Assembly (NCBI GenBank): GCA_016182095.1
Contig: JACOXY010000012.1
Span: forward strand, 25,864 to 89,863
Length of the DNA: 64,000 bases
Source: Candidatus Liptonbacteria bacterium
GTDB taxonomy: Bacteria > Patescibacteriota > Minisyncoccia > UBA6257 > JACOXY01
Reading direction: 5' to 3'
The stretch's first letter is position 1. Every line of letters begins with the position of its first letter. Positions 1 through 64,000 of the stretch are shown piece after piece. The translations under genes were made by a program, and so were the position numbers. The notes under the pieces are model-generated. The model had not been told where the DNA came from. It saw nothing but the letters and a program-made list of their open reading frames with translations, and did not search any database.

Positions 1-117
1 AGTGGTCGTGGTCAGACGTAAACAGTCTGGAAGCAGGAGTCATGCTATGGAATAAACAGGGGTCTGGCAGCGCGCTTGTTTCAGAATTATATTTGGAGGT
101 AGATTATTAACAATAAT

Positions 118-146
118 TTGACTTTTTACAAAATATATGCTATAAT
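118..146 (+). promoter_or_regulatory. sigma70-like promoter (TTGACT-17-TATAAT)
   Basis: TTGACT at 118-123, 17-bp spacer, TATAAT at 141-146; about 40 nt upstream of the ORF at 189. Confidence 0.5.
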
Positions 147-188
147 GAAGCTTGTTAAAGGTCGCCCAAATAACAATAAATATGAAAT

Positions 189-626
189 ATGACAAAAACA
201 AGATTTTTAGTTATAACGATTATTTTCACTGTTTTAGTTGGGGGATCGTTTATCGCGAAAGCTGATACGCTCACTGAAGATTACAAAGCCCGATTAATCG
301 GCCATGGAACTTGGCCACTGGGCGATATGGTTATTGCGGCCGTGCGAACAAAAAATGGCGGGGTCCAGGGAGTGTCGGTAACTCCGCAAAATTGGAATGC
401 GGCCGTAACTGAAATTGTGCCGCCAACAAGCTCTGGTTATTGGTGTGTAAATGTGGCTATATCCGAAACTCACGACCTTATTTGGTTTGTAAAAGATGTG
501 GTCAATGGAGTAGATGAAGTAGCATATACTGAAAACACCGAGCTAACCTGCGCCACCGCCCCCACACCAGCGTTTTTCACTCAGCTTACAGACGGCGATT
601 TCAAGACAGAGTTGAAAACTTTCTAA
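189..626 (+). CDS. small secreted hypothetical protein (signal peptide)
   Basis: 145-aa ORF with a hydrophobic N-terminal signal-like segment; promoter upstream and terminator downstream. Confidence 0.55.
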   Translation: MTKTRFLVITIIFTVLVGGSFIAKADTLTEDYKARLIGHGTWPLGDMVIAAVRTKNGGVQGVSVTPQNWNAAVTEIVPPTSSGYWCVNVAISETHDLIWFVKDVVNGVDEVAYTENTELTCATAPTPAFFTQLTDGDFKTELKTF

Positions 627-646
627 AAACAGTAACTATACCAAGA

Positions 647-668
647 AGGCCCCATCCGGGGCTTTTTT
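647..668 (+). terminator. rho-independent terminator
   Basis: GC hairpin gcccc-atcc-ggggc followed by a T run. Confidence 0.6.
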
Positions 669-794
669 GGTTTGTAAAAATGTCTTATACTTAATTGATT
701 ATCAGTAATTGGTGGATATTTTTTTGTAATAGTTTTGAGTTTGAAATTTGAAGTCGGTTTAGAATTTAAATTATAGTTTAGGCTTTAAAAAGCT

Positions 795-1571
795 ATGTCA
801 CTTTGGGATTATAAAGACGAAAAAGAGTTTCGCGAGAAATGCGGATATGAAATTGATGGCGCCTGGTACCCTCGCGTAACAAAAATTCTTGAAATAAAAT
901 CCAAGCCGGCCCTCTACCGGTATTACGGCGAGGCGGCAAGTTATGCCGCGGCGCAGGAATCAACCAAGAAATCGGCAGAGGAGGGCACCATGGTGCACGA
1001 GGCGGCCGAGAAGATTTTATTGGGCGAAAGTCCAGATATTCCCGAGCAGATCAAGCCCGCCATATCGGCATTTACGGACTTCTTGGAGCGCAATAACATC
1101 CAGACTTCACCGGAACTTGTGGAGCGGAGAATTTGTAGCAAGGACCACCGCTACGCCGGCACGATTGACGCCATGGCTTTGATGGACGGCAAGTTCGGCG
1201 TCTTGGATATTAAAACTTCGCAAGGCATCTACCGCGATTACAACCTGCAAACCTCCGCCTATATGGACGCGCTCACCCCAGAGTTTAAAAATCTCCAAAC
1301 GCGGTGGATTTTGCGCATTGACCAGGTTCATACTTGTCTTAAATGCGCCGCTACTATGCGCCCCAAGGGCAACCGAAATAAAATCAGGCGTCCTTGGCCC
1401 CGTCGCGGCCCAGTTTGCGTGGACGACGCGCACGAATGGGGCGAGCTAAAGGGCTTCGTAGAAGTTCAGGAATTCCCGCATTGGAAAGACGATTTCCTGG
1501 CATTTTTAGGGGCAAAGACTTTATGGCAATGGGAAAATGAAATATGGCTAAAAAAGATTGGCTATATTTAA
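795..1571 (+). CDS. PD-(D/E)xK nuclease, Cas4/RecB-like (standalone)
   Basis: Motifs GTIDAMALMDG..VLDIKTS..QTSAYMDAL (D..D.K then QxxxY) typical of the Cas4/RecB nuclease fold. One N-proximal Cys (ICSKD) plus a C-terminal CLKC...C, reminiscent of a Cas4 Fe-S cluster. Confidence 0.55.
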   Translation: MSLWDYKDEKEFREKCGYEIDGAWYPRVTKILEIKSKPALYRYYGEAASYAAAQESTKKSAEEGTMVHEAAEKILLGESPDIPEQIKPAISAFTDFLERNNIQTSPELVERRICSKDHRYAGTIDAMALMDGKFGVLDIKTSQGIYRDYNLQTSAYMDALTPEFKNLQTRWILRIDQVHTCLKCAATMRPKGNRNKIRRPWPRRGPVCVDDAHEWGELKGFVEVQEFPHWKDDFLAFLGAKTLWQWENEIWLKKIGYI

Positions 1572-1610
1572 AATATGACCGTATTAAGATGCGCGTAATC
1601 TTACTAACAT

Positions 1611-1668
1611 CACCCTTACATTCTCAAGTTTGTCAGTATGTTTTATCTATTGTGTAATAAAATAAATT
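1611..1668. repeat. about 55-bp direct repeat, copy 1, flanking the ArsR-like gene
   Basis: cacccttacattctcaagtttgt...atgtt...tgtgtaataaaa, near-identical to 1973-2032. Confidence 0.6.
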
Positions 1669-1670
1669 AT

Positions 1671-1973
1671 TTAGAGAGTCCGTAAAAACTTTAAAAAACG
1701 AACAAATTCTTTGCCGTAGGGCGAGAGAGTGTGCTCTACAAATTTATCACGATATTTTTTATTAATGAGTCCGGCTTGAAAGAGTCGCCGCGTGTGTTCC
1801 CCTATTGTTTTCTCGTTGGCTTTAAGAGTTTTTACAATATCTTCCAAAGTTATTTTTTCACGTTCAGCAATGAGAAGCAGTATTTGAATACGATAATGAT
1901 TTGATACTCCTTTCAGATGTCGCTCCATTTGTTTTGCGGTTTTTATTTTTGCCATGTTCACATTATACACCAC
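1671..1973 (-). CDS. ArsR/SmtB-family winged-helix transcriptional regulator
   Basis: HYRIQILLLI...HTRRLFQAGLI HTH signature; paralog of 42739..43005; the true start may be the internal ATG at 1956 (MAKIK). Confidence 0.65.
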   Translation of the reverse strand: MVYNVNMAKIKTAKQMERHLKGVSNHYRIQILLLIAEREKITLEDIVKTLKANEKTIGEHTRRLFQAGLINKKYRDKFVEHTLSPYGKEFVRFLKFLRTL

Positions 1974-2032
1974 ACCCTTACATTCTCAAGTTTGTAAGGA
2001 TGTTAATGTTGTGGTGTAATAAAAAAGCCACC
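1973..2032. repeat. about 55-bp direct repeat, copy 2 (operator/promoter-like), immediately upstream of the ArsR-like gene
   Basis: Same sequence as 1611-1668 with a few substitutions. Confidence 0.6.
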
Positions 2033-2178
2033 CGAAATGGATCGGGGGCTTGTCGCCTTTCGTGCTATGCTCTAGAAATCAGTAAAGTCATGGTGGTTGC
2101 AACACGCCTAGTCACGATCCTCGTAGGCATAAATAGCGTTTCCTCTGTCGCACGAGGGGCAGGCACAGTGCTCACGGA

Positions 2179-2259
2179 TTACGCACTCACACCTAGCTTC
2201 CACAATAAAAATGAGCTAATTAGAAAGAGCAGAGAAGCAACCATAAGCACAGCAAGCAT
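2179..2259 (-). CDS. possible 26-aa hydrophobic peptide (MLAVLMVASLLFLISSFLLWKLGVSA)
   Basis: Strong RBS aggaggtg 6 nt upstream of the ATG; small hairpin + T run downstream; not in the supplied ORF track (too short). Confidence 0.2.
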   Translation of the reverse strand: MLAVLMVASLLFLISSFLLWKLGVSA

Positions 2260-2588
2260 ATACACCTCCTAAAGTACGCTAAGGCAGAGAATAACATCAA
2301 TTTATTAGATTGTCAAACAACAAAAGCCCTAACAGCGGCCATCTTTTCTTTTACCAGCAATTAAATCTTCGGCAATTTTGACACTTTCTCTAAATCCTGG
2401 CCTTTTCTTTAGCAAGCTTTCCATTTCACGAAGAAATGGTTCTGGTGGAAATCCACGATCTCTTTCCCACTCTGCTTGCGTGCGAATGCGACTAACGGGA
2501 TAATTTCTTTTTCTTCCCTGCATCACCACACTTATCTTTCTTTTGCCTTGGTCTGCTTTTCGTATTTTCGCTCTTATTTCGTATTTCG

Positions 2589-3626
2589 TCAAACAAAAGT
2601 AGCGTCCTCTATCATTAAATCCAAAAGTTTCGTAAAACTTATTCCGCACGCCTTGGACGCCTGTGGCAACAAGCTTTGCTCCGTCATCCCGGGAATAGTA
2701 TTCACCTCAAGCACATAAATCTGTCCACCCGAACCGATTATCATATCGGTGCGGCTCACACCCCTTAGCCCAAGCGCTTTGTGCGCCCTAATCGCGGTAT
2801 CCTCAATTTTTTTGATTAAACGCAGCGGCATATTTTCCGGAGGCGTAACCTCCCTTGATTTACCGCTGTATTTTGCTTCAAAATCAAAAAAGTTTTTATT
2901 CAGTGGAATTATTTCTGTTGGCAAAAGAGCTTCAGCACATCCTTTTATATCCAATACTCCGCAAGTTACCTCCCTGCCTTTTATTGCCTTTTGCGCCAGA
3001 ACAGAACGGCTAACGCTGAAAGCTCCCTGAATCGCATTTTCAAGCGGAGCCAAATCGTTATTTTTGATTTCCAAAACAGAAACTCCCATGCTGGAGCCGC
3101 GATTAACCGGCTTTATTACGATGTGCTTTCCGAAAGTATTATAAATTGACTTTGAGACTTCTATCGGCTTTTTTATCCAATCTTTCCTTCTAATCTCTAA
3201 AAAATCCGGTGTCCCTAGCCCGGCCTCATCAAATTCCCGAGCCGCCAAAATTTTATTCATAGCGAGAGCCGATTGGAGAGAGCCGGAGCCGGTAAAAAAA
3301 ATACCGGCATTTTGAAGCACATGCTGGACAAAGCCATCCTCTCCATATTCTCCGTGCAAAGCCAAAAAGGCGGTATCCACTCCCCTTTTGCACAAAGTAA
3401 GGAGCGCTTCAGGCTCGGATAGAGGCGCTTCCCCTGGCCCATGGATAAGCCAAAAGCCCTTTCTATCTATCAAAATTGGCACCGCGTCATATTTTTTATA
3501 ATCCAAATGCTTTAAAACATTCAAGCCGCTTTGCACAGAAACTTCGTGTTCCGAAGAGGGGCCGCCCATCAAAACGGCGATTTTTTTTCGCGGAGCTAAC
3601 TGTTTTTTTGCCTCTCGTTTCCTCAT
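2589..3626 (-). CDS. ddl: D-alanine--D-alanine ligase
   Basis: ATP-grasp Ddl signatures (VLMGGPSSEHEVS..., EVNTIPGMT). Confidence 0.85.
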   Translation of the reverse strand: MRKREAKKQLAPRKKIAVLMGGPSSEHEVSVQSGLNVLKHLDYKKYDAVPILIDRKGFWLIHGPGEAPLSEPEALLTLCKRGVDTAFLALHGEYGEDGFVQHVLQNAGIFFTGSGSLQSALAMNKILAAREFDEAGLGTPDFLEIRRKDWIKKPIEVSKSIYNTFGKHIVIKPVNRGSSMGVSVLEIKNNDLAPLENAIQGAFSVSRSVLAQKAIKGREVTCGVLDIKGCAEALLPTEIIPLNKNFFDFEAKYSGKSREVTPPENMPLRLIKKIEDTAIRAHKALGLRGVSRTDMIIGSGGQIYVLEVNTIPGMTEQSLLPQASKACGISFTKLLDLMIEDATFV

Positions 3627-3718
3627 TATCGTTAATTATAAAACAATTTTTGACAAAGGTCTTTTTCGGGTTATACACAAAAAAGCACCGAAAAAAGCGG
3701 TGCTCATTTATAAATATT

Positions 3719-5152
3719 CTACCAGGCGTTCCAAATCGGATCTTTGTTTTCAAAACATCCAAAACAGAAATCATTTTCAGCTCCGCGGTTTCTTTTCAGC
3801 ACTCTAAGCGCCTCCTTCAGATCTTCAATAGTTGCGTAATACAGGCGATCCGCTTCAATATCTTGCCTTATCTTCTCAATATCCGGCTCCCCACCCACGG
3901 CATATTTCGCGGCTATCAGGTCATTGTCAAAATCAACGCCCTTCTTGCATGGCCCTATAATCGGCGGTGAAGCGGAAATCATCCTTACTTCTTTAGCTCC
4001 CATGGAGCGAAGCGCCCGGACAACCCGCCGCGAAGTTATTCCCCTTACAATAGAATCATCCAGGCACCAGACCACCCGGTCTTTTACCTTGTTTTTAGCA
4101 AAACTGTGCTTTGTGCGCGTGGTATATTCGCGCTTTACAGTTGTGTCCTGAGTAAAGCTTCTGCCGAAGTGACGCCGCACTATCACTCTTTCCAAAGGGA
4201 TCTCCAATGCTTTGGCAAAACCATCGGCAAAAGAGTTGGAAGAGTCGGGAACATTTGTAATCACATGTTCCAGCTTTACTTCGTGGCCGAGGCGATTCGC
4301 CACTATCCCGCCAAGTTCTTCGCGAAATTCACACACAGGGATACCAAAAATTGTTGAGTTTGGAAACGAAAAATAAATCAGTTCAAACATGCAGGCGTAA
4401 AGCCGCGGAGGTACGCCATTAATAGAGCCAGCCGGTATTTTAGAGGAAGTAATGCCGCCCTTGGATACCACAACCATTTCGCCGGGATTTATTTCTCTTA
4501 AAGTTTCACCGCCAACTGCTTCAAAAGCGGTATCCTCCGAAGCCACTAGATATCCGCCATTCATGGAACCAAGAACCAGCGGCCTGTTGCCGCTTGGGTC
4601 TCGCGCCGCCACAAGATAAGCTACTCCATTAACTTGTAAAAGCATGGTAAGCGCGTATGTTCCCCTATAACGCGAAAGACCCTGTGAAATAGCCGAGAAT
4701 GGATCACTGGATTTTGCTTCCCCGATAAACTTCAGGATTAATTCCGTATCGGATGTTGTCCCGAAAACCGTCCCCGAAACCAAAAGTCCTTGCTTCATTT
4801 GATCATAAAATGGCGTGTCGCCATTATGCGCGATATATATTGACCAATTCTCTTTATGGGCGGCAAGGGGCTGCGCATTCTCGCGCGACTGCCTGTCTCC
4901 AGAGGTGCCATAGCGCAAGTGCCCGATCCCAGCGAAAAAATCATCGCCCCTTTCTCTCTGCAAAGATTCAAAGCCAACCTTGCGGGCAAGATCGGTAACG
5001 CGATCAAGTTCTCGTTCATAAAAAATTTCATTGTTCTTGTCCGCCAAAACTACGCCCGCGCTCTGTTCCCCTCGGTATTGCATGGCATGCATCATCTGGA
5101 ATGTAACCTGGAGCGCGTTTTTTATCCCAAAAACTCCAGCCACCCCGCACAT
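3719..5152 (-). CDS. purF: amidophosphoribosyltransferase-like class-II glutamine amidotransferase
   Basis: N-terminal MCGVAGVFG (Ntn Cys). C-terminal PRTase motif VVWCLDDSIVRGITS. Start trimmed to the MCGV methionine. Confidence 0.75.
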   Translation of the reverse strand: MCGVAGVFGIKNALQVTFQMMHAMQYRGEQSAGVVLADKNNEIFYERELDRVTDLARKVGFESLQRERGDDFFAGIGHLRYGTSGDRQSRENAQPLAAHKENWSIYIAHNGDTPFYDQMKQGLLVSGTVFGTTSDTELILKFIGEAKSSDPFSAISQGLSRYRGTYALTMLLQVNGVAYLVAARDPSGNRPLVLGSMNGGYLVASEDTAFEAVGGETLREINPGEMVVVSKGGITSSKIPAGSINGVPPRLYACMFELIYFSFPNSTIFGIPVCEFREELGGIVANRLGHEVKLEHVITNVPDSSNSFADGFAKALEIPLERVIVRRHFGRSFTQDTTVKREYTTRTKHSFAKNKVKDRVVWCLDDSIVRGITSRRVVRALRSMGAKEVRMISASPPIIGPCKKGVDFDNDLIAAKYAVGGEPDIEKIRQDIEADRLYYATIEDLKEALRVLKRNRGAENDFCFGCFENKDPIWNAW

Positions 5153-5423
5153 GAATTTGTCCTTCTGTATAAAAACTATATATAAAGTAACCTTAATCCC
5201 ACACCAATTCAACTAGCACCCAAATCATTTATGCACAGGCGTAAGAAGCTTTCATTTATCCCGTCATATATAATATGAAAATACGGCAAAGTGCTTTAAA
5301 TTTAAGCTTTTGCTTGTTTTTCTTTAGGAACACCACGAAGAAAGGTCGGGTTAGGGACAATTTTCAAACAATTTTGAGATAAGTCAATTAAAGATAATTA
5401 ATAATTAAATCAATTTTTTAAAT

Positions 5424-6713
5424 ATGCAAAAAATCATATCAAGTTTTATGGCTGTGGCGGTTGTGGGAAGTATGCTCACTCCTGTCGCGAGTTTCGCGCA
5501 AGGAACGGGAACCAGCTCTACAGACACCCTGCTACAGCAGATAGCGGCTCTTCTGAAGCAGTTAAATACCCTGCAAGCACAGGTTGACGCTTTGAAAAGC
5601 GAGCAAAAAGAAGTGGCGGGCGACATAAAAGACGCCATTAAAGAATTAAGGTCTGAAATGGAGCCTGGTTCAAAAGGAGAAATGGTTGAAGTTCTGCAGG
5701 CAATGCTTGCGGCTGATCCGGAAATTTATCCGGAAGGATTAATCACCGGTTATTTTGGAATGCTTACCAAAAAAGCCGTACAAAAATTCCAGAAGAAGCA
5801 CGGTTTGGCCCAGCCAGGAAGGGTTGGTCCATTAACCCTTAAGAAGTTAAATGAACTTTTAAAGAAAAATCCTGTTGCCTTTGAAACTGCAACGTCAACC
5901 GACGGCAACCATGATAATGGCGACGATAATTCAGGGAAGGCTATCGGCAAGAAAAACCGGCTTTGCGCCGTAGTGCCTCCGGGACATTTAATAGCCCCCG
6001 GTTGGCTTAAAAAAAATGGTGAAAACCGACCGGTTATACTCGCCTGCCAGGTTTTGCCGAGAGGAATAGAAAAGAAACTAAATGCGACTTCAACTGCCAC
6101 ATCTACGCCTGATGTTACGGCACCGGTAATTTCCGGAATCAGCGCTTCAGCTTCAACGACTTCGGCAACGGTTAGCTGGACTACCAATGAAGTTGCCACA
6201 GGAAAAGTTTACTGGAGCGCCGCTTCACCGGTTGATGTAAGCGCCACAAGCACGGCTAGCACAGCGCATTTCGGAACCGGCACAAGCCACAGCGTGAATG
6301 TTGCGGGTTTAACAGCGAGCACAGTTTACTACTATGTTGTGGAATCATCTGACGCGTCCGGCAATAAAGCAAATTCAACCCAGGCTACTTTCACGACCGC
6401 GAGTTTACCGCCAGCAGATACGACCGCTCCGGTAATTTCTGGGGCATCTGTAACTGCTTCAAGCACAAACGCCGCCGCAGCCTTTACTACTAACGAAGCC
6501 GCCACCGGAAAGATTTATTATGGTACCGCAACCCCGCTTAGCTTAACGGCAACCAGCACTCTTTCTGTTACCGGCTCATCTGGAGTTACGAGCCATTCAA
6601 TCCCATTTAGCGGCTTAACCGCGAGCACAACTTACTATTATGTAATAGAAGCGAAAGATGCGGCGAGTAACACCGCAGTCTTGACTGAAAGTTCGTTTGT
6701 AACGACACAGTAA
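5424..6713 (+). CDS. secreted protein with coiled coil, peptidoglycan-binding-like domain and two FN3-like repeats
   Basis: Signal peptide; PG_binding-like segment (GYFGMLTKKAVQKFQKKHGL); two tandem ~100-aa repeats (TAPVISG...TVYYYV). Confidence 0.6.
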   Translation: MQKIISSFMAVAVVGSMLTPVASFAQGTGTSSTDTLLQQIAALLKQLNTLQAQVDALKSEQKEVAGDIKDAIKELRSEMEPGSKGEMVEVLQAMLAADPEIYPEGLITGYFGMLTKKAVQKFQKKHGLAQPGRVGPLTLKKLNELLKKNPVAFETATSTDGNHDNGDDNSGKAIGKKNRLCAVVPPGHLIAPGWLKKNGENRPVILACQVLPRGIEKKLNATSTATSTPDVTAPVISGISASASTTSATVSWTTNEVATGKVYWSAASPVDVSATSTASTAHFGTGTSHSVNVAGLTASTVYYYVVESSDASGNKANSTQATFTTASLPPADTTAPVISGASVTASSTNAAAAFTTNEAATGKIYYGTATPLSLTATSTLSVTGSSGVTSHSIPFSGLTASTTYYYVIEAKDAASNTAVLTESSFVTTQ

Positions 6714-6766
6714 ATTTTCAGAAACTAGAAGCTAGAAAGTAGAGTCTAGAATACGAGAACCAAAAA

Positions 6767-6786
6767 ACGCCGAAAGGCGTTTTTTG
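6767..6786 (+). terminator. rho-independent terminator
   Basis: acgcc-gaaa-ggcgt followed by ttttt. Confidence 0.6.
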
Positions 6787-6856
6787 GTTGCTATTTTTGA
6801 CTGTCTAAATTCAAACTAAAATCCGCCCAGAATTTTTCAAAGGGCGGAATTTTCTA

Positions 6857-7489
6857 TTATTTCTTATTTTGGCCCAAGATCTTGTGGGCAGCCGGGAAAA
6901 GGTAATTCGCGCAAAGTTCTTTGCGTTCTTTGGATCCACGCCACTCGGGAACGGTTTGGGGGGCCTTAAGTACTATCTGATAAAGCTCTTTAAATCTTGC
7001 AAGGTATTTTATACTGTCGCCATCCGTAACAAGTGATGCCAACCAATCTTCCTCGTCCAGCATGTCTTCAAGCAACTCTACAAAGCGCTTATGCTTTGTC
7101 TTCATCCTCATTAAAGCCATGAGCTTATCGTCAAAGGGATGTTCTGGCTCGTGCAGTTCGTGTTCTTCAGCCTCTGCCGAATCCATATCATCAACCAGGT
7201 CAAAATCATCTTTCATGACCTTCGCTATTAGGTGGGCATTTTTATGATCTTCGCCATCAGGAAAATTGAATTTCTGAAGAATATCCTTAAGGTCAAGCAC
7301 GGCCAAATCAAAATCATTTTGGAGCTTGGACATTATATTTTGAGCGGTTTTTTGCTCTCTTAAATATCCGCTCACAATATCAACCAAAACCTGTTTCAAT
7401 AAATCCGGGAAGTCCGAGCTCTCTCCAGAAAGTTTGTCTTTATTGGCATCTACAAATTCGGAGACTAGTTTTTGGTCGTCCACTGACAC
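6857..7489 (-). CDS. acidic hypothetical protein
   Basis: 210-aa ORF, D/E-rich; no recognisable domain. Confidence 0.45.
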   Translation of the reverse strand: MSVDDQKLVSEFVDANKDKLSGESSDFPDLLKQVLVDIVSGYLREQKTAQNIMSKLQNDFDLAVLDLKDILQKFNFPDGEDHKNAHLIAKVMKDDFDLVDDMDSAEAEEHELHEPEHPFDDKLMALMRMKTKHKRFVELLEDMLDEEDWLASLVTDGDSIKYLARFKELYQIVLKAPQTVPEWRGSKERKELCANYLFPAAHKILGQNKK

Positions 7490-7565
7490 TTCGGCCTCCC
7501 CTTTCTCACCATATGTTTTAACATATTATAGCAAAAATACAAGAAACAAGCATACATACAGGCAC

Positions 7566-7594
7566 TTGACTAACACCTACAAAGCTCCTATAAT
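7566..7594 (+). promoter_or_regulatory. sigma70-like promoter (TTGACT-17-TATAAT)
   Basis: Consensus hexamers; ggaggt SD before the ATG at 7624. Confidence 0.5.
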
Positions 7595-7623
7595 GCACTT
7601 AGATGCTTTGGTAGGAGGTAAGT

Positions 7624-7881
7624 ATGAGAAAGATTGTTATGCTTTTAGTTATTGGCATTGTAGCCGCTGTCTTTGGCACAGCGAACGCCTATCATGACCC
7701 CGAGTGCTACTACCGCTACGACTCGTATTATCGTGAATATTACCTGTATTGTCCACCTCCTTATGTTTATGTACCCCCGCCACGATATTACCGGTATGAG
7801 TATAGATCGCCATTAGACGAATTACTACATGGACTCACGCGCCATCATCACGGTCATCCCCGTCACCACCGCCACCATTAA
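7624..7881 (+). CDS. small secreted Tyr/Pro-rich peptide with His-rich C-terminus
   Basis: Signal peptide, YY/PP-rich core, C-terminal HHHGHPRHHRHH. Confidence 0.5.
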   Translation: MRKIVMLLVIGIVAAVFGTANAYHDPECYYRYDSYYREYYLYCPPPYVYVPPPRYYRYEYRSPLDELLHGLTRHHHGHPRHHRHH

Positions 7882-7930
7882 CACTAAAAATTAGGTGGAC
7901 AAAAGCGAGATATTATCTCGCTTTTTTCAT

Positions 7931-7960
7931 TTGACAAAATGGTGCTTTTTGTGCTATAAT
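7931..7960 (+). promoter_or_regulatory. sigma70-like promoter (TTGACA-18-TATAAT) driving a long structured leader
   Basis: Consensus hexamers. About 175-nt leader with nested hairpins (gtagctt...aagctac; ccacc...ggtgg) before the strong SD at 8126. Confidence 0.5.
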
Positions 7961-8091
7961 ATACTTAGCAAGCTGTGAGAGGTTCCCCTCTAGCCAGCTT
8001 ATAGAGTAGCAAAAAACGCGCAAAAAGGACCCTGCGTAGCTTCCACCTTCGTTAAAACTTCGGTGGACAAGAAAGCTACGGAGGAACAAGG

Positions 8092-8125
8092 GTCGCCTAC
8101 GCTCTACAGAGCTATGGCGGACCAA
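8092..8125. repeat. 34-bp perfect direct repeat, copy 1 (left flank of high-GC cassette 1)
   Basis: gtcgcctacgctctacagagctatggcggaccaa; identical copy at 8600-8633. Confidence 0.8.
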
Positions 8126-8136
8126 GGGAGGAAAGC

Positions 8137-8523
8137 ATGCGAACGAAGGGGATGTTGATGTTGATCGCGGTTTTGACGGTGCTCCTCTGCCTTACGGCAG
8201 TGGAGACGGTATCGGCCGGCTCGCCGGGCTGGAGCAACAGGAGCGGGGGGTTCGGCATTTCCGGCGGCGTAAGCGGTAGGAGCGTGGCGCCGTACGATGT
8301 CTATCAGCGCGGCAACTACTGCGACAACCCCAACCGCTGCCTACGGTGGCGGAGGGCGGGGAGCTACGTCGGATGCGACGGCTGGTCCGGCTCGCAGTCA
8401 GAGAATGCATACTGGCTGGACTTCGACGTCTGGCGCCAGAGATCAAGCCGCAACAGTACCGGTGCGTTGGTCATGGGTGGCGGAAGAGGGCGCGGCGGCA
8501 GAGCGACCGGCTGGCGTAGGTAG
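8137..8523 (+). CDS. high-GC small secreted Gly/Arg-rich protein (likely foreign)
   Basis: Strong SD gggaggaaagc; signal peptide; GC3-rich codon usage that contrasts with its neighbours. Confidence 0.5.
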   Translation: MRTKGMLMLIAVLTVLLCLTAVETVSAGSPGWSNRSGGFGISGGVSGRSVAPYDVYQRGNYCDNPNRCLRWRRAGSYVGCDGWSGSQSENAYWLDFDVWRQRSSRNSTGALVMGGGRGRGGRATGWRR

Positions 8524-8529
8524 AACGGC

Positions 8530-8576
8530 ATCCAGCCGCAGTTTCCCGGAAACTGCGGCTGGATCCCAACTTTTTA
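8530..8576 (+). terminator. terminator (perfect 15-bp stem)
   Basis: atccagccgcagttt-cccgg-aaactgcggctggat followed by a T run. Confidence 0.6.
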
Positions 8577-8599
8577 TATTTCTAAGTGGCTCGTTCCAA

Positions 8600-8633
8600 G
8601 TCGCCTACGCTCTACAGAGCTATGGCGGACCAA
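8600..8633. repeat. 34-bp perfect direct repeat, copy 2 (right flank of cassette 1)
   Basis: Identical to 8092-8125. Confidence 0.8.
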
Positions 8634-8721
8634 AGGTAGTGGGTCATTTAGAAATGTAAATGTATAGAGAAAGTTGTCATGAAAACTTGCGCAAAAGGGC
8701 AATAGGTGGTATTAAACTTGT

Positions 8722-10908
8722 ATGACAAATTTAATAACAATGGTAAATAGAAAAAATTATAAACTAATAGTTGTGGAGGTTTTTGCTTTGCCTTTATTGT
8801 TAACTGGTTTCGCGGTATTTGCGTCGGGCAATGATCCATCTGTTGATTTGAGTACCAATAGGTCCATAGTTAATCAGGGCGAGTCCTTCACTCTTTCCTG
8901 GACTTCATACAACACTAATTCTTGTATTGCTTCTGGCGGCTGGTCGGGCTCCAAATCTTTGTCTGGTTCGCAAATTATAACACCAGCTTTCAATAGAACT
9001 TATACCATTACCTGCTCTCATTTCGGAGTCAAACAAGCATCGGATAGCGTAACCGTAACCGTACAAACCGAACCACCGCTTTCAGTTGATCTAACCATAT
9101 CAAGCGGCGTTATCCAGCAAGGCAATTCTGCGGTGTTAAGCTGGGCCTCAACCAATGCTGATTTTTGTACGGCTTCTGACGGTTGGTCCGGCAATAAATC
9201 AATTTCCGGCTCCGAAACTGTATCACCATCACGTAATACCGGTTACACCCTAACCTGCTACAATTCACGCGGACAAGTATATGATCATGTTTCCCTTTCG
9301 GTTGTGCAGCAATCACTGCCAACAGTATCTTTGATGGCAAACCCGGAAAATGTCACGAATGGTAATTCATCTTCATTAATCTGGAATACTTCAAACGCCG
9401 ACACCTGTACGGCTTCCGGCGGATGGTCAGGCAATAAATCAACTGCCGGATCACAAACAGTTTTTCTTTCAAATAATACGACTTACACGCTTACCTGCTC
9501 TAATCCCATAGGGCAAGCGTCTGACAGTGTTACTGTATTGGTAAATCAATCGCAAGGAGTTTCTGTTTCTTTAAGCGCAAGTCCATTGAGCATAACCCAT
9601 GGTAACTCTTCAATCTTGAGCTGGAGCTCATCCAACGCAAATACTTGCACCGCTTATAGTGGATGGTCTGGCAGTAAATCTCTTTCTGGTTCACAAACAG
9701 TATTCCCGTCGGTTAATACTACTTACACTTTGACTTGCCAAAATTCTATGGAGCAGACGGATACCGAAAGCGTTACAGTGCTTGTAGATCAGGTTCAAAA
9801 TTTTCCATCGGTGTTTTTAACAGCCAACCCGACGAGTATTAACCAAGGAAATTCGTCATTTTTGGGCTGGAACGCGTCTAATGCCGATTATTGTACCGCC
9901 TCCGGCGGATGGTCCGGCAGTAAATCAATTTCCGGATCGCAGACTATAACGCCATATTTAAACACAACCTATACCCTAACCTGCTACAATTCACGCGGAC
10001 AGACATCTGACAGTGTTACCGTGTTTGTAAATCAATCGCAAGCGACCCCAACGTTAGTTTTTAGCGCTGCGCCAACGGTAATAAATAGAGGTGATACGAG
10101 CTATTTGACTTGGACTTCAAATAATACCACTTCATGCATAGCGGGTGGCGGTTGGTCAGGAACTAAAACGGTTTCCGGATCACAGGCCATAAATCCCTTG
10201 ACACAAACAAATTACGCGCTTACGTGCTTTGGGTCTCAAGGATCAGTAACTGCCGAAGCCCTGGTTGCGGTTCTCTCCCCAAGCTTAGAGCAGTCATCTC
10301 TTGGGGCTTCGTGCGGAATAAGCGATGCCAATGTTTTAACCGGCGAGGACGTTGTTTTCAGCGCTTTCCAGTCGGGCGGGAGAGCTCCTTATACCTATAC
10401 TTGGAGCGGAGCCGCGCAGGGCAGTGGAATTTCAAGAACGATGAGTTTCGGCACGGTTGGCACAAAAACAGCCACCGTGACAATAACTGACGCGGACGGT
10501 AGAATTGCTTCCGGCAGTTGTATTACCAATGTTTCAGAAAGAGCAGTAACTAAACCGGCACAACCTACCGAGGAGGTATTGGGCGAGCAAGCGCCCACCT
10601 GTGAAGTAAAAAAGGTTTTTGCTTGTTCTGATGGGGAAAACTACAATATAGATGAAAATGGAGATGCTTATGATAAGGATGGCAAGCTGATCTATAGCGG
10701 CGCCGACAACAACACCGCCACTACCACACCAGATGACACCGCCGAAAATGAGAGAAATGGCAGGGTGGCATCTCTATTCTTTAATGAAGCAGGCGGTTTA
10801 TCGGGATTGGGCTTTCTGTTAGTGTGGTACTTCTTAATACTTTTAACGATTGGATTTGCTGTTACAATGTATCGGCTAGTCAAGGGTAAATCCAGGGTTA
10901 ACTACTAG
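8722..10908 (+). CDS. large surface protein with six tandem ~88-aa repeats, a PKD-like domain and a C-terminal TM anchor
   Basis: N-terminal TM/signal; repeat unit SxLxWxSxNAxxCTASGGWSGxKSxSGSQTxxPxxNTTYTLTCxN...SDSVTV repeated six times; C-terminal hydrophobic segment plus basic tail. Confidence 0.65.
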   Translation: MTNLITMVNRKNYKLIVVEVFALPLLLTGFAVFASGNDPSVDLSTNRSIVNQGESFTLSWTSYNTNSCIASGGWSGSKSLSGSQIITPAFNRTYTITCSHFGVKQASDSVTVTVQTEPPLSVDLTISSGVIQQGNSAVLSWASTNADFCTASDGWSGNKSISGSETVSPSRNTGYTLTCYNSRGQVYDHVSLSVVQQSLPTVSLMANPENVTNGNSSSLIWNTSNADTCTASGGWSGNKSTAGSQTVFLSNNTTYTLTCSNPIGQASDSVTVLVNQSQGVSVSLSASPLSITHGNSSILSWSSSNANTCTAYSGWSGSKSLSGSQTVFPSVNTTYTLTCQNSMEQTDTESVTVLVDQVQNFPSVFLTANPTSINQGNSSFLGWNASNADYCTASGGWSGSKSISGSQTITPYLNTTYTLTCYNSRGQTSDSVTVFVNQSQATPTLVFSAAPTVINRGDTSYLTWTSNNTTSCIAGGGWSGTKTVSGSQAINPLTQTNYALTCFGSQGSVTAEALVAVLSPSLEQSSLGASCGISDANVLTGEDVVFSAFQSGGRAPYTYTWSGAAQGSGISRTMSFGTVGTKTATVTITDADGRIASGSCITNVSERAVTKPAQPTEEVLGEQAPTCEVKKVFACSDGENYNIDENGDAYDKDGKLIYSGADNNTATTTPDDTAENERNGRVASLFFNEAGGLSGLGFLLVWYFLILLTIGFAVTMYRLVKGKSRVNY

Positions 10909-10912
10909 AAAT

Positions 10913-10932
10913 CCCCCGACTTGGTCGGGGGT
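10913..10932 (+). terminator. putative terminator hairpin
   Basis: cccccgac-ttgg-tcggggg immediately after the stop codon. Confidence 0.4.
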
Positions 10933-11198
10933 TACAATGCGCAGTATATATTTAGGAACAAGCGCAGTGGCTCATGCATTTCCTGCATTTCGGACAGCGA
11001 TGTACATAACAGAAGAAGTATTCCTTTCTGCCGGCCGCTTTGCATGCAAAACACGGCTCGGAGTTGCCGGTGCATTTTTCCAAACGCACTATGCACGCAG
11101 TGGAAGTGATTATCTTTTTTATTATTCCGGCCATTCTAACGCCTCCCTTTTATGAAAACTTGAGCCGTCTGGCTTATTTATACACCTTTTTATTGCTA

Positions 11199-11227
11199 TT
11201 GTCAAGTACAGAATAGCGTGGTATACT
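11199..11227 (+). promoter_or_regulatory. promoter for RNase P RNA (TTGTCA-17-TATACT)
   Basis: Hexamers sit 7 nt upstream of the inferred P1 5' strand. Confidence 0.45.
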
Positions 11228-11234
11228 TTCATCA

Positions 11235-11886
11235 GATTGGTTGTTTAGATAGCTACTGGCCGTCCTACAGACGGCAACAAATGTTATTTGTTAAATGTTG
11301 ATTGTTGCCGCCCGCAGGGCGGCTAGAGGAAAGTCCGAGCACTTAGCCTTGTGTTTCGCTCAAGGGAATTCGAAACTCTAATTTCTAAATTCTAAACAAT
11401 ATTTAAAATTCAAATTTCTAAAACTCTAAGCGAGAGCATTCTTTTATAGATTCTCCCGTTTGGAATTTTGAGTTTGTGCTTTGGAATTTGTTTAGGATTT
11501 CGAATTTAGGATTTAGGATTTTCTCGCGCGGAGCGCGAGGCATGAGTAGCGGGTAACGCCCGTCTGGAGTAATCCTAGAGGTGCGAACAGTGACGTCTCG
11601 CCCGAAAGGCGCGGGAAGGCCCAATCCTAAGCTAGTTGGCCTAATTCCGCATAAGGATAAAAAGGCGGAAGTGAAACGGCTAAATCCTTACTTGAGTGCA
11701 AGACCGTACTCTGGATTCTGGGGGCTGGATGCTGGATGTCGGAGTTGATCCGATTTCTAGCTTCCAGTTTCTGGACTCCGGTTTGTGTCGCTTGAGCCCG
11801 AGAGTAATCGAGGGCCCAGATAAATTGCTATTGCCCCTAAACCCGCGAGGGTCGGGGAACAGAACTCGGCTTATTAACAACCAATC
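11235..11886 (+). ncRNA. rnpB: RNase P RNA (bacterial type A-like) with a large AT-rich insertion
   Basis: P4 strands GAGGAAAGTCCGAGC and ACAGAACTCGGCTTA with compensatory changes. P1 pairs gattggttgtt (11235-11245) with aacaaccaatc (11876-11886). About 150-nt low-complexity insertion at roughly 11370-11520. Confidence 0.8.
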
Positions 11887-12025
11887 TATCCGCCAGAGCT
11901 TGACGCAAAGGTGGACACAAAATCGCCCCCCAAAAAAAGGGCGATTTTGTTTTTTAGTTCCTACCGCGCATACCCTCCACCTTCGCCAAGGCTTCGGAGG
12001 GCAAGCAAACCCTAAACCACATGCC

Positions 12026-12484
12026 CTATTTATTATCCAGCGCCTTATTTACCATTCCGTCAGCTTCTTTATTTTGTTCTCTTCTTACATGAATAAACTT
12101 AACGCTTTTGAAATCAAGCCGCAGGTTCCAAATATCAATAAATAACTCCCGCAGGGCCGGCTCCTCGATTTTGTAGATTCCGTTCATTTGTTTTACCAAA
12201 AGTTCGCTATCGGCGCGAATTTCTATCTCCATTTCTTTAGCTTTCTCTTTGCCGAAAAGCTGCTTGATTTTTTTTAAGGCAAAAATAACCGCAGAGTATT
12301 CAGCGACATTATTAGTTGTATCATGAATACGCTCTCCATATTTCCTCTTTGAACCGCCGAGATTTATTACAACTCCAATAGCGGCAGGCCCGGGATTCCC
12401 GCGAGCACCACCATCAGTATGCACCACTATTTTAGTGTTTGGTGTGCCAAATAGCGCTTCTGGTTGTTTTTTATTTTTTGTCAA
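12026..12484 (-). CDS. rnhA: ribonuclease HI
   Basis: HTDGGARGNPGPAAIG and NNVAEY RNase H motifs. Confidence 0.8.
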   Translation of the reverse strand: MTKNKKQPEALFGTPNTKIVVHTDGGARGNPGPAAIGVVINLGGSKRKYGERIHDTTNNVAEYSAVIFALKKIKQLFGKEKAKEMEIEIRADSELLVKQMNGIYKIEEPALRELFIDIWNLRLDFKSVKFIHVRREQNKEADGMVNKALDNK

Positions 12485-12552
12485 TTTTTATAGAGGGTTT
12501 AGGGCATAGTGTTTAGCTTGCGCACTATACCCTATCAGCTATACCCTACACC

Positions 12553-13380
12553 CTAATTTAGGCGTTTCCAAGGCAATTTTGCGCCCGCTTTAATTTTAAA
12601 CGCCGATGCCCGCCTATGCCCTCCACCGCCAAAATGCTCGGCAAGTTTTGAGACATCGACGGAACCATCTGATCGCAGCGATATTTTTTTAGAATTCTTT
12701 TTTTGGTGCCAGATAATCGCCACGGGCTCCTTGGCGTATATAATGCTCGCAAGCTCATCTGTAAAAACTGGTGAGTTTACCGCGAGCGCCCGCTTGCCGC
12801 GAAAAATAACCAATTCCTTGTTCCGAAGTATTTCATAAATCAGGGCTTTCTGGTACTTTAAGAGAAGCTTGCCATCGGCAAAAAACTTTTTCCTGAAATT
12901 TGCTTTTTCAAATCTTTTTATGAAGGAATCTAAAATCTTTAGGTTATTGGGTAAAAGCGGCCTCGAGACCACAAATGCTTTTGCGTGCGGCATTTTTAGT
13001 TTCCACAAATCGATATCTTCCACATAGCGCAAATAGTGCGGCATGGTTTTACCGGGGTGAAAATATTCCCAGGCCAGCACAGAACCAGAGTGGTGGAGTG
13101 CGTATAGCGGCTTATGCGTTAGGGAAACCGCTTCTTTGTTTGAAATATGGTGGTCAATAGCCGTTACCCGCTTATTCATCGCTATCAACTTTTTAGTGAT
13201 GGCTTTGGGGAAGCAGTAGTCAACCAGGTAAATTTCTTTATTTTTAAGACCCGGGGGTGAGGGCGCTTGATTCACAACTGGAATATAGGTCGCGCTTGCT
13301 CCGAATTTTTTCCATGCCGCCCAAGCCGCGCCCGCTCCATCGCTACAGTCTGCGTGGTACAAAATTACAATGTTTTTCAT
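12553..13380 (-). CDS. DHH/DHHA1 phosphoesterase (NrnA-like nanoRNase/pAp phosphatase)
   Basis: DCSDGAGAA, AIDHH and C-terminal GGGH motifs; start trimmed to MKNIV. Confidence 0.7.
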   Translation of the reverse strand: MKNIVILYHADCSDGAGAAWAAWKKFGASATYIPVVNQAPSPPGLKNKEIYLVDYCFPKAITKKLIAMNKRVTAIDHHISNKEAVSLTHKPLYALHHSGSVLAWEYFHPGKTMPHYLRYVEDIDLWKLKMPHAKAFVVSRPLLPNNLKILDSFIKRFEKANFRKKFFADGKLLLKYQKALIYEILRNKELVIFRGKRALAVNSPVFTDELASIIYAKEPVAIIWHQKKNSKKISLRSDGSVDVSKLAEHFGGGGHRRASAFKIKAGAKLPWKRLN

Positions 13381-13522
13381 GGGGTTTGGGCAAAAGTAAA
13401 AAGTAAATATCAAAAATTAAAATTCTGGTTGTTTTAAAAATTAAATAATTTTTCAAACTTCATCAATTTTGCTTTTTACATTTTGATTTTTAATATTATG
13501 CTACAATCCTATCGACTATACC

Positions 13523-14611
13523 CTACTTCATAAGCGCTTCAATGCCGGGTAATTTTTTTCCGGCCAAAAATTCCAGCATTGCTCCCCCGCCAGTTGAAAC
13601 AAAGCTGATTTTTTCGTACCCCCCTGTTTGTTTTAGCGCAGTTACGGTTTCTCCTCCGCCCACAAGACTGAAAGCATTTTTGTTGGCTGCTATAGCTCTT
13701 GCTATCGCGTAAGTCCCTTTGGCGAACTCTTCTTTTTCAAATAATCCCATAGGCCCGTTCCAAACTATTGTTTTGGCGGTTTTTATGCGCTCCGCAAAAA
13801 TATTTTCTGTTTTATTCCCAATATCCAAAATTTTGTTATCACCCCACCTATAGTCTGCGGGCATCACCAGATTTTTATATTGCAGGAGTTTATCTGTCCC
13901 AGGCGGAGGATTTTTTTCAAAAACAGAATCTTTGACGTCCAGACCCTGAATTGCCGCTAAAGTATTCGCCAACGCGCCGCCAATTAAAAATTTATCGGCC
14001 CTCTTTTTAAAAAACGCGGCGATGGGAAGTTTGTCAGCCATTTTTGCGCCCCCAAGTATCATGATGAGCGGCCTTGCGGCGCTCTTCATGATTTTTGAAA
14101 GATTTTTAATTTCCGCTTCAAGTTCCAGGCCAGCGTATGATGGCAGGAATTTAGTAATAGCCGAAACCGAAGCATCAGCCCTGTGGCAAACAGCGAAAGC
14201 ATCGTTCACATAATAATCACCCAAAGAAGCCAAGTTTTTAGCGAAGGAAATGTTATTTTCTTTTTCCATTGACACAAATCTCAAGTTTTCCATCACGAAT
14301 ATTGACTTCGTATGCGCGTCTTGTATGGCTCTTTTAGCTTCAGAAAAGTTAAAATCTTGAATAAAGTTAACAGGCTTTCCCAATAAATCGCCCAAATTGT
14401 CCGAGTCTTTTTTTAGACTGAACTGCTTCTGAAATCCCAATGGGCGTCCCTTGTGGCTTAGAACAACAAGCTTGCTCGCGTGTTTTAATAAGAATTGAAG
14501 AGTGGGCAGGGCCGCCTTTATTCTCCAGTCGTCCTCGGTATTAAAATCAAGCCGGACTACAGCTGTGCCGCTTAATTTTTTTGGACTTACCTTGCTTAAA
14601 TAGGCAATCAT
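13523..14611 (-). CDS. pgk: phosphoglycerate kinase
   Basis: RLDFN, SHKGRP and C-terminal VSTGGGAMLEF signatures. Confidence 0.85.
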   Translation of the reverse strand: MIAYLSKVSPKKLSGTAVVRLDFNTEDDWRIKAALPTLQFLLKHASKLVVLSHKGRPLGFQKQFSLKKDSDNLGDLLGKPVNFIQDFNFSEAKRAIQDAHTKSIFVMENLRFVSMEKENNISFAKNLASLGDYYVNDAFAVCHRADASVSAITKFLPSYAGLELEAEIKNLSKIMKSAARPLIMILGGAKMADKLPIAAFFKKRADKFLIGGALANTLAAIQGLDVKDSVFEKNPPPGTDKLLQYKNLVMPADYRWGDNKILDIGNKTENIFAERIKTAKTIVWNGPMGLFEKEEFAKGTYAIARAIAANKNAFSLVGGGETVTALKQTGGYEKISFVSTGGGAMLEFLAGKKLPGIEALMK

Positions 14612-14717
14612 GGAGATAATTATAGCATATAAAATTATTGTTATAAACGTTGTATTCGTTAACCGTTCTATGCGTATGCGATTAGAACGTTAGAACGACT
14701 AAAGCGATAGAACTGCT

Positions 14718-16013
14718 TTGAAAAACATAGTTATCCTTGGCGCCGGCTTCGGCGGCTTAAGAGTTGCGCGAGTACTCGCGAAGAAACTCACGAAGGCCGG
14801 GCTAAATGATAAATACCGGCTAATTTTGGTTGACAGAAACCATTACCATACCTTTACGCCGCTTTTGTATGAAGCCGCAACCACCTCAAAAGAAATAGCG
14901 GATATGGTGGAGCTGCGCACTATAACAACTTTTCAGATAAAACAAATTTTAAGCGGTCTCAAAGTTGATTTTATTAACGCCGAAGTAGAGAAAATTGATA
15001 TTATTACGGGAAAAATAAATTTAAAATCCAATAAAGGACAAGAGGTATTGGCTTTTGACCATCTAGTTATAGCTCTTGGCGCCGAAGTCAATACATTTAA
15101 CATTAAAGGCGTGACAGAGCATGCTTTTTATTTAAAAACCTTCTGGGATGCGATGCGGCTAAGAGATAAGATTATTGAAAACGTTGACGATGGCAAAAAG
15201 AATTTAAAAATAATTATCGGGGGGGGCGGTTCAACCGGAGTTGAATTAGCTGCCGAAATTCAGGGCTGGATTTGCGAGCTTAAAGAGGAGTACCCCAAAG
15301 TCAGGGAGTGTGAGGCACAAGTTTCTATTGTTGAGGGCGCGGGAAGTATTTTGAGTTCGCTCCATCAAAAAATCATAAAAAGGGTTGGGGAGCGGCTCGC
15401 GCACCTTGGGGTCAACACTATAACTAACGAATTCATCTCCGAGGTAGATGCAGACAAAATTTATCTGAAAAGCGAGCGAATTTTGCCTTGCGATATCTTT
15501 ATCTGGGCTGGCGGAATTAAAGCCCCAGCAATTTTAAATCAAGCCGAGCTGCAAAAATCAAAGAATAATGCCCTGCTGGTACAGAACAAAATGCAATGCC
15601 TGTCTGCCGCGCCAGATTTAAAGTTAGGCTCTGCAATTTATGGCCTGGGCGACAGTGTCTGCTTTATAAATCCCAAAAACGGAAAACCTATCCCCTGTGT
15701 CGCGCGACCAGCCATAATTCAGGGGGGAATTATAGCGCACAATATTTTTGAAGATATCATGGTACGGGAGGGTTTAAGCGTGAAAGCTTATCACAAAACT
15801 TTTGTGCCAAGGGAGTACCCGTATATAGTCCCTGCGGGCGGCAAATGGGCGGCGGCAAAAATAGGCCCATTTATTTTTTCCGGAATCTTAGGTTGGGTAT
15901 TAAAGGGATTAGTGGAACTTAACTATTTCTTATCAATATTGCCGGTTTGGTACGCGTTTAAAATATGGTTCAAGGGATTTTATATATTCATAAAAAACGA
16001 CCGGCTTGGCTAA
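14718..16013 (+). CDS. FAD-dependent pyridine nucleotide-disulfide oxidoreductase (NDH-2-like)
   Basis: N-terminal IVILGAGFGG Rossmann motif, second GGGSTGVE motif, C-terminal hydrophobic tail. Confidence 0.65.
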   Translation: MKNIVILGAGFGGLRVARVLAKKLTKAGLNDKYRLILVDRNHYHTFTPLLYEAATTSKEIADMVELRTITTFQIKQILSGLKVDFINAEVEKIDIITGKINLKSNKGQEVLAFDHLVIALGAEVNTFNIKGVTEHAFYLKTFWDAMRLRDKIIENVDDGKKNLKIIIGGGGSTGVELAAEIQGWICELKEEYPKVRECEAQVSIVEGAGSILSSLHQKIIKRVGERLAHLGVNTITNEFISEVDADKIYLKSERILPCDIFIWAGGIKAPAILNQAELQKSKNNALLVQNKMQCLSAAPDLKLGSAIYGLGDSVCFINPKNGKPIPCVARPAIIQGGIIAHNIFEDIMVREGLSVKAYHKTFVPREYPYIVPAGGKWAAAKIGPFIFSGILGWVLKGLVELNYFLSILPVWYAFKIWFKGFYIFIKNDRLG

Positions 16014-16047
16014 AGTACAATGCGAAAACCTTTCAAAAACCCTTATT

Positions 16048-16076
16048 TTGCAAGGGGGAGGTTTTTGTGAGCTTGC
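16048..16076. repeat. imperfect direct repeat, copy 1, flanking high-GC cassette 2
   Basis: ttgcaagggggaggtttttgtgagcttgc versus ttgcaaggcaagaaggtttttgagcttg at 16713-16740. Confidence 0.55.
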
Positions 16077-16101
16077 TTTTTTTATGATTCCGTGTTATAA
16101 T
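16074..16101 (+). promoter_or_regulatory. sigma70-like promoter (TTGCTT-16/17-TATAAT) with a ~180-nt leader
   Basis: Hexamers present; leader contains the hairpin cagtttga-gtttt-caaactg before the SD ggaaggagag. Confidence 0.4.
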
Positions 16102-16279
16102 TAAGAAAGTAAATTAAATGTGAATCTCGGCAGCCATTTGGCCAGATAAAATTTAATCGCCCGAACCTTTTGTCTTACAAAAAGTTTTAGGATGAATTTT
16201 ATATCCGGCTAAACTGCTGCTGAGACGGCGGCCAGTTTGAGTTTTCAAACTGCATTCCCGAGACGGGAAGGAGAGAAAG

Positions 16280-16624
16280 ATGAGAATTGCGATCAGCAGA
16301 TCAGTAAGTTCCGCAGAAGAGATGGTGCGCGCAGCTCTTCAACATACCCCACCAGATATGAATCTGGACGGGACGTGGATGGAGAGGAACTATTGGTCCA
16401 AACCTCTGGATTTAGACGGTGACAATGACCGTGGTGTGCGCCTCACCATCTTCGTTTACCCCGGCATTCTGATCAAGGCCGAATGCGCCGTGTATTCGGA
16501 GGGTGGAAAGTATCAGACTGGAGACATAGAGATCGAGCATCGCGCAAGCGGAAAGAGATGGAAGTTCCATTGCTGGCTGAAGAATCGGAACGACAAAAAA
16601 TTCACCGTTTGCGAAATCGAGTAA
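16280..16624 (+). CDS. hypothetical protein, GC-elevated cassette gene
   Basis: 114-aa ORF with a strong SD; GC noticeably above its surroundings; terminator immediately downstream. Confidence 0.5.
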   Translation: MRIAISRSVSSAEEMVRAALQHTPPDMNLDGTWMERNYWSKPLDLDGDNDRGVRLTIFVYPGILIKAECAVYSEGGKYQTGDIEIEHRASGKRWKFHCWLKNRNDKKFTVCEIE

Positions 16625-16641
16625 AGCGGCTTCTCTAAGCC

Positions 16642-16677
16642 ATCCGGGAACGACACCACCGTTCCCGGATCTTTTTA
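16642..16677 (+). terminator. rho-independent terminator
   Basis: atccgggaac-gacaccacc-gttcccggat followed by ttttt. Confidence 0.65.
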
Positions 16678-16712
16678 TCCCCTCAATCTCTCATTATTAA
16701 AAAATCTTTATC

Positions 16713-16740
16713 TTGCAAGGCAAGAAGGTTTTTGAGCTTG
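16713..16740. repeat. imperfect direct repeat, copy 2, flanking cassette 2
   Basis: See 16048-16076. Confidence 0.55.
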
Positions 16741-16787
16741 TAATTTTATTAAAATCGTATTTTTAAATAAATACCTCTATTATTTTT

Positions 16788-16823
16788 TGTACACATTAAC
16801 TGCTATCGCTTTTATTATGTACA
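16788..16823. terminator. bidirectional terminator-like near-palindrome
   Basis: tgtacacattaactgctatcgc...ttattatgtaca, related to the perfect palindrome at 17667-17702; A/T runs on both sides. Confidence 0.5.
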
Positions 16824-16876
16824 AAAATAAAATGCGTCATTACACAAGATAATGCGGTAATTATACAAACACAACA

Positions 16877-17590
16877 CTAAACAAGATTAAAATACCGCTT
16901 AAGCTCTTGGTCGTTGTTTATATTTTTGGCAGTGATTAGATGCACATATGGCTCAATATTATAAAATCCGCAAAGAAAGTCTACTTCTTTCTTACAGTTA
17001 GTTGGAACAACAAAAACGCTTTTTTGAAGTTTATACGCGCCCATAAGGCATAATTTTTCTCTAAATGACTCTCTAACCTGCTTATGCTCTTCTGGAATAT
17101 CAAAAATTATTAGACGCCAAAAACCGTCCTTCATCCCCGGCGAAAAGCGCATTTTTCCAAAATGCTCTTGAAGTATCTTTGAAAGGCCTCGCTCGGTTAT
17201 TTTCACTTCATATGTTTTTGGAGCTTTCTTCTTTACATCAATATACCCAAGACGCTTGTAATGGCGCCGCGTGACATTAAAATCGTTTTTATTATAAAAC
17301 TGCCTGTGCCGCGTCAGCTTCCCGTAAGCGCCGAGTACATTTGGCGCTACCACCGCAACAGTAACCATCCCGCCGATGGCCAAGAGACCAAGTAGGGCGC
17401 TCCCGATAAAAATTCCACCTTCTTTAGCATAACGCACAACCATTTCTTTTTTGGCTGCCTTTTGAGTCGCTTCCCAGTCAGATTTCATATCTTCAAGTAA
17501 AACATTTTTATATTTTAATAGCGACTTTTCAAGTCGTCTCTTTCGTTTCTTTTCATTATTATTTTTAGATTCATTTTGGATAGTTTTCAT
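16877..17590 (-). CDS. membrane-anchored PaaX-like protein (winged helix + PaaX_C-like domain)
   Basis: N-terminal basic region plus one TM helix. WRLIIFDIPEEHKQVRESFREKLCLMGAYKLQKSVFVVP resembles the PaaX segment WDGKWLLLLSEG...KKQLIWQGFGALAPSLMASP. It is also Cas2-like by eye. Confidence 0.5.
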   Translation of the reverse strand: MKTIQNESKNNNEKKRKRRLEKSLLKYKNVLLEDMKSDWEATQKAAKKEMVVRYAKEGGIFIGSALLGLLAIGGMVTVAVVAPNVLGAYGKLTRHRQFYNKNDFNVTRRHYKRLGYIDVKKKAPKTYEVKITERGLSKILQEHFGKMRFSPGMKDGFWRLIIFDIPEEHKQVRESFREKLCLMGAYKLQKSVFVVPTNCKKEVDFLCGFYNIEPYVHLITAKNINNDQELKRYFNLV

Positions 17591-17666
17591 TGTGGTTTTT
17601 GTTTAAAGCCTGGAGACATTAGATAAATGTTGGATATTACATTGTGACAACAATAAAAGTAAAAAC

Positions 17667-17702
17667 TGTACATATTAACTGCTATAGCAGTTAATATGTA
17701 CA
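17667..17702. terminator. perfect 36-bp palindrome (bidirectional terminator)
   Basis: tgtacatattaactgctatagcagttaatatgtaca, flanked by T runs on both strands; lies between two minus-strand genes. Confidence 0.6.
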
Positions 17703-17812
17703 AAATATTTTTTGCTTCTTGCATAACAAGAACTCAAAGGTTCTGAAAAATTGTGCCGATAATTGTTTCAATATAGTTAGCTCTTATCATGCGCTGATTA
17801 TTACCTCGCTAA

Positions 17813-20173
17813 TTAGTCTCTCAATCTATCATAAACCCTTTGCTCTACCTCCTCTCTTGGGCGACCATATTTTAAGGAGTTCATTTCTTTGAGCTTAGCG
17901 GCATACTCCGGATTATGGATATACGTCAAAGGAATTTTTATGTTAAACGGCCTTGAAGTCCCACCGCTTATTAAAAGCCGCGTGTAGGCGTTTAAGTTAT
18001 CAATGTTTATCAAATCATTCTGGTTAAAAGTGGGCTCAAAAAGCTTGAGCAATGTTTCGGCGTCAGGCGGACCAACGCGGAAAGCAATAGATGTCCCAAC
18101 GTTGCCGAAAACGGCATCACGAATTTTCTCCGTAAGCTGGGCGACATATTGATGCGCCACAATTAAGTTTAGGCGGTATTTTCGCGCCTCGGCTAAGATA
18201 GTCGCGATTGAATCCGTCGTAAAATTCTGAAATTCGTCTATATACATGTAAAAATCGCGGCGCGCGTTCTCACCAGTCGTGTCGGCGCGTGAAAAAGCCG
18301 CCATCTGCAATTTGCCGGTTATTATCATGCCCAAAAGATTTGAGCCCAACTCCCCAATTTTCCCTTTAGAAAGATTCACTAGCAATATCTTCCCTTCATC
18401 CATCACGTCCCTAAACTTAAACACTGATTTCGGTTGGGCTATAATGGGCCGCATATAATCATTGGCGATAAAACTGTTGAACTTTGAAGTAAAGTATGGC
18501 GCCGTGTTTTCTAATGAGTACTCCCCTTTTACTTTAGACGCTTCTTTTTCCCAAAAATCTTTCACTAATGGATTTTTGCATTTCGCGACTAGGCGATTTC
18601 TAAAATCGCTATCGGTAAACACTCGCGGCACATCAACTAAGGTTGCGCCTTCCTCCGGGTCGTCCATTAAAAGAAAGAGGGCGTTTGAAGCGTAGCGCAA
18701 AAACATCGGACCACCGACTAATTTCATGTCAAAAAGCCGATCAAAAATAAGCATGAGTTCGTCCACTATAAAAGATCTTTGCTCCGGTTTTGCGGGATCA
18801 TATTCCAGCATATTCAGCCCCAATGGCCTTGCTAAATCTCCGGGATCAAAAATAATCAGGTCGTCCACGCGCTTTTCCGGAATTGCCTGGAGAAGATTTT
18901 CTATTAAATCGCCATTGGGGTCCAAGACCGCCACGCCTTTTCCGTCCTTAATATCCTTCATCGCCATATTGTAAATTATTGTGGATTTTCCGGTGCCAGT
19001 CTGGCCAACAATATAAACATGGCGGCGGCGATCCTCGTCTAATATAAAAACCGGCTTTGATTCCCCGCGAAAACTCGTCTCGCCTATAAATATGCCGCTG
19101 GTTGGAAGGTTAGTGGGCGGCGCCGCTTCTTTGGCCTTGAGCCATTTAATGCGGGGTATATTGGTGCTTCCGGTCGGCAGATGGAAAAAGCTCGCCATCT
19201 CTTCGCTATTCACGATGATTGCCTGACTGTCGTGAAATTCCCTAAAGGCAAATTGATAGGCAAGCTTGTCCACATTTCTTGGTTTAACAATTTTAAAATT
19301 ATTCCTGAAAGGCGCGCTAAATTGCGAAAATCCGGTCATGAGTCCGTCAACAATCGCATCAGCGTGCATTTTATTAGGACTTGAAGCTATAAGCCGCACA
19401 TTAACCAGGAAAAGCGGCTTGGCAATCTTCGCCTCAAAAGCTTTTACAGCGGATTCGTCTATGATTTTGGATTTTGGTTCTTTTTCATTCTTTTTCTGCG
19501 CGAATGATTTGGCTATGTCTCCAAAAGTTGGCACAGTTTTTAAAATATCTTTTAGCGGAGTTCCCTCCTTTAATCTGTTTAGGGCGTTTTGAATAGATTT
19601 TTTAGCGCTCTTCGGAGCCGGCTTAACCAATACTTGAATAGCGGCACCCTCGCCAATTTCATCCAACCTGGAAAGTCCGCCGACTATTTGGCTAAAAGAG
19701 TCCGCCTCCAGTTCCGCGTAAGTTCTAATGGGAAGAGCGTAGTTTTCCTTTTGGGCTACGTAAAGCGCGGCAACCGTGCCATGAGAATTAAAAATATTGT
19801 AATCGGAAGCTTTTTTAACTTGCGCGTCCGGCCAAATGCTCTGAATTTGCTTTGCCACCGACTCCGCTATATCTCTGTGAACTCCTATATAAAAGTGAAT
19901 ATCTTCGCCAATGTGATGCACCGCCGCCTCTAAAATAAATGGGGTTTTAAGGGAAGAGAGCGCGGAGTAAAGTTGTTCCGAGGCATTTATTTCTTCCTTG
20001 ATATTTTTTGGTTCGCCTTCTTTTTTAGAGCTTCGCGCAAGCTGTACTGAAAAAAGTTCCAGTTCCAAAGAGTGTATCAGCCGCTTATGGCGAGATTTTT
20101 TATATAGAAAATAGGCGCCCCATCCCAAAAGAGCCAAGCCAGCTATTATCAATACCAAGCGAATGTTGCCCAT
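17813..20173 (-). CDS. VirD4/TraG/TraD-like (or FtsK/HerA-like) P-loop ATPase with an N-terminal TM helix
   Basis: N-terminal TM helix; Walker A GQTGTGKST; Walker B-like IDEFQNF; large N-terminal extracytoplasmic-like domain. The family is common in CPR as T4SS-like coupling proteins. Confidence 0.6.
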   Translation of the reverse strand: MGNIRLVLIIAGLALLGWGAYFLYKKSRHKRLIHSLELELFSVQLARSSKKEGEPKNIKEEINASEQLYSALSSLKTPFILEAAVHHIGEDIHFYIGVHRDIAESVAKQIQSIWPDAQVKKASDYNIFNSHGTVAALYVAQKENYALPIRTYAELEADSFSQIVGGLSRLDEIGEGAAIQVLVKPAPKSAKKSIQNALNRLKEGTPLKDILKTVPTFGDIAKSFAQKKNEKEPKSKIIDESAVKAFEAKIAKPLFLVNVRLIASSPNKMHADAIVDGLMTGFSQFSAPFRNNFKIVKPRNVDKLAYQFAFREFHDSQAIIVNSEEMASFFHLPTGSTNIPRIKWLKAKEAAPPTNLPTSGIFIGETSFRGESKPVFILDEDRRRHVYIVGQTGTGKSTIIYNMAMKDIKDGKGVAVLDPNGDLIENLLQAIPEKRVDDLIIFDPGDLARPLGLNMLEYDPAKPEQRSFIVDELMLIFDRLFDMKLVGGPMFLRYASNALFLLMDDPEEGATLVDVPRVFTDSDFRNRLVAKCKNPLVKDFWEKEASKVKGEYSLENTAPYFTSKFNSFIANDYMRPIIAQPKSVFKFRDVMDEGKILLVNLSKGKIGELGSNLLGMIITGKLQMAAFSRADTTGENARRDFYMYIDEFQNFTTDSIATILAEARKYRLNLIVAHQYVAQLTEKIRDAVFGNVGTSIAFRVGPPDAETLLKLFEPTFNQNDLINIDNLNAYTRLLISGGTSRPFNIKIPLTYIHNPEYAAKLKEMNSLKYGRPREEVEQRVYDRLRD

Positions 20174-20286
20174 ATTCTGCCATGCGTTCTTCTGAATACA
20201 ATGAAGAATCTTTAGAGAAATTCTTCCCGTTATTCAGGATGACAACGCTATCGCCAATTTTTTATTTTTGAAATTTAATTTTAATT

Positions 20287-20703
20287 TCAACCTGAAGCGC
20301 CTTGCATCTCAAGTTGTGGCATTACCTTATCAGTAAGCGCGTCATGCAAAGCATCCACAACAAACGAACCATGCCGCCAAGCTTCGTGAACACTTTCATC
20401 TATACTTTTGGTAAGCGCCAGATGAATCAATTTTTCCACTTCTTCTTTAATCTCCTCCGGCTCCGTTTTCATGTATTCGGGGAGCATTTTATCTTCGTCA
20501 TGGTCGTTAATTGGACCCGCCTGAATCGTTGAAGCTGATTGCGAAGGCAGCCCAAACACCTGTTTTATTGACTCTTTTACAACATCACGTGGCGCGGCAT
20601 TCTCAAATTCAGCGGACTTTTTGAGTTGTTCGGCTTTTTCGCGAATGCGCTCTATATCTTCTTGGGGAAAACTTTCTGAATTTTGTGTATTGATTTCTGG
20701 CAT
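20287..20703 (-). CDS. acidic hypothetical protein
   Basis: 138-aa ORF, no recognisable motif. Confidence 0.4.
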   Translation of the reverse strand: MPEINTQNSESFPQEDIERIREKAEQLKKSAEFENAAPRDVVKESIKQVFGLPSQSASTIQAGPINDHDEDKMLPEYMKTEPEEIKEEVEKLIHLALTKSIDESVHEAWRHGSFVVDALHDALTDKVMPQLEMQGASG

Positions 20704-20802
20704 GATGATATAATTATATCATACATGAAGCTGAATTTTAAATTATCAATTTCAAATCAAATTTTAATTTAAACATTAAATTGAAACTGGAAATTTACAA
20801 AA

Positions 20803-22458
20803 ATGACTAGGTACATTTTCATTGTTGGCGGCGTAATGTCGGGCATAGGCAAGGGCGTCGCTACCGCTTCTATCGCGCGTATTTTGGAAGACCGCGGTTT
20901 CAAGTGCACCGCGGTTAAGATTGACCCCTACATCAACGTTGACGCAGGAACAATGAATCCGGTAGAGCACGGCGAGGTATATGTTACTGAAGACGGCGTG
21001 GAGACCGACCAAGATATCGGAAATTACGAACGTTTCTTGAATAAAAACATCTACCGTGATAACTACATGACAACCGGCCTAGTTTACCAAACGGTCATTA
21101 ACCGCGAGCGCAATCTGGAGTATGGCGGCAAGTGCGTGGAGGTGGTGCCGCACATTCCAGAAGAGGTGATTTCAAGAATTGAAAATGCGGGACAAAAAGC
21201 GAAAGCGGATTTTGTAATGATTGAAATCGGAGGCACCGTCGGAGAATATCAAAATCTTTTATTTTTGGAAGCCGGCAGAATGATGAAGCTTCGCCATCCG
21301 GAAGCGGTCATGTTTGTTTTAGTAAGCTATTTGCCGGTTCCAGACATGATTGGCGAAATGAAAACCAAGCCGACGCAATACGCCGTCCGCACTTTAAATG
21401 GAGCGGGCATCCAGCCGGATATCGTGCTCGCAAGAGCGGTGGTGCCGCTTGATAAGCCGCGCAAAGAGAAAATTTCAACTTTCTGCAATGTAATGCCGGA
21501 AGATATTATCTCCGCGCCGGATGTAAAAAATATTTATGAAATTCCAATTAATTTTGAAAAAGAGAATTTATCATGGCGTATTCTTAAAAAATTTGGCCTT
21601 AAACCTGGGCGAAATAATGGCAAAAAGTGGCGCTCATTTTATAATAAAACCATTTCCGCGAAAAAAATAGTCAAAATCGGAATTACCGGAAAATATTTTT
21701 CAAGCGGCAATTTTACTCTGGCAGATTCATATCTTTCGGTAATTGAGGCCATAAAGCACGCGTCAGCTCACATTGGAGTGAAGCCCGAAATTCACTGGCT
21801 CGACGCCGAGAGTTTTGAAAAAATGCCGTCACGATTAAAGAGTTTGGGCGAACATCACGGCATTATAGTTCCGGGCGGTTTTGGCTCGCGCGGAGTAGAG
21901 GGAAAAATCAAAGCCATAAAATACGCGCGCGAAAATAAAATACCTTTTCTGGGGCTCTGCTATGGCCTGCAACTTGCTATCGTTGAATTTGCAAGAAATA
22001 TGTGCGGCCTCACGGGAGCGCACACGACAGAAGTGAACCAAAGCACCAAACACCCCGTAATCCACGTCCTGCCGGAACAGGCGCAAAACGTAAAGTCACA
22101 AAAGAATTTGGGTGGGTCAATGCGCTTGGGTGCTTATCCATGTAAACTAGCCAAAGGAACTCTTGCCCATGCCGCCTATAAGCAAAATTTGATTACCGAA
22201 AGACACCGTCATAGATATGAGGTGAATAACGATTATAGGGACTCCCTAGAAGAGATGGGGCTCACAATATCAGGATTAAATCCAGAGAAAAATCTGGTAG
22301 AAATCATAGAGCTTCCGACCTCCTCCGCTAAGGGCTATGGCGGTCAAGCAAAAACACATCCGTTTTTCCTGGCGACGCAATTTCACCCGGAGTTTAAATC
22401 AAGACCACTTGATCCTCACCCATTGTTTGTACAATTTATCAAAGCGGCTATAAAATAA
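20803..22458 (+). CDS. pyrG: CTP synthase
   Basis: MTRYIFIVGGVMSGIGKG N-terminus; C-terminal GATase domain with GLCYGLQ. Confidence 0.9.
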   Translation: MTRYIFIVGGVMSGIGKGVATASIARILEDRGFKCTAVKIDPYINVDAGTMNPVEHGEVYVTEDGVETDQDIGNYERFLNKNIYRDNYMTTGLVYQTVINRERNLEYGGKCVEVVPHIPEEVISRIENAGQKAKADFVMIEIGGTVGEYQNLLFLEAGRMMKLRHPEAVMFVLVSYLPVPDMIGEMKTKPTQYAVRTLNGAGIQPDIVLARAVVPLDKPRKEKISTFCNVMPEDIISAPDVKNIYEIPINFEKENLSWRILKKFGLKPGRNNGKKWRSFYNKTISAKKIVKIGITGKYFSSGNFTLADSYLSVIEAIKHASAHIGVKPEIHWLDAESFEKMPSRLKSLGEHHGIIVPGGFGSRGVEGKIKAIKYARENKIPFLGLCYGLQLAIVEFARNMCGLTGAHTTEVNQSTKHPVIHVLPEQAQNVKSQKNLGGSMRLGAYPCKLAKGTLAHAAYKQNLITERHRHRYEVNNDYRDSLEEMGLTISGLNPEKNLVEIIELPTSSAKGYGGQAKTHPFFLATQFHPEFKSRPLDPHPLFVQFIKAAIK

Positions 22459-22505
22459 TCTACCTCATAGCGAGCTACGAGGCATTACGGACTAAAATAA
22501 ATATT

Positions 22506-22703
22506 ATGATTGAGAAATTATCAAAGGAAAAGCGGGGAAAGTATAAATATACCTATATAGATTATAAAACCAAGGAGATAGTTTTTGAGTGCGTAACTGA
22601 TAATATTCTTGAAGCCGACAAACAATATGAAGACGCGATTGGTAAAAACCCCGCAAAGCAATCTGGTGTCGGCTGTGCCATTGAACTAGCGACAGAAAAA
22701 TAA
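22506..22703 (+). CDS. small hypothetical protein
   Basis: 65-aa ORF downstream of pyrG. Confidence 0.3.
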   Translation: MIEKLSKEKRGKYKYTYIDYKTKEIVFECVTDNILEADKQYEDAIGKNPAKQSGVGCAIELATEK

Positions 22704-22730
22704 AAAATCGCTCCGGAGAAGTCGGAGCAT

Positions 22731-22919
22731 TTAAGGTTTCTTTTTTTCGCCAACTTTTTCTAAAAATTCTCTAATGGCTTTAGCGCGATCTTGGTCGCTC
22801 GGAGCAAGCCTCGTTCTTACCAGTGCATCGTAAATCAACCTGTCATTAACGCTAAAATTATTTTCCAGCAATTTTTTCATATCTTCGTTTGAGAAAAATC
22901 TATCGACTACCATCATCAC
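22731..22919 (-). CDS. small hypothetical protein
   Basis: 62-aa ORF. Confidence 0.3.
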   Translation of the reverse strand: MMMVVDRFFSNEDMKKLLENNFSVNDRLIYDALVRTRLAPSDQDRAKAIREFLEKVGEKKKP

Positions 22920-23265
22920 AAAAAACTCCTTTGTCTTTTCACTGGGGAATCCGCAGTTTTATGCTATTTCAAGTATAACACAGATTCCAAAATTTAATCC
23001 AGCAAGCCCTTTTCAATAATGATGGGTGGACTATTAAATTCTCCGGCCACCAAAAACCCTAGCGCAAAACTAGTAGTACTGACAATAAATATAATCGCAA
23101 ACCAGACAATCTCTTTTTTCAATTTTCTCTTTTTTTCTATTGTATCTTCGAAAAACATCTAACAATCCAAAATTCAAAAGGCAAAAGTCAAAATTTAAAG
23201 TAAAAAGTCTTTAAGTTTTAAAACTTTTGGATTTTGAATTATAATTTTGAATTTTGATTTTTGAC

Positions 23266-23985
23266 TTAAAATGACAAATATTTCTCCCACTTCTCATAAA
23301 GCTCCGCGGTGGCTTTGATATCTCGGATATTATATTCAACAATTTCCTTGATTTTGCCTTCGGAATAAAGTCTCTTTACGTCATCACCCGAAACCCCCTC
23401 TTCCTTTGGACTTGTAATCCCAAACGCCCTGGTCCAAAAATGGAGCGAGAACGGTTTTCTCATCGCTCCGTAAAATGTAAGCTGATCCTGCAAGTCAACA
23501 TGCATCGCGTCATAATCCTGATAAGAATTGTACCGGTTTTTTAAAAGATTCTTACTGGGGCGGATGCCGTGGATTGCCGAACGTATCATAAGGAAAGGCG
23601 CGTCCATCCCCCTCCCGTTAAATGTGATGAAGGTATTGTATTTTTTAGCAACTTCCCAGAATTTTCCTAAAATTTCTTTTTCGCCTCCCAACTCAATCTG
23701 GATTTCATCTCCCAACGCTTCCTGCATTTTTTGCTTGTTTTTGTTATCGTTGCTCCCGCTATTATTAGCAAACACCACGCCCTTTTTTGTGTCGGGATTG
23801 AAACATCCAATCACAATAACCTCTCCGGTTAGTGGCCAAAAGCCGAGCTTATCTTTCCTTTCCTCTGCCTCCGCATCATCCTTACTTACACGCGCGAAAT
23901 ACGTCTCGAGCTGCTTTCTGGAAGTCTCGTCCAGTAAGTCAAAATCCACGCCTACGGTTTCAATGTCTAAGACTAGTTTACTCAT
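23266..23985 (-). CDS. DEDDy-type 3'-5' exonuclease (RNase H-like fold, PolB-exo/YprB-like)
   Basis: LVLDIETVG (Exo I), FNGRGMDAPFL and YNIRDI (Exo III, YxxxD) motifs. Confidence 0.6.
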   Translation of the reverse strand: MSKLVLDIETVGVDFDLLDETSRKQLETYFARVSKDDAEAEERKDKLGFWPLTGEVIVIGCFNPDTKKGVVFANNSGSNDNKNKQKMQEALGDEIQIELGGEKEILGKFWEVAKKYNTFITFNGRGMDAPFLMIRSAIHGIRPSKNLLKNRYNSYQDYDAMHVDLQDQLTFYGAMRKPFSLHFWTRAFGITSPKEEGVSGDDVKRLYSEGKIKEIVEYNIRDIKATAELYEKWEKYLSF

Positions 23986-24438
23986 ACCCAGTATCAACTT
24001 CCAGCATGATTTATTTTTTATAAAAATAAATCATTATACCAGAAATTAATTTAATGTTTATTGATAGTTAATCACTATCCCATGAACTATTTTTTGCCCA
24101 CAACACTGGAAGTTGTATTACTGGGCATGAGCAAAGTATAGGCCACAAACATGATATTGCGCAAATTGCGGTTATATATTATACTTTTTAGCGTTAAGTA
24201 CTGGGGTGAAGGATGCGCTCGTTGGTCATTAATGCCCCTCGGACATGGCATCCCATCACTAAATTTCGAAAACTATAGAAATGACTCCCAGCACTATTTG
24301 TTGGCAACACTATTGCTAAAATATTGTTTTACCATAGAAGCGCCTGCGGCTTCGATATTGGTGAAATAATGTTCTACAACAAATAGGGCTGGATGCTCAT
24401 TTTTGTAGTTAAATTTTACAAGTAAAATTTAAACAAAA

Positions 24439-24717
24439 ATGGCACATACTAAAGCCGGCGGATCTACAAAGTTAGGCAGGGACTCCGCTTCAAAAAGACT
24501 GGGGGTAAAAATCAATCATGGCCAAAATGTAAAAGTTGGCCAAGTTATAGTCCGCCAAAGAGGCACCCATTACGTTCCTGGCGTGAATGTTAAACGCGCC
24601 GGAGATGATACGCTAGTAGCCCTAAAAAGTGGCGTTGTACAGTTTTATAAGAAAGTCAAAATCCACTTTGATGGCAATAAGAAAAAAATGACTTTCGTGA
24701 AAGTACTCACCAAATAA
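24439..24717 (+). CDS. rpmA: 50S ribosomal protein L27
   Basis: [24 protein letters not shown] signature. Confidence 0.9.
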
Positions 24718-24735
24718 CTTGAAAACTTGAAATAA

Positions 24736-24758
24736 AATCGCCGCCCATGGCGATTTTT
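24736..24758 (+). terminator. rho-independent terminator of rpmA
   Basis: atcgccgcc-catgg-cgat followed by ttttt. Confidence 0.6.
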
Positions 24759-24851
24759 AATTATATTAATAACAGAAATTTAACAAATAAGCACAAGTAT
24801 CCTGCGAGTTAATTCTCAAATTCTTAAGAATTTGAGAATAGATAAGACAGA

Positions 24852-24882
24852 AAAACAGCGCCCGCGTGGGCGCTTTTGAATT
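24852..24882. terminator. bidirectional terminator hairpin
   Basis: gcgccc-gcgt-gggcgc with a T run on the minus strand; just downstream of the minus-strand gene 24882..25268. Confidence 0.55.
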
Positions 24883-25268
24883 TAGTCGCATTCTTCTTCT
24901 TTGAAACCAGCCGGAACGGTTTTTTCTTGCATCACTAGACGAACGCTTCGGGTTTTCTTTAATACAATTTCCGCTCCGCAAAATGGGCAAAAGCGCATCT
25001 CTGCTTCCGCCGTGGATAATCCACTTGCTTGCGATGGCGAGAGAATGACCTTCAGCTCTCCGCGCACAATCAGATTTATTCCTGGCTTTGAGTTGTAAGC
25101 ATCGCTCTCACAATTAAAGTCACTTACCTTGTGATTGCCTGTATACCGAAAAGTTTCTTCGAAACTCTCACAGCATGGCTCCAAATTATCAAATCTTTCC
25201 CCGTAACCATAGCCACCCTGAATAGTTGCCGATTTATAACCAACAACACACTGCCGCTCGCCAGACAT
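24882..25268 (-). CDS. hypothetical protein with a C-terminal zinc ribbon
   Basis: CPFCGAEI plus upstream CC motifs. Confidence 0.45.
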   Translation of the reverse strand: MSGERQCVVGYKSATIQGGYGYGERFDNLEPCCESFEETFRYTGNHKVSDFNCESDAYNSKPGINLIVRGELKVILSPSQASGLSTAEAEMRFCPFCGAEIVLKKTRSVRLVMQEKTVPAGFKEEECD

Positions 25269-25430
25269 TTGATCTCTCTACCACCCTTCAAAAATTCTGA
25301 AGTAATAGTAGCATATTACAAGTTGATTTGCAATACTTCTGCATATACCCTACACATATTCAAAATATCTCCAAAAATCCTTATCAATAACATTGTGACA
25401 TTCGCCATAATGTCATAATGTTATTTTGCG

Positions 25431-25874
25431 TCATTTATTCTCCTCGGCGATAACGCACACCCAGATTTTTGTCTTTATGCCAAATCCTAGATCTATTTCA
25501 ACCTGGTGTTCGCCTAATGCTTTGAGCGGCTTCTCCATATCAACTTTGGAGTCTATGCCCTTTTTCTTTAGCTCTGCTTCAATTTCTTTGGCGCCAATCG
25601 CAGCAAATAACTCCCCCTTCTTGCCGGTTTTTACTTTGAATTCTAACGGCTTCTCCCCTAATTCTTTCGCAAGCGCCGCTAATTTTTCTTTTTGCTCCTT
25701 TCTTTCTTCTTCTACTTTCTGTTTTCTATTTTCTAAATTCTTAATTTCCTCCGTCGTCGCCGGTTTTGCAAGCCCGCGCGCAATCAAAAAATTCTTCGCG
25801 TAGCCGTCCGACACGTCTTTTATCTCGTTTTTCTTCCCTACTTTACGAACATCTTGCAGAAGGATTATTTTCAT
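25431..25874 (-). CDS. rplI: 50S ribosomal protein L9
   Basis: MKIILLQDVRKVGKKNEIKDVSDGYAKNFL signature. Confidence 0.85.
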   Translation of the reverse strand: MKIILLQDVRKVGKKNEIKDVSDGYAKNFLIARGLAKPATTEEIKNLENRKQKVEEERKEQKEKLAALAKELGEKPLEFKVKTGKKGELFAAIGAKEIEAELKKKGIDSKVDMEKPLKALGEHQVEIDLGFGIKTKIWVCVIAEENK

Positions 25875-27499
25875 TGCGTATTTTTTTGAAAATATGATTT
25901 AGTGTCTACCCCCTCCGTGTACTCTACCTTAAAGGAAAGCTTGTTGTCGGCTGATTTTTTTACCCATATGTTGCCTATGTTGGATGGCATGTCAGGAGCT
26001 ATGACATTAAAGCCGAATACTTTTGATAATTTTTCCGCAATACCTGTCGGTTGTCCCGTATTACACGACACTAAAATAAGCGTTGCGTCATCCTCAAAAA
26101 ACTTTTTACTTCTTTTGACTCCCCTGCCCCGTAGATCATCACTGAATAAATATGAGCGTTTAGAACCATCGCCGAATTTGATACTGTTAATCGTGCCGTG
26201 ACCGCCAATAATTGCAAAGGAGATCTTGTGTCTTTTGCCATATCTTCTGTCAAGCTCAATAAGCCGGCGCCCAATTTCTATCTTGCTCCCCGCCTCAACA
26301 GTCCTTAGGGAGTGCGTGTCTTTTAGCGCGGAATATAAATTAGCGAAAACACGCCGACCTCCATAGAAAGCACCGGTGTTATCGTCCTGCGGATATAGAA
26401 TAATGCCGTATGGCTTTTCAATGTCGTCTCGTTCTTCGTATTGCGACAGCAACATTTCTTCGGGATAGCGGCCAAAGTCTTTTATTCCGAATTCTTTCTG
26501 TAAAGCCCGCGCTGCGCCAGGACTACTTTTTTCAATTGATCTGATTGCCCAAAGATTGGCAAGGAGATAGTTGTGCAGAAATAGCCGACTATCTTCCTCC
26601 GAATAAGCCGTTTGTAGCCAGATTTTTAACAGAGAATCGGGATCGTCCAACCCGTAAAACTCCACGATCTTTTTGATCACCTTTTGAGTTGACCCTATCG
26701 GAACGCCGTCCGCTTGCCGCTTATTTATAAGCATCCGCAATGCATAACTTGCTGAGGGCAATTCCTTTGAAAAAGCTCGCACCAATAACTCCAGGGCCCC
26801 GCGTACCACCTCCTTCCCATACGAATAATCTATAAAGCGTGCAAGCAGGGATACACTGCGATCTGACAGCAAATCAACGACATTTTCGTGGTAATCCAAT
26901 GCCTGCGTGGCGCGCTCAATTTTAGCGATTTGCCCCTCCATCAACGATTTAATCAATGATTCAATTGCGGGGAAATTTTCAATAATAAAATTATCCCCAA
27001 AATCAATCCACCTTAAAATATCATCTATATCGCTCCCGTTTTCATGAGCTACCTCCTCGCGGGAAATAGCTATCATTTCCTGAATTGCTTCAAGCGCGGC
27101 TATTTTATTATGCTCCCTGCCATCAGAGTTTATTAGCTTCTCAAAAGTTGGCATGCTATCCGCAATGATGCCGCAAAAAAATTTCCGCGCCTCATGCCGA
27201 GCCACACTGGGTATCCATGCAAGAAAGCTAAGGTTCCAGAGCATCTTCTCGAACGACTCTTCTGATTGAAGACCTTCGCGAATGATCGCTTTCTCGCGCG
27301 TGATTTTTAAAAGATACTTTTCTGCTTCTTGCCGCAATGTCTGGCTACCAGCTTTTGATACTTTATTTTCAGGCGAAAGATTCTCGATACTAAAAAAATC
27401 AAAAATATCTTTATATATGTGTTCATATTTCTCCGGATCTGATTTCTGCTCTTTACGCTCTGCTGGGGTGATATTTTTTTCTAATTTCTCTCCCTCCAT
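25871..27499 (-). CDS. large helical-repeat protein with a C-terminal caspase-fold (CHAT/gingipain-like) His-Cys domain
   Basis: C-terminal ~230 aa carry AIIGGHG (His) and TLILVSCNTGQ (Cys) in the order and spacing typical of CHAT/C11/C25 peptidases; stop codon overlaps the rplI start. Confidence 0.45.
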   Translation of the reverse strand: MEGEKLEKNITPAERKEQKSDPEKYEHIYKDIFDFFSIENLSPENKVSKAGSQTLRQEAEKYLLKITREKAIIREGLQSEESFEKMLWNLSFLAWIPSVARHEARKFFCGIIADSMPTFEKLINSDGREHNKIAALEAIQEMIAISREEVAHENGSDIDDILRWIDFGDNFIIENFPAIESLIKSLMEGQIAKIERATQALDYHENVVDLLSDRSVSLLARFIDYSYGKEVVRGALELLVRAFSKELPSASYALRMLINKRQADGVPIGSTQKVIKKIVEFYGLDDPDSLLKIWLQTAYSEEDSRLFLHNYLLANLWAIRSIEKSSPGAARALQKEFGIKDFGRYPEEMLLSQYEERDDIEKPYGIILYPQDDNTGAFYGGRRVFANLYSALKDTHSLRTVEAGSKIEIGRRLIELDRRYGKRHKISFAIIGGHGTINSIKFGDGSKRSYLFSDDLRGRGVKRSKKFFEDDATLILVSCNTGQPTGIAEKLSKVFGFNVIAPDMPSNIGNIWVKKSADNKLSFKVEYTEGVDTKSYFQKNTQ

Positions 27500-27521
27500 A
27501 TCTTTTTATGGTTAGCTTTGG

Positions 27522-28775
27522 CTACATGGCACCTACAGTCGCGAGCGCCTTTTCTAACTGCGGATCTTTTCCCGCTTCTATATCTTTATCGGTTATTTTA
27601 ATCTCAATGTCCGGCGCAAGACCATTCCCCTCAATTACAACGCCGCTCGGCAACACCCAGCTTGCCACCGTGATTTTTATATTTGAGCCGTCGGTTAATT
27701 CTCTTAACGTCTGCACGGTGCCCTTGCCAAACGATTTCTCGCCAATAAGTTTTAACCCGAGTTGATCGCGCAGGGCGCCCGCCAAAATCTCCGAAGCCGA
27801 AGCCGAACCGCCATTTATTAAGACCACGGTGGGCCATTTTTTAATAACGGCGTTCCCTGGAGATTTAAAATCTTCGCCATTCTCGCCATCCCTAAACTTC
27901 TCACTAACCACAAGCGTTCCTTTATCTAACCACCAGCCGGCGATATTAACGGCCACCTCCAAGTAGCCGCCGGGGTTATTTCTCAAGTCAAGGATGATGC
28001 CGCTCGCCCCCTTTTCTTCCGCCTCAACCAGAGCTCCGTAGAATAACTCTGGCGCTTTTTCATTAAAATTATAGAGAGAGATGTGAGCAATACCGCCACT
28101 TTCTTGAGACGCACCCGTAAGACCAAGCATCTCTAATTCAATAGTTGGAATCACTATGTCGCCCCTCACAATTTTAAACTCCTTCGCCTCTCGTAAGCCT
28201 TCGCGAGCTATTAAAAGCTTAACCTCCGTACCCTTCGGCCCCCTTATTAAATTAACAGCTTCATCAACATCCAAGACGTCGGTAAAAGTATCGCCAATTT
28301 TCATAATGTAATCGTTTGGCTGAAGACCGGCCTTCTCCGCAGGAGTATTTTTAAGCGGAGCTATGACCACCAGCTCGCCATTTCTTTTGCCTATTTCCAT
28401 GCCGACACCGCCAAAACTGCCACTGATGTCTTCGCTAAATTTTTTGGCTTCCTGCGGCGGCAAATAAACAGAATGCGGATCCTTTAATGAGTTTACAAGC
28501 CCGCGTATCGCGCCATATAGAAGATCTTGGTCGGTAAGTTTCTCGCCGTGAAGGGCGTCTTTCTTCACAATCTGCCACGCCTGCCAAAAAGTGTTAAAGT
28601 CGCCCGATGTGGAAGTCGCGTTAACATTTTTAAGGTCAAGGACAACTTCCCTTGGCTCCCTTGCTCCATATCTGAATCCGTAATAAAATCCCCCGCCCGC
28701 TACCGCGGTTATTATAACCATACCCAAAATTACACCACCAATTACTCGCCAATTGATATTTAAACTTAACTTCAT
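27522..28775 (-). CDS. ctpA: carboxyl-terminal processing protease (S41, PDZ)
   Basis: PDZ segment (GLQPNDYIMKIGD); S41 motifs ILDLRNNPGGYL and GGSASASEIL. Confidence 0.8.
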   Translation of the reverse strand: MKLSLNINWRVIGGVILGMVIITAVAGGGFYYGFRYGAREPREVVLDLKNVNATSTSGDFNTFWQAWQIVKKDALHGEKLTDQDLLYGAIRGLVNSLKDPHSVYLPPQEAKKFSEDISGSFGGVGMEIGKRNGELVVIAPLKNTPAEKAGLQPNDYIMKIGDTFTDVLDVDEAVNLIRGPKGTEVKLLIAREGLREAKEFKIVRGDIVIPTIELEMLGLTGASQESGGIAHISLYNFNEKAPELFYGALVEAEEKGASGIILDLRNNPGGYLEVAVNIAGWWLDKGTLVVSEKFRDGENGEDFKSPGNAVIKKWPTVVLINGGSASASEILAGALRDQLGLKLIGEKSFGKGTVQTLRELTDGSNIKITVASWVLPSGVVIEGNGLAPDIEIKITDKDIEAGKDPQLEKALATVGAM

Positions 28776-28857
28776 ATCAAATATTAAATATTAAAAATAA
28801 AATACACATATCAAAAATTAAAATAGAAAATGGTCGCGGAGCGACACCATATTTTTT

Positions 28858-28905
28858 ATTTTTGCCTATAGCCTGTCGGCTCGGCCGTTTAAGGATATTT
28901 GATTT
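28858..28905. repeat. 48-bp intergenic repeat family, copy 1
   Basis: tttttatttttgcctatagcctgtcggctcggccgtttaaggatattt; reverse complement of 49003-49050 with 3 mismatches. Confidence 0.7.
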
Positions 28906-28951
28906 TTTATTTAATTCTAACAAAATTTACCGCAAAAATACAGATACAATT

Positions 28952-30331
28952 TTATTGTGTCGTCTCTAAAGCGCCACGTGTATAGATGTTGGAGGGCGCC
29001 CAGATCATCCAGCCATCATAGAGAAGAGTATTTTTTACCATTTCATCGACAGCTTTGATCTGGGCTTTGACTTCTTCAATATCATAGTTAGCTCCTAAAT
29101 CAAAGTCCTGCAGCCAAGGCCTTAATTTTGTATTGGCATATGAAACCTTTGTCTCGCACTGAAGCGTTGTGGAAACTGTGGCGCTACTTGTGATTTCCGC
29201 GCAAACTTTTTCCTTGGTGGTAAGTTTATCCACTGCCTTTTCCATTGAATATCTGACAACTTCATAGGGATGCGCCCCTGGATTTTCATATCCAATAAAC
29301 CCTTTGGCATAATGGGACGGATACACCATAGGCGCGATGGCGTCAAAATAGGGAGCTGCGCTTTCTAAATTTTGCCCAATGCCAAGATCGTCGTTATTCA
29401 CTGTTACAAGGCCGAATAAATCGGCAGAAATTTTTATGCCCGCGGTGCGCTCTCTTAAATATGCAAAAAATCTCGTAATCTGCGTCTGTTTAAGAACAGT
29501 TTGGCTATCGTAGTAGTTAAACTTCATGGCATTTATTATTCCATCGGAAGGAAATCTGATGTAATCAAAATTCACTTCATCAAAACCACGCTCCGCGGCG
29601 TCTTTGGCAATCTCAATATTATAATCCCACGCCTCCTTGGCCCCGGGATCAATCCAGCTTAGGCCCTTATTATCAAGCCATAAAACCCGTTTGGTAGTTG
29701 TGGCCGTTATAACCGATGTAGACGTTCCGTTTGTTTCTACAACAGCCGGAGCGGTCATGACATCTCTTTGGATCGCGAGATCCGGACGCGCTGTTGCAAG
29801 CACCGGGTCTTGGAAAACTGTTTGTCTTGCTATAACATAAATTCCCTCATCATGAAGGCGCTTGATGACGGAATTTATGGCCGGGATTCTAACTTCCTTC
29901 GCGCCATATTTTATTACATCCGGATTTTGAATATCGTAAAGAACAGCCCCTGAAAAATCCTTGATATCTATTACTATGGCGTTTAGTTCGGTTTCCTTTA
30001 TGAGCTTGATAAAATACTCCAGTTTTTTTGAAGAGCCGGCCGACCAACTGGTAGAGTAAATCGCTTTGATAACTTCCGGCGGATTTGGCAATGGCTTTTG
30101 CCGCTCAATGTCTTTATAGGCCGAGGTTCGTCCGGTTGCGCCTGCATTAGTTGTTCCAGCCGCAACAAAATCAGCCGTAGAACTCGCAAGCTGATTTTGT
30201 GTACTGAAAGCGTTTCCGGCGACAATTCCCATGGGACTCGCACGCAAATCAATCTCCTCGCCGGGAGTCAAATATAAGAACGAAACAATCCCAAAAATAG
30301 TGAGGACAGCGGCCAAGATTACCAATTTCAT
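28952..30331 (-). CDS. putative TIM-barrel glycoside-hydrolase-like protein (DUF4015/GHL-like), secreted
   Basis: N-terminal TM/signal; ELNAIVIDIKD and WLDNKGLSWIDP motifs recall the uncharacterised GH-like TIM-barrel family. Confidence 0.45.
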   Translation of the reverse strand: MKLVILAAVLTIFGIVSFLYLTPGEEIDLRASPMGIVAGNAFSTQNQLASSTADFVAAGTTNAGATGRTSAYKDIERQKPLPNPPEVIKAIYSTSWSAGSSKKLEYFIKLIKETELNAIVIDIKDFSGAVLYDIQNPDVIKYGAKEVRIPAINSVIKRLHDEGIYVIARQTVFQDPVLATARPDLAIQRDVMTAPAVVETNGTSTSVITATTTKRVLWLDNKGLSWIDPGAKEAWDYNIEIAKDAAERGFDEVNFDYIRFPSDGIINAMKFNYYDSQTVLKQTQITRFFAYLRERTAGIKISADLFGLVTVNNDDLGIGQNLESAAPYFDAIAPMVYPSHYAKGFIGYENPGAHPYEVVRYSMEKAVDKLTTKEKVCAEITSSATVSTTLQCETKVSYANTKLRPWLQDFDLGANYDIEEVKAQIKAVDEMVKNTLLYDGWMIWAPSNIYTRGALETTQ

Positions 30332-30489
30332 TATTATAATTATTACCCACTAATTGATTAAAGGAAAGAGATTGGTTAACATTAGTTTATAAGTTACGCT
30401 ATCACTTTAGTTTATAGGTTGATAAGTTTCTAACTTACAAACTTAAAGCTTTTTGCGTGGCAAAAGCGTAACTTACAAACTTAGAAACT

Positions 30490-31602
30490 ATGACCTTAGC
30501 TCTCTACCGCAAATATCGCCCTAAAATTTTAGCCGACCTCCTTGGCCAGGAGATGACCGTCCAAATTCTGCGGAACGCGGCGCGAGAAAACAGTCTGGCG
30601 CATGCTTATCTTTTTTACGGTCCACGCGGCACGGGTAAAACAACCGCCGCCCGTCTGGTTTCTAAGATAGTAAATTGCGAAACCAGAATCTTAAATAAAG
30701 AATTCCAAAAGGGCGGTGAACCGTGCAACCAGTGCCGAGTCTGCTCGGAAATAGACAGTGGCAACGGCCTGGATGTGATAGAAATTGATGCCGCCTCAAA
30801 CCGCGGCATAGACGAGATTAGAAACCTGAAGGAAGTCGCGCGCACCGCTCCCATCTCTTATCCGCGCAAAGTTTTTATAGTGGACGAGGCGCATATGCTA
30901 ACCGGTCCCGCCTTTAATGCGCTCTTAAAAACCTTGGAAGAGCCGCCGCCGCATGTAATGTTTATTTTGGCAACAACGGAATATGAAAAACTGCCGGCCA
31001 CCATTACTTCGCGCGCGCAGCGCTTTGCCTTCAAAAAACTTGATAAAGAGACGATCATGAAGAAGATCGCGGCAATCTGCAAAGCCGAGGGATTAAAATA
31101 TGAGGCGGATGCGCTGGAGTTAATCGCCGTTGCCGCCGATGGCGGCCTGCGCGATGCCGAGTCTTTATTGGATCAAGTACACTCATCCGCCCCGACAATC
31201 ACCATAAAAACGGTTGAGGAGGTCATTGGCAGAATCGGTTTCAAAAAATTGCATGAATTCGCTGAACTTCTGGTAACCAAAAATCTGCCGCTGGCAATAA
31301 AATATTTAGGTGAGCTAAACGAATCCGGAATTAATATCGTGCAGTTTGCAAAAGATCTGATTCACTATCTGCGGCGCATACTTTCCCTTAAAATGAATCC
31401 CGAACTGGAAGAGATGTTTAATAAAGAGCTGACCCGAGAAGATATCACGGACCTTAGAGAATTGGGGGCAATGGCGGAAGCGGAATTTTTTATAAAGCTT
31501 ATTAAAGCGCTAATTAGTGCCTATTCCGATATGCGCTATTCACCATTTGCGATTGTGCCATTGGAGGTTACCATTATAGAATGTCTGCAATCGCGATCAT
31601 AA
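30490..31602 (+). CDS. dnaX: DNA polymerase III subunit gamma/tau (short form)
   Basis: YRPKILADLLGQE, GPRGTGKTT, Zn module CNQCRVC, VFIVDEAHML; only 370 aa, so no tau C-terminal domains. Confidence 0.85.
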   Translation: MTLALYRKYRPKILADLLGQEMTVQILRNAARENSLAHAYLFYGPRGTGKTTAARLVSKIVNCETRILNKEFQKGGEPCNQCRVCSEIDSGNGLDVIEIDAASNRGIDEIRNLKEVARTAPISYPRKVFIVDEAHMLTGPAFNALLKTLEEPPPHVMFILATTEYEKLPATITSRAQRFAFKKLDKETIMKKIAAICKAEGLKYEADALELIAVAADGGLRDAESLLDQVHSSAPTITIKTVEEVIGRIGFKKLHEFAELLVTKNLPLAIKYLGELNESGINIVQFAKDLIHYLRRILSLKMNPELEEMFNKELTREDITDLRELGAMAEAEFFIKLIKALISAYSDMRYSPFAIVPLEVTIIECLQSRS

Positions 31603-31610
31603 AATAAAGT

Positions 31611-31874
31611 ATGTCCACACTTTCAATAATTTTTGGTTGGGTCGGCGTAGTGGCTATTTTGGGCGCTTATTACCTTGTTTCAACCGATAAAATTTCCAGC
31701 CAGTCCACCAGGTACCAAGCTATTAATTTTTTTGGCGCCATAGGAATAGCATGGAATAGCTTTAATCAGGGGGCGTGGCCCTCTGTGGCTGTTAACATTA
31801 TTTGGTCAGTTATAGCTATTGTAGCTTTGTATACAATAATAAAAGGCAACAAATCATCTCCTTCGCAAAAATAA
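31611..31874 (+). CDS. small membrane protein
   Basis: Two predicted TM helices. Confidence 0.4.
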   Translation: MSTLSIIFGWVGVVAILGAYYLVSTDKISSQSTRYQAINFFGAIGIAWNSFNQGAWPSVAVNIIWSVIAIVALYTIIKGNKSSPSQK

Positions 31875-31878
31875 ATTT

Positions 31879-32595
31879 ATGAGCATAAATAATCGCACTT
31901 CTACTACCCGGCAGGCGGTGATACTCGCGGCTGGCAAGGGCACAAGAATGCTTCCCTTTACGCAAAGTGTTCCTAAGCCGCTTATGGAACTGAAGGGCAG
32001 GCCGCTTCTGGAATACACCATGCTCGCGTTGCCGAGAGAAGTAAGCGAAATAATTTTGGTTGTGGGATACATGGGAGACCAGATTAAGAATCGCTTCGGC
32101 CGTCGTTTTCAAAATTACAATATTTTTTACGCCGAACAGAAAGAGCCGAAGGGAACTTTTAACGCTCTCGTGGCCGCATCATCAATGCTTCGCGACAACT
32201 TCTTGCTTTTGATGGCCGACGATATCTATTATCGTGACGATATAGAGAATATGGCAAGATACGAAAACGCGATTCTCGTCAAAAAATTAACCGGCAACTC
32301 CGAAAAGTTCGGGCACTGTATAGAAAAAAGCGGCCTTTTACGCGATTTGCTTGAGAAACCAAAAGGCATCCCCAATCCACTGGCCTGTTGCGGCGCCTAT
32401 AAGTTATCAAGAGAAATTTTAAATGAACCGATAATTTACGGCCCAAACGGCGAAGAAGTGCTCTCTCCAATGATTGGTACTTTCGCTAAAAAAATGCCCA
32501 TACATGTAGTAGAGGCAAAATTCTGGCATCCAATCGCGACCCCCGAAGACCTAAAAACCGCAGAACAACATTCTAACATTCGCAATAATGTTTGA
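31879..32595 (+). CDS. sugar-phosphate nucleotidyltransferase
   Basis: AVILAAGKGTRMLP NTP-transferase motif. Confidence 0.7.
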   Translation: MSINNRTSTTRQAVILAAGKGTRMLPFTQSVPKPLMELKGRPLLEYTMLALPREVSEIILVVGYMGDQIKNRFGRRFQNYNIFYAEQKEPKGTFNALVAASSMLRDNFLLLMADDIYYRDDIENMARYENAILVKKLTGNSEKFGHCIEKSGLLRDLLEKPKGIPNPLACCGAYKLSREILNEPIIYGPNGEEVLSPMIGTFAKKMPIHVVEAKFWHPIATPEDLKTAEQHSNIRNNV

Positions 32596-32710
32596 ATGTT
32601 GTAGTTAAGAATTCTAACTTTGGGCTTGTGCTCACACCGACTCATTCCGTCCAAATGAGACGGTTAAACTTGGAATTTGGCTTTTTTGTGGTTATAATGA
32701 GGTGAATTAT

Positions 32711-32781
32711 TCCGGGATCGTCTAGCGGCAGGACGTCAGGTTTTGGACCTGAAGACCGGGGTTCGAATCCCTGTCCCGGAA
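32711..32781 (+). tRNA. tRNA-Gln (anticodon UUG)
   Basis: Cloverleaf folds by hand. Acceptor TCCGGGA/TCCCGGA; anticodon stem TCAGG/CCTGA with loop TTTTGGA, hence UUG; T arm CGGGG-TTCGAAT-CCCTG. Confidence 0.7.
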
Positions 32782-32835
32782 CTGGTCTAAAATAACTACT
32801 GTGTTTAAAGAAAAATTGTCGCAATAAAAAATGAT

Positions 32836-33288
32836 ATGAGAATAATAGTTATTGCGGTGATTTTTATGATTACTCCGGCTTCTTTAACATTCGCGCAAAC
32901 GGATGATGGTATTGCTACGCCCACATTATCCGGCACGGCAAGAAATGACGCCTCATCTTTTGCGACGAGTTCCGATAACACCATAGAAAATGGCGGCACG
33001 GCTACAACTCCACGCGCGACAACATCTGAAGCGCCCATCAAGCCAATTGAAACAATTGAAAAACCAACCTCTTCGTCGCCGCCTACGCCCCCGGTTATTG
33101 TAAATCAGACGCCCACAGAAATCATTAGCCTGGCACAAAATACTAATCCAGTTGAAAGCGAAAGTATAAATCCCTTGCTTTGGGCGATGCTCGCGTCCCT
33201 CACCATACTCCCCTTCGGATATCTGGTAACACAATCATTAAAAAATAAAAAACTAAAAAAGACAAAAAAGGTGAGCGGGGGTGCTTGA
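32836..33288 (+). CDS. secreted Thr/Pro-rich protein with a C-terminal TM anchor and basic tail
   Basis: Signal peptide; low-complexity T/P/S-rich region; C-terminal LTILPFGYLV hydrophobic stretch followed by KNKKLKKTKK. Confidence 0.5.
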   Translation: MRIIVIAVIFMITPASLTFAQTDDGIATPTLSGTARNDASSFATSSDNTIENGGTATTPRATTSEAPIKPIETIEKPTSSSPPTPPVIVNQTPTEIISLAQNTNPVESESINPLLWAMLASLTILPFGYLVTQSLKNKKLKKTKKVSGGA

Positions 33289-34070
33289 ATATCAAAAAAT
33301 TAATGGATGAAAAACTAAATGAATTAACTGACTTAAAAGGAAAACTTCAAGAAATGGTGAAGGGAATGGTCAGAGAAAAAATAAGAGAATCGGCGCGAGA
33401 AACATCCGCAGGAAAAATTCTTGCCTTGATTGAAACCGCGGAAAAAGAATATGGGCGGCTAAAAAAACTCTTTGAAAAGTGCGTGCTGGAGCCAAAGACA
33501 AGCAAACAAGTAATAATAGTTCATGGATGCACCGGAGCCGACGAAAAATCAATGAACCCGCGAACAAGAACCTACAACAGGCATTGGATGCCATGGCTCA
33601 AGAAGGAACTCACGACAAAAGGCATAGATGCGGAAACTCCCCTAATGCCAAATCCCTGGGCGCCGGTTTATGAAAAATATAAAGAAGAACTTGAGAAGTA
33701 TGCGGTTGGAGAAAACACTATTTTAGTCGGGCATAGTTGCGGCTGCGCCTTTTTAGTTCGCTGGCTCGGAGAATCAAAAACAAAAATTAATAAGCTTATA
33801 TTGGTAGCTCCCTGGAAAATTCCGTACGGAAGCAATCCTGTTATAAGCAGATTTTATGAATACCCGATAGATGAGAAAATCAAGTTTAGAGTAAAGGAAG
33901 TAGTGATGTTTACGTCAGACGACGAGGAAGAAGACGGCAAAAAAAGTTTAAAAATTTTTCACGATGCGCTTGGGGGCAAGATTTTAGACCTCAAAGGACA
34001 TGGACATTATACATTTGGCGATATGGGGACCGAAGAATTTCCGGAATTACTGGAAGTGATAATGAGATAA
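33285..34070 (+). CDS. alpha/beta hydrolase (RBBP9/YdeN-like serine hydrolase)
   Basis: GHSCG nucleophile elbow; C-terminal GHGHY. Confidence 0.55.
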   Translation: MNIKKLMDEKLNELTDLKGKLQEMVKGMVREKIRESARETSAGKILALIETAEKEYGRLKKLFEKCVLEPKTSKQVIIVHGCTGADEKSMNPRTRTYNRHWMPWLKKELTTKGIDAETPLMPNPWAPVYEKYKEELEKYAVGENTILVGHSCGCAFLVRWLGESKTKINKLILVAPWKIPYGSNPVISRFYEYPIDEKIKFRVKEVVMFTSDDEEEDGKKSLKIFHDALGGKILDLKGHGHYTFGDMGTEEFPELLEVIMR

Positions 34071-34140
34071 GACAACCGCCAAAAATTGTGTGGCTCCTAA
34101 TTACTTATCTCCGCGACCGAAAATCTAAAAAGGTGTAATT

Positions 34141-34881
34141 TTAAGGCAAAAAGTATTTCCTTCCCTCGGCAAGAGTTCGGGGATATAATTTTTTTCGCTT
34201 GTTTGTGAGCGCCGTATTGAATCCTTCGTTTTCAAACGTGATGACCTCATCCATCAACTCTTTCCAAATCTCTTCCCCTTGCTTGCCCATGTCGGAGAGC
34301 GCGTCCAACACGATTTTCCGATATACATATATTTCTTTCCCCAACGAAAGTAAAAATAGCGGCGTGAGCATTTCCACATATCCGGTTTCTGCCCACATTT
34401 GTACATCTTCTTTCCTTAAAAAGCGCATAGCGATATTGCAGAGTTGGTCCGGCTTAAGGCCTTGCTCCACAATAAGCGGCACTCTAATGAGCGAACGGTA
34501 ATAAATAGTTGCCAGTTTTTTTAAAGTTTCTCCAAAATTAGGATCATTTATGGCCGGTACCGGGGTGTCCGAATAATCAAAAATTTCGTAGACTCGTCCG
34601 TTATTTATAATCTTATCAATATCAATAACAAGATACGCGTCAATATCAGATTCTCTTGCCGCGTAGCCTTTGGTAAGCGAACCAAAAATATTCAGTGAGA
34701 TTATTTCGGGGTGTTTCTCCTGCGCGCGATAAAAAATTTCCTGCAAGGCGCGCAAACGCTCTTTTATTTCGGGATTGGAGGAGAGCAAAAACCGCTTAAT
34801 TTCAAGCGAACCCCCTTGCTCCGCGGTGATCTTTCTTTCTTCTTTTGATTTGCCGATATAATTCTCGTAATTAGATTTCAT
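34141..34881 (-). CDS. Pol-beta-superfamily nucleotidyltransferase (KNTase/ANT-like size)
   Basis: IFGSLTKGYAARESDIDAYLVID (GS...DxD) motif plus a C-terminal helical domain. Confidence 0.55.
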   Translation of the reverse strand: MKSNYENYIGKSKEERKITAEQGGSLEIKRFLLSSNPEIKERLRALQEIFYRAQEKHPEIISLNIFGSLTKGYAARESDIDAYLVIDIDKIINNGRVYEIFDYSDTPVPAINDPNFGETLKKLATIYYRSLIRVPLIVEQGLKPDQLCNIAMRFLRKEDVQMWAETGYVEMLTPLFLLSLGKEIYVYRKIVLDALSDMGKQGEEIWKELMDEVITFENEGFNTALTNKRKKLYPRTLAEGRKYFLP

Positions 34882-34990
34882 TATTTTATCATTCTATATC
34901 ACTCTATAATTTTGATCAAAGCCAAATATGATCGCCAAGGTGCCCAGCTTAAAAGGTAATTTGTTATACTTAAATAAAATGTTGATGGGT

Positions 34991-36628
34991 ATGAAAAAGG
35001 CTTCTAGAAAAAATCGGGGTTTTACTCTTTTAGAATTGCTGCTTGCGTTTGCTGTTATAAGCGCATTATTTGTTATTATTGCGATTAGTTTGACATTTGC
35101 TAATGCAAAAGCAAGAAACGCGCGCCGGCTAAGCGACGCCAATCAAATTACAAGCGCCATTCAACTTTATCGCCATGAACATTCCGGGGATCCTCCCGGA
35201 GAAGATGGCGTAGAATATACAAACGGCGATCCAAATTGGATCCCCAATCTCGTCCCACAGTATATGAGAGTCGTGCCTTCCGACCCCATAGATAAAGATC
35301 AATATAAATATCACTATATTCGCAACGGCGTCAATTATGAAGTCTCGGCATTCATGGAGGCGCGCGGCAATGATGCTTCTTGCGGTGATGGCGGTCCTGG
35401 CGGTTGCGATTATTATGAAAATACTTCCGGAGAATTTTTAACTATTTATAATCCCGGCGCTTCGGGCTGGAATTTTACCTCCGGTTCAACAACCCCGCCG
35501 TTAGCAAGTAATACCTGCGCTACATTCACAGAATCGCAAAAATATTACTTTGATTTATGCGCAACAGAGGGTTATGACAATGTTTGCCTCGATAAAGCCA
35601 CAGGCGAGCATCAGGGGTGCACAAGAAATACCTACAACGACTGTACGCTATATAACACTAATAAAGACAATAACTTGCTTTGTGCAGTTTCCGGTATTTC
35701 AACTACCACTTCGGCCTTGAGCGTTCTTGCTCCATCAAACAACATAATCTGGGTTCGGGGCATGAAAGGACAAGTATTCTGGAACGAGAATACCACGCAT
35801 CCCGTCACGATCAATCTGTTAAAAGCTGGCTCGTTTTACCGCACGCTCGCCTCCAATGCGCCGGCAGTTAAATTTTCCGGATACAACTTCCAAAATCTTT
35901 ATCCAGATGCGTATTATGCGGCAGTTTCTCTCCCTGTTGATGTTTCTTTGGGCGGTGATTATCAGATAGAAGTTCTTGATTCATCCGATTCATCCATAAA
36001 AGGCATCAGTAACGGAATGTTTGCTGTTGTTCCGTTCTATGATCCGGTGACCGTACAGGGCAAATTTATTGACGCTTTTACTTTACAGCCGATAGCAGAC
36101 ACTCAAATTGTTAGCGGTTCATCGTCAGTTTATACAAATTCAGATGGCGCATTTTCTCTGTCCGCTACAACTAATGATATTTCAGAGAATGCATCGAAGT
36201 CATTGTTCTCAAGTTGGCCAGCATGCCATATTTCTCAAGGGGCGGGGTTCTTCAATTATTACACTGCGATTTACGCCTCGTTTAATCCATTTGATTTAAT
36301 GCGCAACGGAACCAATGTGCCAATCTACAGCTCAAGTATAGATTTGGGGGACATTAGGTTATGGCCAGCCGCCAATCTCATCATACATTCTGATATTCCC
36401 GTGCAATATAAGATAGGATTCCCTGATGAGCAGACATCGTTTGGCAACACAAGCTTCAATACTACGCAGAGCGGATCTAATGTATTGCCCTTAGATTATG
36501 ATATCCAAGTAAAACTTACGGATCAGTTAGGAAATGTTTATGCCGCACCAACAATCAGATTGCCGGATAATTGGGGCTGTAATTCAAAAACCTTGAATTT
36601 TTCCGTAGGAAATTTTGTGTGGCGGTAA
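34991..36628 (+). CDS. type IV pilin-like protein with a large C-terminal domain
   Basis: Prepilin N-terminal cleavage/methylation motif GFTLLELLLAFAVISALFVI after a short basic leader; start trimmed to MKKASRK. Confidence 0.7.
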   Translation: MKKASRKNRGFTLLELLLAFAVISALFVIIAISLTFANAKARNARRLSDANQITSAIQLYRHEHSGDPPGEDGVEYTNGDPNWIPNLVPQYMRVVPSDPIDKDQYKYHYIRNGVNYEVSAFMEARGNDASCGDGGPGGCDYYENTSGEFLTIYNPGASGWNFTSGSTTPPLASNTCATFTESQKYYFDLCATEGYDNVCLDKATGEHQGCTRNTYNDCTLYNTNKDNNLLCAVSGISTTTSALSVLAPSNNIIWVRGMKGQVFWNENTTHPVTINLLKAGSFYRTLASNAPAVKFSGYNFQNLYPDAYYAAVSLPVDVSLGGDYQIEVLDSSDSSIKGISNGMFAVVPFYDPVTVQGKFIDAFTLQPIADTQIVSGSSSVYTNSDGAFSLSATTNDISENASKSLFSSWPACHISQGAGFFNYYTAIYASFNPFDLMRNGTNVPIYSSSIDLGDIRLWPAANLIIHSDIPVQYKIGFPDEQTSFGNTSFNTTQSGSNVLPLDYDIQVKLTDQLGNVYAAPTIRLPDNWGCNSKTLNFSVGNFVWR

Positions 36629-36640
36629 TTTGTACACAAT

Positions 36641-37508
36641 ATGCCAAAATTTAAATATATTGTAATTGTTTTAGCCATTTTGCTCGCAACTGCTTTGATC
36701 GCGGTTGTTTTGCCAAAACTATCTTTGCGCAATCAATATGGGTCAATGAATCAAGCCGATGAAGCCGTGAGAAATTTAAAAGTAATGCTTAACCGGGGCG
36801 TCACGCAAGTTCAGTATTTGATTAACGAAACCAATTTTTTATTGGCCAATCTTGCTCGTTCAAAAATTATAGCTGGCAAAGACGCTAAGGCCTGCGGTAG
36901 TCTTTTGGCGTCATATCTAAAGCGAGACGAAAAAAAATTCACAAATTTTGTGGTTGCGGATTTATGGGGTGACATTTGGTGTTCCAGTTCTCCCATAAAT
37001 CCGCTTGAAGACCGAATCAATGTCGCGGACAGGGCATATTTTCAAAGAGTAATGAGAGAAGGGGGGGGGGGGGCGATTTTCTGCCGGCGATTCTCAAGTT
37101 GGAAGAATTAGCGGCAAAGTTATTATTGTCTTCGCCCATCCCCTCATGAATCCAGAAAATAATAAAATAGATGGTTTGGTTGCCGTAGGCCTTGATTTAA
37201 GCTGGCTTGGAAAGTGGGTTCAGAATCTTAACATGTCAAGAGATTACACGTTTACTTTGTTGGATTCGGAGGGTTTTGTTTTGGCTCGCTATCCAAACGA
37301 CGGATTCGCTGCTGAAAAAATAAACGAGTCTGAAATTTATGAAAACATCATGATGGCAAAAAGCGCGAATAAAAACGAGGCGATTTTTGAAGCCAGTGGG
37401 CTTAATGGCCAAAAGCGCCTATTTGCATTCGCCGACATTCCCAATCCCCAAGCCCCACGAACACTTTTAGATTTATATTTAGTGGTTGGCCAAGCAATAG
37501 AGGAGTAA
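36641..37508 (+). pseudogene. Cache-like extracytoplasmic sensor domain protein, split by a frameshift at a G13 homopolymer
   Basis: ORFs 36641..37111 and 37146..37508 are contiguous Cache-like sequence (ADRAYFQRVMREGG | RFSAGDSQVGRISGKVIIVFAHPLMNPENNKIDGLVAVGLDLSWL). G12 instead of G13 at 37061-37073 would fuse them. Confidence 0.55.
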
Positions 37509-37612
37509 GAAAAGTATCTAGCCTAACCAAGACCTTAATCGCTGATATCTCGCGCATATTGACAGATTGGAACACCAACTAGAAGAGAACTGCCGATAAG
37601 CGCAAGCCCCTA

Positions 37613-38368
37613 TTATTTAGTGCTGTATCTGACTTTATGATAAGCCCGATGCAAAAAGTAAAATCCAAAAACCAAAAATAATATACTCATTGTTTGTGTG
37701 ACAAAAAAGAACTTTGAGCCGGCAATAACCGTGTACCAAGCTTGCGGCGGATACTTTAAAACATTTACAATAATGAAAACATTGCGCGCGAGCCCTAAAA
37801 CAGATTCTCCGATAATCCCCAAAGATCCAAAAAACAGAAGGGTCTTTTTAATGTCTTTTTGAAAGAACAAACGAAAAACTGTTAAGACAATCAAAATGCG
37901 CATGGGAATATAAAATACGATATTACCGCCAAGCGGGAGTATATAGGTCTGGATGATACCCTTATGCCATATAAACTGATACGCAAAAAATGCCGTCGCG
38001 GCCACAAACCAAATAGCAAGAACAGTTTTTTTGCTCTTGCTTATTTTAAATCCGGACATTCTAACAACGCCCAGATAAATAAACATTAGCGCAAGAAATG
38101 TTATCGGGAATGTAAGAGCAAAAAACAAATTAAAATCAGTAACGATAATAGCTCTGCCAAGACCGATTAAAATGGCCGGCACCTGAAACCAATAGAACAG
38201 AAAGAGCGACAGCGACCAATGTATATAAGCTCGGGCATGGCGCTCGTGTCTATGTCGCCACCACCAAACCAAAAAATAAATACTGCTAATAACCCCTAAA
38301 GCAAGCGCGAGAAACGGCAGTAGAATGAAAACAATTTCCATGTAATGAAAAAAGGCGTCGCCCATCAA
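37613..38368 (-). CDS. polytopic membrane protein (about 7 TM), hypothetical
   Basis: Multiple hydrophobic helices. Confidence 0.45.
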   Translation of the reverse strand: MMGDAFFHYMEIVFILLPFLALALGVISSIYFLVWWWRHRHERHARAYIHWSLSLFLFYWFQVPAILIGLGRAIIVTDFNLFFALTFPITFLALMFIYLGVVRMSGFKISKSKKTVLAIWFVAATAFFAYQFIWHKGIIQTYILPLGGNIVFYIPMRILIVLTVFRLFFQKDIKKTLLFFGSLGIIGESVLGLARNVFIIVNVLKYPPQAWYTVIAGSKFFFVTQTMSILFLVFGFYFLHRAYHKVRYSTK

Positions 38369-38388
38369 CCAAGCACCCCATATGTTAA

Positions 38389-40794
38389 TTATAACACTTT
38401 AACCGGGTCCCATCCCTTTTTCTTTAGCAAAAGAGAATTCAACACAACCGAAACGGAACTTGTCGCCATGGCGACGGACGCGTAAATTGGATTTAAAAGC
38501 AGACCAAAAAACGGATAGAGCGCCCCCATCGCTACCGGAATTAAAATCACATTATAGGCAAATGCCCAGAAAAGATTCTGCCTGATTGTCCTCATGGTTT
38601 TTTTAGAGAGAATTATGGCGGAAACTACCGACCGCAAGTCTTTATTTATAAGAGTAATGTCCGCCGCCTCTATTGCCACGTCAGTGCCAGTGCCCATAGC
38701 AATACCCACGTCAGCGGCAGCCAAGGCCGGCGCGTCATTTATGCCGTCGCCAACCATAGCCACGACCTTACCATCTAATTGAATTTTTCTCACCTCCGCC
38801 TCTTTTTGGTCAGGAAGGACTTCGGCGAGGACTCTTTGTATGCCGGCTTTTTTTGCGATTGCTTTGGCTGTGCGCTCATTGTCGCCAGTAATCATTACCG
38901 TTTCTACTCCAAGATTCGTGAGCGCTTGAACAGCCAAACCAGCGGTATCTTTAATTGTGTCCGCGACAGCAATAGCGCCGATCACTTCTTTGCTCAGCGC
39001 CAAAAGCATTGCCGTTTTCCCCTCGCCCTGTAGTTCGTGAATTTTGTCGCGCGCTTCATTAGTTACCGCCACTTCGTGAGACTCCATAAGCCGAAAATTT
39101 CCCAAAAGCACAAGGTGCTCGGTTACTTTCCCGCTCAAACCGAACCCTGGTTCAGCTTTAAATTCTTTAATTTCCGGCTTTTCCGCATTCAACTCTCCCG
39201 CTTCTTTCTGAATTGCCGCATCAATTGGATGCGAGGACTGCCTACCCAAGAGAGCCGCGAGCCCCACCATAAATCCCTTGACGCCATGTCCTGCGATAGC
39301 TTCAAATTTTGAAACATTAAGAAGCGGGACTTTGTCTTGGGATGCCTTCTCCACAATGGTTTTGGCAAGCGGATGCTCGGAGAGATTTTCAATTGAGGCG
39401 GCAATTTGCAAGATATCCGCCTGCACCTCCGGCTCTTTGCTCTCAATAAAAGAGATTACATCGGTAACTTCCGGCTCACCGCGGGTCAAGGTCCCGGTCT
39501 TATCAAAAATCACCACGTTCACTTTATGGGCTGTTTCCAAACTTTCGGCATCCTTGATTAAAATGCCGTGCTCCGCGCCTTTGCCGGTGCCAACCATTAT
39601 TGCCGTTGGAGTCGCAAGCCCCATGGCGCAAGGACAGGCAATTATAAGCACGGCGACAGTATTCAACATCGCGAAAAGAAATGCCGGCTCCGGACCAAAA
39701 TCATACCAAACGGCAAATGTGATAAAGCCAAGCATTATTACAACCGGCACAAAATATGAAGACACCAAATCCGCGAGCCGTTGAATCGGCGCCTTGCTCC
39801 CCTGCGCTTCCTGAACTAATTTTATAATTTGAGCGAGCATGGTGTCCGAGCCAACTTTCTCTGCCCTAAAAATAAAGGTTCCGGTTTTATTAATAGTCGC
39901 CCCGATTACCGTATCCCCGCTTGCCTTAAGAACCGGAATGCTTTCTCCGGTAACCATGGATTCGTCAACCGCGGAACTGCCGTCAATAATTACTCCGTCA
40001 ACGGGAATTTTCTCTCCGGGGCGGACGCGGACAATGTCGCCAATTTCTACCTCGCTTATGGAAATATCAATTTCTTTCCCGTCACGCACAACTCGCGCTG
40101 TTTTTGCCTGCAAGCCAATAAGCTTTTTAATTGCTTCCGAGGTTCCGGCTTTGGCTTTCGCCTCAAAATACCGCCCCAAAAGGATAAGACCTATGATAAT
40201 AGTCGCGACATCAAAATAAGGGGCCGCCTCCACTCCAATTCGCTCTATTATACCCGGAAACACTGTCACAAAAGCCGAGTAACCGAAAGCAACCGTGGTG
40301 CCAATAGCAACTAACGTATCCATATTGGCGGTCCTATGCTTTAGCGCGGAGATTGACGCCTTATAAAAACCGAGGCCAGCCCAAAATTGGACGGGCGCGG
40401 CCAAGATAAGTTCCGTCCAAAAGTTTTTAAGTAATTCCGGAGCAGAATTCATTAGCCCAGGGAAACTGCCCCACAAAATAAGACCGCCTAAAAATAAACT
40501 GGCCACAACCTTGACTCTAAGAGCTTTGAGCTCTCTGTGTTTTTCTTTTTGCTCCTCATCTTCGGTTTGAATTTCTTCGCTTATCAGGGCCGCATAACCG
40601 ACATTAGCGACCGCGGAAAGCAAGTGCTCGTCCTTAACTTGCTCCGGATCATAAGTTATCGTCGCCGTTTCATTGGCCAAATTCACGCCGGCGCCCTCTA
40701 TCCCCTGAACTTTTTTAAGCGCTTGCTCGATAGTCAAAACACACGAGGCGCAATGCATGCCTTTAATTCTGAATTGTTTAGTTGTGGTAGCCAT
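38389..40794 (-). CDS. copA: copper-translocating P1B-type ATPase
   Basis: HMA GMHCASC; CPC motif; DKTGTLT; GDGINDAP. Confidence 0.9.
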
Positions 40795-40901
40795 TATAAA
40801 AAAATAAAAATTAAAAAAATTATGGCATTACTGCGCAGTAATTTATAAATTGTGAGCGAAGCGAACTCCTAAATTTTGATTTTTGCATTTTTATTTTTGA
40901 T

Positions 40902-41273
40902 TTACTTCACTACTATTTTCCCGTGAAACATATTCATGCCACAGGAAAATTTAAACTCGCCGGCTTTTTCGGGTTTTAACTCAATCGCAACTTTCTGGTT
41001 CAGGGGCAGATACTTCCTAACTCTAAAATCAGGAATTATTACCTCTTCCAGGCAGCTATTCTCGTCTCGCCGCGTAAAATTCAATGTGGTTGTTTTGCCT
41101 TTTTGAATTGAAACTGCCTGCGGAGAATATCCGCCGCTCACGACGATATCTATGCTTGAACCGCTGAAATCAGATTTAGCAACGGCCACCGCCGCCTCCT
41201 TCTTCATCAAAAAAAACCAGTAAGTTAAGGCCATCCCCAATAGAGCCGATGCGGTAACTATGATTTTGTCCAT
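40902..41273 (-). CDS. cupredoxin-like copper-binding protein
   Basis: N-terminal TM; C-terminal FSCGMNMFHGKIVV resembles a cupredoxin_1 ligand loop; adjacent to copA. Confidence 0.55.
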   Translation of the reverse strand: MDKIIVTASALLGMALTYWFFLMKKEAAVAVAKSDFSGSSIDIVVSGGYSPQAVSIQKGKTTTLNFTRRDENSCLEEVIIPDFRVRKYLPLNQKVAIELKPEKAGEFKFSCGMNMFHGKIVVK

Positions 41274-41363
41274 GTTTGTATTAACTATTTTTAATCAACG
41301 ACCCCACAAACAACGCTTGCGGTGAATCCGTAAAAAATAACCTTTAAAACACGGCGGAACATT

Positions 41364-41618
41364 CTATTTTATTATTGCCCGGTTGTGTAGCCAAGCAAAT
41401 ACGTAGGCGCTTATATAAGTGAGGATTATAACCTCAAAGAATCCGTAAATAGCTTCTGGGAAACTTATTCCGGCTTCCAGATTAACCAAATGTACCATCC
41501 AGCTAAAAAGTTGAAGCGCTAACCCGGGCACTAACGCCACCAAAAGAGCGCAGACCACATACCAAGCTCCCATAACTTCAGCGGCCGCTAAGGAAAATTT
41601 GCTTTTGTTTAATTCCAT
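41364..41618 (-). CDS. small membrane protein in the copper operon
   Basis: 84-aa ORF with two hydrophobic helices. Confidence 0.35.
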   Translation of the reverse strand: MELNKSKFSLAAAEVMGAWYVVCALLVALVPGLALQLFSWMVHLVNLEAGISFPEAIYGFFEVIILTYISAYVFAWLHNRAIIK

Positions 41619-41627
41619 AAATTTAAA

Positions 41628-41900
41628 CTATCTATTTGATAAGTTAAACACCTTAATGAGTTCCTTAATAGCCCTCTCATTTTCTTTCCTATTTTGCATC
41701 TGCTCTATAACATGAGTCCGCAGGTGATTTTCTAAAAGAAACGCGTCAAGGCTTTTAATCGACCTTTGGATTGATAGGGATTGCTCCAAAATGTCAGGGC
41801 AGTACGTCTCTTTCTCAATAGCTCTAATAAGGCCATCTAATTGACCGCGAATGATTTTTGCTCGATGAATCGCTCTTTTCTTAAGTTTTCGATCTACCAT
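41628..41900 (-). CDS. csoR: CsoR/RcnR-family metal-sensing transcriptional repressor
   Basis: IIRGQLDGLIRAIEKETYCPDILEQ...HLRTH, the W-X-Y-Z Cys/His pattern of DUF156. Confidence 0.7.
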   Translation of the reverse strand: MVDRKLKKRAIHRAKIIRGQLDGLIRAIEKETYCPDILEQSLSIQRSIKSLDAFLLENHLRTHVIEQMQNRKENERAIKELIKVFNLSNR

Positions 41901-41986
41901 ACCAATATCCTATACCCCTATATCCTATTTGTCAAATGTGTGGATAAATTTTCACTGCGGCATTTTGGCCGCATTTATAGCAAGGT

Positions 41987-42670
41987 TTATGCCTTCAAAC
42001 TTTCAACCTCTTTTTTGGCAAGCATCCTATATTTGCCAACGCCGATCCCCTTTAAGTTTATACTGCCGATTCTGACACGCCTAAGATTTTCAATGGTTAG
42101 GCGCAAGGCATCTGCCATCCGCCTTATTTGATGTTTCCTCCCCTCCTTTAATACCAGAGAAAATTTGTTTTTGCCTATTAGTTTCGCTTTAGCCGGTAAA
42201 GTGACGCCATCTTCTAATTTAATGCCCTCTTCCAGCTTTTTTGTATGCCACGGGCGAATATTTTCTCTGACTTGAACTTCGTATTCTTTTTCGATTTTGT
42301 GGTCATACCCAGTTACGGCGCGCGTAACGACGCCATCATTCGAAAGCAAAATTAATCCCTCGCTTTCCTTATCCAAACGTCCCACTGTATTTAGATTTTT
42401 AAATTCCGGTAAAAGTTCAAAAATTGTCTTGCTATCGTCATGATTTTTATCACAAACAATTCCGCGCGGCTTATTCACGGCAATGGTAATTTTTTTATTG
42501 ATTTCGTTTTTTAGAGCTTCGGCAATTTCAATCTTGTCCTTCTCCGGATCAATCTGGCGCCCTAAATCGCGCACAACCTCGCCATTCAGCTTAACAAGCC
42601 CAGCTTTCATATATTTTTCTGCCTCCCTCCGCGACAGAACTCCCTTTTGTGATAAGTATTTTTGAATCCG
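41987..42670 (-). CDS. rRNA pseudouridine synthase (RsuA/RluB family)
   Basis: S4 domain (RIQKYLSQKGVLSRREAE); catalytic GRLDKESEGLILL; start trimmed to MRIQKY. Confidence 0.75.
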   Translation of the reverse strand, partial: RIQKYLSQKGVLSRREAEKYMKAGLVKLNGEVVRDLGRQIDPEKDKIEIAEALKNEINKKITIAVNKPRGIVCDKNHDDSKTIFELLPEFKNLNTVGRLDKESEGLILLSNDGVVTRAVTGYDHKIEKEYEVQVRENIRPWHTKKLEEGIKLEDGVTLPAKAKLIGKNKFSLVLKEGRKHQIRRMADALRLTIENLRRVRIGSINLKGIGVGKYRMLAKKEVESLKA

Positions 42671-42693
42671 CATTGAGCTTATTATGCAGTTTA

Positions 42694-42727
42694 AACATTC
42701 TAACATTCTTGAGAATGTTAGAATGTT
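42694..42727. promoter_or_regulatory. 34-bp palindrome (15-bp perfect arms, 4-bp spacer) downstream of the ArsR-like gene
   Basis: aacattctaacattc-ttga-gaatgttagaatgtt. Confidence 0.6.
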
Positions 42728-42738
42728 TATTGATGAAA

Positions 42739-43005
42739 TCAAAAAGTTTTGGCGAACTTAACCATCATTTTGCCAAAAGGTGACAATGAATGCTCAACTT
42801 CCCTGCCATGATATTTCTTATAAAGAAGGCCAGCGCCAACCAAACGTCTCGTATGCTCTGATGCTGTTTTTATGTTGCAATCAAGTTCTTTAGAAATTGC
42901 CTCTAGGGTCATGCCTTCGTTGCTGGAAATTAAAAATAAAATATCAAGCCGCCTGTGATTTGCCATACCCTTGAAATATCTCTCTAACTGTTTTGATGTT
43001 TTCAT
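42739..43005 (-). CDS. ArsR/SmtB-family transcriptional regulator (paralog of 1671..1973)
   Basis: HRRLDILFLI...HTRRLVGAGLL; shares a C-terminal VEHxLSPxGK motif with the first paralog. Confidence 0.65.
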   Translation of the reverse strand: MKTSKQLERYFKGMANHRRLDILFLISSNEGMTLEAISKELDCNIKTASEHTRRLVGAGLLYKKYHGREVEHSLSPFGKMMVKFAKTF

Positions 43006-43024
43006 AACCTAAGAACTGTATCAT

Positions 43025-43058
43025 AGTTTTCCAAAACATTCTAACATTCTCAAGAATG
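43025..43058. promoter_or_regulatory. 34-bp palindrome upstream of the ArsR-like gene (putative operator)
   Basis: aacattctaacattc-tcaa-gaatgttagaatgtt; same arms as 42694-42727 with the spacer inverted. Confidence 0.6.
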
Positions 43059-43186
43059 TTAGAATGTTTTGGAATGGGTAATGAGTGGATAAGAAACCTT
43101 TTGCATTAAACTATGTCAGTAAATGGTTAATACAAGAATGTCGTAATGTTGTGGGCAAGATTTTAAGGTAAAAATCGCTCCGATGT

Positions 43187-44185
43187 CTATCCGTGTCTAA
43201 TGACTACGACATCTCCATCCTGAAATACATAATCTTTGCCTTCTAGGCGCAAAAGGCCTTTTTGTTTTGCCGCCTGCCATCCGCCGCTCGCGTGAAGCGC
43301 CTCATAGGACACCACCTCCGCGCGAATAAATTTATTTTCAAAATCGGTGTGGATTACTCCCGCGGCTTGCGGCGCGAGCGTGCCGCGTTTTATAGTCCAG
43401 GCGCGCGTTTCATCTTCGCCGGTCGTAAAGAAACTTATCAAATCTAGAATTTCATATGCCTTCTTTATAAGCGGGTTGAGATTAAAGTTGTGATCGCTTA
43501 AATCAGCGACTAAATATGAATAGCCCAATGCTTTTATCATATTTTTTAACTCGTCCGGCACATCATCCTCCTTGCCATTCAGTAAAAATAGAATTTCTTT
43601 AGCAGTTAATAGCTGAAGTTCTTTAATTTCCGGCTCATCCCTTAGATCGCGCAACATCTCACCTTTTTCAAGTTTCACCTTAGCTTTTTTCAAAATTTCT
43701 ACCGTTGCGATTGCATCCTTTTTACCGGTTTTTGCCTCTCCTTCAGCGCTTTTTAATCTTTTTTCTACCACTTCTAAGTCTTTGAGCATCAATTCTGTAT
43801 TTATGGTTTCAATGTCGCGCAAAGGGTTCACATTAGATTCAACATGAATAATCTCCCCTCCGCCAAAACATCGCACTACCTGCACTATTGCCTGCGTTTC
43901 GCGAATATGAGATAAGAATTGATTACCAAGACCTTCGCCCTTGTTCGCCCCCTTAACCAACCCGGCAATATCATAAAATTCCACAATAGCCGGAATTTTC
44001 TTTTTGGATTTTGAAAGTTCGACAAGTTTATCCACTCTCTCGTCCGGAACAGTCACTATGCCAACATTCGGATCAATAGTTGCAAACGGATAATTGGCGA
44101 TAGTGATATCAATTTTCGTAAGCGCCTTAAAAAGCGTGGATTTACCGACATTTGGGAGACCGACAATGCCAAGAGAGAGTTTCAT
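43187..44185 (-). CDS. ychF: ribosome-binding ATPase YchF
   Basis: GIVGLPNVGKSTLF; NYPFATIDPNVG; C-terminal TGS-like domain. Confidence 0.85.
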   Translation of the reverse strand: MKLSLGIVGLPNVGKSTLFKALTKIDITIANYPFATIDPNVGIVTVPDERVDKLVELSKSKKKIPAIVEFYDIAGLVKGANKGEGLGNQFLSHIRETQAIVQVVRCFGGGEIIHVESNVNPLRDIETINTELMLKDLEVVEKRLKSAEGEAKTGKKDAIATVEILKKAKVKLEKGEMLRDLRDEPEIKELQLLTAKEILFLLNGKEDDVPDELKNMIKALGYSYLVADLSDHNFNLNPLIKKAYEILDLISFFTTGEDETRAWTIKRGTLAPQAAGVIHTDFENKFIRAEVVSYEALHASGGWQAAKQKGLLRLEGKDYVFQDGDVVVIRHG

Positions 44186-44263
44186 AATGGATAAATAATA
44201 GCACAACTAAAAGAAAATTCGCCAGTGAAGGCGAATTTTCTTTTTATAGACTTTTCCAACTAA

Positions 44264-45067
44264 TCAGCTTGAGGTCGCCGTAGAAGTGCCAGTGCCGCCA
44301 TCTCCCCTAGCCGCCTTGAAGTCAGCTTTGGCTTTTTCAAAGGCCGCCTTGAAATCGGCTTGCGCTTTTTCAAAGGCCGCTTTCTTAGCTTCAATAAGCG
44401 GCTTTACTCCGTCTCTAATTTTATCTGCCGCTTTGCGATCAGCTTGGAACTTTTCCCGCGCGGCCTTAAGCGCCGCTTGCAAATTAGTCCTCACAGTAGC
44501 AGGCTTTACGCCGCCTGCGCAATCGGCCCTTGCCTTATCAAGCGCCGCTTTTACAGAGGCCTTAAAAGCACCAACAGCGCTCTTTACAGCGTCGCGTCGC
44601 GCCACTACCGCATTATCTATCCCATCTCTAAACGCATCGAGCGCCGTATTGATTGCCGCTCGGCGGGCTTCTATCGCCACCTTAAGGGCGGAGTGATAGG
44701 CATTTAGCGCCGCGCGCTCGGCTTCGCTTAAGGCTTTTTCCTGAAGCTTCACAAAGTGTTGAGCTAATCGCTCATCATGATTTTTTAGGCGTTCATCGTG
44801 ACGGGCATCGCGCTCATCACGCCTTGTGTCTAACTTAGTTTCTCGCTCATTTTTCCTTTCCGAAATAAGCGCATCTTGGCGAGAGAGATCTTCCTCTATT
44901 TTTTGGAGGCGCGCCTCCAGCGTCTCGCAAAAATTCGCGCCATCTCTTCCGCGATCAGAGGTGGTCGCATTTCTAGTTTGCGCGAAGGAAACAGCAGGTG
45001 TTACTAAACTCAACACGAGAATTGAGTTAATAACTGCCTCCGTTGATTTTTTAAAGATTTTTTTCAT
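44264..45067 (-). CDS. secreted Ala/Lys-rich coiled-coil repeat protein
   Basis: Signal peptide after MKKIFKK; repeated KAAFEKAQADFKAAFEKAKADFKAA-type heptads. Confidence 0.5.
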   Translation of the reverse strand: MKKIFKKSTEAVINSILVLSLVTPAVSFAQTRNATTSDRGRDGANFCETLEARLQKIEEDLSRQDALISERKNERETKLDTRRDERDARHDERLKNHDERLAQHFVKLQEKALSEAERAALNAYHSALKVAIEARRAAINTALDAFRDGIDNAVVARRDAVKSAVGAFKASVKAALDKARADCAGGVKPATVRTNLQAALKAAREKFQADRKAADKIRDGVKPLIEAKKAAFEKAQADFKAAFEKAKADFKAARGDGGTGTSTATSS

Positions 45068-45347
45068 CGTATGTTTTTCCCATGCCATCCAGAGCATCAC
45101 TGTCAGATTGAATAAGATCGGCATCACCATCTTCGCTTGCATACCCTTCCGCCTCAAGAACCGCGTTTTCCAAAACAACCGCGTCTAAATCATCAGCCGA
45201 ATCTACTAATAATTGAGAGGGCTGTCCGGGCGCCTGGCCCTCTTCGGGGGCGATAACCGGAGATTGCTTGAAGTAGAAAAACACCGCGAGAAGAAGCGCT
45301 ATAAGCGCGATTGATAACAAAATTTTCCAGCCAGAATTTGATTCCAT
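45051..45347 (-). CDS. small TM protein with an acidic tail
   Basis: 98-aa ORF with one TM helix and a D/E-rich C-terminus. Confidence 0.4.
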   Translation of the reverse strand: MESNSGWKILLSIALIALLLAVFFYFKQSPVIAPEEGQAPGQPSQLLVDSADDLDAVVLENAVLEAEGYASEDGDADLIQSDSDALDGMGKTYDEKNL

Positions 45348-45441
45348 GGGTTTGTAATTTTTTGCGACCTTTGGGTGTTTATTTATGATAGCATACTGTG
45401 TCAGGCAGTACAGTTATTAAAAAACGGCATATTGCCGCTTG

Positions 45442-45795
45442 TTAAAATTCTTTAACTAATTTAAACCTTGGGCCCTGGTAATCGCCTCTATTAACCCACT
45501 CGGTAAATTCCGATTCTCTTTGCCAAAATACCGCAAAGTCATCATAAAGCTTCCTATAAACAACTATTTTAGTGCCGTTATCTTTGTGCCTTGCGACACA
45601 AATAACTTCATATAATTTCCCCTTAAAATGCTCATAAATGCCGGGGCTAGCTTTTATTTCTTCAACCCAATAGGTTTGCTTATGGTCCCGCATTTCCAAT
45701 TTTGTCTGTAAAGCGGCAAGCGGTCCGGCGCTTTCCGCTGTTTTTACCAAAAACTGATTTCCGTTATCATCCTGCCGCATCAAGCGATATTTCAT
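45442..45795 (-). CDS. DUF1653-like domain protein
   Basis: YEHFKGKLYEVICVARHKDNGTKIVVYRKLYDD motif. Confidence 0.45.
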   Translation of the reverse strand: MKYRLMRQDDNGNQFLVKTAESAGPLAALQTKLEMRDHKQTYWVEEIKASPGIYEHFKGKLYEVICVARHKDNGTKIVVYRKLYDDFAVFWQRESEFTEWVNRGDYQGPRFKLVKEF

Positions 45796-45847
45796 TGTTG
45801 CCTCGTTTGGCCACGAACTGAACTAATGATAATATAATTGCAGTATT

Positions 45848-47023
45848 TTGAAAATAGGACGCGCATTGAGACAGGTAAAGATAGTTTTAACCGGAGGACC
45901 TGCGGGCGGAAAAAGCAAGGGGCTAAAACGCATAAAAGAGTGCCAGGAAATTTTAGAATTGGGGTGGGATGTGGTAACAACCCCAGAATCAGCGACCATC
46001 ATTATTCCATGCGGATTTTCTCCGCCAAAATTTCTAAAACTTCCTGATAGAAAAAAGTATTTGGAAATGCAAAAATTGATCTTTAACACTCATTTATTTT
46101 TAGAAGACTCAATAAAAGACACAGCCAAAGAAGTATTTGGAGAACTTGTTTTAATGACACACGACAGAGGAATTCCTGATATAAAATGCTACAACACGGA
46201 AGAAGAGTATCAAAATTTTTTGCATAGCCGTAAAATGTTTGAAATTGAAGCGCGAGACGGGAGATATGACGCGGTTTTTCATCTTGCGACTATCGCGGAT
46301 ACCGACCCGGAATTATACATGAAAATATATGGGGAGAATGAGGCGCGTTATGAGGACACCCCAGAAAAAGCAATCGCGGCTGATCTAAAAACACGAGCCG
46401 CCTGGCTCGGACACCCGCACTTCAGAGTAATCCCAAACAGAACCTTAGACGGAAAAATTTTGAGCTTTGAGGAAAAAATGCGATTGCTTACACTGTATGT
46501 GAAGCAAATCCTGGCAGAAAATCCTTTAGAAGTTGAGAAGAAGTTTTTTCTTCACAACCCCGTGGAACTTGCGACATTCCCCGTGCCTTTTGTAAAAATT
46601 GAAATTGAGCAGATTTATCTAAGTGGAGCGGCTCATAAAGACAGAATCAGGCGTCGCACGCAAAACGGACATTCCCTTTACTATAGAACGCGGAAAAAAT
46701 CTACAAAAACAGCAGGCGTCAAAACGGAGAAAGAACGTAAGATTGGCCATGAAGAATACGAGGGCTTAAAAGAACTGGCTGATAGACATCGCCGTCCGAT
46801 TTTGAAAGACAGGATTCACTTCTTGTGGAAAAACCAATCTTTTGAACTGGATATATATAGAAGCCCCGAGCAAATTGCCGGAATGGCAATCCTGGAAAAT
46901 GAACTGCTAAGTGAAGAGGGGTTGGCGTCGCAAAATGCGGTAGAAGTCCCCGAATGGCTTGGGAAATATGATGATGTTACCGGTAAAAAAGAATATTCAA
47001 ACAGAAGTTTGGCGAGAAAATGA
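45848..47023 (+). CDS. P-loop NTPase fused to a CYTH (triphosphate tunnel) domain
   Basis: Walker A GGPAGGKSKG at the N-terminus; C-terminal EKKFFLH...IEIEQIYL...RIRRR...YYRTRK...EKERKI matches the CYTH beta-strand signature. Confidence 0.5.
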   Translation: MKIGRALRQVKIVLTGGPAGGKSKGLKRIKECQEILELGWDVVTTPESATIIIPCGFSPPKFLKLPDRKKYLEMQKLIFNTHLFLEDSIKDTAKEVFGELVLMTHDRGIPDIKCYNTEEEYQNFLHSRKMFEIEARDGRYDAVFHLATIADTDPELYMKIYGENEARYEDTPEKAIAADLKTRAAWLGHPHFRVIPNRTLDGKILSFEEKMRLLTLYVKQILAENPLEVEKKFFLHNPVELATFPVPFVKIEIEQIYLSGAAHKDRIRRRTQNGHSLYYRTRKKSTKTAGVKTEKERKIGHEEYEGLKELADRHRRPILKDRIHFLWKNQSFELDIYRSPEQIAGMAILENELLSEEGLASQNAVEVPEWLGKYDDVTGKKEYSNRSLARK

Positions 47024-47087
47024 TTTGCTTTTTGAGTAATAATTTAGTACATTAGTTCCAGCGAGCCAGAGCTTAAGGGAGAAGAGA

Positions 47088-47462
47088 ATGGCCGTAATAG
47101 AGCGAAAAGTTACTTACATTGTGCAATACAGTTACCCCGCATGCCGTGATGACGGCGATCCCGACGGTTTTCACGATATATTCTGGCTCAAAAGTTCTAT
47201 AAAAGTAGATGCTCTTAACGATCAAGAGGCGCAACTGGCCTCTATGGGAAATGAATCTCATAGAGAGGAGGTTTGCTATCATGGAAGACGCGCAAATCCA
47301 TCGGCAATAATAAAAATAGTAGAGGAATTGACGAAGGATGGATGGGAGCGACGCACTGAATCAGAAGTTCCGCTTCCTCGTCTTGAGCAATGTCCTTGTG
47401 GCAAGAAATATTGGCCAATAAAAGGCGAGAGAAAATGCCATGAGTTGGTTCCTGTGTGCTAA
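47088..47462 (+). CDS. hypothetical Cys-rich protein
   Basis: 124-aa ORF; C-terminal CPCG...C..C pattern. Confidence 0.4.
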   Translation: MAVIERKVTYIVQYSYPACRDDGDPDGFHDIFWLKSSIKVDALNDQEAQLASMGNESHREEVCYHGRRANPSAIIKIVEELTKDGWERRTESEVPLPRLEQCPCGKKYWPIKGERKCHELVPVC

Positions 47463-47475
47463 ATCCGTTTAATAT

Positions 47476-47612
47476 AAACCCGCAATGCTTCCTACTCCAA
47501 ATAGGCCCCGCGTAGTCTGCCACGATTCGCGGGCTTTTTTATATCTAAATAAAACCTGTAATGTTTTTTACTCCAAACCGGCCCCGCGTAATCAACGCCG
47601 ATTCGCGGGGAT
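47476..47612. repeat. tandem duplication (two ~77-bp units) of the mpg 3' coding end plus its terminator
   Basis: Both units carry ..tactccaaa..ggccccgcgta.tc..c..cgattcgcggg + T run. They encode VDYAGPVWSKKHYRF and ADYAGPIWSRKHCGF respectively. Confidence 0.65.
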
Positions 47613-48268
47613 TTTTGAATTTTAAACTTTGCCCGAAGTACATCCTGCGTAGTTCGACTGCGCTCACCATAAACTTTGCCGAAGGATTTCCTTTCTTCCA
47701 CCCACAGCTCGCTTTTTTTATCTGCCTTTTTTCCATTAAACCTTTTGTCAATTTTAAAAAATTTGGTAAGTTTCCCCGGGCCCGACATCCGAAGTCCCAA
47801 ATATTGAGGTTCCCTGCTTTTTGACTTCGGATGTCGCCAAGTTGAGCTTTGCTGGCCAATTTTAGGAGATCCGACCTCTGAAACACACCCATTGGGGAAG
47901 ACTGGGGGCGGGTGGTTTCGGGTTTCCGAGGTCGGATCTCGTGGGCGATCAGATATCAAGACGCCACGGATTAAAACCGCCGCCGGATAATCTTTGGGGC
48001 CCGTCACCACATTTAGCATCCAGTGCATGCCATAGGTTAAATAAACATACCACACTCCCGCCTCGCCAAACATCACCGCGTTCCGCGCCGTTTTCCCGCG
48101 ATGCGCGTGAGACGCCTTGTCCTTAAACCCGTCGTATGCTTCAACTTCAGTTATCATCGCCGCAATTTCCTTACCCTTTATCCTGCGCACCAAAAACTTG
48201 CCTAAAAGATTTCTGGCAACAACAACGGTGGACTTTTGAAAATATGGCTTTTTAAGAATTTTTTTCAT
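47492..48268 (-). CDS. mpg: DNA-3-methyladenine glycosylase (Mpg/AAG family) with an in-frame ~60-aa GC-rich insertion
   Basis: N-terminal ARNLLGKFLV...EVEAYDG...VWYVYLTYGMHWMLNVV and C-terminal GPGKL...PRIGVDYAGPVWS. The insert between them corresponds to the hairpin-rich DNA at about 47760-47945. Confidence 0.65.
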   Translation of the reverse strand: MKKILKKPYFQKSTVVVARNLLGKFLVRRIKGKEIAAMITEVEAYDGFKDKASHAHRGKTARNAVMFGEAGVWYVYLTYGMHWMLNVVTGPKDYPAAVLIRGVLISDRPRDPTSETRNHPPPVFPNGCVSEVGSPKIGQQSSTWRHPKSKSREPQYLGLRMSGPGKLTKFFKIDKRFNGKKADKKSELWVEERKSFGKVYGERSRTTQDVLRAKFKIQKSPRIGVDYAGPVWSKKHYRFYLDIKKPANRGRLRGAYLE

Positions 48269-48668
48269 TTGACAGTTTTGGTTACTTATTTTAGCATAAC
48301 ACCAGATATCAGCAAAAAATGGCGGGTGGATGGATTTCGAAAAAGAGGCTGAAAAGATTTTTGCAATTTATGACGAAATCGCAAACGCAAGAAAAGCGCT
48401 CCATTTTCTTACAAATCCCATTATGAATTCTGCCCGCGCAGAGCTGGGGATAGTTATAACAGCCCTTCGGACTGTTTTGCTGATACTTATCAGAGATTTT
48501 CTACTCGCCTATGGTGAACCGAACACGGTATTTTTTTAAGAACCATCAAGTGCCGCAGTGTGCACGCCGAAAATTGCTACAAGGAAATAGTGGAACTTCT
48601 CACCATGGAGAATGGCGTTGAATATTGTAAACGACTGGGGCTTGTGTAATCACAAGCTCTTTTTTATT

Positions 48669-48998
48669 TTATATGGCCTCCGCAATTTCTTCCATAATCG
48701 CTTGCGGCAAAGGACTCCCCGGCTTGGTCACTCCGGGATACCGCCACGCGGAAATAATTTTCATTTTCCTTATTACTTGTTTCTTGTTACTTGTTACCTT
48801 TTCTGTCATTACCCATATCTCATGAGGCCTTGTCTTGCTCCCCGCCTGCTTCATATATGCAATCGTATCAGGCGCTATCCCCTCCTCAATACGCTTGGGC
48901 CGTGAAATCACACCACGCACCATCTGCTCGGATAATCTGTAAAAACGCATTTTATATTTGGCGTGATTGGTCCAGAAGTATTGTTGCATATAAATCAA
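48669..48998 (-). CDS. hypothetical protein (possible toxin-like small protein)
   Basis: 109-aa ORF; no confident family assignment. Confidence 0.35.
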   Translation of the reverse strand: MIYMQQYFWTNHAKYKMRFYRLSEQMVRGVISRPKRIEEGIAPDTIAYMKQAGSKTRPHEIWVMTEKVTSNKKQVIRKMKIISAWRYPGVTKPGSPLPQAIMEEIAEAI

Positions 48999-49002
48999 AA
49001 AT

Positions 49003-49050
49003 TAAATATCCTTATACGGCCGAGCCGTCAGGCTTTAGGCAAAAATAAAA
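49003..49050. repeat. 48-bp intergenic repeat family, copy 2 (inverted relative to copy 1)
   Basis: Reverse complement of 28858-28905. Confidence 0.7.
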
Positions 49051-49115
49051 ATTACGGTAGTCCTTCGACAAGCTCAGGAACTATATTCACAACCACCCAG
49101 GATTTGCACTATACC

Positions 49116-49940
49116 CTATACCCCATTGGCTATACCCTCTGTTGCAATCTTAATTATTTTTCCAAATTCCTCCGCACTTAAACTCGCGCCACCAACAAGG
49201 GCTCCATCAATATCCTTCTCGCTTAAAAACAATTCGGCATTGGAAGCTGTCACGGAGCCACCATATAGAATAAGAGGGTTTAGGCTAAAGTCCGATGGGC
49301 TCGCCCGTTTAGGGGTATGGGGTTTAGCCATTAGCAGTTCTTTGATGAAGCGAGCCATATTCGCGGAGTCCTGCGGTTTGTCGGGGACGCCGGTGCCAAT
49401 TGCCCAGATGGGCTCATAAGCAACTATAATAGGGTCTGGGGTTTGGGGTATGGGGTATAGGGTTTGAATATTTTTTAGATCCGCTTCGAGTTGGGATTTA
49501 ACATAATCTTTCGCGGCATTAAGACCTTTATCGCGAACCTCCCTGGGCTCACCAACACACAATATCACTTTTAATCCCGCAGCTTCGCAGGCGATAATTT
49601 TCTTATTTATCATCTCATCTGTCTCATGAAGTATCATCCTCCGTTCCGAATGTCCGATTATAGCGTAAGATACGCCAAGATTTCTTAGCATCTTTGGCGA
49701 TATTTCCCCCGTAAAGGCGCCAGCATCTTCCCAAAAAGCATCCTGCGCTCCAAAATGAATGCCCTCATATTCTTTTTTCAGAGCCCGGTTAATTAATTCT
49801 TCCAGGTGCGTAAAGGGCGGGGCTACCACCACGCGAGCTCCGTATTTTTCAGCAAATTTTTCCGTTGCGTCAAAAAGATCGCGGGCTTCGTCCAAAGTAA
49901 CGGGGTTCATCTTCCAATTGGCAATTAGCAGTTTCTTCAT
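49116..49940 (-). CDS. tpiA: triosephosphate isomerase
   Basis: IANWKMN; AIIGHSERR; GGASL. Confidence 0.85.
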   Translation of the reverse strand: MKKLLIANWKMNPVTLDEARDLFDATEKFAEKYGARVVVAPPFTHLEELINRALKKEYEGIHFGAQDAFWEDAGAFTGEISPKMLRNLGVSYAIIGHSERRMILHETDEMINKKIIACEAAGLKVILCVGEPREVRDKGLNAAKDYVKSQLEADLKNIQTLYPIPQTPDPIIVAYEPIWAIGTGVPDKPQDSANMARFIKELLMAKPHTPKRASPSDFSLNPLILYGGSVTASNAELFLSEKDIDGALVGGASLSAEEFGKIIKIATEGIANGV

Positions 49941-50047
49941 ATTATTTGTAAGGAGTGTGAAATATGAACAAAACTTGATTTATGTTCGCGTTTCACACTC
50001 CAATCATAACAAAAAGCCGCCTCTCTTGCGAGGCGGCGCATTGCAAC

Positions 50048-51268
50048 CTAAATCTTGCTCAAACCATACTCAACGGCCCCGATAATATCTCTGTAACTTT
50101 CGCGCCCGGGCGACACTCTAATCAACTCTTCCGGAATGCCCATTTCAGACCTCTCCTCGGGAGTAAGCGCTCCATGAGTAGTTTTTGCCGGTCGGCACAT
50201 GATAGTCTGCGGAGACCCAAGGCTGACTGCTAATTTTATAAACGTTTCCTTGGCTATAATATTCATAAAATCTTTAGTTTTAGAGCTTTCATGAAGCTCA
50301 AAAGACAGCATGCCGCCAAAACCAAAATCACCATTTGGCGTTCGCATTTGATTCCTAACAACTTCCCGATCAGGGCCACTGGCAAGACCAGGAAAGTAAA
50401 CCATTCTTATCTTGGAATGTTTATATAGAAAATTCGCCAAAATAAACGCATTGGCATTATGCACCTCCATGCGAGCCGCGAAATCGGTTACCCTGCCAGA
50501 AACCAAGCTTGAATCATGAGCCGAAGGAATGGGGCCAAAATTTTTATAAATACGAAGAAGATTTTGGAAATGCTTTGTTTTGGTAAAATCCTCCGAACAA
50601 GTTGCGCACCCCATTAAAACATCGCCCATCCCATTGATATACTTAGTAAGACTATGTACCACAATATCAACTCCGAATTCAAGGGGGCGGAGATTATAAG
50701 GCGTAGCAAAAGTATTATCAACAATCACAATGGAATTATTTAAATTTTCTTTTCTGAAATCGCGGAGATCAATAACGTCGAGGGTTGGATTTGCAACCGG
50801 TTCAATATAAACCGTGGAAGTGTTATTGCTTAGATTTTCCATCGCATCGGCCACCGACTTAATTTTCACGCATCTTGCGCTTCGTCCATACAAAGGCCAC
50901 ATATCACGGTTTAAAAGTTCATATGTACAGCCGTATAAAGTTTTGGAAGAAAGAATTTCTCTAAGAGGCGGCGTCGTCGCCAATAAACAAGAAGCAATTG
51001 CCGCCATCCCAGAAGAAAAAACCAAAGTTTCCTTGCCGCCCTCCATAACCGTTAACTGCTTTTCAAGAGTATCGTGATTGGGATTGTGATGCGGCAAGCG
51101 AGCATAAACTCCGCTTGTGCCATTATGCATTGCATCTTCAAACTCTTCGACGTCATCAAATTCGCTTGTGACAGCGCGAAAATCTGGAAGCTGGTGAGCA
51201 TTGGGCCTGTAGTTCATATCTCGCGCCGCATGATTGGCGCGCGTTGCAAAATCCTTCATTTCGTACAT
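50048..51268 (-). CDS. Cys/Met-metabolism PLP-dependent enzyme (cystathionine gamma-synthase/beta-lyase/methionine gamma-lyase family)
   Basis: VVHSLTKYINGMGD (PLP lysine) and TLVFSSGMAAIA; start trimmed to MYEMKDF, because the upstream extension is hydrophobic and probably untranslated. Confidence 0.7.
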   Translation of the reverse strand: MYEMKDFATRANHAARDMNYRPNAHQLPDFRAVTSEFDDVEEFEDAMHNGTSGVYARLPHHNPNHDTLEKQLTVMEGGKETLVFSSGMAAIASCLLATTPPLREILSSKTLYGCTYELLNRDMWPLYGRSARCVKIKSVADAMENLSNNTSTVYIEPVANPTLDVIDLRDFRKENLNNSIVIVDNTFATPYNLRPLEFGVDIVVHSLTKYINGMGDVLMGCATCSEDFTKTKHFQNLLRIYKNFGPIPSAHDSSLVSGRVTDFAARMEVHNANAFILANFLYKHSKIRMVYFPGLASGPDREVVRNQMRTPNGDFGFGGMLSFELHESSKTKDFMNIIAKETFIKLAVSLGSPQTIMCRPAKTTHGALTPEERSEMGIPEELIRVSPGRESYRDIIGAVEYGLSKI

Positions 51269-51365
51269 AAAACCACGCCTTTTCTGTGAAGTTTCTGAAG
51301 CTATTATATAAACAATTGAGCGAAATATCAAATCAGGCGCGCTATGTGATAAAATTAAAACAATT

Positions 51366-52007
51366 ATGAATACAGCCGACAGAATTAAACTTAAAAAACG
51401 AGCGTTAAATATTGTAAGGAGACTAAAAAGTCTTTTCCCGCATGCCAAAATGACGCTAAAGTACGGCAATAATTGGGAACTTTTGGTCGCGGTTATTTTA
51501 TCGGCTCAATGCACCGATAAAAAAGTGAACGAGGTAACTGCGAAACTTTTCAGCAAATATAGGTCACTGAATGATTATGCAAAAGCCAACCCACAAGAAT
51601 TTGAGCGCGACATTTACTCAACCGGATTTTACCGCGTAAAGGCAAAAAACATACTGGCTGCGGCAAAAATCGTAAAAAATAAATTCGGCGGCAAATTACC
51701 TAGCACAATGGAAGAAATGCTAACGATTCCCGGAGTCGCGCGGAAAACCGCGAATGTCGTATTGGGTAATGCCTATGGTGTAGTTCAAGGAATTGCCGTT
51801 GATACGCACGTCCGACGCCTCACCCGCCTTTGGGGCTTAACGAAACATAGTGATCCTATTAAAATTGAAAGCGATTTAATGAAAATTATTTCTAAAAAAG
51901 ATTGGTTTAAATTTACTTATTTGGTTATTGATTATGGGAGAAAATACTGTACGGCGAGAGTGAAGGATCATGGCAATTGTCCACTCGCAAAGTTTGAGAC
52001 TAAATAA
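51366..52007 (+). CDS. nth: endonuclease III family DNA glycosylase (HhH-GPD)
   Basis: HhH LTIPGVARKTANVVL and catalytic region; only two C-terminal Cys (CTARVKDHGNC), so possibly no full 4Fe-4S loop. Confidence 0.7.
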   Translation: MNTADRIKLKKRALNIVRRLKSLFPHAKMTLKYGNNWELLVAVILSAQCTDKKVNEVTAKLFSKYRSLNDYAKANPQEFERDIYSTGFYRVKAKNILAAAKIVKNKFGGKLPSTMEEMLTIPGVARKTANVVLGNAYGVVQGIAVDTHVRRLTRLWGLTKHSDPIKIESDLMKIISKKDWFKFTYLVIDYGRKYCTARVKDHGNCPLAKFETK

Positions 52008-52051
52008 AACAAAACCCCAAGGCGTACTGGCTTTGGGGTTCACTGGGCTCA

Positions 52052-52324
52052 CTAATTACAAATTCCGCAATCTCTGTGCACTTCCAGACCGATAGCTTCA
52101 TAATCAATCGGAGCAAATCCTCGCAATTTACGGTGCCAATCATTCAAAACCACATATGTGGCAACCAGAAAGAGCAGTGGATTTACGATAAAGCTAACCC
52201 AAATAAAGGTGACGCAGAAAAGTATTTCTGAATTTACAACATCGCTCCAGAACACAGCCAAAAGGCCATAAGTTAGTAAGGAAAGAACAATGAAGCCCTC
52301 GAAGAACCGATCCCGATGTATCAT
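52052..52324 (-). CDS. small membrane protein
   Basis: Three hydrophobic helices; start trimmed to MIHRDRFF. Confidence 0.35.
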   Translation of the reverse strand: MIHRDRFFEGFIVLSLLTYGLLAVFWSDVVNSEILFCVTFIWVSFIVNPLLFLVATYVVLNDWHRKLRGFAPIDYEAIGLEVHRDCGICN

Positions 52325-52447
52325 TTTTCTTATTCCATTCTCTGGTTGCAAACTACGGTAAGTGTAGCACTTAGAAATTATTGCTGTCAATATAGAAAGG
52401 GCCCGAGGAAAATTCCCCGGGCCTCGAGTTCTGACGGCCTGCTGATT

Positions 52448-52768
52448 TCAGACAGCAGGCAGGTTCACGAGCTTCGCGCGGAGAGCGCGCAGACGTCTCC
52501 GGCCAAGCCAGAGAGCGTCCGAAACGCTCTTCAGCAGATCCCGCAGTCCGTCCGGAGTCTCGGGACACACTGCCCCAGCATCGTACCCGGCCTCCGCGGC
52601 CAGGCGATCGAAGAGCTCGCGCGCCTTGATGTTGCCAACCACCAAGGGATTGAACCGTGGATCCCGCTCGGCCTGCACCAGAAACCCGTACAGAGCCGCC
52701 GCCGGATCGCGCATCTGGCTCCCGATCTCCGTCTGGATGTCCAGACGCCTCTTCTCGTTATACTTCAT
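52448..52768 (-). CDS. high-GC hypothetical protein (cassette 3, likely foreign)
   Basis: Strong SD gaggaggaaagg before the ATG; GC3-rich codons; its own TTGACA-17-TATAAT promoter and a ~110-nt hairpin-containing leader. Confidence 0.5.
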   Translation of the reverse strand: MKYNEKRRLDIQTEIGSQMRDPAAALYGFLVQAERDPRFNPLVVGNIKARELFDRLAAEAGYDAGAVCPETPDGLRDLLKSVSDALWLGRRRLRALRAKLVNLPAV

Positions 52769-52875
52769 GCCTTTCCTCCTCGCCCGTCCTAAACCAGTTT
52801 TACTGGTTGGATTAGGGCTGTTTTTTGGCTAAGTAGCACCATGCTACCTAGCATCCCAACCAGCATCCTAATTGT

Positions 52876-52904
52876 CATTATATTATAAAATTTTCATTTT
52901 GTCA
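52876..52904 (-). promoter_or_regulatory. sigma70-like promoter (TTGACA-17-TATAAT) for the high-GC gene 52448..52768
   Basis: Reverse complement reads ttgaca-aaatgaaaattttataa-tataat. Confidence 0.5.
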
Positions 52905-52907
52905 AGC

Positions 52908-52935
52908 GCAAAAAAACCAGGCTATTTCCTGGTTT
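52908..52935 (-). terminator. rho-independent terminator after the higA-like gene
   Basis: Minus strand: aaaaccagg-aaatag-cctggttttttt. Confidence 0.55.
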
Positions 52936-53203
52936 TATCGTAGTCTTTTTGCAAATTAAGCCAAAATTCGGGACTCATATTGAAGAAGTGCCCAAGACAA
53001 AGAGAGGTTTCGGAATTAACGCTCGCGTCCCCAGCGATCAAGCCATTAAGATAGGCCTCGTTTAGCCCCGTACCTTTTGCCACCGCTTCTACATCCAGAT
53101 TATTCGGCTTCATAAATTCTTCCAATAATACCTCTCCTGGATGAACCTCCAGCTTTGCGAGCTTCTTCTTGTGCCTAATTTCCTGCCGAATCCTTGGCGT
53201 CAT
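52922..53203 (-). CDS. higA: HigA-family (Xre HTH) antitoxin-like protein, orphan
   Basis: HPGEVLLEEFMKP...GLNEAYLNGLIAG...SPEFWLNLQKDYD is the HigA/VapI signature; no HigB/RelE-like partner found. Confidence 0.65.
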   Translation of the reverse strand: MTPRIRQEIRHKKKLAKLEVHPGEVLLEEFMKPNNLDVEAVAKGTGLNEAYLNGLIAGDASVNSETSLCLGHFFNMSPEFWLNLQKDYDKTRK

Positions 53204-53234
53204 TATTGCCCCCATGCGCAAACGATCTGGAGAG

Positions 53235-53264
53235 ATTATAACAAAGGGACGCCTTCTTTGTCAA
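53235..53264 (-). promoter_or_regulatory. sigma70-like promoter (TTGACA-18-TATAAT) for the higA-like gene, abutting repeat element A
   Basis: Reverse complement reads ttgaca-aagaaggcgtccctttgt-tataat. Confidence 0.5.
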
Positions 53265-53458
53265 CCAGGTAGTAGAAATGCGAGTGAAGTTTTTGAAAAA
53301 TATGGTAACACCATCGATCAAATCCACAGAGATATTATCGGTCAGTATTTATACCCGATCGATAACAATCGATAACCTCGTCAATTGAACGATCGTTTGT
53401 TATACGAGGTCTTGGAGTTGGTAGAAAGAAATGCTCGTATTTTCACTACCTGGTCAAG
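53263..53458. mobile_element. ~196-bp MITE-like element A with terminal inverted repeats
   Basis: The ends ccaggtagtagaaatgcgag / ctcgtattttcactacctgg are inverted copies. The core (~130 bp) is 95%+ identical to the reverse complement of 62259-62390. Confidence 0.6.
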
Positions 53459-53478
53459 CACACACCCAACTGCAAGCA

Positions 53479-54387
53479 CTAAACTTTCAAATACTTTCTC
53501 ATCGCCATATAGCTGGAAACTACTCCCAGTACTACTCCAAAGGCAATTTGATACAAAAGAAGCAGGAGGAGATTAGTTATAAAATATCCCCGTAAGTCAA
53601 TTTCGGGTATAAAAACGTTTATATAAGGCGACCCAAAGAAAATCGCCGGAGCGGCTATCACCAAACTTAAAACCGCGGCCAAAGCTCCATACAAAATCCC
53701 CGTGACCACATAGGGACCTCTTATAAAAGAGTTGGACGCGCCAACAAGCCGCATAATACCTATTTCTTCGCGGTCGGAAAAAATGGCAAGGCGAACAGTA
53801 TTAAAAATAACAAGGCCGGCTATTAGAGAAAGGAACAGTGTAAGGAGCGTTCCGGCTTTTTCCACGGTATCAATTACCTGCGCCAGCCGCTCTATTACGG
53901 TTTGGTTTTGGAAAAAGCTTACCTTCTCAACTATCGGCTCCAGAGTTTTGGTATTTAAATACTCGGATATAGTGGCATATTGGCTCGGATCGTGCGCTTT
54001 TATATTTAAGGCGGCGGAAAGCGGGTTTTCGCCCAATTCGGCAATGGCCTGGGTAATCGTTTCGTCTTCGGCATGATTCCCCTTAAATATTTCCAACGCC
54101 TTATCGCGCGATATGTATTCAACGCTTTTTACCTCCGACAATCCCTCTAAAGAGCGTTTTATGCGGAGAATTTCGTCCTCCGGAGCCGATGTCTTAAAGT
54201 AAACACTAATGTCAATCTTATCTTTCAAAACGGTAAGCGCGCTTGTTGTGAGATAACTAAAAACATTAACGCCTAAAAATACGATAAGTGCGATTATCAT
54301 AACCGCAACAGTCGCAACCGAAAGCAAACTGTTCCTCTTAAACTGCTGAAGGCCGTGCTTGATGATCCTGAAAATTATAGTAATCAT
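53479..54387 (-). CDS. ftsX: cell division ABC transporter permease FtsX
   Basis: Four-TM FtsX-like topology with a large loop; paired with ftsE. Confidence 0.75.
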   Translation of the reverse strand: MITIIFRIIKHGLQQFKRNSLLSVATVAVMIIALIVFLGVNVFSYLTTSALTVLKDKIDISVYFKTSAPEDEILRIKRSLEGLSEVKSVEYISRDKALEIFKGNHAEDETITQAIAELGENPLSAALNIKAHDPSQYATISEYLNTKTLEPIVEKVSFFQNQTVIERLAQVIDTVEKAGTLLTLFLSLIAGLVIFNTVRLAIFSDREEIGIMRLVGASNSFIRGPYVVTGILYGALAAVLSLVIAAPAIFFGSPYINVFIPEIDLRGYFITNLLLLLLYQIAFGVVLGVVSSYMAMRKYLKV

Positions 54388-54393
54388 ATGAAT

Positions 54394-55110
54394 TTACACT
54401 AACACAAACTTGCCCCTCTCCTCATCCCTTATAATTCTGCCGCCGTCTAATGTGATCACGCGGCGCCCTAAGTTATTCACAATTTCCTTGTCATGAGTCG
54501 CGAGAATTACCGTTGTCCCCAGTTCATTGATTTTGTGAAGCAATTTGATAATTTCCCACTTGTTGAATGGATCAAGATTGCCGGTCGGCTCATCAGCCAT
54601 TATCACCTCCGGATGGTGTATCATGGCGCGGGCTATGGCTACTCGCTGTTTTTCGCCGCCAGAAAGCTCTCTTGGGAAATTCGTCATCTTATCTTTTAAT
54701 CCTACCATCTCCAGGGCTTGCGGCGTAAGTTCTTCAATATCGGCCTGCGGATAACCTGATGCCTCAAGAGCGAAAGCGACATTTTCAAAAGCGTTGCGAT
54801 TTTGGAGCAGTCTAAAGTCCTGAAAAATTACGCCGATATGCCTTCGGAGCCCAGGCAGGGAAGACGGGGGCAGTTTATTAACTTCATAAGAACCGAAAAT
54901 AACCCTGCCTTTTGAGGGAGTTTCCTCGCCTATCAAGAGCTTCAGAACCGTAGATTTGCCGGCTCCGGACCGCCCCACTAAAGAAACAAACTCGTTTGGT
55001 TCAATCTTGAAAGTTACGTCCTGTAGGGCGTGAGACTCGCTATTTACACTGCCATTGCCGTTGTAATATTTTGAAACGTTTTGAAATGCTATCATGCCGT
55101 TTTTGCCCAA
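54394..55110 (-). CDS. ftsE: cell division ABC transporter ATP-binding protein FtsE
   Basis: GRSGAGKST; [15 protein letters not shown]; [11 protein letters not shown]. Confidence 0.8.
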
Positions 55111-55381
55111 GAGCTGGAGCGATTGGCTGCAAAACCGAGCACCCCGCCCTCTATGCTTAAAATTAAGTAACTATTTTATATTACACCATCGGACGCAGTT
55201 TAGCAATACACAAAATTAACACCCGCAGAGGGCGGGATACAGCTTTTATAGAAGCTTATAAAATTCGCTTATAAAAGCTGTAACTCGCTTTCAATAAAGA
55301 TGTCCAATGTCCGATTTCCACACAAAAAAACCAACCCGGAAAAGGTTGGCTGATGCCGTGTTAATTCAGTTTTCCGATTTT

Positions 55382-55663
55382 TCAGCTATAAGAAATCCTA
55401 TAGTGACGCTCAAATGCGCTGGCAAACACAACCACCAAGAAAGCAACACAACCCGTAATAAGAAATCCCAGGATCCAAAAGAGAATCCAAAATACAGACG
55501 AAATGGCAGGAACAACTGGAACCCAGAAAAGTGCGCCTACATCATGAAAGGTTATATAACAACGCTCGCAAGTGTCAAAAACATACCAAACCAAAACAGC
55601 AGTAAGCGCAAAAAACATCAATACACACAACGCCATAAAGCTCCAATGGAAGATATGAGCCAA
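55382..55663 (-). CDS. small membrane protein
   Basis: 93-aa hydrophobic ORF on the operon strand; preferred over the low-complexity plus-strand ORF 55307..55783. Confidence 0.35.
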   Translation of the reverse strand: MAHIFHWSFMALCVLMFFALTAVLVWYVFDTCERCYITFHDVGALFWVPVVPAISSVFWILFWILGFLITGCVAFLVVVFASAFERHYRISYS

Positions 55664-55686
55664 CTACCCAAAAGATACTCACGGTA

Positions 55687-56767
55687 TTATTTCTTGTCAA
55701 ATCTTAATTCCGCTTCTATAAATTGGTCTATATCTCCGCTTAAAACCTTCTCCGCCTGCGAGGTTTCCGCCTCCGTCCGATGATCTTTTACCATTTTATA
55801 GGGATGCAGGACATATGAGCGAATCTGACTCCCCCACTCCGGCTTTACTTTGACGCGGAGGTCGCTTAATTCTTTCGCTTCGCGCTCTTGCATTAGGGTG
55901 AATAATTTTGCCCGCAAAAGTTTCATGGCATTCTCTCTGTTTTGCGCTTGTGAGCGCTCCACTTGGCTTGCGACAGAAATGCCGGTTGGAATATGCGTAA
56001 TGCGCACCGCCGTTTCCACTTTATTTACATTCTGCCCGCCAGGTCCGCCCGCGCGAAAAAGATCAATTTTTAAGTCCTCCTGCGGAATTTGAATAGCCGC
56101 TTCCTCAACTTCCGGGAGTTCGGGTAACACCTCAACGAGCGCGAAAGAAGTATGACGTAGTTTTTTTGGCGAAAAAGGAGAAATACGCACCAGCCGATGC
56201 ACCCCTGCCTCTTTTTTTAGATAGCCGTAGGCGTGGTCGCCCTTAATTTCGAGCGTCGCGTTCCGCAGAGGGTGGCGCCCTGTTTTTGATTGAAAATCGT
56301 GGATAGCCTCGTGCACCAGGCGCGTCTTCCACCCGCGAAGAGCGCAGTATTTTTGATACATTTCGAGTAGCATCGCGGTCCAGTCCGCGGCGTCTTCCCC
56401 ACCCGCGCCAGAATAGACCGAGAGCACTGCCGATTGCGCGTCATACTTCGCTCTAAAAAGCCGCTCTATTTCCAACGCCTGAAACAGCTTTTTTGCGGCA
56501 GAATAATCCTCCTCGTTCGGGTTTTCTTTAAGTCCAGCCGCGCGCCCTTGAACATCATAAAACCTGTCCAGCAAGTTTTTTAACTGGCCATATTCTTTTG
56601 TTTTATTTTCCGCTCGCCCGCGATCTTTCCAGAGATCCGGGTCGGAAATCGCGAACTCAAGCTCTTTAAGTTTTGTGCGTTTAGTTTCTACGTCAAAGCC
56701 ACCCACCTACGCGGTGGGTATTTTCAATTAGTTCTTCTATCGCCTTTTTTAGTTCATCGTGGGTCAT
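55687..56767 (-). CDS. prfB: peptide chain release factor 2 with a programmed +1 frameshift
   Basis: Frame-0 [27 protein letters not shown] ends at CTT TGA C (56692-56698) and is preceded by the SD-like AGGTGGG. The +1 frame continues as DVETKRT...; SPF and GGQ motifs present. Confidence 0.85.
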
Positions 56768-57175
56768 AAGAATAGGTTATAGTGGATAGTTTGTAGTTTA
56801 TAGAAAAAGCTTAATACAAAAAATAAAATAAATCAAAATCTGCCTTGAGGCAGATTTTGATTTATAAATTTGCGCAAAGTTGTAAGTTACTCGTCGTCTG
56901 GGTCAGAAATTTTACGATCGCCCACAAACAAACTGCTACCCGTTGAACCGCCACCCCTCAATCCCTCCATGCCATCATTTAGATTCCCACCGCCACCCTT
57001 TGGCCAATAATACAATGATTTTCCTTTCATAATTATTGATAAAAGTTGTTATAAAACTAACGACCTTTATGTATTAATAATACTGCAAAAGCTGGACAAG
57101 CGCAACAACAACATATTGAAATTATGTGCAGGTATGATAAACTCTCACAAGTACTGCGAATAGGGAAATGGTAAG

Positions 57176-57457
57176 ATGGATCCGGTCAGTGGACTTGAGA
57201 ACAAATCGGTAGTTGCCTCTAAAGATTATCCTGATTATTTCTGGTCCGGAGAAGATTTTGAAACCACCGATGGTGAAAATCTCGAAAAGTCGCTCGTTCC
57301 TGAAGTCGCGCGGCAGACAGCAGATTCTCCAAACGGAGCCACGCCAACCACAGAAAAAAAGGACCGCCCAAGACGAAACAAACGCGCGGAAATGTTAGAA
57401 AAATTTAGGATATTAAAGGCAAGAAAAAAGAAAAGGCAAAATACGCCCGCCCAATAA
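57176..57457 (+). CDS. hypothetical protein
   Basis: 93-aa ORF. Confidence 0.35.
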   Translation: MDPVSGLENKSVVASKDYPDYFWSGEDFETTDGENLEKSLVPEVARQTADSPNGATPTTEKKDRPRRNKRAEMLEKFRILKARKKKRQNTPAQ

Positions 57458-57480
57458 GCGGGATTTTGTATTAGATTAAG

Positions 57481-58161
57481 CTATTTTTTTGCTTTCTCCT
57501 TTTTCTCTTCCTTAAACAGCACGAGGAGTCTTTCTAAATATTCATTGGCCGTTCTTCTTCCCCGCTCATCAGCCATGCTCTGAATAGCTGACTTTAATTT
57601 TTCTTCTTCAAAGCCAAGAAAGGCAACCTCGTCCGAATAAACTGTCCAGGGGCGAAACGTCTCAAGATAATAAACATTGCCATCCTTTCCTCTAGAAAAG
57701 TTAGCCACAAAAGAATCTATACAGTCGCCCAAACCAAAACCTTCAAGGCGTTTTTCCAAATCACGTGCTCCTTCTTTAAGCTCCTTGTTCAGCATGCGGT
57801 ATCCCCTATCCCAGTATTCGTCGCCTTTTTTTTGTTCTCTTCTATCAGAAGCATTAGAAAATTCCACTCCTTCCTGCAAAACACTTTGTCCCTCTGTGTG
57901 CGCGATTCGATCTGTATCTGCGGTTTGAATCTTGTCCGCAGATTCTGTTACTTGATGTATATCGGGAATATTATCGGGAAATAGCAAGTGAGCAATTTTC
58001 GTTAAATAAAACCTGCCTTTCATCTGGCGTAAAGTTTCATTTAGTCCCGGGCGCATTTCCGCGATAATTCTGCCTTCATTTTTGGGGTCCACAAAAACTC
58101 TTTTTTCACCTCCTTGCCCAAGCGGCACCAATCCTTCTGATTCAAATTTCCTGGTTCGCAT
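57481..58161 (-). CDS. hypothetical protein
   Basis: 226-aa ORF, no confident family assignment. Confidence 0.45.
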   Translation of the reverse strand: MRTRKFESEGLVPLGQGGEKRVFVDPKNEGRIIAEMRPGLNETLRQMKGRFYLTKIAHLLFPDNIPDIHQVTESADKIQTADTDRIAHTEGQSVLQEGVEFSNASDRREQKKGDEYWDRGYRMLNKELKEGARDLEKRLEGFGLGDCIDSFVANFSRGKDGNVYYLETFRPWTVYSDEVAFLGFEEEKLKSAIQSMADERGRRTANEYLERLLVLFKEEKKEKAKK

Positions 58162-58188
58162 ATTTGAATTTAATTCTAAAAAAAATTA

Positions 58189-58262
58189 TGGAGCCGAAGG
58201 CGAGAATCGAACTCGCGTCTTTCGCTTACGAAGCGATTGCTCTGCCACTGAGCTACATCGGC
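58189..58262 (-). tRNA. tRNA-Thr (anticodon CGU)
   Basis: Reverse complement gccgatgtagctcagtggcagagcaatcgcttcgtaagcgaaagacgcgagttcgattctcgccttcggctcca; T arm gcgag-ttcgatt-ctcgc; anticodon loop ttCGTaa; CCA encoded. Confidence 0.7.
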
Positions 58263-58340
58263 AAACGGCAATTTTACTTATAACCCCGGCTGACCTGTCT
58301 GCCGGCAGGCAGAGCTAAGGTGGTAATGAAATGCAATTTT

Positions 58341-58802
58341 TTAGTCTCCGGCCAAAATCCGCATTTTTTCATAAATTTCTTTTACAATTTCCGACGGATG
58401 AACTTTTTCTGGATTATACCAAATCTCCCAGGCTGTAAATCCCGTTGGGTCTTTTTCGTCCGGCCAGGGGCCGACCTGGTGGAATCCCTGATATTGTTTC
58501 ATTACAATACCAGCCACCCTGTTAAATAATCGAAACAGTTTCGGATCTTTGGTGTCTAAACCTACCATGTCGCGCTTATCCCCTTGGGCTGGCCAAACAA
58601 AAATTTTTTCCTTTGGCCGATCGTTTGGATTCTTTTCGGCATTATATGCGTTATTTTTTTCATTTTCTACAAGATGTTCAGCAATTTGATAATCTTCTGA
58701 CGTAGCCACCTCTCCCGCAACTGCTCTTAGTTTTTCAGCTTCAATTTCAGCTTCTTCTTTTGTATATCTATTTTTCTCAAAAAAGTCGTGGAATCTCCAC
58801 AT
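58341..58802 (-). CDS. hypothetical protein
   Basis: 153-aa ORF. Confidence 0.4.
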   Translation of the reverse strand: MWRFHDFFEKNRYTKEEAEIEAEKLRAVAGEVATSEDYQIAEHLVENEKNNAYNAEKNPNDRPKEKIFVWPAQGDKRDMVGLDTKDPKLFRLFNRVAGIVMKQYQGFHQVGPWPDEKDPTGFTAWEIWYNPEKVHPSEIVKEIYEKMRILAGD

Positions 58803-58816
58803 AAGTAATATTGGGG

Positions 58817-59236
58817 CTAGTTTTGAATATTCTCGCGTGGTTTGGTGAGCGTTCTAAAAAACAAAGCAAGCGCTCCAAAAGACAGACCAATATCCCTAAA
58901 TGTCACATCATCAACTCCGGAGAGTACTAATATAGAGGTTAAATTGAAAAACGTCAAAATGCTGACAACAGGCAGAAACCAGCCCAAAAGAAGCCCGGCG
59001 CCCAAAAATAAATCAAAAAATGCGTGGAGTATTAGAGCGCTCTCGCGCGGATAAAAATTCTCCACAAATTGCGGCACAAAGCCGATCCAGGCGACAGGAT
59101 TTGCAATAATACTAAAACCTGCGTAAAGCAAAACCACGCCCAAGCCTAAGCGCAAAGCCAGCATATCCCACTTGTCCAACCCCCACGTATTTAATTTATT
59201 GACGACTGGACTTAAAAGCCGAGTTAGGTGGTGCAT
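58817..59236 (-). CDS. DoxX-family membrane protein
   Basis: Four-TM DoxX-like pattern (LRLGLGVVLLYAG...). Confidence 0.5.
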   Translation of the reverse strand: MHHLTRLLSPVVNKLNTWGLDKWDMLALRLGLGVVLLYAGFSIIANPVAWIGFVPQFVENFYPRESALILHAFFDLFLGAGLLLGWFLPVVSILTFFNLTSILVLSGVDDVTFRDIGLSFGALALFFRTLTKPRENIQN

Positions 59237-59355
59237 GTTATTACAATATTAAAAATTAAATATCGAAAATAAAAATACTGGCTGTTTGAAATTTCGGAAG
59301 TGAAATTTCAAACTTCATAAATTTTGATTTTTAGTTTTTGATTTTTTATTTTGCT

Positions 59356-60105
59356 TTAAGCAATAATACCACTTATTAAACTCCCGATAAAGTACGCGAT
59401 AACTGCCGCGAGGCCACCCACAAAGAGCATTTCCAGTCCCGACCAAAACCAGTTTCTTCTTGTAATTATAGTCCTCATGGCCCCAACAGAGAAAAGCGCG
59501 ATCCCGGTCGCAATCGTGGAAATCATAAGCAAGTCGCTTAACACGAAATTCAAGACAATAAATGGCATAATAGGAAGACTGCCGGCCGCGATAAAGGAAA
59601 TAAGGGTGAGCAATGACGCCTTGATGTCACTACCATTGCCGCGAGAAAGGCGAAGTTCATACTTCATCATAAAATCAACCCAGAATTTCTCATTTTTGCT
59701 TATGAGCCGAGTCATGGCCTCCGCGTCTTCCCTGGCATATCCCCTTTCCACAAGGATACTTTTCACCTCCTCTGTTTCATATTTAGGTTTGCGCAGAATC
59801 TCGTCCTCCTCTCGTCTTTCTTCCGTTTTTATCAATGCCCGCTCCGATCGTGACCCCAAATAATTGGAAACGGCCATGGAAAACCCGTCGGCCAAGAGAT
59901 TGGCGAACCCCAAAATAATAATCGTGGCTATGGGCAGTGACGCGCCTACGACTCCGGCCACAACAGCAAAGGTCGTGATAATACCGTCATTCGCCGCGTA
60001 AATAATGTCTTTGATATAGCCAGCTATGCCCTCCGAATGATATTCGTAATGTTTGGATTTATTTATATGCATCTCTAGGTTATAATTATTATAATAATTC
60101 TCCAT
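59356..60105 (-). CDS. VIT1/CCC1-family iron/manganese transporter
   Basis: ANDGIITTFAVVAGV motif and C-terminal TM bundle; start trimmed to MENYYNN so that it does not overlap the divergent znuC-like gene. Confidence 0.6.
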   Translation of the reverse strand: MENYYNNYNLEMHINKSKHYEYHSEGIAGYIKDIIYAANDGIITTFAVVAGVVGASLPIATIIILGFANLLADGFSMAVSNYLGSRSERALIKTEERREEDEILRKPKYETEEVKSILVERGYAREDAEAMTRLISKNEKFWVDFMMKYELRLSRGNGSDIKASLLTLISFIAAGSLPIMPFIVLNFVLSDLLMISTIATGIALFSVGAMRTIITRRNWFWSGLEMLFVGGLAAVIAYFIGSLISGIIA

Positions 60106-60826
60106 GGATAAATCCAGCAATAAAAAAGTTTTGGAAGTAAAAAATCTCTTTGTGCGGTTTGGCGATGATTTGATTATTGATAATTTGAGTTTTGACGTCG
60201 CCAAAGGAGAACACCTTACCATAATCGGACCCAATGGATCGGGTAAGACCACTTTATTTAGGGCTTTAATAGACACCATTCCGCATCAAGGAGAAGTGAT
60301 TTGGGCGCTGGATACCATAATCGGTTATATACCACAGAAATTGGACATAGAAAGAAATGTGCCGCTCTCTCTTTACGATTTTCTGCAGTCAAAAAATAGT
60401 GGCCTTAAAGGGATAGGAGATGGTGAAATAAAAGATTGCTTGAAACTCGTTAATCTTCCAGAGGATATTTTGGGAAAGCCATTGGGGGCTCTGTCGGGCG
60501 GGCAATTTCAAAGAGCGCTCGTCACATTCGCCCTTATCGGAAGCCCAACAGTGCTTCTTTTTGACGAACCAACGGCAGGCATAGACCAACCAAGTGAAGA
60601 GCAGATTTATGACACATTGCACCGCCTGCAGGATGAAAGGGGCGTAACCATCATAACCATTTCACATGATTTAAGTTTGGTGCACCGCCACGCGCACAAA
60701 GTACTATGCCTGAACCGCCGGAAAATTTGCTACGGCCTGCCGGAGGAAGTTCTTGATAAACAAACCCTGTCGCGGCTTTATGGGACCGAGCATCATAAAT
60801 TCTTCCACCATATACATGACAAATAA
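60104..60826 (+). CDS. metal ABC transporter ATP-binding protein (ZnuC/MntB-like)
   Basis: GPNGSGKTT; LSGGQFQRALV; LLFDEPTAGID. Confidence 0.75.
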   Translation: MDKSSNKKVLEVKNLFVRFGDDLIIDNLSFDVAKGEHLTIIGPNGSGKTTLFRALIDTIPHQGEVIWALDTIIGYIPQKLDIERNVPLSLYDFLQSKNSGLKGIGDGEIKDCLKLVNLPEDILGKPLGALSGGQFQRALVTFALIGSPTVLLFDEPTAGIDQPSEEQIYDTLHRLQDERGVTIITISHDLSLVHRHAHKVLCLNRRKICYGLPEEVLDKQTLSRLYGTEHHKFFHHIHDK

Positions 60827-61586
60827 CGAGTTGCTAAGCATAATATTGGCTGCCATAACCGCTCTAGTCTCCGGCGTAGTCGGCTCATTCGCTCTAATGC
60901 GTAAAATGGCGCTTGCCGGAGATGCCTTGTCGCACGTAGCGCTCCCCGGAATCGGCGTGGCCCTTATTTATTCCTTGAACCCCGCGATAGGAGGAGGGTT
61001 GGCGCTTTTAGTGGGAGCTATTTTAATATGGAAAATTGAGAGGGTCACAAACTTAAATACCGAAGCAATAATAGGAGTGCTTTTTGCTGTAAGCTTGGCC
61101 GCGGGAGGACTTCTTATAGAAAGCGAGCATGAGTTGGAAGAAGCACTGTTTGGTGGAGTGGCCACCGTTACGGTAAACGAATTTATCGCGGGAGTAGCCG
61201 TGGCCGTTTTATCGCTTTGGTTTTTGCTTAGAAACCGCCACGCTTTGGTCTTGAGTCTGATATCCAAGGATTTAGCCAAAACGGCTGGAGTAAAAACAGA
61301 AACACAGCAACTTTATTTTCTTTTGATTTTTTCCATAACAGTAATTTTAGGATTGAAATTCTTGGGCGTTCTTTTAATGGGATCGCTCATCATTATCCCC
61401 GCCGCGACAGCGAGAAATGTCACTCAAACCCTAAGCGGGATGCTCGCGACCGCATCATGCACGGCTCTTATCGCAGTTCTTGGCGGATTTGCGGCTCGCG
61501 CGCTCGTGGAAACGGCTCTGGGGCCATCCATCATCAGCATTGCCGGATTAATGTTTTTCATATCGCTTTTGGCAAGGCGAGCTTAA
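60816..61586 (+). CDS. metal ABC transporter permease (ABC-3 family, ZnuB/MntC-like)
   Basis: ABC-3 TM pattern; start trimmed to MTNNELLS. Confidence 0.7.
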   Translation: MTNNELLSIILAAITALVSGVVGSFALMRKMALAGDALSHVALPGIGVALIYSLNPAIGGGLALLVGAILIWKIERVTNLNTEAIIGVLFAVSLAAGGLLIESEHELEEALFGGVATVTVNEFIAGVAVAVLSLWFLLRNRHALVLSLISKDLAKTAGVKTETQQLYFLLIFSITVILGLKFLGVLLMGSLIIIPAATARNVTQTLSGMLATASCTALIAVLGGFAARALVETALGPSIISIAGLMFFISLLARRA

Positions 61587-61650
61587 TAAAGGTGGGGTAA
61601 AAGAAGTTTTGAGCATACATAAATAAAAACCGCCCGAAGGCGGTTTTTAT

Positions 61651-62196
61651 TTATGCCTTATTTTTCAAATATTTTATCATTGTATTTACATCGCTGACCT
61701 CAAACGGGTCATCCGGACAATTATCCGAAAACCCGGGTTCAATAAAAACTTTTTCAATATTGCCGTCCACAACATACATGCTGTAACGCCACGATCTCTC
61801 ACCAAAACCAAGATTATCTTTCTTAACCATCATGCCCATCGCCCTCGTAAAATCGCCGGAGCCATCCGGTACGAGCTTTACCTTGCTGACACTTTGGTTT
61901 TTCCCCCACTGAAACATCACAAAGGCGTCATTCACCGAAAAGCAGTAAACCTCATCCACGCCCAAAGCTTTTAGCTCACCATATCCTTTTTCATAGCCGG
62001 GCAAATGGGTTGACGAGCAGGTTGGCGTAAAAGCTCCGGGAAGTGAAAACACCACCACCTTTTTACCCTTAAATAAAGCGGCGCTTTGAACATCCTGCCA
62101 TCTGAAAGGATTTTCTCCTTGAACACTTTCGTCTCTGACGCGGGTTTTTAAAGTAACATTCGGCACTTTAGCCGGCACATTTGGCATATAATCCAT
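61651..62196 (-). CDS. peroxiredoxin (Prx5-like)
   Basis: VVVFSLPGAFTPTCS peroxidatic-Cys motif; start trimmed to MDYMPNVP, because the upstream MNDRLLYEV... extension is an artifact of reading into repeat element B. Confidence 0.75.
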   Translation of the reverse strand: MDYMPNVPAKVPNVTLKTRVRDESVQGENPFRWQDVQSAALFKGKKVVVFSLPGAFTPTCSSTHLPGYEKGYGELKALGVDEVYCFSVNDAFVMFQWGKNQSVSKVKLVPDGSGDFTRAMGMMVKKDNLGFGERSWRYSMYVVDGNIEKVFIEPGFSDNCPDDPFEVSDVNTMIKYLKNKA

Positions 62197-62258
62197 AAGA
62201 TTGGCTATTTTTATTAATTCTAATAGATAGATTATAAAAAAATATTCACAAAAAATCA

Positions 62259-62445
62259 ACCAGGTAGTGAAAATGCGAGCATTTCTTTCTACCAACTCCA
62301 AGACCTCGTATAACAAACGATCGTTCAATTGACGAGGTTGACGAGGTTATTGATTGTTATTGATCGGGTATAAATACTGAACGAGAAGCAGAAATCGAAC
62401 CCGCGTCTCAACCTTGCCGGGTAGTAGAAGTGCGATTACATTTTT
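62259..62445. mobile_element. MITE-like element B, inverted copy of element A, abutting tRNA-Gly
   Basis: 62259-62390 is about 95% identical to the reverse complement of 53330-53458. A second 20-bp motif copy (ccgggtagtagaagtgcga) lies at 62417. A tRNA-3'-half-like remnant (gcgggttcgatttctgc) lies between them. Confidence 0.55.
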
Positions 62446-62518
62446 GGAGCAGGATACCGGAATCGAACCGGCACTCCAACCTTGGGAAGGTTGTGTACTG
62501 CCACTATACTAATCCTGC
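62445..62518 (-). tRNA. tRNA-Gly (anticodon CCC)
   Basis: Reverse complement gcaggattagtatagtggcagtacacaaccttcccaaggttggagtgccggttcgattccggtatcctgctcca; anticodon loop ttCCCaa; CCA encoded. Confidence 0.75.
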
Positions 62519-62582
62519 ATGAAATCACACCTTCACTAACCGGCCTGGAAAGATCGTATTCTGCCATTCCTACCACGTGAGC

Positions 62583-63044
62583 TTAACAAATATTTTTTGA
62601 GCCGCAATCCGCGATAACCTTGCCGTTTTGCCAAGAAAAATCGGACACTAAAATAATAACCCTTGCGTTACTTCTCGCAAGATGAAGCCAGTCGTCAAAG
62701 ATAACTTTTTCGGCCCGCAGATTATCGGCAAGCATTGCCCTCACTCTGCCGGGCTCTTCTATTTTTCTTATATTTTCCCCAAGCCGACCCACGGCCTCAC
62801 TATAAATTAACTCATCCTCAATCATCTGCTGAAGCGATAATTTTTTGATTTCGTTGTGGCCCACTTCTGCGTCGCCACTCAAACTGCGCAGGTTCGCCTC
62901 CAGCACTCTATTGTATCGATTTTCAGAGAGGAATTTGGAGTTCACAATAACCACAGGAAAATACCCAAACCGTATAAAGGCGAAGCCTGCGAGACCAAGA
63001 AAGATAAGCAATATAAAAGTTATAATATAGAATCGTTTGGACAA
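62583..63044 (-). CDS. membrane-anchored hypothetical protein
   Basis: N-terminal TM helix, 153 aa. Confidence 0.4.
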   Translation of the reverse strand: MSKRFYIITFILLIFLGLAGFAFIRFGYFPVVIVNSKFLSENRYNRVLEANLRSLSGDAEVGHNEIKKLSLQQMIEDELIYSEAVGRLGENIRKIEEPGRVRAMLADNLRAEKVIFDDWLHLARSNARVIILVSDFSWQNGKVIADCGSKNIC

Positions 63045-63059
63045 GGGTTTAATTCGTTA

Positions 63060-63329
63060 TTATTCCTTTGGGACAACAATTATAAGTTTTTCTCCGGGAT
63101 CTTTATAGTTCAATTGCGACCTGGCTTCTTTCTCTAAATTATCTTCGTTCTCATAATATCTTACGTCTTCCTCAATTTTTGAATTTGACAACTTTAGATC
63201 ATCAAACTGGGACTTTAGTTCAGAAAATTCTTTCTTGACAGTTCGATAATCGCGAAAAAAATTAAAGTTTTGGTATGACATTAAAACTATAAGCAGAACA
63301 AGTACCATGATAATAGCGAGACGAGCCAT
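63060..63329 (-). CDS. ftsB: septum formation initiator (FtsB/DivIC family)
   Basis: N-terminal TM, coiled coil, C-terminal ARSQLNYKDPGEKLIIV signature. Confidence 0.6.
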   Translation of the reverse strand: MARLAIIMVLVLLIVLMSYQNFNFFRDYRTVKKEFSELKSQFDDLKLSNSKIEEDVRYYENEDNLEKEARSQLNYKDPGEKLIIVVPKE

Positions 63330-63364
63330 ATTGATATGTTAGCATAAAAATCAAAAATCTAGGA

Positions 63365-64000
63365 TTACCTTTTCAGCAGTTCCTTAAATACACTCGGCTC
63401 TATTTCAACTCTGCCGGTTACCTTAAGACGTTTTTTGCCTCTTTGTTGTTTCTTCCAAAGCTTCATTTTTCTGGTTCTATCCCCGCCATAAAGATAACCG
63501 GTAACATCTTTTTTCATAGCTGGTATATCTTCTCTCGCAAGTATTCTCCCGAAAGACTGCGCCTGCAAACTTTGCGCAAATTGTTGTTTGGGAAGCAAGT
63601 CTTTTAGTCTTGTAAGCATTTGCCTTCCTTCGCGCTCGGCCTCATCTCGCCTTACTATTCTCGTTAATCCCGGCACAACTTCTCCGGCAACCAAAATTTC
63701 AAGCTTTGTCAGATCCGCCCTTTCTTCTCCGGAGAGCTCATAACTAAAAGAGGCGTATCCGGAAGAAACCGATTTTAACTTGTCGTCAAAATCACTTATT
63801 AGGTCGCTAAGCGGCAGCTTGGCAGTTACAATATTGTAATCCTGAAATGACTCGGTGCTGAAATTCTTAAGATGAAAAGTGTTTTGAAGCTGCATAATGC
63901 TCCCTAAATAAGCTACCGGTGTTACAATCTCTATTTTTACAATTGGCTCCATCGCATCATCATAATCACTGGGGAAATCTTTTGGAGTTTTTACTTCTTG
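63365..64000 (-). CDS. lepA: elongation factor 4 (LepA), C-terminal part; gene continues beyond the window edge
   Basis: LepA C-terminal domain signature ...SGYASFSYELSGEERADLTKLEILVAGEVV...KDVTGYLYGGDRTRKMKLWKKQQRGKKRLK; ORF open to the window end. Confidence 0.8.
   Translation of the reverse strand, partial: QEVKTPKDFPSDYDDAMEPIVKIEIVTPVAYLGSIMQLQNTFHLKNFSTESFQDYNIVTAKLPLSDLISDFDDKLKSVSSGYASFSYELSGEERADLTKLEILVAGEVVPGLTRIVRRDEAEREGRQMLTRLKDLLPKQQFAQSLQAQSFGRILAREDIPAMKKDVTGYLYGGDRTRKMKLWKKQQRGKKRLKVTGRVEIEPSVFKELLKR

What the first reader, a model, noticed from the sequence alone, without database searches (positions are those of the whole stretch)
47476..47960. mpg (3-methyladenine glycosylase) carries an in-frame GC-rich double-hairpin insertion and a tandem duplication of its 3' end plus terminator
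Between conserved MPG blocks (…VLIRGV and GPGKL…) lies a ~180-bp GC-rich segment with two perfect inverted repeats (cgacatccgaagtc/gacttcggatgtcg; ggagatccgacctc/gaggtcggatctc) that keeps the reading frame open. It could be a miniature inserted element tolerated in-frame or a structured RNA within the gene. Downstream, two ~77-bp tandem units each contain the codons for the MPG C-terminus (VDYAGPVWSKKHYRF / ADYAGPIWSRKHCGF) followed by a GC hairpin + T run, so the gene end and its terminator have been duplicated.
Basis: seen in the sequence. Interest (0 to 1): 0.6.

Follow-up and report, generated by a model that had tools for sequence, protein, structure and literature searches.

The report
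Palindromic DNA modules inside a repair gene
A DNA-repair gene of an uncultivated ultra-small (CPR) bacterium carries, in frame, two copies of a short hairpin-forming DNA module that also sits inside many unrelated housekeeping genes of related bacteria, much like the "selfish" palindromic elements known from Rickettsia, and the gene's last 25 codons have also been duplicated in tandem.

Summary
They hold two perfect hairpins and fold far better than shuffles (z -5.5). A 76-bp tandem duplication of the gene's 3' end is also real. The region is 100% identical in two independent assemblies.

The insert is not an intron or a known RNA. The arms of hairpin I1 are one compensated base pair away from a 13-nt palindromic unit, GA(A/G)GTC(C/G)GAC(C/T)TC, which has no stop codon in any frame. 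Pairs of this unit sit in frame inside enolase, PNPase, ATP synthase beta, LepA, MiaA, CysRS, ProRS and other genes, on contigs traced to Giovannonibacteria and Wolfebacteria, with several copies per contig. The same MPG loop carries hairpin inserts in 20 of 27 relatives with long loops. These include a second module family that is 96.7% identical to a copy in a CysRS gene but in reverse orientation.

Best reading: Rickettsia-palindromic-element-like modules translated as a disordered loop. How they spread is unknown.

The duplicated 3' end is unique to this lineage and old. It removes the stop codon, adding 15 residues. Its hairpin plus T-run lies on the opposite strand, where it would terminate the convergent neighbour gene.

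The parts
47492..48268 (-). mpg (3-methyladenine / alkyladenine DNA glycosylase), 258 aa, intact ORF
   Evidence: PF02245 E 1.6e-50. TIGR00567 150.7 bits, above its cut-off. AF2 core pLDDT >93. Foldseek match to human AAG, TM 0.73-0.78 normalised to the target. Residues aligned with human E125/Y127/H136/Y159/Y162/N169/R182 are conserved (residue roles from my own knowledge).
47783..47959 (-). Site-1 insert: 59 codons (residues 104-162) where the clade baseline is 5 residues; translated LISDRPRDPTSETRNHPPPVFPNGCVSEVGSPKIGQQSSTWRHPKSKSREPQYLGLRMS
   Evidence: Fold z -5.52. Predicted disordered: pLDDT 46-63, no secondary structure.
47866..47940 (-). Hairpin I1: arms 47866-47884 / 47922-47940 with a 37-nt loop. 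The 13-mers GAGATCCGACCTC and GAGGTCGGATCTC are the dispersed unit GAGGTC(C/G)GACCTC with one compensated base-pair change.
   Evidence: Unit matches with at most 1 mismatch in the window: 3 found against 0.08 expected, 0 of 100 shuffles reach 3. Canonical units.
47783..47836 (-). Hairpin I2: arms 47783-47801 / 47818-47836 with a 16-nt loop. The arms GACATCCGAAGTC / GACTTCGGATGTC are a more diverged relative of the same unit (9 of 13 to GAAGTCCGACTTC).
   Evidence: Assignment to the family is an inference.
47623..47684 (-). Site-2 extension (about 15 extra codons, ...SFGKVYGERSRTTQDVLRAKF...), bounded by a 14/15-nt direct repeat TTCGG(G)CAAAGTTTA. Shared with the closest relative L003.
   Evidence: (D8). 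The interior is not significantly similar to the tandem unit.
47552..47625 (-). Tandem unit copy 1: the functional last ~25 codons of mpg (KFKIQKSPRIGVDYAGPVWSKKHYRFYLD).
   Evidence: The hairpin in the SPRIGVDYAGP codons is stronger than synonymous resampling predicts (z -3.2).
47476..47549 (-). Tandem unit copy 2: a diverged duplicate (76-78% identity), shifted +1 relative to the mpg frame.
   Evidence: Found only in this lineage among 78 loci tested.
47495..47539 (-). 15-residue C-terminal tail (KKPANRGRLRGAYLE) produced by reading copy 2 out of frame. The ancestral stop after ...LDI is missing.
   Evidence: L003 ends ...FFLDI*. pLDDT <50.
47504..47540 (+). Hairpin (CCCGCG...CGCGGG) followed by TTTTTT, starting about 40 nt after the stop of the convergent ORF: a terminator-like site on the + strand.
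   Evidence: (the only terminator-like hit in 46900-48500).
47088..47462 (+). Convergent 124-aa ORF of unknown family. A different, co-directional 107-aa ORF occupies this position in L003.
   Evidence: No Pfam, PHROGs or NCBIfam hit.

Best explanation
The extra segment in mpg is made of two diverged copies of a short palindromic DNA module lodged in a protein loop that tolerates insertions.

The module family:
- It is built on a 13-nt unit, GA-NN-TC-(C/G)-GA-NN-TC. The canonical forms are GAAGTCCGACTTC and GAGGTCCGACCTC.
- The unit is itself a palindrome and has no stop codon in any of the six frames.
- Two units with a short spacer form a hairpin.
- Such modules are scattered, several per contig, through genomes of Parcubacteria-type CPR bacteria. 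They sit in frame in surface loops of housekeeping enzymes.

The site in this MPG clade:
- The loop between the strand ...VLIRG and the helix GPGKLT... is normally 5 residues.
- It has been occupied repeatedly and independently by hairpin-forming inserts from at least two module families, in both orientations.

In the window:
- The insert is most likely transcribed and translated as a ~55-residue disordered loop. The catalytic core is intact. This step is inferred, not shown.
- The element most likely behaves as selfish or neutral DNA, like Rickettsia palindromic elements.
- How it spreads is unknown. No target-site duplication or transposase was identified.

The tandem duplication is a separate event:
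- An old 76-bp tandem duplication of the last ~25 codons put a second copy one base out of frame.
- This removed the original stop and added 15 residues.
- It left a hairpin plus T-run, on the opposite strand, directly behind the convergent 124-aa ORF. There it most plausibly terminates that gene's transcript before it runs antisense into mpg (inferred).
For: Insert delimited:
- 41 of 79 orthologues have a 5-aa loop and 38 have 9-60 aa. The window's is the longest.

Hairpins at this site are general:
- 20 of 27 inserts of 14 aa or more fold with z below -2 (down to -13), with perfect arms up to 23 nt.
- Only 1 of 27 same-length upstream coding controls does.

The module is dispersed:
In 27 of them, 29 matches are the extended 13-mer pair.
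- Ten host ORFs are verified by Pfam with the module inside and in frame: enolase, alanine racemase, PNPase, ATP synthase beta, LepA, MiaA, CysRS, CCA-adding enzyme, ProRS and TrxB.
- The modules are read in different frames: GSPTS, KSDF, EVRP, EVGLP.
- Four of the six host proteins looked up are named Cand. Giovannonibacteria or Wolfebacteria; the other two carry no name.
- Units beyond the ascertained pair: 13 in 175 kb, about 1000 times chance. One 11-kb contig, L097, has five modules.

Link to the window:
- I1 arms are within 1 mismatch of the unit, and the two changes pair with each other.
- The window has 3 such hits against 0.08 expected.
- GGAGATCCGACYTC also occurs at a different mpg site in L032. 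Canonical units occur at site 1 in L010 and L083.

Second family:
- A 61-nt core is 96.7% identical between the CysRS of L171 and mpg site 1 of L016, in reverse orientation. It lies forward in L032, L028 and L020.

Presence or absence among close relatives:
- PNPases 94% identical to a module-bearing one have a 9-aa loop instead.

All 83 mpg loci are intact. The insert is predicted to be disordered and the core confident.

Duplication. Terminator-like site. Same sequence in independent assemblies.
Against: - No other full copy of either hairpin in the 64-kb window. The source genome was not in the genome collection, so copy number in this organism is unknown.
- I2 matches the canonical unit at only 9 of 13 positions.
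- The window's loops (16 and 37 nt inside the extended arms) and the rest of the insert have no detectable relative. The peptide search of 1.84 billion representatives gave only one chance hit.
- No clean empty-versus-filled site with defined ends was obtained. In the PNPase pair the whole loop differs.
- No target-site duplication was seen and no mobilising enzyme was identified.
- Many site-1 palindromes in relatives are unique sequences. They could have arisen locally rather than by insertion.
- No expression or protein data exist for the insert.
- The terminator role of copy 2 rests on a consensus scan only.
Confidence: 0.7

Rival explanations
1. The hairpins arose in place, not by insertion of a mobile module. 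Replication template switching or slippage at a short local palindrome repeatedly copies neighbouring sequence in inverted or tandem form. Products survive only in a loop that tolerates them.
For: - Many site-1 inserts are unique, near-perfect palindromes with 0-4-nt loops (L008, L067, L012, and L003 site 2 with a perfect 42-bp palindrome).
- The shortest extensions (L019, L026, L027) are mini-hairpins built around a local TCCG...CGGA.
- Two otherwise identical ProRS genes differ by a 12-nt tandem duplication at the module's edge.
- The empty PNPase loop already contains TCCGAC.
- The window itself has a 76-bp tandem duplication at another hairpin.
Against: - The same 13-mers occur in ten or more unrelated genes and in several copies per contig.
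- A 61-nt core is 96.7% identical between a CysRS and an mpg, in opposite orientation.
- Local copying cannot produce identical sequence at unrelated loci.
- The two processes may act together, with a module seeding a site and local expansion following.
Confidence: 0.15
2. The hairpins, or the 13-nt unit, are kept because they work at the DNA or RNA level. They could be a protein-binding, uptake or recombination sequence, or an mRNA-stabilising or regulatory stem. They sit in permissive protein loops because these compact genomes have little intergenic space.
For: - Both window hairpins are perfect, and I1 differs from the canonical unit by a compensated pair.
- The unit is conserved across candidate phyla and is stop-free in all six frames.
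- Stem changes in the second family are compensated between L020 and L028/L032: AATTCGCC/GGCGAAT against AATTTTTC/GAAAAAT.
- Density of about 0.07 extra units per kb in carrier contigs.
Against: - The units are absent from half of the orthologues and from 94%-identical PNPases.
- Uncompensated decay of one arm is seen in L083 and L032.
- Spacers and flanks are highly variable.
- No Rfam family matches.
- Only three near-units occur in the 64-kb window, far too few for an uptake-sequence-like role in this organism.
Confidence: 0.1
3. The segment is an intervening sequence that is removed, either as an intron or by ribosomal bypassing, or mpg is a decaying pseudogene.
For: - The strong secondary structure is confined to the insert.
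- The tail and insert have low predicted order.
Against: - Every extended loop (38 loci) and every verified host gene keeps the frame with no stop. Excision or bypassing would not require this.
- No intron family matches.
- 59 aa is far too small for an intein.
- Catalytic residues and the fold are intact.
- The identical protein was recovered from independent samples.
Confidence: 0.03

Closest known systems
Rickettsia palindromic elements (RPEs; Ogata et al. 2000, Claverie & Ogata 2003, as summarised in PMC10969869)
   Same: Both are dispersed, hairpin-forming repeats. Both insert in frame into unrelated housekeeping genes of a small-genome bacterium. Both add a peptide segment at a place compatible with the fold. 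Both have tens of copies per genome and no associated transposase.
   Different: RPEs are about 100-150 bp, each encodes one conserved peptide, and they are confined to Rickettsia. The modules here are 30-56 bp, made of two self-palindromic 13-mers with a variable spacer. Solo units also exist, and they are read in several frames. They occur in CPR bacteria. Similarity to RPE consensus sequences was not tested, and none is expected given the different size and unit. This element works like an RPE but is not shown to belong to any RPE family.
Bacterial MITEs found inside genes (Coxiella QMITE1/2, PMC5896051; enterobacterial RU/ERIC, PMC2759123)
   Same: Small non-autonomous palindromic repeats that sometimes create in-frame fusions or extensions.
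   Different: MITEs have terminal inverted repeats derived from an IS element and are flanked by target-site duplications. No duplication and no parent IS were seen here. The unit is far shorter.
REP elements and their RAYT transposases (PMC3733652)
   Same: 20-40-bp GC-rich palindromes, in high copy number, often in pairs.
   Different: REPs lie outside genes and carry a GTAG or CGTC head. The unit here starts GAAG or GAGG and sits inside genes. No RAYT was identified, and a candidate ORF in L049 gave no Pfam hit.
Coding palindromes in Nematomorpha mitochondrial genes (PMC6649704)
   Same: Long perfect inverted repeats embedded in translated protein-coding genes.
   Different: In Nematomorpha both arms encode conserved parts of the protein. 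Here the palindromes are extra, non-conserved loop material and belong to a dispersed family.
Highly iterated short palindromes and uptake sequences (cyanobacterial HIP1, Neisseria DUS, Haemophilus USS; from my own knowledge)
   Same: Short over-represented words, often as inverted pairs, tolerated inside coding regions at permissive positions.
   Different: Those occur roughly once per kb. Here there is about 0.07 extra unit per kb in carrier contigs, and only three near-matches in the 64-kb window. No function has been tested.

Membership tests
MPG/AAG DNA glycosylase (PF02245, TIGR00567) | Profile match above the curated cut-off | tested here: met
   PF02245: 171.4 bits against a cut-off of 27. 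TIGR00567: 150.7 against 116.35.
MPG/AAG DNA glycosylase (PF02245, TIGR00567) | AAG fold and conserved catalytic and intercalating residues (human E125, Y127, H136, Y159, Y162, N169, R182) | tested here: met
   Foldseek to 1bnk, 1f4r and 1ewn: E 1e-14 to 1e-15, TM 0.73-0.78. E43, Y45, H54, Y76, Y79, N86 and R101 are invariant in alignment A1 and align with the human residues. Enzyme activity was not tested.
RPE-like intragenic palindromic repeats | The same sequence occurs at many unrelated loci and in several copies per genome | tested here: met
   Met for the unit family: 29 modules in 27 metagenome loci, and 13 extra exact units in 175 kb against 6e-5 per kb expected by chance. For the window's own genome it is inconclusive: 3 near-units in 64 kb against 0.08 expected, and the genome is not in the collection.
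RPE-like intragenic palindromic repeats | Inserted in frame in functional protein-coding genes | tested here: met
   Ten Pfam-verified host genes carry the module inside an uninterrupted ORF. mpg is intact in all 83 loci.
RPE-like intragenic palindromic repeats | Forms a hairpin more stable than chance | tested here: met
   z -5.52 for the window insert. 20 of 27 relatives have z below -2.
RPE-like intragenic palindromic repeats | Present or absent among close relatives (insertion polymorphism) | tested here: inconclusive
   PNPases 94% identical to a carrier lack the module, but the whole loop differs, so the ends of the insertion are not defined. No close relative of the window's mpg exists in the databases; the best is 54% identical.
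RPE-like intragenic palindromic repeats | Retained in the mRNA and translated | not testable with these tools
   Only indirect support: the frame and absence of stops are always preserved.
Rickettsia RPE families proper | Sequence homology to an RPE consensus (~100-150 bp) and one conserved encoded peptide | not tested
   No RPE consensus was compared. The size (30-56 bp) and multi-frame reading differ from the description in PMC10969869, so membership is not claimed.
MITE | Terminal inverted repeats plus a flanking target-site duplication | tested here: not met
   The flanks of 29 modules show no consistent direct repeat. The arms are self-palindromic units, not IS-derived ends.
REP/RAYT system | GTAG or CGTC head on the palindrome, and location outside genes | tested here: not met
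   The units begin GAAG or GAGG and lie inside ORFs. Definition taken from PMC3733652.
Self-splicing intron or other described structured RNA | Match to a curated RNA family | tested here: not met
   No relevant Rfam hit at E of 1 or less in window 46000-49500, nor at E of 0.1 or less in six related loci.
Intrinsic (Rho-independent) terminator, for copy 2 on the + strand | GC-rich stem followed directly by a T-run downstream of a stop codon | tested here: met
   Stem at 47514-47535 followed by TTTTTTATATC, about 50 nt after the stop at 47460-47462. It is the only such site in 46900-48500. Function was not tested.

The most novel reading that the evidence does not exclude
The 13-nt unit GA-NN-TC-(C/G)-GA-NN-TC may define a previously undescribed class of ultra-short palindromic elements across CPR bacteria. 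The unit has no stop codon in any frame. These elements would systematically colonise and remodel surface loops of core enzymes. They might be kept because they do something at the DNA level, for example as recognition sites for uptake, recombination or a mobilising enzyme. The MPG loop would then be a preferred landing site because hairpins attract further hairpins; L032 shows one module nested inside another.
Probability: 0.2. Interest if true: 0.8.

Novelty: new variant of a known kind. Interest (0 to 1): 0.6.

Why it matters
In-frame selfish palindromes have so far been a curiosity, mainly of Rickettsia. Here the same phenomenon, with a much shorter unit that has no stop codon in any frame, appears inside core enzymes of Candidate Phyla Radiation bacteria: ATP synthase, aminoacyl-tRNA synthetases, PNPase, enolase and MPG. 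Three things follow.

- Annotation: part of the puzzling length variation and low-complexity loops in CPR proteins would be mobile DNA, not adaptation.
- Protein evolution: these inserts give natural data on which loops of conserved enzymes tolerate insertions, and on how new peptide segments arise.
- Genome maintenance: long perfect palindromes persist in these genomes, and a mobilising or copying mechanism remains to be found.

I found no paper in the searchable open-access library that contains these sequences or describes such elements in CPR bacteria. Subscription literature was not covered.

Tried and rejected
- Scan of species-representative genomes for the I2 hairpin: 0 hits, not even the locus itself. 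The source MAG is not in that collection, so the test says nothing about copy number.
- HMMER search of the 59-aa insert peptide against 1.84 billion representatives: one marginal hit to a repetitive protein, judged chance.
- Rfam on the window region and on six related loci: nothing relevant.
- Viral contig scans for both canonical modules: 0 hits.
- Census of perfect inverted repeats and a sliding z-score scan of the whole window. Other strong hairpins are intergenic terminators or operator-like palindromes, and no other gene shows a comparable in-frame double hairpin.
- Idea that the site-2 extension is a third copy of the tandem unit: local alignment is no better than shuffles.
- Idea that three loci without anchor motifs carry broken mpg genes: all three are intact.
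- Target-site duplications around 29 modules: none consistent.
- A transposase-like ORF next to mpg in L049: no Pfam hit.
- PHROGs, NCBIfam and Pfam for the 124-aa neighbour: nothing.
- Sequencing-adaptor contamination was considered, because AAGTCGGA also begins MGI adaptors (my own knowledge). I rejected it. The modules lack the rest of the adaptor and keep reading frames. They are assembled in contigs from many projects, and they vary in ways that fit evolution.
Full report
**1. What is there**

The window comes from a Candidatus Liptonbacteria MAG. The 258-aa product of the minus-strand ORF 47492..48268 is identical to an NCBI protein of that name. It is a DNA-3-methyladenine glycosylase (PF02245, E 1.6e-50), but 233 residues cover only 176 profile positions.

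- Two perfect inverted repeats lie at 47783-47796/47823-47836 and 47866-47878/47928-47940. Both extend to 19 nt.
- The frame stays open through 59 extra codons, 47783-47959.
- There is a tandem repeat of period 76, with 1.9 copies and 76-78% identity, at 47476-47625.

The insert folds at -74.5 kcal/mol (z -5.52, 0 of 200 shuffles as good). The neighbouring 185 nt of the same gene give z +0.65. The whole region 47300-48400 is 100% identical in Logan assemblies of two other sequencing runs, so it is not an assembly artefact.

**2. The insert is extra, and the site is a hot spot**

I collected 80 loci encoding relatives from species-representative genomes and added the closest relative, L003.
- 41 of 79 anchored orthologues have just 5 residues (for example VEGIN) between ...LIRG and GP(A/G)(R/K)LT.
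- 38 have 9-60 residues. The window has the longest.
- The loops are not homologous as proteins.
- Three loci missed by my anchor patterns are intact as well.

In human AAG this position holds a 31-residue helical segment. It is therefore a naturally length-variable part of the fold.

An AlphaFold model gives pLDDT above 93 for the core. Residues 106-158 score 46-63 with no secondary structure, and the last residues score below 50. The model superposes on human AAG-DNA complexes with TM 0.73-0.78. The residues aligned with the catalytic and base-flipping residues of human AAG are conserved. The gene looks functional.

**3. The extra loops are hairpins at the DNA level in most lineages**

Of the 27 inserts of 14 aa or more, 20 fold with z below -2 (down to -13). 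Perfect arms reach 23 nt (L010), 21 nt (L067), 20 nt (L031) and 18 nt with no loop (L008). Same-length coding controls just upstream centre on zero, and only 1 of 27 falls below -2.

Perfect inverted repeats with arms of 12 nt or more occur 21 times in 49 kb of mpg. In 217 kb of flanks they occur at most 17 times inside long open frames. In the 64-kb window no other gene has a comparable feature. Other strong hairpins are terminators or operator-like palindromes.

**4. The core of the hairpins is a dispersed unit**

The arms in the window resemble arms in other loci.
- Window I1: GAGATCCGACCTC. Window I2: GACATCCGAAGTC.
- L031: ACATCCGACTTC. L010 and L083: GAAGTCCGACTTC.
- L032 carries GGAGATCCGACTTCC at a different place in mpg, near residue 33.

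Many of these are chance or terminator-like. In 27 loci, however, 29 matches are the full 13-mer pair, GAAGTCCGACTTC...GAAGTCGGACTTC or GAGGTCCGACCTC...GAGGTCGGACCTC.

Most of them (22 of 29) lie inside open frames of 80 codons or more. I verified ten hosts with Pfam: enolase, alanine racemase, PNPase, ATP synthase beta, LepA, MiaA, CysRS, CCA-adding enzyme, ProRS and thioredoxin reductase. In each, the module sits inside an uninterrupted ORF.

The module is read in different frames in different genes (GSPTS, KSDF, EVRP, EVGLP, GRTS). The unit has no stop in any of the six frames, which can be read directly from the sequence.

Four of six host proteins looked up are named Cand. Giovannonibacteria or Wolfebacteria; the other two carry no name. 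Both arrangements of the central base (C...G and G...C) and solo units exist. Beyond the pair that brought each contig in, there are 13 further exact units in 175 kb, about a thousand times chance. One 11-kb contig has five modules. None was found in viral contigs.

In the window, matches to the unit with at most one mismatch number 3 against 0.08 expected (0 of 100 shuffles reach 3). Two of them are the arms of I1, and their single differences pair with each other.

**5. A second family confirms mobility**

The three-way-junction insert at mpg site 1 of L032, L028 and L020 shares a 61-nt core with a segment of the CysRS gene in L171 (87% identity). That CysRS segment is 96.7% identical to the site-1 insert of L016, but in reverse orientation. 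Further copies lie outside mpg in L030 and L071.

In L032 this element sits inside an outer stem made of unit-like sequence (CCGACTTC...GAAGTCGG). That is a nested arrangement. Site 1 has therefore been occupied independently by different palindromic modules, in both orientations.

**6. Presence and absence**

PNPases 94% identical to a module-bearing one have a 9-residue loop (LSDDGKAHK) in place of LEATPGKKSDFPGKSDFEEGSRYK. Others at 84-85% carry a larger version. More distant ones carry a TSDV...TSDV variant.

At the DNA level the whole loop differs, and the empty allele already contains TCCGAC. The ends of the inserted DNA are therefore not defined. Two otherwise identical ProRS proteins differ by a 12-nt tandem duplication at the module's edge. 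No consistent target-site duplication flanks the 29 modules.

These points keep alive a contribution from local template switching or slippage. That process cannot by itself explain identical sequences at unrelated loci.

**7. The tandem duplication**

Copy 1 (47552-47625) is the working 3' end of mpg. Copy 2 (47476-47549) is shifted by +1, so mpg reads on for 15 residues (KKPANRGRLRGAYLE) to a stop at 47492-47494. L003 stops right after ...FFLDI and has no second copy.

Among 78 loci tested, only the window has the duplicate. Copy 2 shares CCTATT with L003 where copy 1 has CCGGTT. Elsewhere copy 1 matches L003. Both copies therefore descend from the ancestral end and have diverged since.

The hairpin is formed by the SPRIGVDYAG codons, and the T-run is the complement of the lysine-rich codons just before them. 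Both are terminator-like only on the + strand. In copy 1 the hairpin is stronger than synonymous codon resampling predicts (z -3.2). The family shows a mild tendency the same way: mean z -0.76, with 14 of 78 below -2.

Copy 2 begins 13 nt after the stop of the convergent 124-aa ORF. It is the only terminator-like site found by the scan in 46900-48500. In L003 that ORF is replaced by an unrelated co-directional ORF, while the AAA_28 and DUF1653 genes beyond are syntenic. The duplication thus lies at a rearranged junction. I infer, but have not shown, that copy 2 now terminates the neighbour's transcript.

**8. Comparison with what is known**

The closest described phenomenon is the Rickettsia palindromic element. 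RPEs are about 150 bp and occur 44 times in R. conorii, and nearly half are in frame in unrelated genes (PMC10969869). The behaviour here is the same. The architecture, size and host differ, and no RPE homology is claimed.

- MITE criteria (target-site duplication, IS-derived ends) are not met.
- REP criteria (GTAG or CGTC head, location outside genes) are not met.
- Coding palindromes of Nematomorpha mitochondria (PMC6649704) differ because both of their arms encode conserved protein.

No paper in the searchable library contains the unit sequences or describes such elements in CPR bacteria. Subscription journals are not covered, so prior description cannot be excluded.

**9. Verdict**

The 'in-frame miniature element' reading is supported, the intron or RNA reading is not, and the 'duplicated terminator' needs its strand corrected.

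The window's element is a somewhat diverged instance of a family that appears to be a new, very short variant of RPE-like intragenic palindromes in CPR bacteria.

Shown:
- sequence features and their reproducibility;
- delimitation of the insert;
- the generality of hairpins at this site;
- dispersal of the unit and of a second family in unrelated genes.

Inferred:
- translation of the insert as a tolerated disordered loop;
- its selfish or neutral nature;
- assignment of I2 to the family;
- the terminator function of copy 2.

Unknown:
- the mechanism of spread.

Noticed in passing
window 53375-53410 and 62303-62338: A 36-nt near-palindrome (ACCTCGTCAATTGAACGATCGTTTGTTATACGAGGT) occurs twice in inverted orientation, about 8.9 kb apart. 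The two copies bracket a block of about ten ORFs and tRNA-Thr. tRNA-Gly lies just outside. They could be the ends of an inserted or invertible segment.
   Followed up: no
window 42692-42729 and 43029-43074: Two perfect palindromes (18- and 22-nt arms) share the core AACATTCTAACATTCT|AGAATGTTAGAATGTT. They flank an 88-aa MarR/ArsR-type winged-helix gene (42739..43005, minus strand) and are probably its operators.
   Followed up: partly
window 11701-11790: A long imperfect hairpin (-48.7 kcal/mol, z -7.6) with a TCGGA...TCCGA centre, inside an ORF with no Pfam hit (11696..12145). It is not a tRNA.
   Followed up: partly
window 7409-7421: A solo near-unit GAAGTCCGAGCTC (1 mismatch) inside ORF 6857..7489 (minus strand), read as ...ESSDF.... 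It may be another decayed copy of the module family in this genome.
   Followed up: partly
window 49248-49343 (TIM gene 49116..49940, minus strand): Triosephosphate isomerase has a 10-residue insertion relative to L003's TIM (MAKPHTPKRASPSDFSLN against GFMGLGQN). Its DNA contains TCGGACTT, read as PSDF. It does not form a hairpin and may be a decayed unit.
   Followed up: partly
L003 5540-5581: The closest relative's mpg carries a perfect 42-bp palindrome with no loop (TTTACTTGCTTATCTCCACGA|TCGTGGAGATAAGCAAGTAAA), in frame at site 2.
   Followed up: partly
L006 156-180, L020 1592-1616, L028 1592-1616, L083 1583-1607; L032 1324-1354: There is a third insertion site in mpg, near residue 30. Four loci carry a 12-nt-arm palindrome there (CACTTAGACGTC in L006, L028 and L083; CACTTGGCGTCC in L020). 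L032 has a unit module at that site, read as GDPTSPGSRTS.
   Followed up: partly
L198 2018-2075 (ProRS; proteins P0134 and P0136): Two otherwise identical ProRS proteins differ only by a 4-residue (12-nt) tandem duplication, GAGCTCCGAAGA, abutting the module. This is evidence of ongoing slippage at module edges.
   Followed up: yes
PNPase loop, proteins P0137-P0178; loci L092 and L204: The same PNPase loop is empty in 94%-identical relatives and carries KSDF-type units in others. More distant Patescibacteria carry TSDV...TSDV peptides, which may reflect a related unit (their DNA was not examined). It looks like a second hot spot similar to mpg site 1.
   Followed up: partly
L070 114-156 (UvrC); L078 2978-3003 (Maf); L060 733-777 (endonuclease III-like): Perfect 12-13-nt-arm inverted repeats lie inside other genes next to mpg. 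The one in UvrC looks like an extra segment. The ones in Maf and Nth lie in conserved coding sequence.
   Followed up: partly
window 36956-37004: A perfect 13-nt-arm hairpin (GCGGATTTATGGG...) inside a 156-aa ORF with a weak dCache hit. Whether it is an insert is unknown.
   Followed up: no
mpg 3' end across 78 loci: The codons for (S/T)PRIGVDYAGP tend to form a hairpin more stable than synonymous resampling predicts (mean z -0.76; 14 of 78 below -2). It is preceded by A-rich lysine codons. This gives a terminator-like structure on the antisense strand in many CPR mpg genes.
   Followed up: partly

What the first reader, a model, noticed from the sequence alone, without database searches (positions are those of the whole stretch)
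52390..52910. High-GC mini-cassette 3 immediately downstream of an orphan HigA-like gene
ORF 52448..52768 is about 60% GC with GC3-biased codons and a perfect SD (gaggaggaaagg). It has its own TTGACA-17-TATAAT promoter and a ~110-nt leader with hairpins (ctaggtagca/tgctacttag; aaccagt/actggtt), and is separated from the higA-like gene by a terminator. Compositionally it is foreign. Its position next to an antitoxin-like regulator raises the possibility of a non-canonical toxin or an acquired effector.
Basis: partly seen in the sequence, partly recalled or inferred. Interest (0 to 1): 0.6.

Follow-up and report, generated by a model that had tools for sequence, protein, structure and literature searches.

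The report
GC-rich small-protein gene beside orphan HigA
This is a real, separately transcribed gene for a small basic helical protein of unknown function, known only from a few groundwater Liptonbacteria; it is conserved beside an orphan antitoxin-like regulator and is not a fresh foreign insert, so it is a modest curiosity.

Summary
On the minus strand there is a perfect TTGACA-17-TATAAT promoter, a ~100-nt leader with two hairpins, a GGAGG Shine-Dalgarno site, a 106-codon ORF (52768..52448; GC 0.64, GC3 0.76 against a host mean of 0.45) and its own terminator. A terminator separates it from an orphan HigA-family gene.

The ORF is coding. Two homologs exist (41-42% identity), and only the sense frame is open in all three.

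It is not a recent strain-specific import. A sister species with saturated synonymous sites has the same layout: ftsE-ftsX-higA-like-ORF...nth. That copy also has a 12/12 promoter, an 11-bp leader hairpin with six compensatory pairs, its own terminator and the same synonymous GC excess.

The family has three members among about 15 billion proteins. Pfam, NCBIfam, PHROGs, PADLOC and Rfam give no hit above threshold, and Foldseek against PDB and BFVD gives no significant fold match. The protein is basic, all-helical and has no histidine, so it is not a HigB/RelE, HEPN or Doc toxin.

Most likely it is a strongly expressed, non-enzymatic binding protein. A link to the HigA-like regulator is possible but unproven, and a toxin role is neither shown nor excluded. 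The maintained GC richness is unexplained. Interest is low to moderate.

The parts
52877..52905 (-). Consensus sigma-70-type promoter of the small ORF: TTGACA (52905-52900), 17-nt spacer, TATAAT (52882-52877).
   Evidence: 12/12. It is one of only three 12/12 sites in 64 kb. The ortholog in L008 also has a 12/12 promoter with a 17-nt spacer.
52769..52870 (-). Predicted 5' UTR of about 100 nt. The transcription start is inferred from the -10 position, not measured.
   Evidence: MFE -34.7 kcal/mol, z = -3.0. No Rfam match.
52828..52852 (-). Leader hairpin 1: 11-bp stem with a UGG triloop (GCUAGGUAGCA-UGG-UGCUACUUAGC). It is conserved in the ortholog's leader.
   Evidence: In the alignment with L008:2444-2468, all 11 pairs form in both sequences and 6 have changes on both sides. 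Slid controls give 22-45% pairing and 0 double changes.
52782..52818 (-). Leader hairpin 2, a bulged stem containing AACCAGU/ACUGGUU. It is specific to the window; the L008 leader is only about 45 nt long.
52775..52779 (-). Shine-Dalgarno GGAGG, 6 nt upstream of the ATG. It is unpaired in the predicted leader fold.
52448..52768 (-). Coding sequence of a 106-aa basic (pI 9.6), histidine-free, all-helical protein. GenBank annotates it as hypothetical protein HYT12_02910 of a Candidatus Liptonbacteria MAG. GC 0.64, GC3 0.76.
   Evidence: Homologs P0002 and P0006. Only the sense frame is open in all three, with pN below pS. AF2 model pLDDT 84.7, helices 3-19, 22-35, 47-59, 64-67 and 72-102.
52437..52460 (-). 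8-bp hairpin that spans the stop codon (GCCUGCUG...CAGCAGGC).
52400..52423 (-). Intrinsic-terminator-like hairpin of the small ORF: 10-bp stem with 8 GC pairs and a weak U tract.
   Evidence: z = -4.7 for the 3' end region.
52910..52936 (-). Terminator of the higA-like gene: 9-bp stem AAAACCAGG/CCUGGUUUU plus a U run. The higA stop codon lies in the loop. It ends 7 nt before the -35 hexamer of the small ORF.
   Evidence: z = -3.6; inverted repeat I3.
52922..53203 (-). Orphan HigA-family HTH gene of 93 aa, counting from the ATG that has a GGGGG Shine-Dalgarno.
   Evidence: TIGR02607 at 3e-19. PHROG 1381 'plasmid antitoxin with HTH domain'. Gene call of 93 aa. No HigB-sized ORF lies upstream, while three close homologs all have a HigB upstream.
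53235..53264 (-). Promoter of the higA-like gene: TTGACA-18-TATAAT, 12/12, with an extended -10 TG. The palindrome ACAAAG-N9-CTTTGT lies between the hexamers.
51998..53479 (.). Variable interval between the ftsX stop and the nth end. It holds a 120-nt repeat copy, the higA-like gene, ORF106 and a 90-aa membrane-protein ORF (52324..52052). Nucleotide similarity to the sister genome stops exactly at both edges.
   Evidence: blastn. (ftsE 96%, ftsX 87%, nth 77%, higA 43%, ORF 41% aa identity). More distant relatives have different content in the interval.

Best explanation
The region is an insulated, monocistronic expression unit for a genuine small protein. On the minus strand the order is: consensus promoter, 5' UTR with a conserved 11-bp stem-loop, strong Shine-Dalgarno, 106-codon ORF, terminator. 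A terminator on the upstream side insulates it from the higA-like gene.

Shown:
- The ORF is protein-coding.
- It belongs to a family of three known members, all from groundwater metagenomes. The two with genomic context lie in Liptonbacteria-type loci.
- It was already present, next to an orphan HigA-like HTH gene in the ftsX-nth interval, in the common ancestor of two species that have since saturated their synonymous sites.
- Three features are conserved between the two species although no nucleotide similarity remains: the 12/12 promoter, the leader hairpin and the synonymous GC enrichment. The GC richness is therefore a maintained trait of the gene and not the scar of a fresh transfer.

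Inferred:
- The signals (maximal promoter, stabilising 5' hairpin, strong Shine-Dalgarno) point to high expression.
- The protein is basic, histidine-free and all-helical, with no conserved catalytic-looking motif. It most likely acts by binding a partner, either a nucleic acid or another protein, and not as an enzyme.
- The conserved neighbourhood makes the HigA-like HTH protein the prime candidate for its regulator or partner.

The function itself remains untested.
For: - Anatomy.
- Coding status: homologs P0002 (E = 2e-10) and P0006 (E = 7e-5) cover the full length. The sense frame is the only frame open in all three, with pN 0.39-0.45 against pS 0.57-0.75.
- Real junctions: six assemblies with 0 mismatches.
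- Synteny and conserved architecture: L008 and L007 show ftsE-ftsX-higA-like-ORF116-...-nth-CysMet-TIM-Mpg. The L008 unit has a terminator, a 12/12 promoter, a hairpin, an ORF at GC 0.60 and a terminator. The L008 neighbour is HigA-like, TIGR02607 at 4e-8.
- Age of the arrangement: flanking genes have pS 0.68-0.87, and identity at shared four-fold sites is 0.26-0.44.
- Maintained GC: GC3 is 0.76, 0.65 and 0.64 against an expected 0.47-0.49, reached by 0 of 5000 simulations in each of the three homologs. The higA-like gene is host-like, z = 1.2.
- Leader hairpin covariation: 6 of 11 pairs.
- Protein properties: pI 9.6-10.8, and 0, 1 and 0 histidines in the three members. The AF2 model is all-helical with pLDDT 84.7.
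- No enzyme, toxin or defence family match.
Against: - Only three family members exist, and only two have genomic context, so the conserved pairing rests on n = 2.
- The third homolog sits on a 505-nt contig with no upstream gene visible.
- The two higA-like genes are no closer to each other (43%) than to more than 120 HigAs from other phyla, and the L008 copy is below the family cut-off. Independent arrival of the neighbours cannot be excluded.
- TIM and Mpg are only 52-54% identical between the two genomes. The 41-43% identity of this pair is therefore not a clear sign of special evolution.
- No shared operator links HigA to the ORF promoter.
- There are no expression data.
- 'Binding protein' is an inference from negative evidence. 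No significant structural neighbour was found.
Confidence: 0.6

Rival explanations
1. Non-canonical toxin or effector module. The orphan HigA-like protein lost HigB and now represses or neutralises the downstream small helical protein. When de-repressed from its consensus promoter, that protein arrests growth or acts on a host or competitor.
For: - The higA-like to ORF adjacency is conserved in both genomes with context.
- Both genes are among the most diverged in the locus, at 41-43% identity.
- A maximal promoter usually needs a repressor (own knowledge).
- The higA-like gene has an autoregulation-type palindrome in its own 12/12 promoter.
- L008 has a perfect 22-bp palindrome 5 nt upstream of the ORF's -35 hexamer.
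Against: - The two genes are not co-transcribed: a terminator and a separate promoter lie between them in both species.
- The gene order is the reverse of HigBA.
- There is no RelE/HigB, HEPN, Doc or other toxin signature, no histidine, and an all-helical prediction.
- The window's ORF promoter lacks the higA-promoter palindrome.
- There is no PADLOC hit.
Confidence: 0.15
2. A moron-like cassette imported, possibly repeatedly, from an unsampled GC-rich gene pool into a recombination hot spot downstream of ftsX. On this reading the GC richness is incomplete amelioration.
For: - It is a self-contained promoter-ORF-terminator unit with deviant GC.
- The ftsX-nth interval is variable among relatives, and nucleotide similarity stops at the gene ends.
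- A second GC-rich cassette at 8137..8523 is flanked by 37-nt direct repeats and also has a 12/12 promoter.
- Codon choice (CTG, CGC/CGG, GAG) resembles that of GC-rich bacteria (the comparison is from own knowledge).
Against: - No homolog was found in any GC-rich genome, phage or plasmid among about 15 billion proteins, IMG/VR, INPHARED or PLSDB.
- There are no flanking repeats and no integrase or phage genes nearby.
- The promoter and leader have native AT-rich composition.
- The same locus, promoter type and leader hairpin occur in a species with saturated synonymous divergence.
- The neighbouring higA-like genes are not GC-rich.
Confidence: 0.15
3. An RNA-binding regulator with a logic like phage lambda N. 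The basic protein would bind the conserved hairpin in its own leader, to autoregulate or to modify transcription through the flanking terminators.
For: - The conserved 11-bp UGG-triloop hairpin has six compensatory pairs.
- The protein is basic, with conserved N-terminal MKK-E-RR and C-terminal Arg-rich helices.
- Terminators lie immediately upstream and downstream, with same-strand genes beyond them.
- A Cro/CI-type HTH gene is adjacent.
- The lambda comparison is from own knowledge.
Against: - There is no sequence or fold similarity to N proteins or any RNA-binding family.
- The protein is predicted to be well folded, unlike N (own knowledge for N).
- The downstream genes have their own promoters and differ between the two species.
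- The hairpin in the third homolog differs and is not significant, z = 0.
- A 5' hairpin is more simply explained as an mRNA stabiliser.
Confidence: 0.06
4. The GC-rich island is a structured non-coding or dual-function RNA, and the ORF is incidental.
For: - GC-rich islands in AT-rich genomes often mark structured RNAs (own knowledge).
- The whole transcript folds with z = -6.3.
- The window's coding sequence has z = -3.1 against dinucleotide shuffles and -3.6 against synonymous-codon shuffles.
Against: - There is no Rfam match.
- The two homologs show no excess structure, z = +0.2 and +0.4.
- The protein sequence is conserved with 30 invariant residues, and only the sense frame stays open.
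- The codon-position GC pattern, with GC2 lowest, is typical of coding sequence.
- A Shine-Dalgarno and ATG are present in all three.
- The z of -6.3 is inflated because the shuffle mixes an AT-rich leader with a GC-rich body and the terminator hairpins.
Confidence: 0.03

Closest known systems
HigBA type II toxin-antitoxin modules (HigB: RelE-superfamily mRNA interferase, PF05015; HigA: TIGR02607)
   Same: The neighbour is a bona fide HigA-family HTH protein, at 68.6 bits against a cut-off of 47.7. The small ORF has about the size of a toxin (106 aa), lies directly beside it, and the pairing recurs in a second species.
   Different: - In the three closest HigA homologs checked, HigB is upstream and contiguous. 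Here the small ORF is downstream, behind a terminator, with its own promoter.
- It has no HigB/RelE match.
- It is predicted all-alpha, not alpha/beta.
Phage 'morons': autonomous promoter-ORF-terminator units with deviant GC inserted between phage genes (own knowledge, Hendrix and colleagues)
   Same: It is an autonomous, insulated transcription unit whose base composition differs sharply from its surroundings.
   Different: - It is not in a prophage. Its neighbours are ftsEX, nth, a Cys/Met-metabolism PLP enzyme and TIM.
- There are no PHROG hits and no relatives in phage collections.
- It is conserved at the same chromosomal locus across species, not present or absent between close relatives.
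Anti-CRISPR/Aca-type loci: a small ORFan driven by a very strong promoter and controlled by an adjacent HTH repressor (own knowledge)
   Same: A small protein with almost no homologs, a maximal promoter, and an adjacent small HTH regulator whose own promoter contains a palindrome.
   Different: - The HTH gene is upstream and separately transcribed, not downstream in the same operon.
- There is no mobile-element context.
- No shared operator was found at the ORF promoter.
- There is no evidence of any anti-defence role.
Small helical-hairpin proteins: ribosomal protein uL29 and DUF3958 (PF13125)
   Same: Weak profile similarity over the C-terminal helix-loop-helix: archaeal uL29 at E = 1e-3 to 1e-2, and DUF3958 at 18.1 bits in one homolog.
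   Different: - Both are below family thresholds.
- DUF3958 is seen in only one of the three members.
- The window protein has no Pfam hit below E = 0.17.
- Foldseek does not recover these folds.
- The extra, conserved N-terminal 45 residues have no counterpart.
- I treat this as generic amphipathic-helix resemblance.

Membership tests
HigB/RelE-type toxin of a HigBA module | Sequence match to HigB/RelE-superfamily models (e.g. PF05015) and an alpha/beta RelE fold | tested here: not met
   No Pfam or NCBIfam hit. The AF2 model is all-helical with pLDDT 84.7. No Foldseek match below E = 1.
HigB/RelE-type toxin of a HigBA module | Encoded immediately upstream of higA and co-transcribed with it | tested here: not met
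   The ORF is downstream of higA. It is separated by a 9-bp stem with a U7 terminator and has its own 12/12 promoter. The layout is the same in L008. The canonical order is seen in three close HigA homologs.
HigB/RelE-type toxin of a HigBA module | Growth inhibition on expression, neutralised by the cognate HigA | not testable with these tools
   This needs expression of ORF106 with and without the higA-like gene in a surrogate host.
Type II toxin-antitoxin module (general) | Two adjacent genes in one autoregulated operon | tested here: not met
   There are two transcription units, each with its own promoter and terminator, in both species.
Type II toxin-antitoxin module (general) | The gene pair is conserved as a pair across genomes | tested here: inconclusive
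   The pair is present in both genomes that have context. That is only n = 2. The third homolog's contig is too short to tell.
HEPN or Fic/Doc all-helical toxins | Catalytic Rx4-6H (HEPN) or HxFx(D/N)(A/G)NKR (Fic/Doc) motif | tested here: not met
   The window protein and P0006 contain no histidine, and P0002 has one non-conserved histidine. There are no Pfam or PADLOC hits.
Phage moron | Autonomous promoter-ORF-terminator unit with composition unlike its surroundings | tested here: met
Phage moron | Located within a phage or prophage genome | tested here: not met
   The flanks are ftsE/ftsX and nth/Cys-Met PLP enzyme/TIM. There are no PHROG hits for the ORF. No relatives were found in INPHARED, IMG/VR or PLSDB.
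Structured non-coding RNA (GC-rich intergenic island) | Match to a described RNA family | tested here: not met
   Rfam gives tRNAs only at gathering threshold. Nothing below E = 0.26 in 52000-53300.
Structured non-coding RNA (GC-rich intergenic island) | Conserved secondary structure across homologs and no conserved reading frame | tested here: not met
   Coding-sequence folding z is -3.1 in the window but +0.2 and +0.4 in the homologs. The sense frame is open in all three, and 30 residues are invariant.
HigA family antitoxin (the neighbouring gene) | Score above the TIGR02607 cut-off | tested here: met
   68.6 bits against 47.7. The L008 counterpart reaches only 33 bits.
HigA family antitoxin (the neighbouring gene) | Cognate HigB gene adjacent | tested here: not met
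No HigB-like ORF lies between ftsX and higA.
uL29 / DUF3958 helical-hairpin proteins | Score above the family threshold in the members | tested here: not met
   DUF3958 scores 18.1 bits against 26.3, in one of three members. uL29 appears only as a marginal profile hit, E = 1e-3, and is absent from the Foldseek results.

The most novel reading that the evidence does not exclude
The higA-like gene and the ORF106-family gene form a previously undescribed two-gene module specific to these candidate-phyla-radiation (CPR) bacteria. A HigA-type repressor that lost HigB would be re-paired with an unrelated, all-helical basic partner acting as toxin, effector or RNA-binding regulator. That partner would be transcribed on its own from a maximal promoter and carry a conserved leader hairpin. 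Its synonymous GC richness would be kept by selection, for example to make the mRNA stable or refractory to A/U-specific ribonucleases, and would not be left over from transfer.
Probability: 0.12. Interest if true: 0.6.

Novelty: new member of a known kind. Interest (0 to 1): 0.3.

Why it matters
As it stands, this documents one more lineage-restricted small protein of the poorly understood CPR bacteria. GenBank already annotates it as a hypothetical protein.

Two points go beyond the ordinary:
- Synonymous GC enrichment is maintained in all three family members inside AT-rich genomes. Recent transfer does not explain this easily. It would be a clean case for studying selection on synonymous sites or mRNA stability in reduced genomes.
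- A maximal promoter and a covarying leader hairpin are kept across species, next to an orphan antitoxin-type regulator.

If the pair proved to be functionally coupled, it would show how orphan antitoxins are re-used in episymbiotic bacteria. None of this addresses a long-standing open question.

Tried and rejected
1. Family searches of the 106-aa protein against Pfam, NCBIfam, PHROGs, PADLOC and PDB sequences gave nothing meaningful.
3. The HMMER hits P0003-P0005 are large repeat proteins. The match covers only residues 48-93, the least conserved part of the family, and profile-profile probability is 1.9%. I rejected them as spurious.
4. Searches for more family members in GTDB species representatives, JGI metagenomes, IMG/VR, INPHARED and PLSDB found none. 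There are no paralogs in the window or in related loci.
5. The structured-RNA reading is not supported. The z of -6.3 for the whole transcript is largely a heterogeneity artefact plus the leader and terminator hairpins.
6. An antisense 158-aa ORF (52316..52792, plus strand) is a shadow of the GC-rich gene. No antisense frame is open in all three homologs.
7. I looked for a shared HigA operator. ACAAA-N(3-11)-TTTGT is enriched in the window, 6 observed against 1.6 expected, and lies inside the higA and cassette-1 promoters. However, the spacing differs (9 against 7 nt). The half-sites are largely the -35 TTGACAAA and the extended -10 TG. One further match checked (7080) lies inside a coding sequence. 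The ORF106 promoter has no such palindrome. I do not use this as evidence.
8. I looked for flanking direct repeats or insertion scars around the cassette and found none.
9. I first read the interval as a 'hypervariable island with a co-diverging pair'. I weakened this because TIM and Mpg are also only 52-54% identical between the two genomes.
10. Using FtsX to fetch more relatives of the locus gave three more distant genomes with different content downstream of ftsX, and two contigs too short to help.
11. A literature search for CPR, toxin-antitoxin and HigA found nothing on this arrangement.
Full report
**Observation.** The window has 43.3% GC. It comes from a Candidatus Liptonbacteria MAG; the 106-aa product is GenBank hypothetical protein HYT12_02910.

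All of the following lie on the minus strand:
- A 12/12 promoter, TTGACA-17-TATAAT, at 52905..52877.
Leader z = -3.0.
- GGAGG 6 nt before the ATG.
- ORF 52768..52448.
- A hairpin across the stop codon and a terminator at 52423..52400.
- Upstream, the stop codon of the higA-like gene sits in the loop of a 9-bp stem with a U7 terminator (52936-52913), which ends 7 nt before the -35 hexamer.

ORF composition:
- GC is 0.639 and GC1/2/3 is 0.71/0.45/0.757. Long host ORFs average 0.507/0.375/0.454.
- Only 0.8% of 321-nt windows reach GC 0.6.
- Among all ORFs of at least 100 aa, only this one and 8137..8523 are GC3 outliers.
- With host codon usage the same protein would have GC 0.52 and GC3 0.49. 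The observed GC3 is 6.1 sd higher, reached by 0 of 5000 simulations.

Six independent Logan assemblies carry the same sequence and junctions with no mismatch, so this is not a chimera.

**Is it a gene?** An exhaustive HMMER scan of 1.84 billion cluster representatives found the protein itself and two full-length small homologs. These are P0002 (116 aa, E = 2e-10) and P0006 (112 aa, E = 7e-5). A profile search added nothing.

- The three proteins share 30 invariant residues: MK..E.RR at the N-terminus, DP..A..GFL.Q, RF, N..ARE.F.RLA, and an Arg/Leu-rich C-terminal helix.
- Only the annotated frame is open in all three, and pN (0.39-0.45) is below pS (0.57-0.75).
- The 158-aa antisense ORF is a shadow of the GC-rich gene.
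- No Rfam family matches.
- The window's coding sequence folds more stably than shuffles (z = -3.1 dinucleotide, -3.6 synonymous-codon), but the two homologs do not (z about 0). A conserved structured RNA does not explain the GC island.

**Comparative context.** P0002 is encoded at the same locus in a related genome, GCA_964616565.1, and in a Logan contig from the same run series as the window's assemblies (SRR121133xx-1211343x). The gene order there is ftsE-ftsX-higA-like (90 aa)-ORF116-...-nth-Cys/Met PLP enzyme-...-TIM-...-Mpg.

The transcription unit is built the same way in that genome: terminator after higA, 12/12 TTGACA-17-TATAAT promoter, leader hairpin, Shine-Dalgarno, GC-rich ORF (0.60 against about 0.43), terminator.

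The 11-bp leader hairpin has the same GCA-UGG-UGC tip in both species. All 11 pairs form in both, and 6 have changes on both sides. Slid controls give 22-45% pairing and no double changes.

Amino-acid identities between the two genomes:

| Gene | Identity |
|---|---|
| ftsE | 96% |
| ftsX | 87% |
| Cys/Met PLP enzyme | 79% |
| nth | 77% |
| Mpg | 54% |
| TIM | 52% |
| higA-like | 43% |
| ORF106 / ORF116 | 41% |

- Synonymous sites of the flanking genes are saturated, with pS 0.68-0.87.
- Nucleotide similarity stops exactly at the ftsX stop (53480) and resumes at the nth end (51997).
- More distant relatives carry other genes downstream of ftsX.
- All three family members show the same synonymous GC excess, at 0 of 5000 simulations each. 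The adjacent higA-like gene does not.

**What this means for 'foreign'.** The composition is undeniably atypical, but the gene is not a recent strain-specific import. The locus, the promoter quality, the leader hairpin and the GC enrichment have all persisted through a divergence that randomised neutral sites. No relative exists in any GC-rich organism, phage or plasmid. No insertion scar is present.

Two readings remain: synonymous GC content maintained by selection in this gene, or repeated import from an unsampled pool into the same site. I favour the first, but I cannot name the selective cause. I record this as unexplained.

**The HigA neighbour.** The 93-aa gene at 53203..52922 is a clear HigA-family member (TIGR02607 at 3e-19). 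Its three closest homologs that I inspected each have a canonical HigB directly upstream. Here and in L008 there is none. 'Orphan' is therefore correct.

The recurrence of a higA-like gene in front of the ORF in both species argues for a historical and perhaps functional link. Several points weaken that argument:
- The sample is n = 2.
- The L008 copy is degenerate, at 33 bits.
- The two HigAs are no closer to each other than to more than 120 HigAs of other phyla.
- I found no shared operator. The ACAAA..TTTGT palindromes in the higA and cassette-1 promoters are largely explained by the -35 hexamer and the extended -10 sequence.

**The protein.**
- It is basic (pI 9.6-10.8 in the family) and hydrophilic. 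The window protein has no histidine and a single, non-conserved cysteine.
- The AF2 model has pLDDT 84.7 and is all-helical: helices 3-19, 22-35, 47-59, 64-67 and 72-102.
- Foldseek against PDB and BFVD finds nothing below E = 1.
- The marginal similarities are archaeal uL29 (E = 1e-3) and DUF3958 (18 bits in one member). I read both as generic helical-hairpin resemblance.
- It is therefore not a HigB/RelE, HEPN, Doc or other recognisable toxin. It has no signal peptide or membrane segment.

**Most likely mechanism.** Shown: this is an insulated, monocistronic, conserved unit with maximal expression signals that encodes a real small protein. Inferred:
- High expression.
- A non-enzymatic binding role, with a nucleic acid or a protein as partner.
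- Control by, or partnership with, the adjacent HigA-like HTH protein, as the leading but unproven candidate relationship.

Rival readings and my estimates:
- Non-canonical toxin or effector under HigA control: about 0.15.
- Moron-like import from a GC-rich pool: about 0.15.
- Regulator that binds the leader hairpin, with lambda-N-like logic: about 0.06.
- Structured or dual-function RNA: about 0.03.

**Comparison with known systems.** The unit resembles a phage moron in being autonomous and having deviant GC, but it is not in a phage. It resembles acr-aca loci in combining an ORFan, a strong promoter and an HTH gene, but gene order and context differ. It is adjacent to a HigA but fails every tested membership criterion for a HigBA toxin.

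**Verdict.** This is a real and carefully observed feature. The 'acquired' label is not supported, and the toxin idea is neither supported nor excluded. The maintained GC enrichment and the conserved promoter and hairpin are mildly surprising. Otherwise this is a lineage-specific hypothetical small-protein gene. Interest 0.3; novelty: new member of a known kind.

Noticed in passing
window 7931-8640 (+): A second GC-rich 'mini-cassette'. It has a 12/12 promoter TTGACA-18-TATAAT at 7931, a structured leader of about 170 nt, and ORF 8137..8523. The ORF encodes 128 aa with a signal peptide and 4 Cys, is rich in Gly/Arg/Ser/Trp, and has GC 0.65 and GC3 0.81. A hairpin terminator follows. The unit is flanked by 37-nt direct repeats at 8092-8128 and 8600-8636 (97% identical). 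No family or Rfam hit. Together with ORF106 it is the only GC3 outlier in the window. These two ORFs plus the higA-like gene own the only three perfect promoters.
   Followed up: partly
window 53335-53454 and 62259-62387: A repeat of about 120 nt in inverted orientation, 97% identical, with sharp ends. One copy lies between the ftsX stop and the higA-like promoter. The other lies next to tRNA-Gly and upstream of a peroxiredoxin-like gene, and carries a 9-nt internal duplication. The repeat is absent from the corresponding spacer of the sister genome. Logan contigs break near it. Its nature is unknown: small mobile element, or duplicated regulatory region.
   Followed up: partly
window 1608, 1970, 24808, 25388, 32566, 42693, 43034: A dispersed family of 36-nt near-perfect palindromes (AAACATTCTAACATTCTTGAGAATGTTAGAATGTTT) with seven copies, two of which flank a segment of about 300 nt at 42693-43069. 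They could be REP- or MITE-like elements, or a common operator or terminator.
   Followed up: no
window 47476-47625: A tandem duplication of 74 nt (76% identity) at the 3' end of the 3-methyladenine glycosylase (Mpg) gene. Each copy ends in a terminator-like GC hairpin. The sister genome matches this region with one strong alignment and a second, weaker, overlapping one.
   Followed up: no
window 31890-31913 and 62415-62438: A 24-nt perfect inverted match (TAATCGCACTTCTACTACCCGGCA). One copy is at the 5' end of a nucleotidyltransferase-like ORF. The other lies between the 120-nt repeat and tRNA-Gly, in a stretch that looks like a tRNA fragment.
   Followed up: no
L008 2377-2398: In the sister genome a perfect 22-bp palindrome, TGCACAACCCCGGGGTTGTGCA, sits 5 nt upstream of the -35 hexamer of the ORF106 ortholog. 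This is in addition to the higA terminator. It is a candidate operator with no counterpart in the window.
   Followed up: partly

What the first reader, a model, noticed from the sequence alone, without database searches (positions are those of the whole stretch)
53263..62445. Two copies of a short MITE-like element (~196 and ~187 bp) in inverted orientation around a 9-kb housekeeping block, next to tRNA-Gly
Element A (53263-53458) has terminal inverted repeats, ccaggtagtagaaatgcgag and its reverse complement. Element B (62259-62445) matches the reverse complement of A's core at ~95% identity, carries an extra 9-bp duplication (gacgaggtt), and contains two copies of the 20-bp motif plus a tRNA-3'-half-like remnant directly beside tRNA-Gly(CCC). 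The intervening 9 kb carries ftsEX, prfB, tRNA-Thr, VIT, znuBC and prx. Inverted repeats of this kind can mediate inversion of the block. The tRNA-adjacent remnant suggests tRNA-targeted integration history. Two ORF-track proteins (53385 and 61651) share the artifactual N-terminus MNDRLLYEVLELVERNARIFTTW because both read into the repeat.
Basis: seen in the sequence. Interest (0 to 1): 0.65.

Follow-up and report, generated by a model that had tools for sequence, protein, structure and literature searches.

The report
Mini transposons, one carrying tRNA-Gly
The two repeats are copies of a small non-coding transposon family of this Liptonbacteria lineage, and a third, overlooked copy carries the working tRNA-Gly(CCC) gene and sits inside the anticodon loop of an older, decayed tRNA-Gly gene, an arrangement that recurs, sometimes nested two or three deep, in related genomes.

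Summary
Element A (53265-53453, 189 bp) has 20-21-nt terminal inverted repeats (TIRs) and a 4-bp target-site duplication (TSD), TCAA. B (62260-~62390) is a truncated inverted copy, 92-97% identical. The motif is not expected by chance (0.00 matches expected, 5 found, plus a sixth degenerate copy). A related MAG (JAUXUB01; LepA 78% identical) and two metagenome contigs hold at least 12 more elements of about 113-147 bp. They share the same two distinguishable ends and have 4-bp TSDs (ATAA, ATGA, TATG, CAAG, TTTA). This is an orphan MITE family: no transposase was found.

Its cargo is the intact tRNA-Gly(CCC). C is inserted at C36-G39 of an older tRNA-Gly gene whose halves are decaying outside it.

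- L011 shows a fresh version. Removing the element and one TSD copy restores a valid tRNA-Gly.
- L026 shows a double nest.
- L028 shows a nest with a different TIR sequence at the same site.
- Some relatives have an uninterrupted gene.

There is no evidence of inversion: the tRNA-Gly-to-prx order matches relatives. The transposition mechanism and the cause of the site specificity are inferred, not shown.

The parts
53265..53453 (-). Element A: a complete 189-bp member of the MITE family. The 'G-end' (CCAGGTAGTGAAAATACGAGC) is at 53433-53453 and the 'A-end' (CCAGGTAGTAGAAATGCGAGT) at 53265-53285. The interior has no ORF and no Rfam match.
53261..53264 (.). Left copy of A's 4-bp target-site duplication, TCAA. 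On the - strand it reads TTGA, the first four bases of the TTGACA hexamer of the promoter-like site for the HigA-like gene 52922-53221.
53454..53457 (.). Right copy of A's target-site duplication, TCAA.
62260..62390 (+). Element B: a truncated A-type copy consisting of the G-end (62260-62280) and about 110 nt of interior, inverted relative to A. It is 97% identical to A over 86 nt and 92% over 50 nt. Its A-end is missing. The inner boundary is ambiguous at about 62385-62395, where it is fused to the old tRNA remnant.
62331..62348 (+). A 9-bp tandem duplication, GACGAGGTT x2, present only in B.
62231..62259 (-). Promoter-like site (TTGATT-17-TATAAT) for prx, directly abutting B's G-end terminus. 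Bases 62256-62259 (TCAA) are the same 4-mer as A's duplication.
53235..53264 (-). Promoter-like site (TTGACA-18-TATAAT, 12 of 12 matches) directly abutting A's A-end terminus.
62417..62543 (-). Element C: a 127-bp family member of the 'type 2' subfamily. Both ends carry G3, G14 and T20. The G-end is at 62523-62543 (CCGGTTAGTGAAGGTGTGATT) and the A-end at 62417-62437 (CCGGGTAGTAGAAGTGCGATT). Its whole interior is the intact tRNA-Gly(CCC).
62445..62518 (-). The intact tRNA-Gly(CCC) gene with an encoded CCA end (Rfam 62.1 bits). It is the cargo of element C.
62378..62416 (-). Decayed 3' half of the older, split tRNA-Gly gene. It starts with CAAG (62413-62416), directly outside C's A-end, and keeps a T-arm, GCGGGTTCGATTTCTGC.
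62544..62582 (-). Decayed 5' half of the older tRNA-Gly gene. It ends in ..TTTCCAGG (CAGG, one change from CAAG), directly outside C's G-end. It is collinear with the perfect outer 5' half in L011.
31891..31911 (-). Solo 'type 2' A-end. A 24-nt stretch, TAATCGCACTTCTACTACCCGGCA, is identical to C's A-end region. It overlaps codons 5-11 of the annotated start of the NTP-transferase ORF 31879-32595. No partner end was found.

Best explanation
The window holds four pieces of one family of miniature, non-coding DNA transposons (MITEs) that is restricted, as far as I could search, to this Candidatus Liptonbacteria lineage and close relatives.

Family anatomy (shown):
- A 20-21-nt terminal inverted repeat of the form CCAGGTAGT-[GA or AG]-AAATGCGAG. 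The two ends are always distinguishable, GTGAAAAT at one end and GTAGAAAT at the other.
- An interior of about 70-150 nt that is free to vary.
- A 4-bp target-site duplication.

The pieces in the window:
- A is a complete copy.
- B is a second, truncated copy of the same subtype in inverted orientation.
- A solo end lies at 31891.
- C is a complete copy whose interior is the genome's functional tRNA-Gly(CCC).

C is inserted between positions 35/36 and 39/40 (duplicating C36-A37-A38-G39) of an older tRNA-Gly(CCC) gene, in the same orientation. The resident promoter and ordinary RNase P and 3' processing can therefore express the cargo, while the split resident gene decays.

Inferred, not shown: the elements are moved in trans by an unidentified transposase that makes 4-bp staggered cuts. 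The tRNA-bearing subfamily has a strong preference for this one site.

The A/B pair is a by-product of two insertions. Both sit exactly at the TTGA of the -35-like hexamer of a promoter-like site, and the duplication or flank keeps that hexamer intact. The pair is not a dedicated inversion switch.
For: 1. Repeats and chance.
2. Target duplications. 10 of 14 complete elements have perfectly matching 4-bp flanks and 2 more match at 3 of 4. The flanks are ATAA x5, ATGA, TATG, CAAG, TTGA and TTTA.
3. Copies elsewhere. The genome-collection scan found 7 contigs of MAG JAUXUB01 with inverted pairs about 100 bp apart. The metagenome scan found L011 and L012. The remaining single hits lie in GC-rich or unrelated coding DNA and fit the handful expected by chance.
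4. JAUXUB01 is a close relative: LepA is 78% identical and the locus is syntenic.
5. The GA/AG asymmetry at TIR positions 10-11 is kept in every complete element seen, including subfamily 1b in L011 and element C.
6. L011 12101-12226 holds a perfect TIR, the duplication CAAG and a tRNA-Gly(CCC) as interior. ARAGORN calls a valid tRNA-Gly(CCC) from the outer halves once the element and one CAAG are removed.
7. The window is collinear with L011 across 5' half, G-end, tRNA, A-end and 3' half. The neighbouring 153-aa ORF and DivIC gene are syntenic.
8. L026 has two successive '5' half ...CCTTCCCAAG | G-end' units before the intact tRNA.
9. L028 has a 142-bp element with a different TIR (CCTCGTTACAAAAGAAGAAG) and a tRNA-Gly cargo at the same position, inside a further outer tRNA remnant.
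10. The orthologous tRNA-Gly is uninterrupted in L023-25 and L030-34.
11. Of 28 tRNA genes in all the DNA held, only tRNA-Gly(CCC) genes have flanking inverted repeats.
12. The cargo is co-oriented with the split gene in all five cases.
13. Independent assemblies confirm the junctions.
Against: - No transposase with matching ends was found in the window. Pfam was run on 40 of the 41 ORFs of at least 170 aa and NCBIfam on the unassigned ones. None was found next to the JAUXUB01 copies either. Mobilisation in trans is therefore assumed.
- The window itself holds only two copies of the A/B subtype.
- Two elements lack matching flanks (L004_194 and L008).
- Recurrent use of one 4-bp site by a transposase that elsewhere accepts ATAA, ATGA, TATG and TTTA is unexplained.
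- Part of the recurrence could be shared ancestry followed by erosion. L021 may hold a very eroded remnant rather than being naive.
- Which tRNA type is donor and which is recipient could not be resolved. The window's cargo is most like L011's outer gene (67 of 74), and the remnants cannot be typed.
Confidence: 0.8

Rival explanations
1. The 20-nt motif is a transcription-factor operator or promoter-associated regulatory site, and the shared DNA is a duplicated regulatory region rather than a mobile element.
For: The motif copies at 53265 and 62260 each directly abut a strong sigma-70-like promoter on the - strand: TTGACA-18-TATAAT and TTGATT-17-TATAAT. The -10 regions are also alike (family D6).
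Against: The shared interior lies in opposite orientation relative to the two promoters. The other copies lie inside an ORF start (31891), inside a tRNA gene (62417 and 62523; L011, L026) and at unrelated sites in another genome. They always come as inverted pairs about 100 bp apart with 4-bp direct flanks. A-right has no promoter beside it.
Confidence: 0.05
2. After a single founding insertion, the nested tRNA arrangement spreads by homologous recombination or gene conversion of the whole allele (half-tRNA, element, half-tRNA) into intact tRNA-Gly genes of related cells. The roughly 36-nt half-tRNA flanks serve as homology arms. No site-specific transposition is involved.
For: All junctions lie at exactly the same nucleotide in the window, L011, L026 (twice) and L028. 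That is what identity by descent of one junction predicts. The same family elsewhere accepts varied 4-bp targets. The window encodes a pilin-like protein and T4SS-like proteins, which is compatible with DNA uptake.
Against: L028 uses a different TIR sequence at the same site, which needs a second founding event at the same 4 bp. The homology arms are very short and only about 70-90% identical between lineages. The duplication CAAG is exactly what a 4-bp staggered insertion gives.
Confidence: 0.15
3. The element inside the tRNA gene behaves as an intron. The long TIR stem is recognised and removed at the RNA level, so both the outer and the inner tRNA are made.
For: In L011 both outer halves are flawless and yield a valid tRNA-Gly when joined. 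Because of the CAAG repeat, the insertion boundaries are compatible with the 35/36 and 37/38 intron positions. Position 35/36 is used by group I introns in Patescibacteria tRNAs (PMC13011429). The transcript is predicted to fold into a 20-bp stem carrying a cloverleaf.
Against: Rfam gives no group I intron match, and at 126 nt the element is too short for one. In the window the outer halves are decayed and ARAGORN finds no tRNA in the reconstructed gene. In L026 no recognisable 3' halves follow the intact tRNA. From my own knowledge, bacteria lack the bulge-helix-bulge splicing endonuclease.
Confidence: 0.04
4. A and B form a functional invertible switch that flips the 8.8-kb ftsEX-prfB-prx block.
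For: About 130 bp of 92-97% identical inverted repeat lies 8.8 kb apart. This is enough for RecA-dependent inversion in principle.
Against: No invertase or recombinase gene is nearby. The orientation in the assembly keeps the tRNA-Gly-to-prx order and direction seen in relatives that lack the elements. B is a truncated remnant. Logan contigs simply break at the repeats and give no linkage information.
Confidence: 0.05
5. The duplication is an assembly artefact.
For: MAG contigs can contain collapsed or chimeric repeats.
Against: Three Logan contigs from two runs are 100% identical to the window. They cover the junctions prx promoter | B G-end (to 62288) and ORF153 | old 5' half | C G-end | tRNA-Gly (to 62445). 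Homologous architectures occur in independent assemblies from other samples (L011, L026, L028).
Confidence: 0.02

Closest known systems
Bacterial orphan MITEs, e.g. Correia/NEMIS elements of Neisseria (own knowledge; not tested against their sequences)
   Same: They are about 100-190 bp long with TIRs of 20-26 nt, a short target duplication and no coding capacity. Many copies lie in intergenic or promoter-proximal DNA. No cognate transposase is known. Their transcripts fold into a long hairpin.
   Different: The TIR sequence differs, and the duplication is 4 bp rather than TA. Here the interiors are very poorly conserved between copies while the two ends keep a fixed GA/AG asymmetry. One subfamily carries a complete tRNA gene.
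Dada DNA transposons of eukaryotes (Kojima & Jurka 2013, PMC3706591)
   Same: They are TIR/TSD DNA transposons that insert at one specific position inside tRNA or snRNA genes.
   Different: Dada elements are autonomous, encoding a DDE transposase. They make 6-7-bp duplications and rely on hundreds of target gene copies to be harmless. The present elements are about 127-142 bp, make 4-bp duplications and hit a gene present once at this conserved locus. They carry a spare copy of the gene they split.
tRNA-gene-targeting integrative elements: prophages, ICEs and genomic islands with attB in a tRNA 3' end (own knowledge)
   Same: They target a tRNA gene and keep the function intact by bringing replacement sequence. 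They leave tRNA-derived remnants at the borders.
   Different: Those are kilobase-scale, encode a tyrosine or serine integrase, recombine at the 3' part of the gene and restore only that part. Here there is no integrase. The element has TIRs and a TSD, inserts in the anticodon loop and replaces the entire gene.
Group I introns in tRNA anticodon loops of Patescibacteria (PMC13011429)
   Same: The phylum is the same, the insertion point is in the anticodon loop (35/36 is compatible with the left boundary here), and the insertion makes the outer gene invisible to tRNA finders.
   Different: There is no group I catalytic core (Rfam negative). The element is 126-142 nt long, has TIRs and a duplication, and contains a tRNA. 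The outer gene decays in the window and L026.

Membership tests
MITE (miniature inverted-repeat transposable element) | Terminal inverted repeats | tested here: met
   A has 20-21-nt arms, 17 of 20 alike. Fourteen complete elements across the window, JAUXUB01, L011, L012 and L028 have them.
MITE (miniature inverted-repeat transposable element) | Target-site duplication of fixed length and variable sequence | tested here: met
   The direct flanks are 4 bp. They are perfect in 10 of 14 elements and match at 3 of 4 bases in 2 more. Six different sequences occur.
MITE (miniature inverted-repeat transposable element) | Small size and no coding capacity | tested here: met
   The elements are 113-189 bp. 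The only ORFs are read-through artefacts. The A/B interior has no Rfam match.
MITE (miniature inverted-repeat transposable element) | Multiple dispersed copies in a genome | tested here: met
   The 64-kb window holds 3 elements and 1 solo end. JAUXUB01 holds at least 10 copies on 7 contigs.
MITE (miniature inverted-repeat transposable element) | Filled versus empty sites among relatives | tested here: met
   At the tRNA-Gly site, the gene is uninterrupted in L023-25 and L030-34 and filled in the window, L011, L026 and L028. Precise in-silico excision restores a valid tRNA. This was not testable for A and B because the look-ups were exhausted.
MITE (miniature inverted-repeat transposable element) | An autonomous partner (IS or transposon) with the same TIRs | tested here: not met
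   No transposase domain was found in the window ORFs or next to the JAUXUB01 copies. No TIR pair lies more than 300 bp apart in any locus. Whole genomes could not be searched, so the partner may exist elsewhere. Orphan MITEs are accepted members of the class.
A named IS family as the source (IS5, IS1380, IS701 and others with 4-bp TSD) | Transposase homology and the family's TIR consensus | not testable with these tools
   No transposase was found and ISfinder is not available. The 4-bp duplication and CC termini are only compatible with several families (own knowledge).
Group I intron in tRNA | Conserved catalytic core (P3-P9) detectable by a covariance model | tested here: not met
   Rfam E-value scans of the window 62200-62640 and of L011, L028 and L029 returned only tRNA-type hits.
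Integrase-mediated tRNA-targeting island or prophage | An integrase gene and a direct repeat of the tRNA 3' end at both borders | tested here: not met
   No integrase domain was found among the ORFs scanned in the window. The repeat at the borders is 4 bp, in the anticodon loop.
Dada superfamily | 6-7-bp TSD and a Dada DDE transposase | tested here: not met
   The duplication is 4 bp and no transposase was found. The Dada features are taken from PMC3706591.

The most novel reading that the evidence does not exclude
A self-compensating tRNA-gene replacement element. These are 127-142-bp TIR cassettes whose only cargo is tRNA-Gly(CCC). They actively and repeatedly home into the anticodon loop (C36-G39) of the resident tRNA-Gly(CCC) gene, in the expressed orientation. 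Each insertion kills the resident copy and substitutes its own, leaving nested layers of dead half-genes. Target choice may be linked to the cargo itself, because family members with other interiors use other sites. That would be a kind of selfish tRNA turnover and horizontal tRNA exchange that I could not find described in the papers searched.
Probability: 0.5. Interest if true: 0.85.

Novelty: new variant of a known kind. Interest (0 to 1): 0.7.

Why it matters
1. Annotation. The element explains false ORF N-termini (53385.., ..62328, probably 31879) and an unannotated dead tRNA gene.
2. Distribution. It documents a MITE family in Patescibacteria. No such family turned up in the two literature searches aimed at this.
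3. Biology. A non-autonomous transposon that splits a tRNA gene present once at this locus yet is harmless because it carries a full spare is a new solution to the safe-site problem. It sits conceptually between tRNA-targeting integrative elements, Dada transposons and anticodon-loop introns.
4. Evolution. Serial replacement implies that tRNA-Gly(CCC) in these lineages is repeatedly exchanged. This bears on tRNA phylogenies and on ideas that split or intron-containing tRNA genes arose from mobile-element insertion in the anticodon loop.
5. Application. If the enzyme can be found, it would be a compact system that inserts at one defined nucleotide of a tRNA gene.

Tried and rejected
- Autonomous partner. 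The solo end at 31891 is not the end of a longer element: the upstream genes are dnaX and a DUF4015 hydrolase. Pfam on 40 of the 41 window ORFs of at least 170 aa, and NCBIfam on the unassigned ones, found no transposase. Ten ORFs beside the JAUXUB01 copies gave none either.
- Known RNA. The A/B interior has no Rfam match and no similarity to anything else held, or to plasmid and phage collections.
- Viral carriers. Two scans of IMG/VR with the motif and with the tRNA|G-end junction found nothing.
- Single motif hits. Those in L006, L009, L010 and L013-L018 were inspected and rejected as chance matches in unrelated, mostly coding and often GC-rich DNA.
- 'Reciprocal' donor and recipient tRNA types. 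The window's cargo resembles L011's outer gene (67 of 74) and the window's 3' remnant shares AGACGCGGGTTCGATT with L011's inner gene. I dropped this as a conclusion because the remnants score similarly against all nine tRNA-Gly genes.
- Homolog searches with the 153-aa ORF and with DivIC gave only 1-2 hits. LepA was the anchor that worked.
- One look-up was wasted by giving prx one codon too many at the 5' end. It was corrected.
- DnaA-box-like targets (TGTGNATAA) of four copies were noted but not pursued.

Full report
**1. The observation**

Reading the two regions and running the repeat finder confirm the finding.
- 53369-53454 and 62259-62344 are 97% complementary over 86 nt.
- 53335-53384 and 62338-62387 are 92% complementary over 50 nt.
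- The offset between the two stretches comes from a 9-bp tandem duplication (GACGAGGTT, 62331-62348) in the right-hand copy.
- Element A has inverted 20-nt ends at 53265-53284 and 53434-53453.
- Allowing three mismatches, the 20-mer occurs five times in the window against 0.00 expected from shuffles.
- A sixth, more degenerate copy at 62523-62543 (-) appears at five mismatches, where 6 hits compare with 0.3 in shuffles.
- The two ORFs that share an N-terminus simply read into the repeat.

**2. It is a family of mobile elements, not a local duplication**

One scan of the species-representative genome collection with CCAGGTAGTRRAAATRCGAG returned seven contigs of a single MAG, JAUXUB01. Most carried two motif copies in inverted orientation about 100 bp apart. 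The metagenome scan added two more such pairs, L011 and L012. The remaining single hits lie in unrelated, often GC-rich coding DNA and match the handful expected by chance for this pattern.

Three regularities appear when all complete elements are put in one orientation.
- The two ends are not equivalent. One always reads CCAGGTAGT-GA-AAATGCGAGC (the 'G-end') and the other CCAGGTAGT-AG-AAATGCGAGT (the 'A-end'). The GA/AG difference is kept in every complete element, including a diverged subfamily in L011 (CCCAGTAGTGAGCCCGCGATA / CCCAGTAGTAGACCCGCGATA) and element C of the window.
- The interiors are about 70-150 nt, AT-rich and poorly conserved.
- The four bases outside the two ends are identical in 10 of 14 elements and differ by one base in two more. 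Their sequence varies from copy to copy: ATAA five times, then ATGA, TATG, CAAG, TTTA, and TTGA for window A.

Matching flanks of fixed length and variable sequence are the signature of a target-site duplication.

The LepA search names the source of the window as a Candidatus Liptonbacteria MAG. It also shows that JAUXUB01 is a close relative, with 78% LepA identity and a syntenic locus. No plasmid, phage or viral contig carries the motif or the element.

Element A (53265-53453, 189 bp, TSD TCAA at 53261-64 and 53454-57) is thus a complete member. B (62260-~62390) has the G-end and about 110 nt of the same interior but no A-end.

**3.

In L011 the interior of a perfect 126-bp element is a complete tRNA-Gly(CCC). 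The DNA just outside the element reads as the two halves of another tRNA-Gly(CCC), split after C36-A37-A38-G39, with CAAG duplicated. Removing the element and one CAAG gives a sequence that ARAGORN calls as tRNA-Gly(CCC).

The window is collinear with this architecture. On the - strand it reads:
- a decayed 5' half (62582-62544, ending ..TTTCCAGG);
- a G-end (62543-62523);
- the intact tRNA-Gly (62518-62445);
- an A-end (62437-62417);
- then CAAGGTTGAGACGCGGGTTCGATTTCTGC.., a decayed 3' half (62416-62378).

The decayed 3' half aligns to nine tRNA-Gly genes with z = 6-12, and the 5' half with z = 2-9. ARAGORN finds no tRNA in the reconstructed old gene. The neighbouring 153-aa ORF and the DivIC gene are syntenic between the window and L011.

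Its cargo is the only intact tRNA-Gly(CCC) at this locus. Both of C's ends share three changes relative to the main consensus (G3, G14, T20). The solo end at 31891-31911 is identical to C's A-end over 24 nt, so C belongs to a distinct 'type 2' subfamily rather than being merely eroded.

**4. The event recurs**

I used LepA homologues to fetch the orthologous locus (LepA, DivIC, small ORF, tRNA-Gly, then often PrsW and prx) from relatives. The states found were as follows.
- L023-25 and L030-34 have an uninterrupted tRNA-Gly tightly packed between ORFs.
- L021 has an uninterrupted gene with, at most, a very eroded trace upstream.
- L026 (JAUXUB01) has two successive units of '5' half ending CCTTCCCAAG, then a G-end', followed by the intact tRNA. 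This is a double nest.
- L028 has a 142-bp element with a different TIR (CCTCGTTACAAAAGAAGAAG / CCACG...) and a tRNA-Gly cargo at the same position (flanks CAAA / CAAG). That element sits inside a further outer tRNA-Gly whose acceptor strands still match.
- L029 has a related remnant.

Among 28 tRNA genes in all the DNA I hold, only tRNA-Gly(CCC) genes have flanking inverted repeats. In all five nests the cargo points the same way as the gene it split.

Occupied and unoccupied loci are interleaved among lineages at similar LepA distance. Combined with the double and triple nests and the second TIR type, this requires several separate events at one 4-bp site.

**5. How it most likely works**

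Shown:
- the TIRs, the 4-bp duplication and the dispersed copies;
- the cargo and the exact insertion point;
- the decay of the outer gene.

Inferred:
- An enzyme acting in trans recognises the two non-equivalent ends and makes 4-bp staggered cuts. No transposase was found in the window or beside the JAUXUB01 copies, so the family is for now an orphan.
- An insertion co-oriented within a transcribed tRNA gene lets the resident promoter drive the cargo, and RNase P with 3' maturation releases it. The predicted transcript is a 20-bp stem bearing a cloverleaf.
- The split resident gene, now useless, erodes. It is intact in L011 and decayed in the window and L026.

Unknown: why the tRNA-bearing subfamily always lands at C36-G39, while copies with other interiors use ATAA-type sites. 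The main rival is spread of the whole nested allele by homologous recombination after one founding insertion. That rival fits the identical junctions but not the second TIR type in L028 or the short, diverged homology arms.

An intron-like reading is unlikely. There is no group I core and the outer halves are decayed. The operator reading fails on the duplications and on the copies inside genes.

**6. A and B specifically**

Both insertions sit exactly at the TTGA of a promoter-like -35 hexamer: TTGACA-18-TATAAT for the HigA-like gene 52922-53221, and TTGATT-17-TATAAT for prx. For A, the duplication leaves the hexamer intact.

B's inner end is fused to the remnant of the old tRNA gene at about 62385-62395. 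In L021, L023-25, L026, L028 and L029 a PrsW protease gene lies downstream of tRNA-Gly, and in L021 and L023-25 it separates tRNA-Gly from prx. That gene is absent from this position and was not found among the window ORFs scanned, so a deletion probably removed B's A-end. PrsW is also absent in the L030-34 group, so this is only suggestive.

The A/B inverted repeat could in principle support RecA-dependent inversion. However, the present orientation keeps tRNA-Gly next to prx as in relatives, and no recombinase gene is nearby. The independent Logan contigs are 100% identical to the window and end at 62288, 62445 and 62485, that is, at or near the repeats. They give no linkage information either way.

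**7. Comparison with known systems, and novelty**

As a MITE, the family meets the structural criteria and resembles orphan families such as the Correia elements.

The tRNA-bearing subfamily combines three features that I could not find together in the library searched:
- it inserts at one position inside a tRNA gene, like the eukaryotic Dada transposons, which however are autonomous, make 6-7-bp duplications and depend on multicopy targets (PMC3706591);
- it preserves function by bringing replacement sequence, like integrase-driven islands at tRNA 3' ends;
- it sits in the anticodon loop, like the group I introns recently catalogued in Patescibacteria (PMC13011429).

I therefore class it as a new variant of a known kind.

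**8. Verdict**

- The structural description carries high confidence.
- The mechanism of movement and of site choice is inferred.

Noticed in passing
window 31879-31914: The annotated start of the NTP-transferase ORF (31879-32595) runs through the solo element end. Pfam homology begins only at residue 13. The first roughly 12 codons, MSINNRTSTTRQ, are therefore probably element-derived or not translated, and the true start may be the GTG at about 31918.
   Followed up: partly
window 52922-53221 (-): The 99-aa ORF immediately left of element A is a HigA-family antitoxin (NCBIfam TIGR02607, E = 3e-19). A therefore sits at the border between ftsEX and a toxin-antitoxin-like module. No HigB was looked for.
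   Followed up: no
window 42692-42729 and 43029-43074: Two copies of a perfect 36-nt palindrome, AAACATTCTAACATTCT..AGAATGTTAGAATGTTT, lie about 340 bp apart. A related AACATTCTAAC motif is visible near 32570-32620. This may be another repeat family or a shared terminator.
   Followed up: no
L001 4124, L002 415, L003 3284, L012 535 (flanks of the ATAA-type copies): Four of eight non-tRNA copies are inserted in TGTG[G/T/A]ATAA|G, the reverse complement of the DnaA-box consensus TTATNCACA. A -10-like TATTATAC lies about 30 nt upstream. Whether this is a target preference or coincidence is unknown.
   Followed up: partly
L028 8268-8712; L029 4040-4150; L026 4793-4830: A further kind of remnant occurs at the same locus. 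It is a tRNA-Gly 5' part ending at ..GACC (or after 12 nt in L026), followed by a hairpin-forming sequence CCAGCACCAAAGCGAAGCTTGGTGCTGG and about 45 nt more. This suggests yet another element type has hit this gene. It has no Rfam match.
   Followed up: partly
L011 12277-12423: A 147-bp element of a diverged subfamily (TIR CCCAGTAGT[AG/GA].CCCGCGATA, TSD TTTA) lies 12 nt upstream of the split tRNA-Gly. The window has a faint trace of it at about 62598-62620 (..TATCGCGG..), inside the 3' end of ORF 62583-63044.
   Followed up: partly
L027 1218-3485 (protein P0005) and protein P0104: Some close relatives encode a LepA of 755-800 aa with a PD-(D/E)XK (PF13366) domain inserted in the GTPase domain. 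This looks like a mobile insertion in a housekeeping gene.
   Followed up: no
window 62199-62445, compared with L021, L023-25, L026, L028 and L029: Several relatives have a PrsW-protease gene downstream of tRNA-Gly, lying between it and prx in L021 and L023-25. The window has only 245 bp there, occupied by truncated element B and the old tRNA remnant. The L030-34 group also lacks PrsW at this position.
   Followed up: partly
window 59244-59353: A 52-nt-arm, AT-rich imperfect palindrome (73% complementary) lies between the DoxX-like gene and the VIT gene (I3). It may be a bidirectional terminator or another structured spacer.
   Followed up: no
L005 4556-4815; L004 170-311: Family members are inserted into or directly beside one another in JAUXUB01. 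In L005 an inner element (4602-4721, TSD ATGA) lies within an outer one. L007 holds a near-copy of the same inner element in a similar flank. This implies that elements insert into elements, or that nested units are copied as a whole.
   Followed up: partly
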